Shown piece after piece: positions 1 to 64,000 of a stretch of 64,000 nucleotides of DNA. Location: contig NW_027271266.1 of NCBI RefSeq assembly GCF_040938485.1, forward strand, positions 434,001 through 498,000, given 5' to 3'. Source of the DNA: Diadema antillarum (taxonomy: Eukaryota). Below the pieces are notes generated by a model, which saw only the letters and a program-made list of their open reading frames with translations, did not search any database and had not been told where the DNA came from. A program made the position numbers and the translations under genes. Each line of letters begins with the position of its first letter. Position 1 is the first letter of the stretch.

Positions 1-12400: not shown

Positions 12401-13248
12401 TACAGTAGTTCTGTGCACTGTGTCAACTCTACTACACTGTATATCAGGAAATGATTGTAGTGACTCACATGATTTGTGTCTATCATTGTTTTGCTGCAAC
12501 ATAGGCCTGCTGTTTCAAGAGCTCAGTGCTTATAAACTACAATTGTACCAACAGGCTGTGTTTTACACTGCCCAGATGAATAAATGGAATGATTCAAATG
12601 TACTGGCATGCTAGCCATGTAGGGCCACACTGAAAATTAAACCAAACAGTGCGATCCAAGTCATGTTCCAAATCTTCGAGCAACATTTTTCTATCAGAAT
12701 GTGTTGGTGTGGCAGTGTTAGTATGCACACTAGATAAATGTGATTATTCATGCTGCATTTATGTGGCTTGCTGCTGTATGTAGGCAAATACATGGCGGCA
12801 ACCACAACCCAGCGGCCATTTACGCACATTGTTGGTGCAAAATTACATTTATTTGGTAATGCAATCAGAACCAGCATAATCCACATAACCTTAAATTATT
12901 TTGGCAGTGTTATGCAATATCACATTATTGTATTATTCTGGCATGACTCGTATCTTCTATCAAATTTTATAGTATAACACTGCCTAACTGTGTAGTAAAT
13001 TTCTCTGTGGTTTGTGAACTTTACATTGTGATGGGCATGGTTGTGGAAGATTGGTAATTAATGATGTTTGAATCATTTAGTGGCCGTGATATTAACTCAT
13101 CTTATCCTGAAAATCTTCCTGCAGTCTTAGCATATCATGAGTATAACTGAGACAAAGAGAGGTGTGCTATTAAACACAAATTTGAACGAGTGTACTCTTT
13201 CGTGTAAAGTTGAATAACTCTTCTTTTTATGGTTCCTTGTCGAAACAG

Positions 13249-13356
13249 GTCTGTGCTGAATTGAACCACCCTAGACTAGGTCCTGTGAAAGCCTGGTCTG
13301 GCCCACGTGGGAATTGGACTAGCATCACAGCCACTTCAGGAGATATCAAGAAACAG
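13249..13356 (+). CDS. unidentified protein-coding gene, internal exon A
   Basis: Polypyrimidine acceptor ...CCTTGTCGAAACAG|, donor CAG|GTGAGG, 108 nt, phase 0-0. Encodes VCAELNHPRLGPVKAWSGPRGNWTSITATSGDIKKQ. Confidence 0.65.
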
Positions 13357-13481
13357 GTGAGGAATTCATCAAATCAATTTCTATCATCATTTTATTTTAA
13401 TTTTTTTTTTTGTAGCATCTATAAGAAGAACATGGATGTGTTTTGATGATAAATTGTACAAGATACAGCTGTGTGTATTTA

Positions 13482-13685
13482 CCACTGTAAAAGTGGAAAT
13501 TTTTGCATTGTGGAAATTTTTGCGCATTTCGTGCTACCAGGAACTAGTGCAAAAATAAAAGCATATGGATATTTTTGCATGTCATATATTTCACTGATCA
13601 AGGTCTTGATTCCGTGGAATAGAACACGCAAAATTCATGTCATCCTGCCAAGTGTGAAAAATTAATTGCACGAAAAGGTTTTTTT
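13482..13685 (+). mobile_element. decayed MITE related to family A
   Basis: ACTGTAAAAGTGGAAATTTTTGCATTGTGGAAATTTTTGCGCATTTCG...GCAAAAATAAA; same CTGTAAA start and subrepeats. Confidence 0.4.
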
Positions 13686-14829
13686 TTCCATTTCTTTTTG
13701 TATGATGCATGGAGCTTCTAGAAACCACAACAATAAATATCACATTTGCAAAGCATTTCACTTAATATGTAAAAATGGTTGTTCTTTAAAGTTTGTTTGA
13801 GAACAAATGAAGACTGTGCTCATGCCCAGCTCACTGTGAGCAAACTGTTTTACAAAACGTCTATACAATACAGGAAAGTGTTGACCAACTGAGTTTGAAG
13901 AAGTAAAGAGATTTTAAGATGTTTGAATGCAGGCCTTCTGCCTCCCAGTTTCAATAATTGTGTCTGTGTTTTTGAGATCTTGGCAATGGCAGAAGTTTTT
14001 GAGTTTACAACGTCCTTGAAGTTTTCCTGTCGAGAGTCATATACCAGACCATGGACCATCTTGAGAAGCAATTGGCGTTCTAGAGATGGTCTGAAGTGAA
14101 AATTCTCTCCACAGTGAACTTTCAGATCATTTCCATTCAGGGTGAATATGATGTTTGAGTGCATCTACCTGCTCAGACAGAGCTCCACAGTCTACAGGCC
14201 CAAAAGAAAAGTTTTCTGACCCCTGATGTAAACAGGAGAAAATCTTTTAATGATGTGTTGTATGAAGCCTAGTTTTAGAATGACCAAATGTACAATGTAC
14301 GTGTATGTACAATTTTGCAATGTTTACACAGTTATCAAAACTATTACTGGTACTTGCTGCTCTGTACTTTGTACGTTTTTTATACTAAATATTGTTGACT
14401 GTGAGTTTCTATAAAGTTTGCAATGTTGATAGTGATGATGTACTCGCATTTTGGTATACTTTGAAATAATGAATGGGGATCCACAGATTTGCTATTTTTG
14501 TAAAATTGTTGTTGCATTATTTTGGTAGGCATCTCGCATTGTGAATATTGCTGAGTTTCATGATAGATCAAAGGGATGACTCATTGAGAAAACTCTTTGG
14601 TTGAGAAGTGTAATGTGCTGCAACAACCCGAAAACTTTAAGTAACGGTATGGTAGACATTCTAATTTGGCTCCGGAAAGCAAATTATCCTGCTCTCCTGC
14701 TAGACAAGATCCTGTGATGATTTTAGATATGATCTGTTGCTCTTCTTCTGATGTGGCATACATGTATGACAATGGCCTGATTAGAATATAATATCTATCC
14801 TAATACAGCAGTACTTCCAATAAATATCC

Positions 14830-15437
14830 TAATAAAAGGTGGGACCCACCTTGTATTACGATCGCTTTGTTTTGCTTTGTTTTAGAATATCTCAGCCATT
14901 TCAAAACCGATTTTCATCAAGTAAACTTTGAATTCCTCTTGGAATTGTATGCTCTTTCATATTTCATGAAGTGGTTCATGTGGAGGTGTCGTGGCTGAGT
15001 GGATAAGAGCGCTCGTCTGTGAACGACATGAGCGTGGTATGGTTCGTGGGTTCGAGCCCATGCCAAGCCCGACACGTTTGCCCTTCAGCAAGGCACTTTA
15101 TCCACATTGCTGCTCTCCACCCAGGAGTATATATGGGTACCCGGTAGGATGAGAAAGCTTATAATGTTGGTTGATAAGCATGTGCGCGCCTGTAAAAATG
15201 GCTGCGACTGGCTGGAATGCTCCCCAGGGAGTGGAGAATGAGCACTGTTAGTGCTGGTTGGAAATAATGTATCCAGTGACCGGGGTAATAATAGTCTGTA
15301 AAGCGCATTGAAACCCTGAAGTGTGTGAAATGCGCTATATAAAAACCAGCTATTATTATTATTATTAGTGGTTTCTATTTCACAAAAAAGTTAAAAGCCG
15401 AATCCTCCCCTCAACCAATACTATACCATCCCTTTAA
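14830..15437. mobile_element. right half of a family C MITE interrupted by a SINE
   Basis: AAAAGGTGGGACCCACC...ATCTCAGCCATTTCAAAACCG... and terminal ACTATACCATCCCT-TTAA match family C. Confidence 0.7.
14982..15366 (+). mobile_element. tRNA-derived SINE with Deu-type core and (ATT)n tail
   Basis: A box TGGCTGAGTGG (14992-15002), B box GGTTCGAGCCC (15049-15059), core CAAGGCACTTTATCCACATTGCTGCTCTCCACCCAGG...TGGGTACCCGG, (TAT)n tail, flanked by direct repeat AGTGGTT. Confidence 0.85.
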
Positions 15438-15464
15438 AAGTAAATCATCATCTTCACCTTCCAG

Positions 15465-15680
15465 AATGAGAGAGTCTGCGGATTCCTGTGGGACACCAGC
15501 CAAGGGGTGCGGCTCAAGCACTCCTACCAGCTCAAGCTGACGGCCAACAGGACCATCTCTTCCCCCTCATCATCTCATCACGTCCCCTTCCTGGGCCGCT
15601 TTGCCCTGCTCCATGCAGAGCTCAGCGTGCTCTGCGTCTCCTTCGGGAGGAAAAGCCAAGGAAATGGTCTGAATACAGAG
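15465..15680 (+). CDS. unidentified protein-coding gene, internal exon B
   Basis: Acceptor CTTCACCTTCCAG|, donor GAG|GTGAGG, 216 nt, phase 0-0, strong GC3 bias. Encodes NERVCGFLWDTSQGVRLKHSYQLKL...PFLGRFALLHAELSVLCVSFGRKSQGNGLNTE. Confidence 0.8.
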
Positions 15681-16039
15681 GTGAGGCTCCTATCAAAGTC
15701 AAGTTTAATAGGAGATTGCTTTATACCCTATCATACTGCATTGCACATATGTGAACCTCTTTGAACCTCTTCGAAACAGTTCAAGAGATGGGTTGATACC
15801 GGTAATCCTTTGTTTCATTGGCTACACTCTCTACACATCCCCTTAAAAATATATCTTGGCTACTGCTGGGGCATGATTTGATCATCATAATTATGATAGT
15901 AATGTTGTACCTAGCCACTAATGAATGGAGATGGTGCTTCAGGTAGAAAAGTCACACACTTACGATGGCAATTATTTTACACTTTTTATCTCAAAATACT
16001 CCCAAGCAGCTCATTATTCTAGCAATGCCATCAGCCCGA

Positions 16040-16290
16040 CAAGTTTCTCGGTAAAGCCTTTTGGCATATTGCAAGCAAATTCCAAATGATTGAAGATGAA
16101 TTTAGAGCCCATTTGAGAACTGTGTTTTTTGCTTGGATGCAAAGGACTTGCAACACAGTGTCATGCCATCACCAGGAAACTGGAGTGTGTTGATTTCTCA
16201 CCCCAAATCGACGAGTTGTCGTGACCTACTATTGTCTTGATTGCAGAAGGAACACTGGTCCACTGCCAGCAGTGTTTAAGTAGGTCTTGA
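16040..16290 (-). pseudogene. possible decayed RLE-type non-LTR retrotransposon fragment
   Basis: Broken frames give QCSFCNQ... and W*WHDTVLQVL, reminiscent of the CCHC/RHD motif region; several stops and shifts. Confidence 0.25.
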
Positions 16291-16422
16291 ATGCTTGGAG
16301 TTTGATTGAATTTTGAGTTGCCATGGTAATAGCTGCGTTAAAGGACCTATGTAATTCAAATTATGCATGTTGACTTGTGTTAATTTATGATATGGTCAAC
16401 ATTGTTTATGTGGCCAAATGAA

Positions 16423-16633
16423 TACTGTAAAACATGATATATTCGCGGCACGAAATTTTCGCGAATTGGAGCCGACGGCCTTTTTCGTGACAAGAAATTT
16501 TCGCGAATTGCCTCTTGCGTTCAATGCATATAGTGTAGATAAGAAATTTCGCGTGCATTTTAATTTCGCAAATCTTGGCACTCGCGAATTTCGCGAAATT
16601 AAAATGCACGCGAACATTTCTCATTTTACAGTA
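16423..16633 (-). mobile_element. MITE family A (young copy, opposite orientation)
   Basis: Near-identical reverse complement of 2832-3042; the ORF track shows the same peptides. Confidence 0.85.
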
Positions 16634-16722
16634 TCTAAACATTATATGTATTCTATAATAATGTTTATGCTACAAGTGTAATGTACAATTTGTATTTTCT
16701 TTGAACACATTACTTGGATATG

Positions 16723-16759
<37 letters not shown>

Positions 16760-18364
16760 AAAAAAAAAACCTTCAAAACCAAGATTCTGTCATTGATATC
16801 ATATGTCGATCATTGCTAAAGTTCTATTATGATTGACAAAGACATTTTCAGCTTGGAGGTGATGGGGCATCAAGGAAATTCATTAGATAAGCCACAGTGA
16901 TTACTGGTAGTGACTGAAAAATCCTTATGTGTATTACTGTGTCTGTGCAAAGGCGGATAAAATGAAAGCAGCAAATTCAGTGGAGACTGTCATACAGATC
17001 GTAATGTCAGGTCATAGATTCTTCATAGTTTGAAACAATTGCAGAACACATAGTGAAATGTTGTTTTGCATTGATAGCCAGGTTTCTGATATCCTGTTTT
17101 GTTTTGTTGTTCCCCCATTACACGCTGTAATGTGTTTGGGAATGCTGCGTGAGTTTCTGCTGGCATTGAATTCTATGACACTTATTGCAGCTGCTTCATG
17201 TGGCAGAAAGCAATTCTATTTGTCATGTCATAATTAATTGTAGTCTGTGCAGTTACGTGGAGAACAATGTGTACTTGCCATGTGGATAAATAATGTGCAC
17301 ATAATTAAAGTGATCTTAGTGTTACCCCATATAGCAGAGGGATCATCATAATGGCATCATACTGCTTTATTAGGGAAAGATTTTCCAGATGAGTGGGTAC
17401 ATCTATGCTTTACATATGACTCAAACCTTTAAATAGCTGTTAAAGAATCTTTTGATAAAATATGTAAACAGAAGATAGAGTATAGCCCTGCCAAAGGCCA
17501 TGGTGTTACAACAACTTTCTGGGAATATTGGGTCATCAGTCATGTTGACCTTAGTGCTAAAATGGCCTCTGGTCACAAATAGATCTGCCTGTAAATAGTT
17601 AAGATGTTAGACTAGTTTGCCAAGTAAGATTATGACACGTGGTCCAGTCTTTTGAGTGTATTAACCATGAGGCTGGGAACTTCCTATAAGAGCTGCTGCT
17701 GCTACACAGTGACCCATTTCAGAGTCATGTGGGGATATGCACATGACCTCACTTCCCGCCGCACAAGAGAAACAGTGATAAAAAGTTTGATGAACTGTGA
17801 TGGGAACCGGTGCTCAGGGTTCCTAGCACTCCAAACAGAGTGGAGGACTGAAAAAAGGTTTAATGAGAAACAAAAACAAAAGCAAGCTTCATATACACCT
17901 GTATGCTGCTGGCTTGAGACATTATAGTACCTACAACGTATGATTCTATTGAATACTATTGATGCAGGTTTGTAGGGTGTGCAATATGAGCTTGATTGTT
18001 CTGTAAGGTGATATTCAAAGCAGGTGTCCAGTTACCCCACTTCACCATTTATTTCAATCCCCATTTACATGTGGAGTTTGTATGAGTGGATCAGATGCAC
18101 AATTGATGGAAGTGGTTGTCAGTATTAATGATTTGAAATTGTTAGGACATCCCCACTAGTTCAAACATGGAATCATTTTCCATGGTATCACATAGCAATT
18201 TACTCTGCATTTTTGGTGTACTTTACTGTGGAAAATATTTTTCATTGCATGATTTTTCTTTTTTGATTTTTTTTTTTAAATTTTAAAAGTAAAGAATTGA
18301 ACTTGGTGAAGGCATTTTTTTTCTTTTCAATGAAAGCATTTCTTTTTTAATTCTCTTTTTACAG

Positions 18365-18416
18365 GAGGCTCCAGTGTTGGAAGCAGTTGCCCGTACGATT
18401 GATCAGTACTTCCCAG
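18365..18416 (+). CDS. unidentified protein-coding gene, internal exon C
   Basis: Long poly-T acceptor ...TTTTTACAG|, donor CCAG|GTAATA, phase 0-1. Encodes EAPVLEAVARTIDQYFP. Confidence 0.75.
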
Positions 18417-18653
18417 GTAATAAATGGCAAAAAGACAAAGACAAAAACAAAAACAAAACAACAAACAAACAAACAACCCTCACTCAAGCCATTTTACGTG
18501 TCCCCTAAATATCTTGATGTGTTTTGCATTCTTTTGTGATGATGTCATGCGTATGATGCGCTGTATTGTTTTCACGAGCTCACATGAGTCCCCCATAGGA
18601 CCTCCCTTACTTCCTTCCACCCATGAGTAGGAAAGCAGTTTACCAGCTGACAA

Positions 18654-19160
18654 GGGTCATCAGGTGACTGCCTGGATCAATGCAGACTCCCCCCCCCCCC
18701 CTTTTTTTTTTTAAATGATGCTTTCAAACATTTCTTAATGAGAAGGAGATGCAAAAATATATGTGGAAGGAAGTCAATTAATACAATCGTAGCTGGAAGG
18801 TGTTCTTATCCAAAAGCTCTCAAGGGCATTGATTTGTCAACCATCACTCTAATGATTTGGCATGTACATTGTATGTATTGTTTTTATTTGCTTTATTTGT
18901 TTGTTTATTGTTGTATTTTGGTGATTTAGGGTCTCATGCAGGTGACTGCCTAGATTGATGTGGATTAACCTGAATACTTTCAAACATTTGTAACTGAGAA
19001 ATAAGTGCAAAATATCATATGGAGGGAAGAAAGTCATTTAACTGACTGGTGTCATACCAGGAGAACTCAAGTTTATGGATTTGTCAACCCTGTGTTGTAT
19101 TTTTGTTAGTTTTGTTTGTTTGTTGTTTTTTGATCAGTGAGGGTTCCATGCAAGAAGACA
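18654..19160 (+). repeat. old diverged tandem duplication (unit of about 275 bp)
   Basis: CAGGTGACTGCCT.GAT..ATG...CTTTCAAACATTT...TGCAAAA...GAAAGTCA...GATTTGTCAACC recurs at about 18660 and 18940. Confidence 0.6.
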
Positions 19161-20154
19161 ATGTCAGCAATCTACTCCATTTCTGGTCAGACATACATTC
19201 TGAACATTACGTCCATTTGTCTGTGCATTATACCTTTGTAATCCTACATTTACATGCTTTCAGGAAATAGTGAATATTCCCTGTCCTTGAAATCAGGGAA
19301 TGCAAAAAGAATTTTTATCAGCATATGTAGTGAAAACTAGAATGCTATTCTATCAATTGACCACTGTCTGTAATTGAGACCTTATACACACCTGTGTAAT
19401 AAAGCTTGTTCCTCACAAAGTCGTGATGCGCATACATGTAGTACAAAAGCAATGCATACCAACTGTATCTGAAGTATTGAAATGCTTGAAATAGGAATGG
19501 ACAGATTGCCAAGCTTATGAAAAGGTTTACAGAATAAGAAATGTTCGGTGATGTGAATACAGTAGTAAGTTGGTCTATGGACTATGCTTGGAAACATCTT
19601 TCAAGTTGCATTGACCCCTATCATGAAATGGCGTGAATAAGGTGTCATGATTGGCACAATAATTCATGTTAGGTTCCTGTTTGAGTACAATATTGCGCTA
19701 CAACGAATGTACATGAATAAATCATATAGAATACAATGTACATCCTCTGATAGATCTGCGTGATTGCTTAGGGTCAGTGATATCAGTGTCTCTCTAATTA
19801 GGAAGAATTCCCAATTGAGGGATGAAAATTTCGGTCATTTTCAAAAAACAAACAAACATGTTTATTCAAATATACCCAGTGAAGAAGAGAACGCCACTAA
19901 CTGGTACTTCATGATGTAGAGCCGCAAAGTCTCCCTGACTTTGCAGGAGGCTTCCTGAAGACTTGGACATATTTTCATGTCCTATTTGCTCATTGACATT
20001 ATTAAGAAAAAAAAAATCCAAAAAGAAGTATTCTCCCGTTTAACCTTTTCATAAGCTTGGCATTGAGATTATGAAAATGTAAACCAAGTATTCTCTCCGC
20101 AAAGCAGTAGATGACAGGTTTGAGTCCCGTGGTTCCTTTTTTCCGACATGTTTG

Positions 20155-20732
20155 TTAAAGGGAAGGTAAACCCAAAGAACAATGTGGATTGAGTGAAAGC
20201 AGCAATATTAGTAACACACATCAGTGAAAGTTTGAGGAAAATCGGACAATCGATGCAAAAGTTATGAATTTTTAAAGTTTTGGTGTTGGAACTGCTGGAT
20301 GAGGAGACTACTGGAGGTTATGACATGTGAGTGGACAACAATATAAAGAAAATATAAAGGGAATTCCACAAAAATTCATTTTTCATGAAAATTACACATT
20401 CCATCAACTTGATACTGACATATATGTTAAGGGTAGCAATTATTCCCCCCGCTTTCTGAAAGCGGTTAGTCAAGTGCTCTTTCATAATGCTAGAAAAGTG
20501 AATTTTTTTGGAATTTTTTTTTGTGGTATTTTCTCTATATTGTTGTCCACTCATACGTCATAACCTCTTGTACAAGTAGTCTCCTCATCCAGCGGTTCCA
20601 ATACCAAAACTTTAAAAATTCCCAACTTTTGCATCGATTGTCCGATTTTCCTCAAACCTTCACTGATGTGTTCTACTAATATTGCTGCTTTCACACAATC
20701 CACATTGCTCTTTGGGTTTGGGTTCCCTTTGA
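20155..20732. mobile_element. Kolobok-type palindromic MITE (family B relative)
   Basis: TTAA-AGGGAA...TTCCCT-TTGA ends. Arms share GAGGAAAATCGGACAATC...AAAAGTTATGAATTTT with the 6157 element. Confidence 0.8.
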
Positions 20733-21791
20733 ATTACAGATCAGCAGTTGCAATCTTTACATACAAATTTCATTTCTAGAGAGAGACAAATTGAAGAAAA
20801 TTCACACCTCAGCCTTCACCCCTCTGATTGATATTCCCTTGCTACAAGTATTCTCCAATTTGCTATTTGGAATCTCTCTGATTTTCATATATGTAAATGT
20901 TGTAGGCTTGCATAGTGGGAGACTTACAGTATTCAGTTTTCATGAGCCGAGTGCATGTAAAATTCATGATAGCATTTGACTTGTCCATTCATAATTGATT
21001 GATGACATTGCTACCAAGGGGTTTCCTGCCCTACTACCCACATTGTGCATCACTCTCAATACTCCACTTTTCCCACGCATCAGCTGAAGGATGGGGTATC
21101 ATGTTGCAACAAAATGTTTTCCCCACTACAACTGGTGCAGAACCGACAACAAAACACATGAGCGTAGCCAAGCACAACAGCTTTGTTTGGTAGACCTTCA
21201 CATTTGCCTTGGCCTTTCCTATTAAACAGAAATCAAGACCTCTGCTCTTCCAAATGCACACTGCAGGCTTTTTAAAGCTCCTCCTGAAAATATTAGGCAG
21301 TGAAGGAAATATTTGAGGTAGTTGAAAGGTGTGGGGGAGGAAGGAAGGGAACCTGCCATATTTCACACAAGTCATCTGCTGAAAAACACTTCAAATACAT
21401 TTGGATCTTGGTTATCCAGCCAGCACTTTTCTGGATCTCTTTGGCATTATGTGGATATGGACACATGGACAGGCACATTGATTGTCTGTGTATTTTGAAA
21501 CGTGCCAATGTCATAGAAAAATTGTCAGAGTGAATGATAAAGTAACAATGCCCCATGTATATCCGCAACACAACTTGCTTAAGAATCTCATGCTTGAACA
21601 AATCTTCCTTATCCAGCCATGTCACTTATCCGGATGGGTGCTGGTCCCAGTTAAGGTTGGACAGTAGTCTTTCTTCCTTTTTTTTTTGTTATTGTTCCAC
21701 TCAGATCACCTTTTACATGTTCCCCTAATCTGAAATTCATGTAGCCTTTACACAGGGCCAGTAAATAAGGATAAATATCAGACAATATTGG

Positions 21792-22230
21792 TACAGTTGA
21801 ACCTCTCGTATCCGGACAAGTCGGGACCGGGGCTCATCCGGATAAGGGATTTGGCCGGATACAGGAGACTCAATGCTTTATGTACATATACATACACATG
21901 TACTGATGCAGCCCATTGTAGTACCACATGTAGTAATGTGTATATGCAACCTTTTCATTGTTACACTCAGTAACAGACCCCAAAATAGATGTTCGTGTTT
22001 GCAAGAATGAAATCATTTTCTTTTATAAATTCCTGGGATGATTTACCTAAATGAATATTAAGAAATGTATCAAGTATATGTAACTCATGTGCGTTTGTGT
22101 AGGAGTTCTCAAGGAGTTAGGAATCCCCCTTTCCTCCCGTAATTATTTTTAAAAAAATCACGGCGAGATTGCGTCCGTATAATAGAGAGATCCGGATAAA
22201 GGGAGGCTGGATAAGAGAGGTTCAACTGTA
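21792..22230. mobile_element. pogo/Tigger-like Tc1/mariner MITE
   Basis: TA-CAGTTGAACCTCTC ... GAGAGGTTCAACTG-TA with internal ATCCGGATA subrepeats. Confidence 0.85.
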
Positions 22231-22458
22231 TGTGATGTTCAGGAGTTTATTGGCCGTGACCGAGTCAACCACAAACAATAGCGTGCATAACACATGGAAA
22301 CAGATCAGAGTATGGAAAGCCAAGTGAAACAACATAACTAACATATAATCATTAGTGAGGTTGCAGTAGGCTGTTGGTCTAATGCAATGTAGTCTTGTTT
22401 TGATGACCACCCTTTGCAGACAAGGAGTGCATGGCCATTGCCTGTGATGCCTTCCCAG

Positions 22459-22611
22459 ATCAGGATGTCAACGGTCACTCCCCGCTGATGACCGGCGGTT
22501 TCATCCAGGTGTCACCGAGGGGTCAGTTGTCGAATGGGGTCCAGCAAAACGTCCAGCTGGTCTACACCAACAACCTCCTCTTCAGCACCGAACTGCACAA
22601 GAGCTTTCGAG
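22459..22611 (+). CDS. unidentified protein-coding gene, internal exon D
   Basis: Acceptor CTTCCCAG|AT, phase 1-1, strong GC3. Encodes DQDVNGHSPLMTGGFIQVSPRGQLSNGVQQNVQLVYTNNLLFSTELHKSFR. Donor GAG|GTACAC, or an alternative in-phase donor at 22629. Confidence 0.8.
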
Positions 22612-23855
22612 GTACACAAAGAAAATTTGGTAACACTGGCCTCTCACAGAGAGTGATCCCTCATGCATAGATGAAAGTTAGAGCAAGTTGTGTGATTGTA
22701 AAAATGTACTTTTTTTTTTCGTTGAAGTTGTCTCTCCTGCCAGTATGTCATCTTGTAAAGCTCTCAAAGTACATCAGCTGTCTTTCAAATGTGTAGGTAT
22801 TAGAACTATATAAAAGGAGAATTCATAACAAAGATATTCAAGAATTTAACATGATTTCTTATAAACATCTCATAATTAGGTGATGATCCACAAGTGCCAT
22901 ATATAGTTACATGTATACACAGATGATTTGTCCACATTTCAGCAAGTAATTCAAGGAATATTTTCAGTAAGAAATCATGGTGGATGACATACTTGGTGAT
23001 TATTCACTAAATCCTTGTCATCTCCTCAGCTGCAAAGAAGAGTGAAATTCATTCTTTTTGCATAATTTATGAAAAATTATATCATAGTGGACCTGATGAT
23101 CACCACACTGAAAAATAAAGTCATCCTTTTAGAAGGTGCTTTTGTCCATAGACAAACATGAAATATTTATTTGTATTTATAGTTATGTAATATTTTTTGA
23201 AGATTATTACAATGCTTTACTTGACATACACTGTAAAGTCAAGTCAATACAGCATAGCAATTTACAAGAATGGTGAATTTGTCAGAGATATTGTTGTTTT
23301 CCGCTGCCCTTACATTGTATTGAAACAGATGTACTAAACTTTAAATTTCCAGTTAACTTCATGGAGTTTCTCACTTGAATATAGTTTCGCAATGTCTTCT
23401 TGCTACTGTAAAGCAGATGGAAGAATGTGTTAAGGCTTGCAAATAAGAGCTGTGTAAGGTGTGCATTCAGGACTCCAAACCCAGCCTGTTGGTAGTTAGT
23501 TTGAACTAAATATTGACATACGTTTCCCACTGGAGACTCCGCAGCTGCCGTCCTTGACTGATGGTATGTGGTGTACATGTAGGTGGATTAAGTGGGTGGT
23601 GGCTTCGGAAAAAGAAGGCTACCGGTACTTTCACTTGAAAGTGTATCACTCACTACCTACCAGCAAAGAATCTTAATGTGTAGATGAGTATCGGTAGGCA
23701 GCATTATGATGTCAGGTTTATACGCGTAAGGTTTGACAGTACTTGACACATGGGTATTAAACTTGCCTTCCATTCTATGGCTTAGGTAAATTCTCCACAG
23801 TAGGTGTTCACCAGAACTGCTGAATGAATGCTGAATAAATAATGAACGATGAATG

Positions 23856-24111
23856 NNNNNNNNNNNNNNNNNNNNNNNNNNNNNNNNNNNNNNNNNNNNN
23901 NNNNNNNNNNNNNNNNNNNNNNNNNNNNNNNNNNNNNNNNNNNNNNNNNNNNNNNNNNNNNNNNNNNNNNNNNNNNNNNNNNNNNNNNNNNNNNNNNNNN
24001 NNNNNNNNNNNNNNNNNNNNNNNNNNNNNNNNNNNNNNNNNNNNNNNNNNNNNNNNNNNNNNNNNNNNNNNNNNNNNNNNNNNNNNNNNNNNNNNNNNNN
24101 NNNNNNNNNNN
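23856..24111. other. assembly gap (256 N)
   Basis: Run of N; the ORFs called across it are artefacts. Confidence 1.
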
Positions 24112-24386
24112 CTCTAAAGCAAGCTTTAAAAAAAAAATTGATAATTTTTTTTCATTCTCATCATGCCTTTAAACAGCACCATATTTTGAGCTCATGATTC
24201 ATTTAGACTAAATATTATTGTTAAAATGCCCCCCCCCCCATTCTTGCTATTTTATACAATAGCTAATTTTTGGTCTTTCCATCTGTGTTTTATCTTTCTC
24301 TGTCTTTTCTTCTGTCTGCCTATCACTCTCTCTTCTCCCCATCCCTTCTTGACTCCTCCCCTGCGCTCATGACATATCTCCTTCAG

Positions 24387-24505
24387 GATCTTGCGGCGTC
24401 GTCCAGGAGGGCTTGTCGCACCCGCTAATCCCGGCTGGCTGGAGTTGGGGTGGAGTGGTGTCTGATCACTGCTTGTCCTGGGCAGAACTCTTCTTTCAGT
24501 TATGA
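24387..24505 (+). CDS. unidentified gene, probable terminal coding exon E
   Basis: Acceptor ATCTCCTTCAG|GA. The phase-1 frame gives GSCGVVQEGLSHPLIPAGWSWGGVVSDHCLSWAELFFQL-stop in a GC-rich patch. The frame is uncertain because an assembly gap lies upstream. Confidence 0.5.
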
Positions 24506-27500
24506 TGATGCGCCTGTCTACTGATGCCACAGAAGAAGGGAACAAGAGTGGTGCTGATAGGTCAAAAAAGAAAAATAAAGAAAAAAATCACTCTCCAGCT
24601 GTAGCACTGTTGCAGAAAATATGTTTAGTATATCTTCATCATCAATGTCCTTCAGCAGTATCATTTTCTATTGTTACTTTCCCGTCTGCAGAAATATACA
24701 GTAGTGTCTCCTTGATCAGTTCTTTGAGTGAAATGTGCTTGCCTTTACTTTGATCAAGTCAAAAGATCATCACTGCTTTAATAGGCAGTGCTAGATATCT
24801 ATCCATAAAGTAACGCTTCCATCGGCTGCATCAATGAAAAAGAAAAAGTCAATCATTGTCCGTGTGTCTGGTAACTAGAAATATGTTAGTTTTGTAGAGT
24901 CCTTTTGCAATGTTGATTAGAGATCGCTGTTTACCAGACTCTATTCCATCATGTAGTGGATCTGTTTGCATTCTACTAAAATCAAAAGTAGTGAACACAA
25001 TTCCTGCTGTACATAAAAGTGATGATGCTGTTTTCTTTTTCTCCTCAAACATTTTGTGCTTCTCTTTTTCTTTTTGAAGTGCAGCAGTGGCATATAAGTC
25101 TGTTCATCTAGCAAGTCCACATTTGTTGTTGTTTTTATGCATATATTCCATCTTTTTTGTGTATGTAGGAATATGAACTTTCTTCATCCCAAGTGTTTCT
25201 AAATTTTTTAAGTGTCAGTGTGTGAAACAACTGATGTGGTTCACGCCATGTGTAACTATGCTTGAGAAATGACAATTGCAGGGTCTAAAGCAGATAGCAG
25301 AATTTTATTTTTGGATTCTTGGATAGTTTTTAGATACTCTATAAATGTTAAATTTTAGGATCTTGTTTGCTGAATTGCTATCAACAGATCAAGAAAAAGA
25401 GAAAAGATAACAAGTACCCATGCACTAGGATACTGTGGTCTTTGTTCATTCTGATGAAAAATCATTGGCTGAAACCTTACTGAAATCAGTGGAGTGCAGT
25501 TTGCTGTGAAGACAGTAGTTAATTGGCACCATGAATATTTGCAAAAATAAATGTTGATCCAAGTCAAGAACAATTATGGAGGTCAATTTGATCACAAAGA
25601 GATTGGACCTCTGTTACAAAACTTTTCAAGTTGTGTGTAGTATTTGATACATTAATGAGGAAATCATTCAATGATCCCGATATACATTGTATATGTTGGG
25701 GATCAAATTGAACACAAAACTGATATGGTGTGTAGTGACAAAAATTATTGTCACGCCAACACTATTATGAAATTCTACCCCATTTGGTGCATTGGTATGA
25801 TGATGAATGTACACCTAATGTACTTTGTATACACTGGGGGATTTTAATGGCAGGGTCCTGTAAAGAAACAGTGCTTTCAGATTTATAAACAACAACAACA
25901 ACAACCAAACATATCATTAAGTATAAAAATTGCTATCTTTCATACTATGATGAGGCTCAGGATTTAAATTTGCATGTGGTAGTCTTGAAGCTTTCACGAT
26001 CTGTCTAGGTAATCAGGATGATGCCACGCTATACCGCAGTGTATGAACTGCACCCGTGTATCAGCCACATCCCCAAATTCTGCCCGGATTATCATGAATA
26101 ATAATGAAGAAAAAAAACATGTAAGTTTGACACCTACACTTACATCTGATGGCCTTGATTGTATCATATTTAGAAGTCATTCAAAGTTTGTAGCTGAGTG
26201 CTAGATATCATAGCTGTGAGCGAGTGCGTCATGCAGCGCTTGGCGGGACTTTGAAAGTTACTTGCCATTTTGAGCCTCTAAACTTTAAAAAAAAAATGTC
26301 ATTTGATGTAAAACCAAACATGCTCCAGAGTTTTACTTTTTGCAGTCCTGCTGCTGCAAAAATATACTGCTAGGATAATCTGTTGTAGACTAACAATGTT
26401 TTGTCAGCACCAAATTTGTTGTTTTCTATGTATCTACTACCGACACCTTCTGTTAAAAACAGTGGTTAATATTATGTATTTTACACCCAAAACTGAAGTT
26501 TGGGCATATAGCATTGGGCAATGTTTGCTCACTATTCTCAAATACTTCACCTTTTTTTTTTCGGTGATAATTGTTTTTGATTGTTTGTTGTTTCTTATTC
26601 ATTCAGGTGGAGTCAAAGCAATCTTTATCCTACTATTGTGCCGAGTTCATATCTTGGGATTATAGTGCGGATCTAAATTAGGTGGACTGAATGAAGCTCA
26701 TACTCTATCAAGTGTTCATGCCAGAGCTCAACCAATTGAATGTTTGCAAATTTGTGGTTATGTCTTGCCTAGGTTCATGCTGTGTCTGTAAAAACACAAG
26801 AAGTGTATACATAGTACTGACAGCACTTGTAGCAGGTTGACATTAAGATTTCAGTCTTAGTTCCTGAGGGCATGGCCCACAACTTCTGAATCATTGATTA
26901 GCCAACCCATTTCAAGAATATTGTGTGATTATCGACACACTGATGATACGCACAACCAACAATTTTTGGCCGGAGACTTGCCAGTTTAGAAATAGAGAGT
27001 AATCATGCAGTCTATATCTACTCAGCAGATAGGACCTACCTTAATTGTTGCCGGAATGAAATGTTCAAAAATTGCTTCATAATGATGCCCAAGCTGGCAC
27101 TAAAGATGGTAGCGTGTTAACAATGTATAGCTACAGTTGTAGCTATAATTTGATAAAGAAATTCTTTGAGGTTTTTTTTTTCAACTTCCCATATATTCAA
27201 TAGCCATTGTCTGGTGCTGCTGGTAAAAAGTGTGTGATACTAGTTTTGCCTGTAGTATAGCCAGCTGTAGTTAGCTACCTGTGAGATACAAAGCAATTAT
27301 TCCAGGATGCTGGTACAAGTAGTTACTAGTATAGAACATGGTCAGTACAGAAATGTTTCAAGTTGGGATAAAGGAAAGGTCCAGTATTGCTGTGTGTGAT
27401 GTAAATGGCTCTCTCCATATGGGCAGTGCAGGTCGATCTGGGCTATACTACCGCAGACCAGCATGTAAAGAAATTCACACTGCCAAAAATATTTGCTGGT

Positions 27501-28848
27501 ATGTCACTTTTACACTGCATTCATTACTGGCAGGTGAAGAGCTTTTAGTAGGGAAGGGACGCAAAGACAAGAATGCTCGGTGCATTTCAAGCTGTTTCCA
27601 CATGATGATACACAACACAGTCAGGCTGTTGCATGTGTATTGTACATGTCTCCGCTAGACTTTCGGCTTGGTTTCCTAAAAGTATCGTAGTATGTAGGGT
27701 GCATACTAATTTGTCAGTGTGTCACACTTACTGCAGCAGTGGTGTAATTTCAGAAACTTGCCTGTATTCTTTAGATCAAATTAAGTCTTAATTAAACAAA
27801 CCAGAAATAAAATGAAGTAAACCAAAGCAGAATTTCTGTATTTACCATGCCAGTCACTGTGATGCTGAGACTAACATCATATGTTCATTGGGTGCAGAAT
27901 TCTATTCAGTCGTTCATACAACATGATCTGGTTAAGTAGGTATTCTTTAGATTGGTGGAATTGCCTAATATTCTTAGTCATACAACTAAATCTAGCCTAA
28001 AGCAAATATGCTCTAAGGAAAATTGAAGAAAAAAAGTGTGTTGTGGTGGGGTTTTTTTTGTGTGTGTGATTAGCAGTTTAAAGGGGCATCACACTGTCAT
28101 TAAATAATGACTTTGATGTCAAGATAATCAGTGACCATGTGCAGTCTCAGCTGGGTGTCATAAAATGTTTTCCAGCCTAAAAAGCACGGGGAAACATTAG
28201 TGTACTTCAGCCTGAAAATCAATTTTTCAGTAACAGTTTTCAAAAGTAATTACAAAGAAAAAGAAATGACACTGTAGATTTAGTGCTCTTATACTGCCAC
28301 AGACGATTCGACATTCATGTATAGACAGGGCTGAGTTCGCAATAGGAAATTTAGAAATACAGTCAAACCTGTCTTCAATGGGCACCTGCAAAGTATGGTC
28401 TTGATTGAAAAAAAAAAAGCAAAAGCAAACAAACTGTATGTACTAATTTTCGAGAGCTTATTAAAAGAGCCTGTGTAAGAAACATGCAAGGAAATTAATT
28501 GTATGACAGGTACTTTGCGAAGGACAGTGGCTTACCAACTTTTTGACGACCCTCCTATTCCTTTCCCCGTAGGAAGGCAAAGTGTGAGAGGCTTCTTGTC
28601 GCTTTTCTATGGTGATGAAACCTTTGTTTGGAGTGTGATGATAGTTTAAGCCTTCCTTTTTTTGCAATCAAGCAATTCTATCAATCTCTCTCTTTTTTTG
28701 TAACGCAGTTAGTGGTTTCTTTGTGACCGCAAAAGAAGTAATGAATGCCTTTGAGCAACTAGTCATAAGACCAACAGCTTAAAGTCAAGCAAGAGGTTAT
28801 GATAAAGCAGAGGGATGAAGATATGAGGTTGAGCCTAAAGTCACCTCG

Positions 28849-28978
28849 TAAGAACTAGGCGATGAGGATAAAGTGCCTCTGCCTAGGGCACAACCTACTG
28901 CAGGCAGGGGACTTGAACCAGGAGCCTCATGACTGATAGTCCATGGTCTTGTATCCACTGAGCCACATCAGGCCCACA
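28849..28978 (-). mobile_element. decayed tRNA-SINE 5' head
   Basis: Reverse strand reads TGGCTCAGTGG ... GGTTCAAGTCC ... GGCACTTTATCCTCATCGCC. Confidence 0.65.
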
Positions 28979-29279
28979 TTTGATTGTGAGCAGGATGTAG
29001 GATAGGTTGGAGACCTGTAGAAGTTACTCCCCTCTGCTTGTCTTGTCGTCCACTTCAAACGGTCTCTCTCTCTCTCTTAATCGTGCCAGAAGCTTCTACA
29101 GCTTATGATGCCTAAATCAACCTGCTTCCTTCTTGTACCTGATGAATCTTTGTTGATCTTACACAAGTAATATTGATAAAAGAGGACATTTCTGGTCATT
29201 TTAAGCAAAAGTTTTATTACAGAACCTTGAGTTTGTAATCTCATTTTGAATTTGGAATTAGTCATTCTGTGAAAATATA

Positions 29280-29310
<31 letters not shown>

Positions 29311-29921
29311 GGGGGGGGGGTTCAGGTGATTTACTGGAGTGTTCTGATAGAATTTGTTTATTTTGTTCATTTTTGTTATTTGCAGATTACTTTATGGGGG
29401 GGGGGGGGGTAGGATAAGGATGAGTATAAAGGGTGAAAAAAAAAATACAAAGAACAGACAGAGGCAATTATTACACAGCCACTCTGTTTGCTTAAACTTG
29501 CCTACCATATGAAATGTCAATTTTTGGCTGAAAATCTCTATTTGCCTTTGCCGATGTAAGACATCATAATTATTTATACATGAATTATAGCTTGAATGCA
29601 TTCTATGCACTGCTCACTTCAACATGCAATAATGATTGTTTTTCTTTAATGAATAGAATAGAACCATAAACGTTTCTGTGCATCTTGTGTGTGTTTGCGT
29701 TTGTTTGTTTGTTTGTTTGTATCTGTCGAAGAACGTGACAAGATTTCTCTTGCAGTGTTTCAGTAGAGTGAATGCAAAATCAAGTGTTGCCGTAATGAGC
29801 TCTGTGACATATGACTTTTTTGCTGTTTAAGCATTCACCTCAGAACAAGGATAAAGTCAGCAGGAAAGATTAAAGAGGCCAAGAATACACACTATCACTG
29901 GTTTCAGACTTTGATGAGATG

Positions 29922-30217
29922 CAGAGACTCCAACTCTCCCGTTTTCAACGGGAGATCTCCCGCCGAAAAGCCATTTTTGCAAAATCTTCCGCTCTCCCGC
30001 TTGAGATTTAATTTCTCCCGCCCTGGCTATGTGTCTCCGGTTGGAAAGGATTTCTTACTTATTGCTAATGTATGTTGAGAAATATAAGCCTTAGATAGCA
30101 CCAGAGAGCATCTAAACCCGAGGAACTTCGCACACATCAACTTGGAGTCTCCCGTTTGCTAGGGGTTTTGGGCGGGAGAATCTCCAGATCAGAAGGTGCT
30201 TGGGGTTGGAGTCTCTG
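29922..30217. mobile_element. hAT-like MITE
   Basis: TIR CAGAGACTCCAAC ... GTTGGAGTCTCTG with TCTCCCG/CGGGAGA subrepeats. Confidence 0.7.
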
Positions 30218-32435
30218 GAAATGCTGGGAGAAATTAGTGAGACTAGTGCAGCAGTCTTACCACAGTTAACTGATTCTTGCTGGTTTCCATCGCTGGCATG
30301 CCTGAGTGCTGACAAAACTGCACATACCCCTCGTAATTTAGAAGCGAAATGGAGCAAGTTGAAATGTGTGTTGTCTCTTGCAGTGCAGATATGAATGTAG
30401 CTTCTTTTTTTTTTGTTGCAAATACTCATTTTTATTATTTTTGCTGAGTATACAGTACTTACAATCCTAATTTGAGGATTCTCACTTGTAATAGGCAAAG
30501 GAATGTAGTGCACCAAAGTCTTAATGTTTTTAACGATATTCACCACAAGCAGTATTAATTTAGAGATTGTTATTCTTTTCACTTTTTGGGGGTGCTGGTT
30601 TGCAACTTGAAACATTATTCTGTTATTGCCTGTAGCCATGGTAATTTTTAGACATATGCATGGAAAATCAACAGCCCTTTGAATTCCATGCTTTGTTAAG
30701 ATGTCAATGTGTATTTCTGTATCACATTTATGAATCGTAGTTAGCATTGTTGCCATGGAAATTTACAGCACTTGCCAAGACACTGGAATAGCTTTAGAAA
30801 TGTTCAGCCTGTAATCGCAATAGGATAAAAATCATAATACTCTCTCTTTCCTTTTCTCTTTTTTTATTCTTTCATCATTCTTTTATTTGCGTGATATTTC
30901 CTGTTTGAAAGTATGTTTCCTTTGTTTTTTTTTTCACTGAATAGAAAGATGAGGAGTGACTTGTATGTATGTAAAAAGTTTCAGCAAATCTGTGTATTTA
31001 CCACTTTGTGATTACAGTCAAATATATGCTATGGAAAGGATACACTTGCCAGGACTGTAATGAATAGCAATAAGAATGTACAGGTTTTCTTCTCTGTGGG
31101 TTCAAAATCTTGATGTTTTTTCCTCGCTCACACAAGGCTGAGAGAAGATTATTCATAGTCATATTAAAGTAACGATGATGCGAAGACATCCAGACCTATG
31201 TACCTCTTTCTCAAAAAATGTGCATCCGTGTTATATGCTGATAACGTTTCTGGTTCTACTGTATGTATCCTGTATTAAAGAAGCCACGTTGTCAAAGAGT
31301 GTGAGGTGTTATCCTGTAACCCATCAGTTAAATCCAGATACCGTAAGTTCATCATGATAGCATGATGTCTGTGAGTACAATCTATTGTGTAATTGACAAT
31401 CAAATGAAAGTGCAGCACCATCAAATATTCCCCAATTATAAGTAGATTAAATGCAAAAATTAGCACTTTCTACTTGCTGTAGTCTGAACTTGTCGCTCAG
31501 GAAAATCAAGAGAGTATTATAAATGGAGAGTGAGCTCCTGACCATCAAAGGAGCGTTTGCACGGAGAAAATCGACTTATTCAGTCCAAGGTAAGGAGGGT
31601 GTTTTTTTTTTGTCGAAGCTGATGGATGGAGGGACCTTCTACTTCTTGATGGTAGGATATAAACTTTGTTGCACTGAAGAATCAGCTGTAAAGTGTGCTG
31701 AAAAAAAGAGGGAGGTAAAAGTGAAAGTGCAGAAAGTGAAAACTGCTAGGATAAAGGCACTTGATAAGGAATGCAGTTTCACACCATCTCTACAATGATA
31801 GGAGAGCATGAAATGTTGAAATATACCCGTATACAGAGAAGTAAGATAAAAGCTGCCATATTCTTTTCTGTCATGATTGATACCATTGATTTTAATATGT
31901 TACATACTTCTGCGACAGTGTGCGTTGCTGATATTGATTTGAGATCATGCCATAATATGTCTGTATTATTTTGTTACTTATGTCATGAATGAAGCACAGC
32001 AAGTTTTCCCTCAGATGCGATGTTCTTACATGTGATACTTTACAACGTGATTGGTTCTCTTCTCTCATCTGCATACTTTAAGGATACTTTGACTGTCGTA
32101 ATTGCCATTTCCGGTGTGTAGGAACAGAATGGCTAGTGTTACCACTGAGAATATATTCAGCAATATTGCCGGAAAGGATCAATTGGATTTTCATCGTACA
32201 TATTTTCATTGCTTTCACTGTCTCATAGATAACATAGTGCTACATGATATGATATGACATGATAAATTAAATTCAAATGAAGTAATACTATGAAGCTTGA
32301 AACATATGTGTATATACTGCACCAAATAAACAATACTGTTGCATTTTGTATCATACATGCTCAGATTTGAAATAAAAAAGTACAGTATATGTTTGCTAGG
32401 AGATGGAAAAAAAAAGGCATGAGATTTTCAATAGT

Positions 32436-32694
32436 GATATCGCATATCGTCGCTGGGGCGACAAGACCTCGTATCTACAAAATGTCAAATGTTCAGGAGA
32501 GCCAAAAAAACATGGCAGCCAAAGCACTATGGTGAATGGGATAGCCTTTCCTTTGACATGCCGTGGGGGCTTCATTTTTGGAGTAAGACAGTTGGGATTT
32601 GGACAGGACATCACTTGACCATTAATCCAAAAAAGTCATTTTCACCAAAATTGCAGATACAAGGTCTTGTCACCTCAGCGCCGATATGTATATC
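32436..32694. mobile_element. inverted-repeat MITE
   Basis: GATATCGCATATCGTCGCTGGGGCGACAAGACCTCGTATCTACAA versus inverted TTGCAGATACAAGGTCTTGTCACCTCAGCGCCGATATGTATATC. Confidence 0.7.
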
Positions 32695-35332
32695 AGAGCT
32701 CAGATTTGTTCTAATATTGGTAATGTTACATCCTCCTTAGAGCACATTGACCAGGTACATATATTTGTATCATGTTTCCTTGCAGTTGATTTTTTTTTTT
32801 CCAAATGGGATATTGGATATGCATTTGTTTTGTGTACTGATACAAGCAGGGTTGTGACTTGTATAAACTTATATCTTGTATAGAAGTATGGATGTATTGA
32901 CATTGCACTAATTTTTGTCAAATATCTCAAAATTATAGTGATTACTACAAGGGCCTTTGTTAGTTGGTCTGAAGAAGACTGATGTGAGTCTCTTAAAGTT
33001 GCAGTGATAGTAACACTGCTGTAGACACTGCAATATATGTAGATATATAGATTATGGTATTTTCATATACATTGTATGACCAACATTTCTAGAATGTAGC
33101 TAGTAAGCTTTGCCTCCAGATGACATGCTCTATTTTAGGAACCCTTCAATTCAAGAAAAGTGCACAGAGATATATCTAGCAAAACTGTAATATGAACATA
33201 TACTGTCATTTCATATACTATAGATTGTTACAATTATAGCAATATGAATGAAAATGAATAATCCAATGTTGTCCAAATGATTTTTAGTTCACCTTTCTTT
33301 TCATCATTTTTTCTTTAAATCCATGTAATGACAATACTTTTTTGTAGCAATTTTGATCAGGTATTTTTAAAAGAATCTGAAAATTTTGATCTGTCCATCC
33401 CTCAACTGATCACTTGTGGGAAATGAAGCCTTTCCGTTTTTGTTTTTTATTTTACCTTCCTGGTATCTGATTAATTTCATTTTTTTGAATTTATTTACTA
33501 GATAATATTCATTCTATTTTTAGGGTGAAGGGGATGTGGCAATTGTAAAAACAAAAAGAAAAGATATATATATCTTATTTGATTTTTTTGTGGGGGTGGG
33601 GGGATGGGGCTGATTTTACCATTGCAGGGGATAGAAGAAATATGTATGATTGGAAGAAGAGAAGAGAAAAGCTAGACCCTGTCAGTAGTTTGTGCTGTTT
33701 GATCTGAAGAGCCTACAAGTTTAATGAGTTTTTTAAATCTTGATGTCACCATTACTACTTTCTCATAGTGCCACTCCAGTGTGTACGTTTAGGCCTTAAA
33801 GTGTGATGACAATTCTAAAAGCAGTATTACAGTAGTATATTTTTAAAGAAGTCAGTATTAAGATGATTATATGATGGGTTATAAAGGTACAATGTGAGGT
33901 ACTGATTCGAGATTCTTTAAAAGAATTTAATTATAATCACTCCCCATTTATTAACTGCCTGTGGGAGTACTTTTTTATCATCTGGAAAAATCTTAAAGGG
34001 TTTTAAGATTTTGCGTTTTGTTATTCTTTTGTATAAGATGGTATTTGTGTTGGAATATTCATAGGTTTTTCACAGACCTTAAGTGAAACCCTGTTTGAAC
34101 TTTAAGGTGGAGATAAATGTAGGAATATTCATCAGAATTTACCCCCACACACAATAACATAACTATATGAAATGTATGATGACTAGAATGTGTGTCGCTA
34201 ACTAAGGCATGTATTACCGTCTTAATTTATTAGTTTCATGCTTACTTGACAGTGATATTGTTTTCCAGACAGATTTAGTTTGTACAAAAGAAACGTTGTT
34301 GATGATTATGAGTCTCTTCTTTCTTGCAGGACATGTAGTAAGAATGTGTGATTTTTAAGGAAATGTTTCTCTTTCAAAGTTGTGCAGCTTTCTTTTGAAG
34401 TTGTGTAACTTCAGAGTTATACAAATCATGTACAAGCCCAGTTATGAGCACTCGGCAGTACATGTTGCAGTCTCATGACAGGAGCAGATCACATTGCATT
34501 TCTAGTGTGTATGTCTGTGGGATGCAACATGGTATAATGTGCCGGGACCTATGAGGTAAAGAATGGCATAATACTTTCATTTTGCTCTTTGTGATTTTAT
34601 TTTTATCATGTTTGCACTTTGATATCCTCGCGTAGTCCCAGGGGATTAGATTTATGAGTGAATCTATTTCTACCGTACCTTAACCGTGAGAGAGTTTTAA
34701 TAATTGATGTATGCTTAAATGCAAATTGACACAACTCGTCTGTCCCTTGTGGATCGCTTGGGACAAGGCTCTCCTCACAACAGTGTGTTAAACATATCTG
34801 TGTTTGAGATTTTCGGGTGTCTTTGTTCACACTCTGTAGGAACAATGAATATAGAAACAATCAAATGTATTTATTAAATGAAGAGATGTATCTATAGCAC
34901 ATGAAAGTAAAAGAAGTTTATTGTATATTGCTGCATGCAGCAAAACTTATGCAAGCTCATTTGTTTCCCTCGGCCTTAGATGATCTCTATATTGGCAACA
35001 ATCTTGTGAGATATGTACAAGTATTTTTTTTAACTTTTATTTATTCATCTTTTTTTGTTTTGTTTTGGTACTGCTTGAATGAATGATCTCACCGAGCTTT
35101 GTCTCCACAAGCACACCAGGGTTTTATGCATGGAATAAAACTGATATGCCGAGTAAAGTTTGAAAGAGTTGCATTTTCTTGAAGACCTCATTTCATGTTG
35201 AGTGTATGGACTTGGTGCACAGGTTGTACCATGTTTCTTCCTCAGTATCTGTTGCCGTATCATCAATTAACATCATTGCAAAGTTTTCACTTAAAAACAT
35301 TGGATGGATGCATGTATGTATGTATGTATGTA

Positions 35333-35378
<46 letters not shown>

Positions 35379-36314
35379 ATGTACATATGAATGTGTGTAT
35401 GTGTGTATGTGAAGGGTGACGAAACGTGCCATATGAGCAAACCAAGTGGTGATTGCGTATAATTTGCTCAGCACATGCACAGCTACGCTAGATTTAAATT
35501 TCACATTTCAGACTCTTATAATACAGGATCATGGACCAATGGCATATCAAAAGAAAAATATCACAATAAAATATCATGGTCCAAATTATACACTGGACAA
35601 ATTTAACTTTTTTTAATAGTCCAAACTTAGTCTTATTTTTCATAGAAACCTGCCACCGAGAAGATTTTAAAGAAATTAATAGAGGTGATGCACAAAACGT
35701 GAGGATAATTTATCTTGAAATTGTGCTGATATGGCCTGATCCACAAAACTCAAAACACACATACACACACACAAACCCCACATTTTTGGTGCTAGGGATC
35801 ATGTTTGGATGAGAGATGGTTGTTAAATATTTAGAAAATACTGTAAGTTAGGGCCACTATCCTTATGACTTGCACCGACACACAAACACCTCAACACATC
35901 ATGGATAAAGGAAGCCGTGTAGACGAATGCACTTTTGTCATAGTTACGTAGATTATTGTAATATGGGAGCACCTCAATGTAAAGAAAATACATATTATAT
36001 ATATCTGCATGTGACACACAACAATACTCAGCACTATAGTCAATTCATGGCTTAGAGCAGAAAATACATATAAAAATAGTCTTGACATACACATTATCTA
36101 TCTACACAAGTAGGTTTGTAGCAGCCAAGATTTGCCAGAAGCAATGACATCATACCTGGTAGTTGTCAAGTTCTAAAAGAAAGAAAAATCTGTCTGTTAA
36201 ATTCAAGTTAAGTCGGGTATAGACCTTATAACTCCTTGCCTTGAGTCTCAGTGTTGACTTGGCTCATTTCTGTCTTTGGCGATTACATTTGGCAAAGCCC
36301 AATATCGCAACATG

Positions 36315-36725
36315 TAGGCTCATAACTAGGATTTTTTATGGGAGGGTTCAGAATTAGAAAAAGTGGTCTTATTTAAATATGTTTATGTTCAGTTCCGTTA
36401 TTTTAAACATTGGGGACTCAAAGAATATTTCTGGTGCCACTTCTGGGTTTAATCAGCTGACAAGCAAAGAAAGAAAGAAAAAAACCAGGCTCCCTCCTGC
36501 AATTTTTTCATTTCTCGTGCCACTTCCGGGTTTCATCGGCTGGCAAACAAAAAAGAAAAAAGAAGCAAAAAAAGAAAAAGAAAAAGAAGAAACGGTTCAG
36601 CACAATTTTCTGGTGCCACTAAAATCAGCTAACGTGCGCCTGGTGCCCCCCCCCCCCCCCCCCCCCGATTTGCTGCTGGCATAGGGTTCCTTGGAACCCC
36701 CTGAATCCCCCTAGTTACGGGCCTG
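36315..36725. mobile_element. hAT-like MITE with poly-C tract
   Basis: TAGGCTCATAACTAGG ... CCTAGTTACGGGCCTG termini; internal GTGCCACTTCC repeats. Confidence 0.6.
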
Positions 36726-37293
36726 ACATCACACTGGGAACACTTTGTACAGGTACCATTCGTGCCTTCATTGTTTCTTTCAGTTCGGCATCTTTTGGGG
36801 TGCTTGATCTGTGAAAATACTGTTGCAAAGGACGTGCTTGTAAACATCCTTACCAAGCAACGTCAGCACACATGAGCTATACACTTGGCAGGTTTGGGGT
36901 TGCGATTTTTGTATGGGGTGATACTACAAGGGTCAATCCAATCCGTGGCAACACTGACTGGCAAAGTGCAGTCACATGACTTCTTTTCTTACACCAGCTT
37001 CATATACGAAGACAATTCACAACCCTGCAGCAAAATACTAAAAAAGCAAAATAATTTCTGTCATATTTCCCCAAATCACTGCAACAGTAATTTTAACATC
37101 ACATAAAAACTTAGAATTACATTCCTCCCACTATCATACATAGAAAAGTTACTTTACATAGAATTTTTATAGAATTTTCAGTGTTTGTATTTCAGGCAGA
37201 TAGGTACACACAAATCTCAATTAATGGAAGAATTATCTTGTTAGCATCCTAACTACTGCAAAAAATGAAATGGTATTGAAAAAAAAAAGCATA

Positions 37294-37299
37294 TTTATT
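37294..37299 (-). terminator. candidate polyadenylation signal of MATCAP gene
   Basis: AATAAA on the minus strand followed by a T-rich tract. I saw no recognisable transposon between 37300 and 38950, as expected for a 3' UTR. An alternative AATAAA lies at 37757-37762. Confidence 0.3.
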
Positions 37300-38952
37300 T
37301 GATACATAATGACATCTGCAACAATACACATATTACAATATACTTTCCTAAAGTAATATAGTTTCAATGATTGATAAATCTGGGCAACTGTTTCTCTATG
37401 GTACAATACATGGTCACAACACTCTGCATCAAACAGACTTTGCAGCACCTATAAGCTTTAAAATCAATTTATATTTCGTTACACTTTATGTACATATTTC
37501 TTTATCACGATCAAGAGAGTATTTCTCCTTCTTTTAATCTGTCAGAAACAGCATTTTTTTAAATACATGCAATGTCCATGCTTTGCATAAAATTGATTTT
37601 GAACATCGGTCTACTACACTGTAGAGATACTATAAGAGGTCCATACTACATCCTTAGGATTCCTGGACTATAACAGGCTAAACGTTTCTATTTCAAGTTG
37701 TCATGACTCAATTTCATTTATGCACAAGCTACGACAACAGAAAAAAAAAATCATTATTTATTGTTCTGTGATATCATAATACCACCTATCCCTCATAAAT
37801 CAAACTTCATCATCATTTTGTAATTAGAGAGAGAAAAGGCTCCTGATTTCCATGTACACTTTTTTGTAGTGCTGGCAGCAAGAATTTAGTTTTGTAAAAA
37901 TTCTGAAAAAAAAATCAAATATTGTTAAACTTGCTTTCTTCATTCACAATAAACTCAAATAATATCATGGCATTGAACTACAATTGAGAGGGACAAAAAA
38001 AAATCATTCTAAAACAAATATGACAATAAAAAAATGACCTAACAGCAAATCACAGCTGTAAATTGACCCTTTGTGGATAGTACAATAATGTAATTGGCAA
38101 GAAAGGAAGGGATGTTAAGATCTGCCTTTTAAAGACCAAAAACTCTGGAAGACAGCAATGCTCTAATATCTAAAATCAGCAATGACAAAGCTACAAGCAA
38201 ATACATATGTGAATAAAAAAGTTTGGCAAGAATTATACAGTACCAAGGTATGTCTTGAGAGGAAGTTAAACTAACGCGAGAGACTCAAAAATTGTCTTCA
38301 ATGCACTTCTGGTTGAGCTTACAAGCCATTTCTTGTACTAGCCACTTGTTGGTAAACCAGTAAAGAAAACACCATACATAGTTTGGGAATGACATTGATA
38401 GAAATGTATGTTAGGGCAAACTAAAACTGTCTTTAATCAACACACGTTAAACATAGCTGTCTGAATGCGCACACTGATGATCTCTAGTTCCTGGTTAATG
38501 GTGGCTAGTAAAACAGGAAAAGAAGTCCTGCTGAGTTTCTTATGCCAAAACAAGGAGAACAATGTACAAAATATCAATGGAGTTTGTAACACATTCTTCA
38601 CTTTGAAGACATTGTGCGGTGAGTAAAATTAAGACAGCATTCTAGATATCCCTCAACAAGCTGACTTTTGCATTTGCACTATCTTCCTCTGGGTGTAAGA
38701 GTCTACACAACTATATGAAGAAACAGACATGCAAAATAAGTCTTGGCATGTGTGACAAATCTTGATAGCTCCCAAACATCCAAGATCATTAGCAAAAATT
38801 CATTTCCCAATGCTGAATGGGGACTGGATTGACTCATGATGGAATATGGCACACGGCGTGGCAACAAGCACGAAAATTACAGAAATTGTTACGGCTTTCT
38901 ACCCATAAAGTACTGATAGAAATCACATCTGCAGGTGGAGAGATAATTATTG

Positions 38953-39239
38953 TCATCGTTCACAGCTTTCCATAGTCGGGAAGGCTTCAGCAAGCTCCTT
39001 GTCTGTAATCCGGTTCTTGAGTCGAATCTCGTTCAGCTGCTGGAGGTAGGACTCGAGGTCGACCATGAAGGAGGGAATGGCGACCACGCCATCGGCCATC
39101 ACCGCCTCACGCCGCAGCCGCTCCACGTCCTGGAAGGCCACTCGGCCCATCTTGACCAGGGCGTGGAAGTCGATCTCGTGGCGAAATCGCAAAACCTGCA
39201 AGGCCCCACTGAGGTAGACCTGGTCCTTGTTGAAGCAAC
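38953..39239 (-). CDS. MATCAP: MATCAP-family gene, exon 4 (terminal coding exon)
   Basis: Acceptor ATGTAG|GT. Encodes GCFNKDQVYLSGALQVLRFRHEIDFHALVKMGRVAFQDVERL...ESCER-stop, closely resembling the KIAA0895/KIAA0895L C-terminus. Confidence 0.95.
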
Positions 39240-39601
39240 CTACATACATAGTCGAGGAGTCAAAGAGAGGGCAGAAAATTTAACTCAAAGTGATCATTGA
39301 GACGTACAAAAAATAAGATTGTGATTCTTTTAAATACAATACATTTCATACTGCAAACAAAACACAATAAAACAAAACCATATCGTTTACTTTTTTAAGT
39401 CGGAAATTGCTCATAAAGTTTGTCCCAACATGCTAAAATCGAAACTTATTTTACTGTGTCACATATTTTTAAATTGTTTTCTGAAAAATCATTGACTACT
39501 TGTAGAGACAAACTTTTCCTCATAGGATACATGACTTAATCTTCGAAGAAGTTTGTTTCAATATCATCTCTATAAAAACATGTGGGCAGATTCTGACTGA
39601 C

Positions 39602-39907
39602 CTGGCTTGGAGGTGTCCCCCTGACCCCGCTTGGCACGCATGCAGTAGTCCCAGCGAACCTCCGGGTTTTTGATGAAGCGGCCGAGGTGCTCGAAGAGGT
39701 CTGCGAAGGACAGGAGTGAGGCCTGGTAGACAGTGTAGTACAGCATGGCGGAGCGCCACAGGCATGGGTCATCCCGGCCCAGGACACTGTGGAGGCTAGC
39801 CAGCCCTTCCTCTGTGGGGTTCATGGGCAGCAGGGCGTGCCGCTTGCGACCGCGATTGTTGTGCCACGGCTGGTAGCGGTTGTTGGCGCTGCGTATGTAG
39901 TGAGTAC
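39602..39907 (-). CDS. MATCAP: MATCAP-family gene, exon 3
   Basis: Acceptor ATCACAG|GT, donor CCAG|GTCAGT, phase 1-1. Encodes (G)THYIRSANNRYQPWH...NPTEEGLASLHSVL...VRWDYCMRAKRGQGDTSKP, completing the HEIGTH (HExxxH) metal-binding motif. Confidence 0.95.
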
Positions 39908-40395
39908 CTGTGATGATACCCATTGCAAAGAAGTGGTTGAACAGCATTAGCGATTTTCAAAGGATGAAGAGGAGTTTGCACTTTCTGGATATTTGATAAA
40001 TGGTAATATACTTAGGCCTGAACACACAGGTGTCTTTGTCTACAACTACTACAAAAACAACAACACCAACAACAATAATAACAACAATAACAACAAAACT
40101 GAGGGTAGTTTGATGAATTTAGTTACAGATATTGTTATCTGCTTGCTGATCACCAATTTAATGCTTCAACTAATTTACAATTTATGAATTTACAAATGAT
40201 CAACTATTAATGGTCAGTCATATTCTTCCTCCAGAATAAAAAAAGAAAAGAAAAGACAATCACTCCAGATTATGTTAGTATAATGCTTGAAATACAGCAC
40301 CAGTGGGTTGAGAGTTTTGAAACATAAAGTGAGAAGATAATGTTTAGCAAACAGTCAAGAAACTTGGCTGTGGTAACCCCAGTTGTCATTCTCAC

Positions 40396-40672
40396 CTATC
40401 TCATGCTGCAGCAGGCCCCTGGCCCAGCCCTCTCGTAGCACTTTACTGTTGACATTCATGGTGGGGCGTGACCGCAGCCGAGTCATTACTGCTCTGGATA
40501 GAAGGTCCGGTGTCAGGTTCAAGTGGACCTGGTTCTCCAGCCCCTCGGCTGACACAAAGTCCTTGAAGAGCCAGCAGAACTCAGTGTGTGTGAGGCGCTT
40601 GCCTGCAATGGCTTCCTCAAAGGCCTCATAGCTGCCATATTTATCGAGTGCAACCTCCATGATCTTTAAAGC
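40396..40672 (-). CDS. MATCAP: MATCAP-family gene, exon 2
   Basis: Acceptor ACAAACAG|GCT, donor ATAG|GTGAGA. Encodes ALKIMEVALDKYGSYEAFEE...LREGWARGLLQHEI(G), matching the MATCAP catalytic domain as I recall it. Confidence 0.95.
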
Positions 40673-41568
40673 CTGTTTGTTCAGTTAAATGGGACAAAAA
40701 GAGAAGATGTCATTAACATCACACAAAACTCGCAGGATGGTAGCCATGTGTATGGCAGTTTTGTGACTGTGTATATCAATAATAAGTAGCTCTCTGGCAA
40801 ATTAAGGATGTTGAAAGGAATTGGCATGTTTGCAGCTCTGCCTATTAACAAAAAAAAATAAAAATAGAAATTACTTAAGTAAAAAAAATTATCACAGCAA
40901 GGCTGCACACTGGCACTGGTCCGATGATCCCTGACCAGTAAAAATCACTGTTGGACCAGTAACTTTTAAAGGAATTTACCACTGAAAAACTGAAAAACTG
41001 GATAACTACTGGACCAACGGACAGGTCAGATCAGTACAACAAATGGGTAGTATGTAGCCCTGCATAAAAGATATAGTATCAAATTTGCCAGTACAGGCTG
41101 CACCTCAATGCTACATAAATTTCATCCAAATGAGTAGTGCCATTGTGAGGCATTGACTGTTAGTGTATTGGTACCTGAATCGATTCAGTTCTTGACCAGA
41201 GAAGTAACTTCTTGGAGTTGGAAGGTTGCAAACATTCTGACATTTTGAGTACATCCTGTCACTGAATACTTGTAGTTGTACATCTAAAGTAAATCTATAA
41301 CTGAATCTAAACTATTTTCAATTTCATTAACACTAGTATGAACCTGTTCAAGAAAAGTCCAAAGTATTGCTGGTGTCGACAGGAAATGCCTGTTGTGGCA
41401 GAATCAGCCTGTCCTCAACGGGTTAATGAGGGCAAAATACAAGCCGTAAAAATATCAATGAACACAAAATATCCTTTACGGCAATATTACTTTTTCTTTC
41501 TTATTTGTTGTGTGTGTGTGTTGGGGGGGGGGGGAACACAATGTACATCCATACTGATTGATACATAC

Positions 41569-42242
41569 CTGAGGGGCAAGTTTATGGGACGCCAAGCTGT
41601 AACTCTTCATCACCTTTTCGGATGCTGGATGATCATACTCAAACTGCGGGTTATAGCGCCCACGTAATCGCATGAATTTTTCTTTCTCCGACAGTACATT
41701 ATTTGGCTTAATTGCTTCTAATATGTACACAGATTTCGACTTCTTTGGCTTTGGTTTGTCGACATCTTCAGCTGAATCTACACGCTCACTTTGTCGTCCT
41801 TTCTCAGTCCTTCGTCTAGTTGTTTCAGTTGAGGCTTCGTGCAAATATTTACTGATTTTGACTTGGGCTTGGCTGTCAACAGTTGATCCATTGGATTTCA
41901 AACGAGGTAGCTTAATATTTTATTCGATTGTCCAGTCTTCGACTTTCCTTGGGTGAGAGGCAATGATTTTGACGGCCCTTGCATGGGAGTCGCAGCGGCA
42001 TGATGCTGACTTGTACCCGTAACGTCAGTTCCGCTGGTTCGTCGTCCGGCTTTGGCAGTCCCAGCACGAGAAGTGGTGGGTGGGACTGGTCTAAGTTGCT
42101 GAAGGCTCGAGTTGGAATTTTTGCGAGTAATACTCCTCGGTCTTGTTCGATGTAGTTTATTTCTCGATAGTTTCCCTCTCCGACTGAGTTGGTGAGTTTT
42201 TACAGAACCAATCTCACTCCTTATGGGTTCGACAGCAATCAT
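41569..42242 (-). CDS. MATCAP: MATCAP/KIAA0895-family tubulin carboxypeptidase, coding exon 1 (contains an apparent 1-nt frameshift at about 41918-41921)
   Basis: ATG at 42242 opens a basic low-complexity N-terminus (MIAVEPIRSE...). A second frame from about 41919 gives ILEAIKPNNVLSEKEKFMRLRGRYNPQFEY...LAPQ and ends at donor CAG|GTATGT (41569/41568). The exon is 674 nt with phase 0 at both ends, one base short of a multiple of 3. Confidence 0.85.
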
Positions 42243-42252
42243 GACCTTGGAG

Positions 42253-42319
42253 TTAGATTTTCACCATGGGCGAGACTCTTCTATCGCACCATTGTTCCTC
42301 ACTTGTAATCGCGAATCAT
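42253..42319 (-). promoter_or_regulatory. three tandem upstream micro-ORFs in the putative MATCAP 5' leader
   Basis: Minus strand: ATG ATT CGC GAT TAC AAG TGA (42319-42299), ATG GTG CGA TAG (42292-42281), ATG GTG AAA ATC TAA (42267-42253). The main ATG is at 42242. The transcription start is unknown. Confidence 0.45.
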
Positions 42320-43059
42320 AGCAACGTCAATAAACAAATACGTGGGATCGTGATCCCGTGTTATGTTTTGGCGGAGGTGCAGCTGACGATGTGAGGGCGA
42401 CATACATTTAACTGTGTAGCGAGGTGCCGTGAATGAGCAGGGTTAAGGGGAAAAAAAAATTATAGCTCTTTATTACCCACTAGATCTCTTTATAATAATT
42501 ATAATATTAAGGACCAGAGACCCATATCGGTAACCATGGCCTTACCCTGGAATACATGTTCCTGCATGTACCAGTATTATTTTGGAGCATTTTAAACACG
42601 CTAGCTAGCGAGTGGGTGCATTGACTGGGGGGGGGGGGGGGGGGTGGGGGTGGACAGGTGTGGTGGGCGTATCCCCCCTCCCGCACGGGGGAGCTTTGGC
42701 ACTTTTATAATTTAGGAATCTTGTGCCTTTTTTGTAATATTTGGAAATTTGTCAATCCCAAAGTAAGAAATATCAATATTCAAGGACAATGTGATTGACA
42801 ATGTAGTATCTGTCACCTCATTTGTGCATAGATCTGCGTTTTCACCATGTGATAAATCTGGAGATGGGACGGAAAGGGGTCAGCAGCATCCAATGGCAGA
42901 TAAACACTTTCAAAACTAAGCTTTGGGAAACAATTCAGAAGAGAAACACACAATCTAATATAGTCCCTCTGGACCTGTACAAGCAAAAGAATGGGACTCA
43001 ACTCTAAAATGTAGGCCCTACTATTAAAGTACAATGAACACACTCTCTCGAGCGGTAAT

Positions 43060-43453
43060 GTTCTTCTTGGTCATTTATATCCCTTCCCGAGGATCAGGAC
43101 CACGAATGGATTGGATTGGATTGGATTTAGTGGTTCACAATATACAATCATTGCTTTTTAGTGAACCTCTCAGTTCTCTGTTTCCCCTCTAAACATATCT
43201 TAGTTTTGCCGGCATGTATGTATGTATGTATATCTCTCGTTTCGCATATTGTAATGTATGTATGCTTATGATGATAATAAATTTCTGATTTTTTTCTGTG
43301 TTATGTTTTGTTGGAAGAAAAATGAGAATAAAAATAAAATGAAAATAAATGAATTGAATTGAATTGTATCAAATTGAATTGAATTAAATTAAATTAGATT
43401 GAATTGAATTGAATTGAATTGAATTGAATTGAATTGAATTGAATTGAATTGAA
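43060..43453 (+). mobile_element. probable LINE 3' UTR ending in (GAATT)n
   Basis: AATAAA-containing segment followed by a long (GAATT)n tail at about 43350-43453, analogous to the 62330 tail. Confidence 0.45.
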
Positions 43454-44181
43454 TAGAGACAGAGCCAGATGGTGTTGGGTAGGGTCTGGGGATACCACCT
43501 CCCACACCAGGAAACTGAATTTGCATTCTTATGACTCGAACTTCAACGATCTGGTTCACACTTTAGGGGAACTATTAAGCAAATTCTCATTCAAAAAGTG
43601 AGAAAAACATAAACATTCAGGACAATGTAAATGGCTAAGCGATCATGGTACTTCAGCACGCGTGTCTTTTACTGTGAACCAAGTTTTTGGAAGTGAAACA
43701 AGGGGGGAGGATGAATTCCCCCCTTCCCCCACCAACACCACATGAGAGAGCATTTGTATTTTCACATTTGAAATCTAACAATCTGATACACACTTTGGGT
43801 TGAATTTTAAGAAAATTTTCAATCGGAAAAGTTAGAAAAATAAACATTGAGGGACAATTTGAATAGCTAATCATAGTGGTGTATCATGCATTGTGTGTCT
43901 TCACTGTGTACTACTTGTAAGTCCATATACAGTGTACAGAGGTGTATGATAGCGTTCACCTGCAAATGACAAAGTAAATGGCAGTGAATGGAAAGGTAAT
44001 AGATAATCACGATAATGCCATGTGTCACACAGGGTAACAAGATGTGCGAAGTTTGATTATTTTTTTTTTGTATAATACTGTAAAGAAATCCGATTTCTAT
44101 ATGAAATCATATTGAAGAAAATGAATCAAACAATCAATAAAATAATCAATCAAACAAACAAACAAACAGATTACAAGAAAT

Positions 44182-44183
<2 letters not shown>

Positions 44184-44233
<50 letters not shown>
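44184..44233 (+). repeat. (CA)n microsatellite
   Basis: Pure CA run. Others lie at about 16722-16754, 45960-46045 and 58786-58828 (GT), with (GTT)n at about 53758-53805. Confidence 0.95.
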
Positions 44234-44235
<2 letters not shown>

Positions 44236-44476
44236 GCTTGCTTGTTTTTAGGAGAAGCTCAGTCCAAGTCAGAGACTGATGTGAGATGATCCATATCTTA
44301 CGATTGGATTTTTTTCAACTAAGTGAGAACTAACCACTGAACTTGGTCACGATCACTCCAGTCAGGTGTATTACAGTTGTTTATTGAGCAAAGGCAAACT
44401 TGTCAATATTTCCCCTAGACGGCTTGTTTGGAGAGTCATGTGAAGAGTGTGGTCGCAAAACGAGTTTTAAAACATT

Positions 44477-44879
44477 TTAAAGGGATGGTACAGTTTTGGT
44501 GGAGATGAGAATTGTGCTTTTAACTTTTTGCGAGATACAAAGAAAACACTTATGATATAGAACTGAGCATACCATTTTAGGAGAAATTCAAAGTTTATTT
44601 GATGAAAATCGGGTTTGGAATGACTGAAACATCCAAAAACAAAGTACAACAAAGTGATCATAATAAAGTGTGGGTCCCACACTTTATTAGAAGCGCTCTT
44701 TTTTTTTGATATTCAAAACCAATTCAAAACCATTTCAAAACCAATTTTCGTCAAATAAACGCTGAATTCCTCTTAAAATTACATGCTATTTCACATTTCA
44801 TAAAAAGTTTCTCATTATCTCATCAAAAATGTTAGAAATCTGAAATTACATCTCAACCGAAACTGTACAATCCCTTTAA
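44477..44879. mobile_element. Kolobok-type MITE (family C)
   Basis: TTAA-AGGGATGGTACAGTTTTGGT ... AACTGTACAATCCCT-TTAA. Confidence 0.8.
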
Positions 44880-45996
44880 AGTCAGTCCATCATCAGATAG
44901 AGCTCAATAAAACCTTTCCAATGATACCTCACTTATTGCAATCACCAAGTAATATTCTTGAAAATATGATTCAAAATTTCATATTTCATTTTCTTATCAT
45001 TTTCTTTGTTTATTCACAACTTTAATAGTAAACATCGTAAATTAACAAGAATGGAAGTAACTCGCTTTACAATCAGACTCTGCATGTTGTGAAGCGAAGT
45101 TCATGGATTCCTTTCATTATGTCTACAACCACCTGCAGTTTTGGTTGCGAATTATTTTGTTCGGAAAAAATAGCTTTTCATGACTTATTATTGACAAAGT
45201 AAAATTCTTGGCACTCTTTTTTTTTTTTTTTTTTTTGGTTTTGACTCAGCTATCGTGGCACATTGTCTTCAGAAGACCAAGACTTATGGATACCGATATC
45301 TTAGACAGAAACGATCATTTCTCTCCACGGAACTCTGATATACTCTTATAGGCATTGTTTACCATTTGCAGATTAAACAAAAATCCAGCTTTAGTCAGTG
45401 TTAGTGCTTCAAAATAGCTATAACGTGTGAATTAGGGATAGAAACAACCAATGTAAAAAAAAAAGTTAATCAGTATAGTCAATATCATGTATTGTTATTG
45501 TAAAAAATATGACCAATACTTAAAATAAAATTGTTTCTAGACTAAACCGTCTACAGATACGGTCTGTGAGAAAAATAATCATATCTTCTTATATTATTCT
45601 AGGCTTTATTGTAAAATTTGTATATGAGAGGATGTTTTGTGATACGACCGACTTACACATATGCAACAAAATTTAATGTGATAACTCGAACATTTTTTTA
45701 AATCACTGCTCCCAATGGTAAACAGTACATTTAATCTCTGAAGTACAGTAATTGTTTTGTCTCAACCCGATCTTCAGGCACTGCTTCTCCTTTCCTATAT
45801 AAAAATTTTAAATTTTGTTTTGGAAGTGGAATGAAGCTTAACTCTTTTTTTCGTATTATCTGTTCCGTCCGCTTCATTCTTCATGCTCCTTTCTGTTTAC
45901 GCATGAAGTTGTCACTATTGGTTCGAAGAACGAACTTTTTTTAGAAGTTACAAACAGACAAGCACACACACATACACACACAAACACACGCGCACG

Positions 45997-46033
<37 letters not shown>

Positions 46034-46812
46034 CACACACACACATACATAAATCATGGAACTCATTTTCATTTGTCTTTGAATGCTTTGGGAGTATTCT
46101 GGGCGCCTTTTACAAAATAATAATAGTAATGATAATAATAATGATAATCCCCAGGGTTCTCATAACATTGATCCATAATCATGATGATTATACATGGGTG
46201 TTTTCCACGTGTTACTTCTATAATGCTATATCTATATGAGCCGATATTTCGTAATAATAGTAATACATCAGTGTATGCATATGCATGTGTACTCTGTATA
46301 TTTGTAATCAAGATATTTTTTTCTGTCTGTGTATCAGATTGAACATACATATACATCACAGTGTATATGGGCCCTATTATACATACATATAATACATACA
46401 TATATGCGTACACATGGTTAGTGCAGTGTGATGACAGCACGGGAAAGGTAGTGACGAATACTAACTACTGTCATGATTATAGAAAATTAGTACTGCAGGT
46501 TGCACATTTTTGAGCTGCAAAGTCAACGTAAGAATCTGGCAACAAATACATAACTTATTCTGTTCGACCAGAACATTTTCAGTCGGCAACGCATTTGTGC
46601 ACCGAATCATGAATAACCATAGACTTTCGAAGCAGTGTGCCTTTACATATCATCGTAATAAGACATTACCAATACTCAGTGCAGTCAAGAATAACAACTC
46701 AAAACCTCAAATCAGTCAACAAATTCTAATCTCAGTGGATTTCATTCCTCTGTCGGCCATAGTGACTGTCCGCCATGGGCTTTTCTTTCGGCAGTTGCCT
46801 TTACTTGGAAAA

Positions 46813-49111
46813 TTAAAGTTCACATAAGAAGCCGATCGCCAAAAACTGGACTGTTTGTGTTTTTGAAAGGCTTATTAACCATACTTTCCTATCTCACATC
46901 TTTCAAACCCCTAAAAAGGTTGGTTTTTGAGGAATATGCGTTCAAATTTCGTCAAAATATCGAAGCCTTATTCCCCGTTGAGTCAAGACCCCTAGATTAT
47001 GATGTCACGTAAGGGTATTCCCTCTTATGTCCACGCAAATGCAGTGCTGTCAAAGCTTTAAAATTGCGTCATATCGCTCTCTTATGATGGATTTTATGTT
47101 CTAATTTGTTTAAGAATTATTAGAAAAAAATGTTCTAGTGAACGATTTTTTGATACATCACATAATATTCAGAAAATTTAGAATTTTGAGAGGACTTTTT
47201 TAGTTTTATTTTGGTTGGAAAAATAACGTCCCGCGTAAAAGATTAATCCGCGAGTGATGCGACTCTGTACGTGCCAGCGCGCGGTACGGTGCGGACGCCA
47301 GATGCTGCCAGCAAAGAGCTACCTCTGTGTGTGTGTGTCACTACGTGTGTGTGTGTATGTGTTGTGTATGATGTGCATATCGAGGCAGGAAACTGGGCTG
47401 GTGTCGCTTGCGATAGCTCCTATAGGCCTACAACACGCATCACAGCATAGCACGCACCCTGTACTGTACATATCGGATACAGTCACGCTCACAAATCACG
47501 TACGTCTTGCAAAACAACCAGACTAAATTTCTGTCTACTATTATTAGTTTACTTGTGGATTGGTTATGATCTTATCGTTGTTCATTTATATGGCATTTAT
47601 ATTTCGAAAGTGCACTCGCGATGCTCGAGTCACTGGCACTATAAAGCCGAGAAGTCGGTTGTGAATACAATCATGTCCGCTTAGCCAAAGTGCGAACGTA
47701 ACCATGCTCGCCATGCCGGCTGCCCTGGCTTGCAATCGCGATGCTCTCTCGTCCGCTCGGCTCCCCGAATTTTACCGGCGGGGCTGCCTAGCTGCTGCTA
47801 GCTAGCTGCGCCTGCATACATACGCGGGGTTCGTACGTGTTGTAGGGCGCTCAATACGGTACATGTGAATCGAATGTAAACTGAATACCGAGCACGTACG
47901 TACGCACGCAGCGCACACAGGGTATGACAACACATAGGGGGAGTGGCTTCTGCGCTTGTTACGCGTATTTTCTAACCGCTGTACGCTCATTATCTGATCG
48001 CTGGAGATCCACACGCGAATGCAGCTTTTCGGCGTTGTTTGCAAACATGATTTGGGTCACATTTTCATGCGTGCTCGTAAAAAAATGGGGTGATATTGCT
48101 GTGATTTCAAAGTTAAATTTCTCAAGATAGAAACATCATTTCGCCATGAAATTTGAAATATGTCTTAATGAATATGTCTAAAATCGAGACGAGGAGCATC
48201 CCCGTCGTTTGCCATTCCATCTCCATCGAAAGGCAGCGGCTCATAGGGTTGCGGCACCCGTGGCCCTGCCGCTGCTTCCCCGGCTGGATTGACGTCGACA
48301 GCACCTTGCTCTCCCACTTCTCCATCGTCCTCTCCCCAGCTTACATCTTCCCAACTTCCATCGTCCTCGTCTATATTCTCGTCCCCTTCTCTGCTTTTGT
48401 CGCTTCATTCCTCTTCACTAACGTACTCCTCAAAGTCCATAAAAAGATCACTCTGATAACTCACTGTTCTCGGCCATTTTCGGAAGGAGTGAAAGCTCAA
48501 AATTGATCGACGCGAAATTTCGAAACGAACCGCTATGAAAAAGTTACGATGATACAAATGTGAACCGCACGTACGTACGTACAATGCATACGATACGAGC
48601 TGCGAGGTGATACGTCATACCGACCGACGGCCGACCGGATCTACTTTCGCACCAAAACTATGAGGAGAAAATTGTGATAATTGTGTGAAATTTGGGCTTG
48701 TTGCAGATCATAGTAATACAAAATAATTGTTTGAGAAGAAGCAGTTCATGATAATACTATTAAGTGTAGACAAACAGTAAAGAGTTGGTGTCAAAAGTAT
48801 AAATAGCAGAGATTTCAGACTTTGAAAAAAAATTGACAGAAATTCTTTCCCGATGCCAAATGCTTTTCTACAGAGCATCCGGGGCCCGTGGCTCTAACTA
48901 CCCTGGCGTGACGTCACAACTTTTGGAGTCCCGTACTGTGGCTGGTTTTCGAGGGGGAGGGAGGGGGATGTTTGGGACTTGCAAATAGCGGATATCTAGA
49001 TGCTTGCGGGGATTTGAGCCAAACTTTTTGCATAATTGGTCAATTACCAACATATATTTCATCTACAAACGAATTTTACGAACATTTATTCCCTTCATAT
49101 AGGATCTTTAA
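46813..49111. mobile_element. TTAA-flanked Kolobok-type element of about 2.3 kb with a decayed acidic ORF
   Basis: TTAAAGTTCACATAAGAAG at the left versus TTAAAGATCCTATATGAAG (reverse complement of the right end). Subterminal (T)GATGTCAC/TGACGTCAC motifs and a CpG-rich interior. The minus strand at about 48170-48440 gives MDFEEYVSEEE*SD...PQPYEPLPF. Confidence 0.55.
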
Positions 49112-49506
49112 CGAGCATGAGGAGTCTATCAGTGAAATAAGCCAAATAGTGCTTGAAAAGACAACTTATGTGGTTATAACATAGAAAGCAGAGACACATT
49201 GTATTTTGCACACATTATGCAGTGAAAGACGCCAAACGTGTCATAGCAAAATTATATTTACTAAGATTTCGTTTCACCACTTCTGTTCAGTTTCTCATCG
49301 CTATTATAGGTGGATTTTCAGTTACAAAGCATATCACCATCGTATACGGACAAAATCATTATCTCAATCATAAAAAGAAGGATGTAGGTATGTGTAACAA
49401 AACATGGGTTCTATATGTTGAAACATTCAAAGAAGTAAAATAAATTTTGAAATGGTTATCATCTCTTACACTGAGTCGATATTGGGAGTGGAAAAAGGCA
49501 CGCGAT

Positions 49507-49892
49507 TTAAGGGATGATATAGTTTTGGTTGAGATGGGAATTTGGATTTCAACTTTTTTGCGAGGCAATTAGAAATCACTTCTTTGAAATATAAAAGGTC
49601 ATACGATCTAAGTGGAATCAAAAATTCATTTCATGAAAGATGGTTTTGAAATTGTTGAGCTATCAAACGATTAAAACAAACTTATCTTTATAAAAGGTGA
49701 GACCCACCTTATATTAATTGGACCGCTTTGTGTTTGGAAATCTCAGCCATTTCAAAACCGTCTTTCATCAATGAAACTTTTGATTCTTCCAAGAATATTG
49801 TATGCCCTTTCATAATATAAATGGTTTCTAATTATCTCACAACCGGTCAAAATCCGAATCCCCATCCCAACCAAAACTATACCTCCCCTTAA
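49507..49892. mobile_element. Kolobok-type MITE (family C)
   Basis: TTAA-GGGATGATATAGTTTTGGTTGAGATGGG ... CCCAACCAAAACTATACCTCCCC-TTAA. The interior is shared with the 44477 and 14830 copies. Confidence 0.75.
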
Positions 49893-49984
49893 ATGTACAT
49901 TTAGTTTTACGTGGACAACAAGGAAGCAAAGAATGCTTGTACTCAAGCAGCCGTGGAGAAGATGACTTAAAATTCATTTTCAAG

Positions 49985-50090
49985 GAAGAGGCGACGATGA
50001 TAAAGTGCCTTGCCTACGGGCAATTTAGTAAAACGGCTGCCGACAGGGAACTCTAGTCCGAGACCTTATGATTGATAATCCATTGTCTTA
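49985..50090 (-). mobile_element. decayed SINE fragment
   Basis: GATAAAGTGCCTTGCC is the reverse complement of the GGCAAGGCACTTTATC SINE core. Confidence 0.45.
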
Positions 50091-50127
50091 TATCAGCAGG
50101 TTTCATCTTCTTCAGCTGATCGTCAAC

Positions 50128-50364
50128 TACCGTACAACAAGATAATCATATTCGCGGCATGAAATTTTCACGAATTGTGTAATGGAGCCAACGCCCCTTG
50201 GGAGCCAAAGCCTCTTTTTCACGGCATGAAAGTTTCGCGAATTGCCATTGGCATTTAGTGCAAATACTGTAGACAAGAACTTATGCGTTCATTTTTAACA
50301 TTTCGCGAACCTTGACTCTCTCGAAATTAGAATGCACGCGAACATTATTCCTCGTTTTACAGTA
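50128..50364 (-). mobile_element. MITE family A (diverged copy, just 3' of the Frizzled-CRD gene stop)
   Basis: Ends ...ATGCACGCGAACAT...TTTTACAGTA; colinear with 16423-16633 but with indels. Confidence 0.75.
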
Positions 50365-50440
50365 ACCGAGTTTAGAGGAAGTTGGACGCGCTCTTAACCA
50401 GAGGGTAAACTCTAGAAAGTGATGGGTAATAGAGTAAGCT

Positions 50441-50814
50441 CTAAGGCATGCCAAGACAGGTGGAACTTTCAGAGCTGCTCTGGAAGAAGTTACACATGAT
50501 GTCATGAAGGTTGAGTACAGCAAACGCATACTCGCAATCCCGCTTCATCCGATAGCACACCTCTCGGCAAGGGAGTGGGCTCGGCTCCCGAGACCACGAC
50601 TCCGTCGAACCACTTTCCACGCAACCACTCGGGTAGGCTGTCGCGCAAATCAGCACCTTGGCTGCGTAGGGACTGCAGGCGACGTAAGCTTCAAGGAGAG
50701 ACCAAGAGGTGAAAAATGGCGTCGCCGAAGCTTCCACCAGCCCTTCCGATCTGTTATGTGGGAGAACCGCTCGACACTCGGATGGGATCAGTCGACAATC
50801 TCCAATAGTCCCAC
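50441..50814 (-). CDS. Frizzled-CRD/EGF protein, exon 8 (Frizzled CRD 2, terminal)
   Basis: Acceptor TTTTTGGACTTTTAG|GT. Ten cysteines: CRLIPSECRAVLPH...CSPYAAKVLICATAYPSGC...PLPCREVCYRMKRDC...MCNFFQSSSESSTCLGMP-stop (TAG at 50443-50441). Confidence 0.9.
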
Positions 50815-51315
50815 CTAAAAGTCCAAAAATAAAGTTCAGAGTTGATTTGCAGTGGTATAGCTATCAGTAGACAATGAGATTTCTAAACGAAATCATAGGT
50901 TTGTGTGATTATAATTATGCTGGATACGGATGAAGTTGTCTTCATTATCATACGAATAATATTCGGGTAAAATATTCATTATCGGAAGGATTATATTTAC
51001 GGGATATCAATACATTACAAGCGAAATTCGGCAGACCGTTCAGCATGAATAATTGCAAAGGCATCAAAATGTCTTGAAACCTTTATTTTGATTAATACTT
51101 TATGGACTTAATTATATTTTAGCTTGTGTACATCACTGGCATAGTGAATGGCTATAAACAACGATTCGTTTTTTATGACCGATTTTGATACAATCATGTA
51201 TAATCATGTGAACGTACGCATACAAAGTATTCATGTATATAGATTTTGATTCATCGAGATAGTATGATAAAAGCGTGTAAATTGAATCTGTTTGACTGGA
51301 CTTATTCGTGAAAAC

Positions 51316-51356
51316 GAGAACAGTTTCGTGACTCGTCCGAGTCACTTCTTCAGCTC
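51316..51356 (-). ncRNA. minimal type I hammerhead-ribozyme-like motif in the Penelope pseudo-LTR
   Basis: Minus strand GAG-CUGAAGA-A-GUGACUC-GGAC-GAGUCAC-GAAAC-U-GUU-CUC: core CUGANGA/GAAA, perfect 7-bp helix II, 3-bp helix I GAG/CUC, vestigial helix III. A degraded second copy lies on + at about 52564-52603. Confidence 0.65.
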
Positions 51357-51715
51357 TGGCTGGCTGGCGAGCATTCACACGTGTCGGGCGAATAGTCGAT
51401 GTTACTGCCTTTATTGTTTTTACGTCGAGGAATTTTCTCTCACCACCCACTTATCCACAAACTTGGAATTGTAAGGACTCTGTTTCACAGAGCATCCTAC
51501 CTCCGTTCTTCTACAGAGACGAAGAAAAGGGAATACCAACACCTGCCATGCCTGTGCACCGTCTTGAAAACATGCAGATTCAGAAACTGGAGCATTGAGA
51601 AAGCCCTTCACTCTCGAAAACGTGACGTCAAAGACAGGGCATCCAATACTAGCATATCCCAGAAACGAAGTAATGGCGTTTCGGATCGGTACTGCCAATG
51701 ACTATCAGAGGAAAT

Positions 51716-52070
51716 TTAAAGGGGATGGCTAGTAACTGATCAGTGGGAATCGGTGGGAATGCTGGGGGATGATTGTTCCAATTCTTGTGGGATTCATAAT
51801 TGTTGTGTGAATTATTATTTGCTTCAGAACTGTCTCATATTCAAGTAATGTGCAGTTTAATGCCCCGTCACTGTACAGGCATGCTAGCCTGGAACCATTA
51901 AACTGCACATTACTTTAATATGAGACCATTCTGAAGCAAATATTTTTTTTACACAATCATTGGATATAATATTATAATGTACTCTTAAATGAATCCCACA
52001 AGAATTGGAACAATCATCCCCCAGCATTCCCACTGATTCCCACTGATCAGTTACTAGCCATCCCCTTTAA
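51716..52070. mobile_element. near-perfect palindromic Kolobok-type MITE nested in the Penelope element
   Basis: TTAA-AGGGGATGGCTAGTAACTGATCAGTGGGAATC ... GATTCCCACTGATCAGTTACTAGCCATCCCCT-TTAA; the arms pair over most of the length. Confidence 0.9.
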
Positions 52071-52924
52071 CTATTTTTAGCTCATATACCGGATTCCTCT
52101 CTATACCTCAAGCCCGCCAACACTCTTCGACAGAAACTGGTACATGTACATCCAAAAGACAAAATTCCAAAACACAAACGGAACAATAAAATACCAGTAT
52201 ACAGGAATCAGTGCAAAGGAAAGGACTATAAAGACTAGTATCAATGGCGAGACCAAACAGCTTCTCCACAAACGTCTTTGCCAGCATTGCAGATCCGGAT
52301 CAGCGGGGAACGAATCTGCCGTGTTCACCCACCTGAACAACTCGGGGCACCATTTTGAGGACAAAGAAGTCAACATCATTGACAAGGAAACCAGATGGTT
52401 CGAAAGAGTAGTCCGCGAAAATCCTCGGGAAGGGCGACTCCGACACAACCTTCCACCAACATACAAGTCGGTGATCCGGAAAATTCCTCAACATACAGAC
52501 AGTAAAGGCAGTAACATCGCCCATTCACCCATACGGGTAAATTGAATGCTCGCCAGACAGACAGAGCTGAAGAATATTTAGTGACAAGTCATGAAACTGT
52601 TCCGTGATTTTCACAAGTAAGTACAGTCGAATTGATTCAGTTTTACACGCTTGTACGTATACAAAGTTACTGTAATCATTATCATGCATCTTCAATCTGA
52701 ACGTGGCAGCAAGTTCCCAAAAGTTATACATTCTTAAAGTAGAAGCATTAGAATGATTTCTTCAAACGTAATTATCTTAAAACAATTTCAAGTCATACTT
52801 GTTTTAGAGCGTGTGTATATTTAAGATTTCACTTCCATTTACGTCCATCCCTCTAACATACATGTACAATCACACATTCACACACACACACAAACACACA
52901 CACACACACATACTCTCTCTCCTT

Positions 52925-52959
<35 letters not shown>

Positions 52960-53203
52960 ACTCCTCGTTCTCCGTATCTCTTTTTCTTCTCGATGTTCTT
53001 TAAAAACTATAGCTGGAAGAACTATGACACAAATTCCACAAGATGGACGTTTCATTAGAGAGATATTGGGACCAAATTACATTATGATACCTTATTTTGA
53101 TAATTGTATAAAGATCACAGATATAGAAAAACAACCCAACTGACTTCAAAGATTTAAGATTCAAAGAGATTCAAAGATTCAAATCATTTGACGTGATACT
53201 CAC

Positions 53204-53254
53204 CGTTTGAAGGTAAAGATGGTTGTGACGAAGTGCTGTCGATGTTTGATAATC
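53204..53254 (-). CDS. Frizzled-CRD/EGF protein, exon 7 (short linker)
   Basis: Acceptor TTTTAACCTACAG|GA, donor AACG|GTGAGT, 51 nt, phase 1-1. Encodes GLSNIDSTSSQPSLPSN. Confidence 0.75.
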
Positions 53255-53574
53255 CTGTAGGTTAAAAGACGTACAATATACAGATAGGCTGTCAACGCAG
53301 GAAAAAGTTAGATATAATCGATTAGTATTCTTATCATTCATTCCCATGTCTTTAGGCTCGGACATTGTTCAAATAGCATTCTCATGAATGCAACACTAGT
53401 ACAGAAATGTTATATGAGATTTAAAGATAGTAGCTGTATCTTATTGATGTACAACTCAATTAGAAGTGAATATATTTCACTATTCGACTTCTGCATACTG
53501 CATGTACTGGATGATCCTTTGCGGGTGATGTGTCATTTGCATATCAGAGCGCAAAGTACGTGTGTAATAGTCAG

Positions 53575-53753
53575 CAGTGGCGGATCCAGAGGGGGGCGCA
53601 ACCGGCGCACGCCCCCCCCCCTTTTATTTTTTGTTAAAAACAAAAGAAATAAAAAGAAAAAAATGGAAATGAAACTCGGAAGTGGCACCAGAAATATTAG
53701 TCACGCCCCCCCCCCCCCCCCGCCCCTTTACAGAATTCCTGGATCCGCCCCTG
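53575..53753. mobile_element. hAT-like MITE
   Basis: CAGTGGCGGATCCAG ... CTGGATCCGCCCCTG, flanked by direct repeat GTCAG and followed by (GTT)n. Confidence 0.8.
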
Positions 53754-53758
53754 GTCAG

Positions 53759-53806
<48 letters not shown>

Positions 53807-54265
53807 TCAGTTCGAACTCTCATCGTCCCATGTCATTTTTTTCGAGAACGATTCTTGCCATAAGCAGTCCAACATAACCAGCAGCGATAGGAGGACGGAA
53901 GGAGAACAACACAAACTAATAAACTACAACAGCAACCACACGACAAAAAGGCGAACAAGAAGCTATCTCCATCAGAATTTATCGTAACTTAAAGATTTTG
54001 CACATCTCATTTCAATTCTGTTTTCCCTTTTCTTTTTCTTTTTCTTTTTTACCGTTGTGAAAGTGATGTTTAACTGACTTGGCAACAACGAATGCTTGTC
54101 AAACGGAATTGCAAGATTTATACAAACAGAACTGGTATGTCTGCGAAGCTCTCTGCTGGTTAGCTCATACTTAGATGGAAGAAAGATATGAATGCATTTT
54201 ATTGGATTATCTGTGTGAATAGTGAGTGTTCCCTGAAACACCCTATGAGCTCACGTGTCACTTAC

Positions 54266-54397
54266 CGCGTTCGCAATGGATCCCCTCATAGCCTGGTTGG
54301 CACAGGCACAGCACGGTTGCCGAGCCGAAGACAAGCCGATGGCTCACACAGGTCCCTCCATTAAGACAGGGGTGGCTATCACAGGGTTCGTCATATT
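54266..54397 (-). CDS. Frizzled-CRD/EGF protein, exon 6 (EGF-like domain 2)
   Basis: Acceptor TTCGTAG|AA, donor CGCG|GTAAGT, phase 1-1. Encodes YDEPCDSHPCLNGGTCVSHRLVFGSATVLCLCQPGYEGIHCER. Confidence 0.92.
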
Positions 54398-54918
54398 CTA
54401 CGAACGAGAACAACAAGACAAACCATGGGAAGGGGCAGCGCTAATGCATGAAATGGGGACAAAGATGGGACAAATCGTAGGAAAATGCCCCTAAGTCAAG
54501 CAGACGAAAGAGTCAATGAAACACAATATCTAGAAAGAAAAATGAATTCAAGGAAAAGCAGAATATTGAATACGAGCTTGCATACACGTTTTCCCCAGGT
54601 TGTTAGACAAATGCATTGGAAAGACCCAATAATTTGGTCTAAAAAATCAAGGAAATACAATCAACGACCATAAAGAAAAAACACTCGAGTAGTGTCATAT
54701 TTTGAATGTCATGTCAGCGGGTTGTACACAGTCCTTGTATATAATTATATTTTCTATATGATTTTGACTTTTACCAAATCGTAGCTACTGACATTTTATG
54801 AAAATTACATTTTTTTTAAATAAACCGTTTATCTTATACATGGTTTTCCAGATTGACAGTGATCGAGTCGTTTAATGTCTATTATATCTGATGTCAAAAA
54901 GTAAATGATAATACATAC

Positions 54919-55041
54919 TTTCCTGACAATGGATGCCATAAAATTGTCTCGGACATCGACAAATGGCTCTGTCGTTGACATGGAAACAAATCCCGCCATT
55001 TTCACACGTAACGGACGAACACGGAGAGTGCTGATCTGCTG
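54919..55041 (-). CDS. Frizzled-CRD/EGF protein, exon 5 (EGF-like domain 1)
   Basis: Acceptor CTCACTTCAG|CAG|CAG, donor GAAA|GTATGT, phase 1-1. Encodes SPCSSVTCENGGICFHVNDRAICRCPRQFYGIHCQE, a six-Cys EGF pattern. Too short for the supplied ORF track. Confidence 0.9.
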
Positions 55042-55693
55042 CTGAAGTGAGACAAGATAACTATAGTAAGAAAATTAATCATACACACAAGAAGGTCAGA
55101 ATAGAATAATTGTCCACATACTTCACGATTAAGTTTAAGATAAAAGCTATGCTCTGGAAAATTTCTTAAGTTGTAGGAGTGATGCCATAACGTCTTCAAT
55201 TTACAACAAAATTGATTTTTTTGCCTTCAGGCAACTTTTTCAATAGTCTCTGCTTTCACACATTGCAAAAGTGCATTATTTTCTAGTTAAAGCACGATTG
55301 ATGGTACATTTCTTCAAACAACGTCACACATAAACTGACATTGATTATAATTCATAATCATAGACGAAGTGTAACCTCCATATTCTTACAAACGTCGCAC
55401 GACGTAAGTTTCAAGTCCAGTTTCTGATTTATAAGAATTTGAACGTCACTCATTTTGTACTTTTGTTGGATATTCCTAATGTGTAACAAATGTCTTTCAC
55501 ATTTCAAACAATTGATCAGTTATTATGCTTCTTATGCTATGTTACTGTCACATCATGGTCAATGAGGCATACTGGCAAGCCAGATATATACTACATAGGT
55601 AACTATACTGTAGATGTGAAGGAGTATGATCACGTGAAGACTCTCGTTACTGATCTGCAAACACGATGATAATGACGCTTGGCAAGAAATTAC

Positions 55694-56089
55694 CAAGTGG
55701 TGAGGTGGACGTGTTACGAAAGCAGATGCTCTCATTTTCGGACTCTGGCATGGGTGTACAGAGATTCCCCCAAATCCTGATCGAGGAGGAGGAGGAGGAG
55801 GACGAGGTATTGACGACACATCGTGACAGGACGTCCTCGCAGAGCGAGCGACACGGGAGCGGGTGAAAGTTGTCGAAGTTCCGAAGAGCAAAGCACGGGG
55901 GGAAGATGATGCGGCACAGCAGGCGCTCCACAACCTCGGTGCGACAATCGCGGAGCACGTCGCCGGCGAGCTGGTGGTACAGCTGTGTGCCCTGTGTGAT
56001 CGTTTCGCTCAGATTGAATCGGTTCGGGAAGAAAGATGAGTCGTACGGTAGCAAGTCCCGGCACACTGCAACGGGGATCTCAGTGCAGT
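55694..56089 (-). CDS. Frizzled-CRD/EGF protein, exon 4 (Frizzled cysteine-rich domain 1)
   Basis: Acceptor GATTAG|AC, donor CTTG|GTAATT, 396 nt, phase 1-1. Ten cysteines in FZ spacing: CTEIPVAVCRDLLPY...CRTEVVERLLCRIIFPPC...PLPCRSLCEDVLSRC...CTPMPESENESIC. Confidence 0.92.
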
Positions 56090-57127
56090 CTAATCATTGA
56101 GAAACCAATTAACGAGCTTAATAACTAAAACACAAAGAAATCAACCATTAGGCCTACACGGTTTAGAGCGACTGTGAAATAGATTTTGGAATATTTTCTC
56201 CTTGAACGGTGATTTGACTTTGAGATCTGTGTCGAAGCAGATTGAATTAATTTTTGTGAAAAAAAAATACTTGTGGTAACAGCAAATTCTGCCCCTATTA
56301 CATCACATTTAGGCGAAATACCAGATAAGTTGCTGAACACACTGATTATCATGTATGTTTATTATGTTTATTCCGTTGATTTATCCGTTTACTTGTTAAT
56401 TGATTGACCCATCTCGGTGTTACGTGATTTCTCCGCCGTGGATGTTAATTTCTGAAGGAAAATTTTATCAAAATAAACACACTAAACATGCTAAACAAAT
56501 AATCACGACTATTATGACTGTGACTTATGACATATGTTTCCGAAAAAAACCCACACGTTATTTAAGATATGATAGAAAGCATTGTCTTGATAAACTTCAG
56601 CACTTAGGAGTAACTTTGTATTAACCATATTATATAATATTAAGTGGAGCATTAGAGAAGGGAAATCATGTAAAAACAAGGACTGCGCTGGAATGAGTGA
56701 TGTCATGTAGCCAAAGACTTATTATTCTTTTTAGACCGTATAGTAATTCACCATTTCAACCAGTGGACATCGCAATTCCTAATCGGAGATATAAAGTATG
56801 TAGGCCTTTTTTTTTGGTAGGTGTTGCAGAAGAGCTCAGGTAAATTGGGAATTCTACATCACAGTTAAAGCAATTGAAACTAGGGCAAATGAAGAATCAA
56901 GAAGTACATGCACTTCACATAACTGATGAAAATACACTTTAACCCGATAACGCTTTTGGATAATACTGAACATAGTTTTTCTCATTGCTTCTAATGGAAT
57001 GAATTTTCCATGTACTAAATACACCCGGCAGGGCTCTCCTGAAAAAAAAAATTCTCCATTTCACACCAACTTATTTTTATGCAAAACATTTGAACATGAA
57101 CAAAATAATTATGATTAATTCGGTCAC

Positions 57128-57238
57128 TTTCATGATCCTGCGTAAACGATGAATCGGTTGTCGACCAAGAGTCCGAACTGCTATCAAGCGGTGTCGGGGT
57201 GGTCGCCGATGAGTCCATCACAGTCGAAGGTGTCGGCA
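57128..57238 (-). CDS. Frizzled-CRD/EGF protein, exon 3 (Ser/Thr-rich stalk; boundaries uncertain)
   Basis: Encodes VPTPSTVMDSSATTPTPLDSSSDSWSTTDSSFTQDHE. Phase 1-1 with acceptor GACAG|TG and donor GAAA|GTGACC, both weak. An in-frame upstream acceptor near 57305 is also possible. Confidence 0.6.
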
Positions 57239-57715
57239 CTGTCAGCCAGTTGTGGTGTATACGAAGAGGCCACATGTTTCGGGTCAAAATGGGGGAGAGA
57301 TTGACTGCATCTCAGCTGGAAAATATTGGTATGCCAACTTGAAACTATTCTGCACACTTTCATATTCATTCACATGTTTTTCTATGATGTACTATAGACA
57401 TATTTATAGCCAATATATGATTATGGTCATTCACAATATTATGTTCCTCTCGTCATTGTAATACTCATATTTTGCATGTTTCTATCAATATATTTTTGTT
57501 TTGTCAAACACTGAGTTGTATTTTGTTTTACATTATCAGCGTAATTTCTGAATCGATACTGATTTTATATTTTCTTACACTTTAAATATCATGGATCCTT
57601 CTGGGCAGTCCTTGAAAAAAATGGTATGATGCTTCTTTAGTTGGTTGATTGATAATGTCCCTCACTTAACATGACATTCTCTTCATATTTTCTATTGTCG
57701 AGTTTCGTGTATTAC

Positions 57716-57886
57716 CGGGAAGGGTCGGTTGAGTACTTGGATACTGTATGAACGTAGGTGTCTCTGTTGACCATGTCTCAGTAGTTAGCGGCGGTGTTGC
57801 GCTGGCCATCGTTGCATCGGAACTAATCAATAGTATCTCCGCATCGGTAGAGGAGGCCTCTGTCATGCCCGGTGGCTGCAGATTGC
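57716..57886 (-). CDS. Frizzled-CRD/EGF protein, exon 2 (Ser/Thr/Pro-rich stalk)
   Basis: Acceptor ATTTTACAG|GC, donor CCCG|GTAATA, 171 nt, phase 1-1. Encodes GNLQPPGMTEASSTDAE...TPTFIQYPSTQPTLP. Confidence 0.8.
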
Positions 57887-58779
57887 CTGTAAAATCTGGC
57901 ATTCGGGTATGTTTAGCAGTTTAGGCATCCTCGACACAGAGTAATTAACTGACCGTGGAAATGCGACGAAGTACAGTATGATTATATTCTACTTATTATT
58001 CTTTTTATTCATGTTACATATTCCACATTTCATACAAGTTTCATATTTCATTTGATTTTGAAAAAGAAATGTTTTTAACGCAATGGTCAATTTGAACCCA
58101 AATTGCACAAATGTATAAGGACGTATAATTGACGTGTAATATGAGGAACCCACTAAAAAGCAAAGCTTGTAGGATGTGGGTTCCAAAAAATTGATATGAT
58201 ATAGACTTTTAGTACAGCATATCAATGTCAAAAGTGACGTAACATGCAAAAATACAAGATATCGAGAATAGATAAAGTTTACGGAATGCACAAAGTATTT
58301 TATGATGTTTATGATTAAACTTATGGTATCAATGCATAGAAAAGTAGCAAGTTGATCAAACTAATGAAGTCATCCGAGCGAGGCATCATTTGAGTATGCA
58401 GAAATTTTTCAAATGATTACGGCAAAATAATCAAACATAGGATTTTAGAAAATTGGCTTTGAGATTTTGCTTAAAGGAACTTTAAGAACTTGATTGCAAC
58501 CGAACCGAATCTAACTCATTCCAGAAAGAATGGTGGAGAATAAAAAAAAAGATAAGATTCCATCGGGATTTTCTTTGCTCATTTTTCCACAAGCAAAATT
58601 CATTTCTGGTCGGTTACTTATTTACACTCACCTGGAAAACTATTGGTTCTAGACCTCATGTCACTGTACACATAGCCATATCATTCTTTTTAGTTTCCAT
58701 ATAAAATAATCATGCATTCGTATATAGACCTGTTCGATTTGGGTGACTTGTTTCAATGTTTTTATCTATCTCAGCCATA

Positions 58780-58829
<50 letters not shown>

Positions 58830-59079
58830 GGGGGGGGGGGGGTAAGGGGCTTCAGTGTGCCTACCAACAATTGATTTATGCCCAGACATAGCAATCTGAC
58901 TCATTGCATAACATATTGGATCATTCTTTTCTTCTCAATTACTTTGGAAGCCCCCTATATATAGTACAAGTAGTAATGGCCAACACACGTTACAGTTTTA
59001 AAAACCAAATGGTCTGTATATTAAAGAAATCATTTCGTACAATTTATAAATAGTTTTGCTTCCTGTGAACGTAACTCAC

Positions 59080-59275
59080 CATGCAAGTGTACAAAGAGAA
59101 CAACAGCGACGACAGCAAGACTTGCTATCATACCAGCTATGGTGATGGATACCAACGCACGCACCACTCTCCTTCCGAGTTGCGAGCCCGACTTCACGGC
59201 AGCAGGGAGGTCGGGGACCACATCGCTGATGGAAGCATTGCGCACCTGCAGTTTGATATCTTGCTGGAATGCCAT
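59080..59275 (-). CDS. type II membrane Frizzled-CRD/EGF protein, exon 1 (cytoplasmic tail plus signal-anchor TM)
   Basis: ATG at 59275. MAFQQDIKLQ...LGRRVVRALVSITIAGMIASLAVVAVVLFVHLH has basic residues before a hydrophobic span. Donor CATG|GTGAGT, phase 1. Confidence 0.85.
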
Positions 59276-61519
59276 CTTGCGTCGATACTCGTAATGGCTC
59301 CGCTCGTGATCGTAGAATGGGTCAACTCGACGAGATTGTTTGACGTCACCTTCCGAGTTTAAAACCCATGCCTATATGTTTTGAATTGATATTTTGAAAG
59401 AGAAAAGTTGAGTAAAATCAGTTATGAGAGTAAAAACATTTGCAGCGGAAATTGTAGCAAAGGAGTGGGTAAACATAATAATAATTATGAATACCGTGAA
59501 GGGAGAATAGATCTATCCCAATTTATCCCACAGGCCAGAATTACAACAATTTGAGTAAAAATGCCGAAACTATAGCAACTATGGCGTTAAGTTGGATGCC
59601 CGTCAAAATAGATCTTGAACATTTCTCGTTTAAACATCCAGTTCTACTTATACTAGTCTAATATGTTTTAGACAAAATATAACTTCACACCACCAATCTT
59701 GATAGCCAACTACCACCGCGTCAGTAATGTAATACGTGATGGATGCATGTGTCAAGCCATGGACGAAAGTAGGCCTATATAAAAAATTCACAGAACACTG
59801 TCAAAAAAAAAAAAAAAGCTATAGAAAGCGCTCATGCGCCTGTCCTATCAGTCAGTGGTCTCATCAATACTATATCCATTTCGATTATCACCACTCCTGA
59901 TATAAGCAGTTATGATACGACTATCATCTCCATTTCTGGATTCAAATGCAAAGAGGAACCTAATACAATATACGACTCCATTTCTGCTGTCAGGTTCAAT
60001 ATGGGTTTGTTGTCAGAGCCCATTATACAGTCCTATTTTTGGCGCACTGTGAAAACATCCCGGTTGAAATTTAAACAGTCTCGTGACCTCACCGTATCAA
60101 AGGATCAGAAGCTTTCGCCAGTTATTTCGCGAAGGAACTCTCTCTCTCTCTCTCTCTCACATATACACATAAAAAATGTGAATTAAAGGCTGAACAGAAT
60201 GCTGTCACATAACAAAAATTATGTTGTCACATACAGTATGCCATCTGCTCATGATGCGTCATAATTTACACCGGTTTGAATCCTCTGATGAATGATATTC
60301 TTGCCATTACTAGTTCAGAAGTCAAAACCGAGAATCATGCTAAATACAGATTGCCGGACAAAATATTGTATCTTACCTTTCTTTAGGCTCACGTAATTTT
60401 TTCTTTTCACAAGCATGACAAGGAAAATCTGAATTTTAGATTATAGAACAGTTTGCTTGAAACTCTAAAGATATGGAGCCCGGAAGAAAATGTTGTTCAT
60501 CTTGATTTTAGCAGGATCCAATACGCAGCACAAGTGCTAATCGCGTCTCGTTCATTCTATCTTTGGCAATGTGATTATTGCAATAAGATTATATTCTTTG
60601 AACTATAATGCACAAACGGTAAATATAGAAAAAAAAGAAATAAATGTAACTCTTAAGAATAGAAAACACAAAATTGTATGAGCTTAATGTTTGCCTTAAT
60701 CATTTGCTTTAATTCATACAAATCTTTCCATCAGATTCGACTTATCTTTCCATGATAATGAATAATCATACACAAATGAAATAACGTCAATAGGGAGTAA
60801 CAAAAATATACACTAGTGTAAACAATACAAACTATAGGACAGACTTTCTTAAATAAAATTATGAAATCATAAGCAAAAAGCATTCTACATGGAATCATCA
60901 TGGAGAGAAACCTGAAAAAAAAAACTCCATAGATTGTAAAGTAAAGATTAATCTGAGTTGACGTAATGGCCAGAAGGAAATGAACATACTATAAAGTAAT
61001 GACTTTTTCCAAGAATACTTTTCCTTCTTTGAAGTAACCACATGATCCTGCATACGCTGAATCAAAGTGTATTTTGATTTGAGAGTACGAGTGATATTCT
61101 CTATTCCGAAGATTCGTTAAAAACTATCGATTTCTACTTATCGAATAGTCCTGCAGTTTGCTTTCAAATTACAAATAATACTTGATTGGGGACTGTTTTA
61201 CATTATAGATAGTATAAGGAATTCCAGAATAAGCACTGATAAGGGACAAGAATAAATCATTTTTTTTTTTTTTTTGCTTAATTGGGTTCTCCACAAAAGG
61301 AAATGAAGAGATGATGATGATAATAATTGGTCCGATAAGAAGTTGAAAGAATGTGATTCCAAACCATTACACGAAACAAATATTTTTTCTTTTCTTATAT
61401 CAGATTAGAGAGCTGGTCGGTGAACCAATCGAATTACAAGGCCTAATTCCCCCCCCCCCCCATGCCACGATGAGATTTTCTTTTCCAAAAAAAATATGAT
61501 TATTAATGCGATTAAAAGC

Positions 61520-62360
61520 TTTGGACAGGTCAGGGTATTATACCAATGGTGTTTAACTGAATACCAATTGCCGAAGCAATATTATTTTATCCATTTACCA
61601 CTGTTTAGGACGATTTTTGCGAAGTCTATATTCTCCATCGCTGGACCTAAATTCTGGAATTCCCTTGACAGCAGCGTAAAAGAATCTCTAAGTTTCAACA
61701 CTTTTACTTTGAAATTAAAGAAAATGTTTATTAATTCTTATATCACTGGGGATTTGCATTTTGATAGCTGCTAACTGATTTCTTTGCTGCTAATGTCTTT
61801 ACATTGATTAATTTATTTCATAACCGTTATGATATATCATTCATAAATAGTCCACTTCTCGGTAAGACCAAAGTCTCATGTGCCCTGGCATCGACCCTTG
61901 AACTCTTCCTCCTTTGCCCTTTCCTCTGTCTTCCTGTCCCCTTCTGGCCTTTGACCTCCTGTTTATTCTTTCCACGCGTATGTAAGAGAGCAGCTTTGTT
62001 TCTGTCTGTGTGTGCGTTTGTGTGCGTACTCGTTTTATGTTCTGTTTCCCGAGGATTATGTCAAATTGTATCTGCATTATTACTATAATTTTCATGACTC
62101 ACGAGGGGACTGCATTCTACAAGCTTGGCTTTTTAGCAGTCCCCTCCATTTCCGACCTTTTCTTTGTTATGACTCAGTCACATTTTGTTCATGTATTTCT
62201 TCAACTAAAGTACGTTTATTGATTCATGTAAACAAATGATGTGTATCTAAATTTCATTTGGATATGTAAAAGTTACATTGTACCTAATTTGGTTATATAC
62301 AATAGTCATATTATAAGGATTGGCCGGAAATGAAATAAAAATGAAATGAAATGAAATTAT
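61520..62360 (+). mobile_element. CR1/L2-type LINE 3' end
   Basis: IHLPLFRTIFAKSIFSIAGPKFWNSLDSSVKESLSFNTFTLKLKKMFINSY-stop resembles the CR1/L2 ORF2 C-terminus. It is followed by a 3' UTR and a (GAAAT)n tail near 62330-62357. Confidence 0.7.
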
Positions 62361-63339
62361 GAGCAAATTGATGTTCCATTCTTCAAGCCGCTCTTCCAAC
62401 TCTTCCAAAGAGTTTGGATATATATACCGACCAAAGAGGTGGTTCTATAATTGTAGCTGCATTTAAGAGGAAATGCCGAAATGGAGCTTGGTGGTGACAA
62501 CAAATTTTAGAGTTTCTTAAAATCTCCAGGACTAAAAAAAAAAGTTATTATCAATTCACAAAATGTTTACAGTCAACCATTTTTCGCATATTTTGTGCAT
62601 AGTATTGTGTGCACAGGCTCAGCAATTGCATTGTTAAACGTTCGGATTAAGTATAGCCAGCTATAACCGGCTAATGAATAGGCCTATGTCTGCGTCTTTA
62701 GTAACGTTTCCAGTTCGAAAAGTGCAATTTCTTTCCTGATTTCTACTAATGGGTCCTGTTCTTTTCCCACTAAATGATTGCTGCTAAAATATTGAAAGGG
62801 ACAGCGAATTGTTGCCATTTGCTCTCTCTCTCTCTAAGTTTGTTGCGATTTACGAATGTTGCCTTTTGAAACAGAAGTGTTCTTTTTTGCTCTAGCAATT
62901 GATTAACATCTGCTCTGCAGTATGCCCCCCCCCCCAAAAAAAAAAAATACAGTCGGAATTTCAATGTAAATAACTTTCAAAATAACTTTTAAAAATATCA
63001 ATGTTCTTTTAGGGTATGAGACAATAACTTCTTATCTACATCTTGCAGAAACCCCGTTCAATTTGGTTCAGTGGTCAATGAGAAATGTGGATCTTTGTAA
63101 AGCATGATGGTTGGTTTCTTCCAAGTTTAGCGTTTGGATGCTTGGCATCAATATATCTATTAAAGGAAATCTTTTGCTCCCAACTGACAGTGACTGACAG
63201 AGCAACTAACAAATTAATTCAAAATCTGTACATAGCATTACATCAAATATAAATATATAATATCCTAATATGTAAATATCATTGTTCATGATCATCTTGA
63301 TGAAAGACATTAAAAAAGAAAAGAAAAGTGAAACAGAAA

Positions 63340-63460
63340 ACGGACAATCCGTTTAAAAGTTATGAATTTTGGAGTTTAGTTTGGTGATGAGACGGCTAGA
63401 TCAGAAGATTATTACAGATTATGACATCACATGATATGCACTACGACATAAAGAGAATGT
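63340..63460 (+). mobile_element. fragment of family B Kolobok-type MITE
   Basis: CGGACAATCCGTTTAAAAGTTATGAATTTT...ATGACATCACATG matches the arms of the 6157 and 20155 elements. Confidence 0.55.
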
Positions 63461-64000
63461 GAGATTTTGGCTGGGCTTCTTCTCCTGTGTGAAGACACCT
63501 TATTTGTATCAATGGATATGCAACAATGCTGAGGACGTAACCACAACATGATGGCACAGCCCTCTGGAAGAGCAGTGTTAAATTTGAAGAGATAATACTT
63601 TCATAATGCATGGAAATAAAGACAATAAGATGCTCCCTGTCATCGCCTCATATTTTCTTCCTCTTCTCTTGACAAGTCAATGTCTTTTAACAACTAATTA
63701 TCTTTTATAATAGGCAGTGATAAGGCCGCAGGTGCATCAATCAATCTTTGTTCAGGCTATCTAGCCCCTCTGCATCTTGAATGTATTGTTTCTGTTGTTG
63801 CACAATGTTTTTGTATTTGAAAAAAAAAATGTGTTCTTTGCGATCTCATGGAAATTCAATTCCAGATATAAATGCATAATGACAGAGAAACCAAATAATC
63901 GAATTGATCGATAGATCAAATTCAATTGACAAAAACTGCTTCTTCAATGTTCCAGCATGATATGAGGAGCTATATATGGTTTGGGGGTAAAACCAATATG

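What the first reader, a model, noticed from the sequence alone, without database searches (positions are those of the whole stretch)
50441..59275. Type II membrane protein with an unrecognised TM-stalk-FZ-EGF-EGF-FZ architecture: candidate membrane-tethered Wnt-binding decoy or presenter
Seen: eight exons joined by phase-1 GT-AG introns give one open frame of 1554 nt (517 aa). It encodes a short tail, a signal-anchor TM preceded by basic residues, an S/T/P-rich stalk, a complete 10-Cys Frizzled CRD, two 6-Cys EGF modules, a linker and a second 10-Cys CRD, then a stop. Established: Frizzled CRDs bind Wnt (Frizzled, sFRP, ROR, MuSK). The type II CRD proteins I know are corin (FZ, LDLa, SR, serine protease) and MFRP (CUB, LDLa, FZ). 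This protein has no protease, LDLa, CUB, kinase or 7TM part. Inference: it is a lineage-specific, exon-shuffled cell-surface protein holding two CRDs on a stalk, able to trap, present or bridge Wnt-like lipidated ligands. Both EGF exons and the linker exon are missing from the ORF track, so automated annotation may have missed or split it.
Basis: partly seen in the sequence, partly recalled or inferred. Interest (0 to 1): 0.75.

Follow-up and report, generated by a model that had tools for sequence, protein, structure and literature searches.

The report
Echinoderm membrane protein with two Frizzled-type domains
This is a real gene of the sea urchin Diadema antillarum, conserved across echinoderms, for a membrane-anchored surface protein with two Frizzled-type and two EGF domains; public databases already predict it but nobody has studied it, and binding to Wnt is unproven.

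Summary
Observation confirmed. All introns are GT-AG and phase 1, and no exon has an internal stop. Pfam finds Fz in exon 4 and EGF in exons 5 and 6. The last exon is a divergent Fz domain, supported by profile, cysteine and fold evidence.

The window is Diadema antillarum contig JBFRCO010000378.1. RefSeq already predicts the gene:
- On this contig the model is truncated (379 aa, ends after EGF1).
- On the allelic haplotig the model is full length (522 aa: FZ-EGF-EGF-FZ).

Orthologues with the same layout exist in D. setosum, Lytechinus, S. purpuratus (LOC100889782) and the brittle star Amphiura, which adds a SEA domain. Starfish and sea cucumber have variants. All models end just after the second Fz domain, so there is no protease or 7TM part.

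Wnt binding is untested. In CRD1 most residues that line the Fz8 acyl channel are replaced by polar or charged ones. The gene evolves fairly fast (dN/dS about 0.45 between the two Diadema species). No RNA run was listed.

Verdict: a new variant among Fz-domain mosaic proteins, of moderate interest. The scan holds no other note on this gene.

The parts
59080..59371 (-). Coding exon 1: cytoplasmic tail and signal-anchor transmembrane helix (about 59158-59090).
   Evidence: It matches P0047 and P0001 exactly. Arg-rich N-flank (GRRVVR) and an acidic C-flank. There is no N-terminal signal peptide. The annotated start exon (MEVQMKQ) lies 53-73 nt beyond the window end.
57716..57895 (-). Stalk exon 2, 48% Ser/Thr/Pro.
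57128..57238 (-). Stalk exon 3, 61% Ser/Thr/Pro. Alternatively included.
   Evidence: Present in P0047 and in the D. setosum model P0046, skipped in P0001. Its splice sites are conserved in D. setosum.
55694..56089 (-). Exon 4: first Frizzled-type cysteine-rich domain (CRD1), 10 Cys.
   Evidence: Pfam Fz 46.1 bits. Best solved relative is the Fz8 CRD, E 8e-5. Orthologues are 44-47% identical in camarodont urchins.
54919..55041 (-). Exon 5: EGF module 1, 6 Cys.
   Evidence: Pfam EGF 22.8 bits.
54513..54529 (-). Alternative terminal exon (encodes NIVFH then stop) used by the RefSeq model on this contig. It gives a truncated TM-stalk-FZ-EGF1 product.
   Evidence: The sequence is identical on the other haplotig. 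It could not be aligned in D. setosum.
54266..54397 (-). Exon 6: EGF module 2, 6 Cys.
   Evidence: Pfam EGF 37.1 bits.
53204..53254 (-). Exon 7: 17-codon Ser/Thr/Pro linker.
   Evidence: Found as a phase-1/phase-1 candidate. It matches P0001. It is a separate exon in D. setosum and S. purpuratus too.
50441..50814 (-). Exon 8: second, divergent Frizzled-type domain (CRD2), 10 Cys, then stop TAG at 50443-50441.
   Evidence: Pfam Fz 25.9 bits, E 1.5e-5. hhalign against CRD1 gives 93.8%. The family profile's 37 best PDB hits are all Frizzled or sFRP3 CRDs, best E 4e-4; ROR2 and MuSK Fz domains and a bacterial CdiI follow at E 0.35 or weaker. The AF2 model has pLDDT 78.7 and matches FZD5/8/7, MuSK and Sizzled CRDs.

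Best explanation
This is the Diadema antillarum member of an echinoderm-wide family of single-pass type II surface glycoproteins.

Anatomy. An N-terminal cytoplasmic tail leads into a signal-anchor helix. A Ser/Thr/Pro-rich stalk, presumably O-glycosylated, follows. The stalk holds an ectodomain of Fz CRD, EGF, EGF, short linker and a second, divergent Fz CRD. The protein ends a few residues after the last cysteine. Each module sits on its own phase-1 exon.

Mechanism. It has no catalytic, kinase or 7TM part, and its tail is poorly conserved. It therefore most likely works as a passive binding or scaffold protein at the cell surface. The two Fz-fold domains would hold an extracellular partner: a hydrophobic or lipid-bearing ligand, or a protein. 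The stalk would set the distance from the membrane.

Shown here: the gene structure, the domains, the conservation, and the topology signals in the sequence.

Inferred: surface location, glycosylation, and a binding function. The ligand is unknown. I put about one chance in four on Wnt.
For: Gene model: arithmetic and splice sites are exact.

Public models:
- The window is 100% identical to contig JBFRCO010000378.1.
- RefSeq models P0047 (this contig) and P0001 (allelic haplotig, 99.4% identical) carry the same exons.

Orthologues with the same order of modules:
- D. setosum, Lytechinus pictus and L. variegatus, S. purpuratus LOC100889782.
- Amphiura filiformis: TM-SEA-mucin-FZ-EGF-EGF-FZ.
- Holothuria: FZ-EGF-FZ.
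- Patiria: TM-SEA-EGF2-FZ-EGF2.

Constraint:
- S. purpuratus has one domain per exon.
- All splice sites are kept in D. setosum, with dN/dS 0.45.

CRD2 is an Fz domain. In addition, Holothuria lost C3 and C8 together, which are the known C3-C8 disulfide pair (pairing from PMC6938638).

Topology: basic residues precede the helix, acidic residues follow it, and all cysteine-rich modules lie after it.
Against: - No RNA evidence could be obtained; none was listed.
- All public proteins are computed models.
- The only model on this very contig is a truncated isoform.
- dN/dS of 0.45, and 35-40% identity between Diadema and Strongylocentrotus, show loose constraint.
- No binding partner is indicated by any result.
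- The AF2 model of CRD2 became confident only after generic Fz domains were added to the alignment, which biases it towards that fold.
Confidence: 0.6

Rival explanations
1. The protein is a membrane-tethered Wnt-binding decoy, presenter or bridge: one or both CRDs take up the Wnt acyl chain as Frizzled and sFRP CRDs do.
For: - Both domains have the Fz fold or signature.
- The nearest solved relatives are Wnt-binding FZD CRDs.
- CRD2 keeps hydrophobic residues at the positions aligned with Fz8 M122, Y125 and F127.
Against: The Fz8 acyl channel is formed by Q71, F72, P74, I78, M122, Y125, F127 and P130 (PMC6873803).

CRD1:
- It keeps Q71 and a hydrophobic residue at F72.
- Y125 is Phe in S. purpuratus but Ser in Diadema.
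- P74, I78, M122 and F127 carry Gly/Ser, Arg/Thr, Ser/Asp and Arg/Asp.
- An Asp is invariant at the L75 position.

CRD2 lacks the Trp-Pro step.

Fz domains of corin, MuSK and others have non-Wnt roles (my own knowledge). The fast evolution is unlike core Wnt components. The alignment in the second half of the domain is uncertain.
Confidence: 0.22
2. A protease-less relative of the type II serine-protease or corin-type stem. The Fz and EGF modules would recruit a substrate or partner for another enzyme, or act in adhesion or matrix binding, and the ectodomain might be shed.
For: - The brittle-star and starfish relatives carry a SEA domain next to the membrane helix. SEA domains are typical of type II proteases and mucins (my own knowledge).
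- Many sea urchin Fzl-CRD proteins are membrane serine proteases.
- A crinoid hit is Fz-CUB-trypsin.
- Corin has two Fz domains separated by small disulfide modules (my own knowledge).
Against: - No orthologue has a protease domain.
- The tree does not place CRD1 or CRD2 with a protease-linked Fz domain with support.
- Echinoid members have no SEA domain.
Confidence: 0.13
3. A gene-prediction artefact or decaying pseudogene: the exons are chance open frames or a dead copy.
For: There is no RNA evidence here. The model on this contig is truncated. Constraint is loose.
Against: - Eight exons stay in frame with conserved splice sites in two Diadema species.
- The same exon-domain plan is found in S. 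purpuratus.
- All 32 domain cysteines are intact.
- The architecture is conserved as far as brittle stars.
Confidence: 0.03

Closest known systems
Corin (type II membrane serine protease with two Fz domains)
   Same: Type II signal anchor. Two Fz-type CRDs separated by small disulfide-rich modules.
   Different: Here the spacers are EGF rather than LDLa. There is no scavenger-receptor or trypsin domain, and the protein ends right after CRD2.
MFRP (membrane frizzled-related protein)
   Same: Type II membrane protein with an Fz CRD at the very C-terminus and no enzymatic part.
   Different: MFRP has CUB and LDLa modules and a single CRD. This protein has EGF modules, a mucin-like stalk and two CRDs.
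Secreted Frizzled-related proteins, including sea urchin sFRP-1 (four CRDs plus Ig; PMC5778778)
   Same: Non-7TM proteins built around Fz CRDs. Sea urchin sFRP-1 is a lineage-specific multi-CRD protein.
   Different: Those are secreted through a signal peptide and have NTR or Ig modules. This one is membrane-anchored, has EGF modules, and is not in that paper's list of sea urchin CRDs.
Frizzled receptors (FZD5, FZD7, FZD8 CRDs)
   Same: Closest solved structures by sequence for both domains, and by fold for CRD2, which was the only one modelled. Same 10-Cys pattern.
   Different: No 7TM part. Only 18-25% identity. Acyl-channel residues are mostly replaced in CRD1.
Echinoderm relatives: Amphiura XP_072038049.1, Patiria XP_038051955.1, S. 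purpuratus LOC100889782
   Same: True family members: type II helix, stalk, and the FZ-EGF-EGF(-FZ) core.
   Different: The brittle-star and starfish forms have a SEA domain. The Patiria isoform seen has EGF-EGF on both sides of one Fz and no second Fz.

Membership tests
Fz domain (Pfam PF01392), CRD1 (exon 4) | Score above Pfam gathering cut-off | tested here: met
   46.1 bits against 32.1.
Fz domain (Pfam PF01392), CRD1 (exon 4) | Ten cysteines spaced CnCnCX8CX6CnCX3CX6-7CnCnC (pattern as quoted in PMC6938638) | tested here: met
   Ten Cys. X6, X3 and X6 are exact. C3-C4 is 9 residues in Diadema and 8 in S. purpuratus.
Fz domain (Pfam PF01392), CRD2 (exon 8) | Score above Pfam gathering cut-off | tested here: not met
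   25.9 bits against 32.1, E 1.5e-5. Orthologues score two Fz stretches.
Fz domain (Pfam PF01392), CRD2 (exon 8) | Ten cysteines with CX3C and CX6C spacing, and the Fz disulfide topology | tested here: met
   - Ten Cys align with the Fz cysteine columns.
- C6-X3-C7-X6-C8 is exact.
- Holothuria lost C3 and C8 together.
Fz domain (Pfam PF01392), CRD2 (exon 8) | Fz fold | tested here: met
   - hhalign against CRD1: 93.8%.
- The family profile's 37 best PDB hits are all Frizzled or sFRP3 CRDs, best E 4e-4.
- The AF2 model (pLDDT 78.7) matches FZD, MuSK and Sizzled CRDs with TM 0.55-0.61.
- Caveat: the alignment given to AF2 contained Fz domains.
EGF-like domain (PF00008) | Six cysteines and a score above the cut-off | tested here: met
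   Exon 5 scores 22.8 and exon 6 scores 37.1, against 21.5. Six Cys each.
Wnt-binding CRD (Frizzled/sFRP type) | Hydrophobic acyl channel (Fz8 Q71, F72, P74, I78, M122, Y125, F127, P130; PMC6873803) | tested here: not met
   This status applies to CRD1. About 3 of the 8 channel positions are kept (plus neighbouring Trp129), and Arg/Asp sit at the I78 and F127 positions. CRD2 is inconclusive: hydrophobic at three positions, no Trp-Pro step, and the alignment is uncertain.
Wnt-binding CRD (Frizzled/sFRP type) | Direct binding of a Wnt | not testable with these tools
   Needs protein biochemistry.
Frizzled receptor | Seven-transmembrane part after the CRD | tested here: not met
   There is one helix, N-terminal to the CRDs, and a stop right after CRD2.
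sFRP | Signal peptide, single CRD, NTR module | tested here: not met
   A signal anchor instead of a signal peptide, and no NTR hit.
Corin | LDLa repeats, SRCR and trypsin protease domain | tested here: not met
   None found by Pfam in the exons or in P0001/P0005.
MFRP | CUB and LDLa modules | tested here: not met
   None found.
Type II (N-in) single-pass membrane protein | Internal hydrophobic helix without an N-terminal signal peptide, with positive charges on the N-side | tested here: met
   Read directly from exon 1 and from the orthologues. The topology itself has not been shown by experiment.
Echinoderm SEA-bearing relatives | SEA domain after the helix | tested here: not met
   No SEA hit in exons 2 or 3 or in the echinoid proteins. 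SEA is present in Amphiura and Patiria.

The most novel reading that the evidence does not exclude
The family is an echinoderm-wide, membrane-tethered modulator of Wnt (or another lipid-modified morphogen). Two unlike CRDs on a mucin stalk would let one molecule hold or bridge ligands at the cell surface. That would make it a so far unnoticed component of the Wnt network that patterns the sea urchin embryo.
Probability: 0.2. Interest if true: 0.65.

Novelty: new variant of a known kind. Interest (0 to 1): 0.35.

Why it matters
Sea urchin embryos are a main model for Wnt-driven axis patterning. One lineage-specific multi-CRD protein, sFRP-1, has already proved to be a working Wnt modulator (PMC5778778). 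A second, membrane-anchored family that is conserved from urchins to brittle stars, and absent from that published list of sea urchin CRD proteins, is a concrete candidate to test.

If it does not bind Wnt, it is still a clean example of Fz domains acting as shuffled modules: one module per phase-1 exon, with the SEA domain present in some echinoderm classes and absent in others.

The practical result for annotation is that the model on this contig is truncated, and that the Lytechinus orthologues are misnamed as Notch-like.

Tried and rejected
- RNA evidence: the look-up of sequencing runs listed no run, so read laying could not be used.
- Joined product: I did not search or fold the joined 517-aa product. 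I worked exon by exon and used the public model of the allelic haplotig (P0001) as a stand-in.
- CRD2 against PDB as a single sequence: nothing useful.
- CRD2 folded with a 6-sequence alignment: poor model (pLDDT 54.5) and no significant Foldseek hits.
- Word-indexed search restricted to CRD2: only Diadema found.
- Word-indexed search with the family alignment: swamped by EGF-rich proteins, no new members.
- Logan members of the S. purpuratus cluster: single-exon ORFs that run past the CRD1 exon end, so most likely genomic reads and no evidence of splicing.
- Literature:
  - LOC100889782 appears in no searchable paper.
  - Pei and Grishin 2012 and Croce et al. 2006 are not held.
  - Yan et al. 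2014 was not looked up.
- Tree of 42 Fz domains: it does not show CRD1 and CRD2 as sisters, so an internal duplication is not supported.
- Other ORFs: Pfam found nothing in the intronic ORF at 52144-52545 or in the ORFs lying within the neighbour gene's span.
Full report
**What is there**

On the minus strand between 59371 and 50441 there is a multi-exon gene. Stop-to-stop scanning and reading of the sequence gave eight exons:

| Exon | Coordinates | Content |
|---|---|---|
| 1 | 59275-59080 | tail and membrane helix |
| 2 | 57886-57716 | stalk |
| 3 | 57238-57128 | stalk |
| 4 | 56089-55694 | CRD1 |
| 5 | 55041-54919 | EGF1 |
| 6 | 54397-54266 | EGF2 |
| 7 | 53254-53204 | linker |
| 8 | 50814-50441 | CRD2 and stop |

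An exon-wise check gave these results:
- Every internal exon is a multiple of three.
- Every intron is GT-AG and phase 1.
- No exon has an internal stop, and no split codon is a stop.

All searches used single exons by reference, or public proteins.

**Domains**

Pfam on the single exons gave:
- exon 4: Fz, 46.1 bits (cut-off 32.1)
- exon 5: EGF, 22.8 bits (cut-off 21.5)
- exon 6: EGF, 37.1 bits (cut-off 21.5)
- exon 8: Fz, 25.9 bits, E 1.5e-5, below the cut-off
- exons 1 to 3: nothing

The two stalk exons are 48% and 61% Ser/Thr/Pro.

Exon 1 carries a 23-residue hydrophobic helix. An Arg-rich stretch precedes it and an acidic stretch follows it. The N-terminus is hydrophilic, so there is no signal peptide. 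All cysteine-rich modules lie after the helix. This is the signature of a type II signal anchor. The topology is inferred from the sequence, not shown by experiment.

**Is the second domain really an Fz domain?**

As a single sequence it finds nothing in the PDB. Five lines of evidence support it:
- A profile of CRD2 from five species finds Frizzled and sFRP3 CRDs as its 37 best PDB hits, best E 4e-4. ROR2 and MuSK Fz domains and a bacterial CdiI follow only at E 0.35 or weaker.
- Profile-profile comparison with the CRD1 family gives 93.8% probability.
- All ten cysteines fall in the Fz cysteine columns in a 42-domain alignment.
- The C6-X3-C7-X6-C8 spacing is canonical (pattern quoted in PMC6938638).
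- The sea cucumber CRD2 has lost C3 and C8 together. These two form one disulfide in the Fz fold.

The structure prediction needs a caveat. AlphaFold2 with six sequences gave a poor model (pLDDT 54.5). With the 42-domain alignment it gave pLDDT 78.7. Foldseek then returned FZD5, FZD8 and FZD7, MuSK, Sizzled and sFRP3 CRDs at probability about 1.0 and TM 0.55-0.61. That alignment contained Fz domains, so the fold result is supportive, not independent.

**Whose gene is it, and is it annotated?**

An exhaustive HMMER search with CRD1 found 41 proteins. The best is a 522-aa protein, XP_071487554.1, an 'uncharacterized protein' of Diadema antillarum.

The window is 100% identical to D. antillarum contig JBFRCO010000378.1. 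Two RefSeq models cover the gene:
- **This contig:** XP_071496004.1, 379 aa. It uses exons 1 to 5 and then a short alternative terminal exon at 54529-54513. It therefore lacks EGF2, the linker and CRD2.
- **The second contig:** the 522-aa model lies on a contig that is 99.4% identical over the whole locus, so I read it as the allelic haplotig. It has the full FZ-EGF-EGF-FZ order but skips exon 3.

Both models start at an ATG in a further 5' exon, 53-73 nt beyond the window end. That exon is spliced in phase 0 to an extension of exon 1 that reaches 59371.

The model at this locus is truncated, but the complete architecture is in RefSeq.

**Conservation**

Family members found:

| Species | Protein | Layout |
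|---|---|---|
| D. setosum | 523 aa, includes exon 3 | same order of modules |
| Lytechinus pictus and L. variegatus | 538 aa, named 'neurogenic locus notch homolog protein 2-like' | same order |
| S. purpuratus | LOC100889782, 531 and 508 aa isoforms | same order |
| Amphiura filiformis (brittle star) | XP_072038049.1, 804 aa | TM, SEA, Thr-rich stalk, FZ, EGF, EGF, FZ |
| Holothuria | 327 aa, looks partial | FZ-EGF-FZ |
| Patiria | isoform X4, 556 aa | TM-SEA-EGF-EGF-FZ-EGF-EGF |

All members that have CRD2 end within about seven residues of its last cysteine. No protease or 7TM extension is hidden downstream.

S. purpuratus has the same one-domain-per-exon plan. Between the two Diadema species all splice sites are kept. 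Summed over exons, dN/dS is 0.45 (dS 0.13). Non-coding identity is about 73-93%.

The family is thus real, old and under moderate constraint. Its presence in echinoids, a holothurian and an ophiuroid implies the eleutherozoan ancestor had it; the class relationships are my own knowledge.

Beyond echinoderms, the CRD1 search found only generic Fz-repeat proteins, whose high scores come from many summed repeats. Examples are a hemichordate polycystin-like protein with 12 Fz and 19 LDLa, and amphioxus giants.

**Function**

Nothing tested here shows Wnt binding. The Fz8 acyl channel is formed by Q71, F72, P74, I78, M122, Y125, F127 and P130, with W129 close by (PMC6873803).

- **CRD1.** From the Fz8 alignment and the family alignments, it keeps Q71 and a hydrophobic residue at F72, and neighbouring W129 as well. 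Y125 is Phe in S. purpuratus but Ser in Diadema. P74, I78, M122 and F127 carry Gly/Ser, Arg/Thr, Ser/Asp and Arg/Asp. There is also an invariant Asp at the L75 position.
- **CRD2.** It is hydrophobic at the M122, Y125 and F127 positions but lacks the Trp-Pro step.
- **Caveat.** The alignment is uncertain in the second half of the domain, so this is suggestive only.

The family is also much less conserved than I would expect of core Wnt components.

[quoted passage not shown] The present protein is not in that paper's table of CRD sequences.

I therefore favour a generic reading: a passive, stalked binding or scaffold protein at the cell surface with an unknown partner. I give Wnt about 0.2-0.25. 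A corin-like or TTSP-stem-like role is a further rival, suggested by the SEA domain in brittle star and starfish relatives.

**Comparison with known proteins**

The closest known designs are:
- corin: type II, two Fz domains separated by small disulfide modules, but with LDLa, SRCR and a protease
- MFRP: type II, C-terminal Fz, but with CUB and LDLa
- sFRPs: secreted, with an NTR module

No defining accessory domain of any of these is present. I found no paper describing the TM-(SEA)-stalk-FZ-EGF-EGF-FZ order. The key surveys (Pei and Grishin 2012, Croce et al. 2006) were not held, and Yan et al. 2014 was not looked up. Absence from the literature is therefore not established.

**Verdict**

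This is a new variant within the known class of Fz-domain mosaic proteins. It is already present as uncharacterised or misnamed database models, and its interest is moderate.

Noticed in passing
window 59024-56439 (compared with L002 10074-27594): The allelic haplotig carries a 2.6-kb tandem duplication of this stretch, which holds stalk exons 2 and 3. Both exons are multiples of three and phase 1, so the stalk could differ in length between haplotypes. It could also be an assembly artefact.
   Followed up: partly
window 54529-54513, minus strand: A short alternative terminal exon (five codons, then a stop) is used by the RefSeq model on this contig. It would give a truncated TM-stalk-FZ-EGF1 product. 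The sequence is identical on the other haplotig, but it could not be aligned in D. setosum.
   Followed up: partly
about 53-73 nt beyond the window end (L001 10001-10021): The annotated start codon and first seven codons of the gene lie just outside the window.
   Followed up: yes
window about 42211-38951, minus strand: The next gene downstream on the same strand is a 514-aa MATCAP-domain protein, according to the precomputed Pfam hit on the allelic locus. The ORFs I scanned here gave no Pfam hit.
   Followed up: partly
P0034 (Amphiura filiformis XP_072038049.1) and P0013 (Patiria miniata): The brittle-star and starfish relatives have a SEA domain between the membrane helix and the stalk. Echinoid members have none, so the SEA domain was lost or gained within echinoderms.
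   Followed up: partly
P0019:210-327 (Holothuria leucospilota): The second Fz domain of the sea cucumber protein lacks cysteines 3 and 8 together. These are the two partners of one Fz disulfide.
   Followed up: yes
P0048, P0070 (Lytechinus pictus and L. variegatus): The orthologues are named 'neurogenic locus notch homolog protein 2-like' in RefSeq, evidently because of the two EGF modules. The name is misleading.
   Followed up: no
window 54397-54266 (EGF2): EGF2 has the C2-x4-Thr-C3 motif in all urchin orthologues. I recall this as the O-fucosylation consensus of Notch-type EGF modules. This was not checked against a source.
   Followed up: no
window about 58790-58850, about 52860-52960, about 53750-53810; 23856-24111: Dinucleotide (CA/TG and GA/TC) and trinucleotide microsatellites lie in introns 1 and 7. 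There is a 256-base run of N further upstream in the window.
   Followed up: no
P0002 (Ptychodera flava XP_070577742.1): A hemichordate polycystin-1-like protein (REJ, GPS, PLAT, PKD channel) carries 12 Fz and 19 LDLa repeats in its ectodomain.
   Followed up: no
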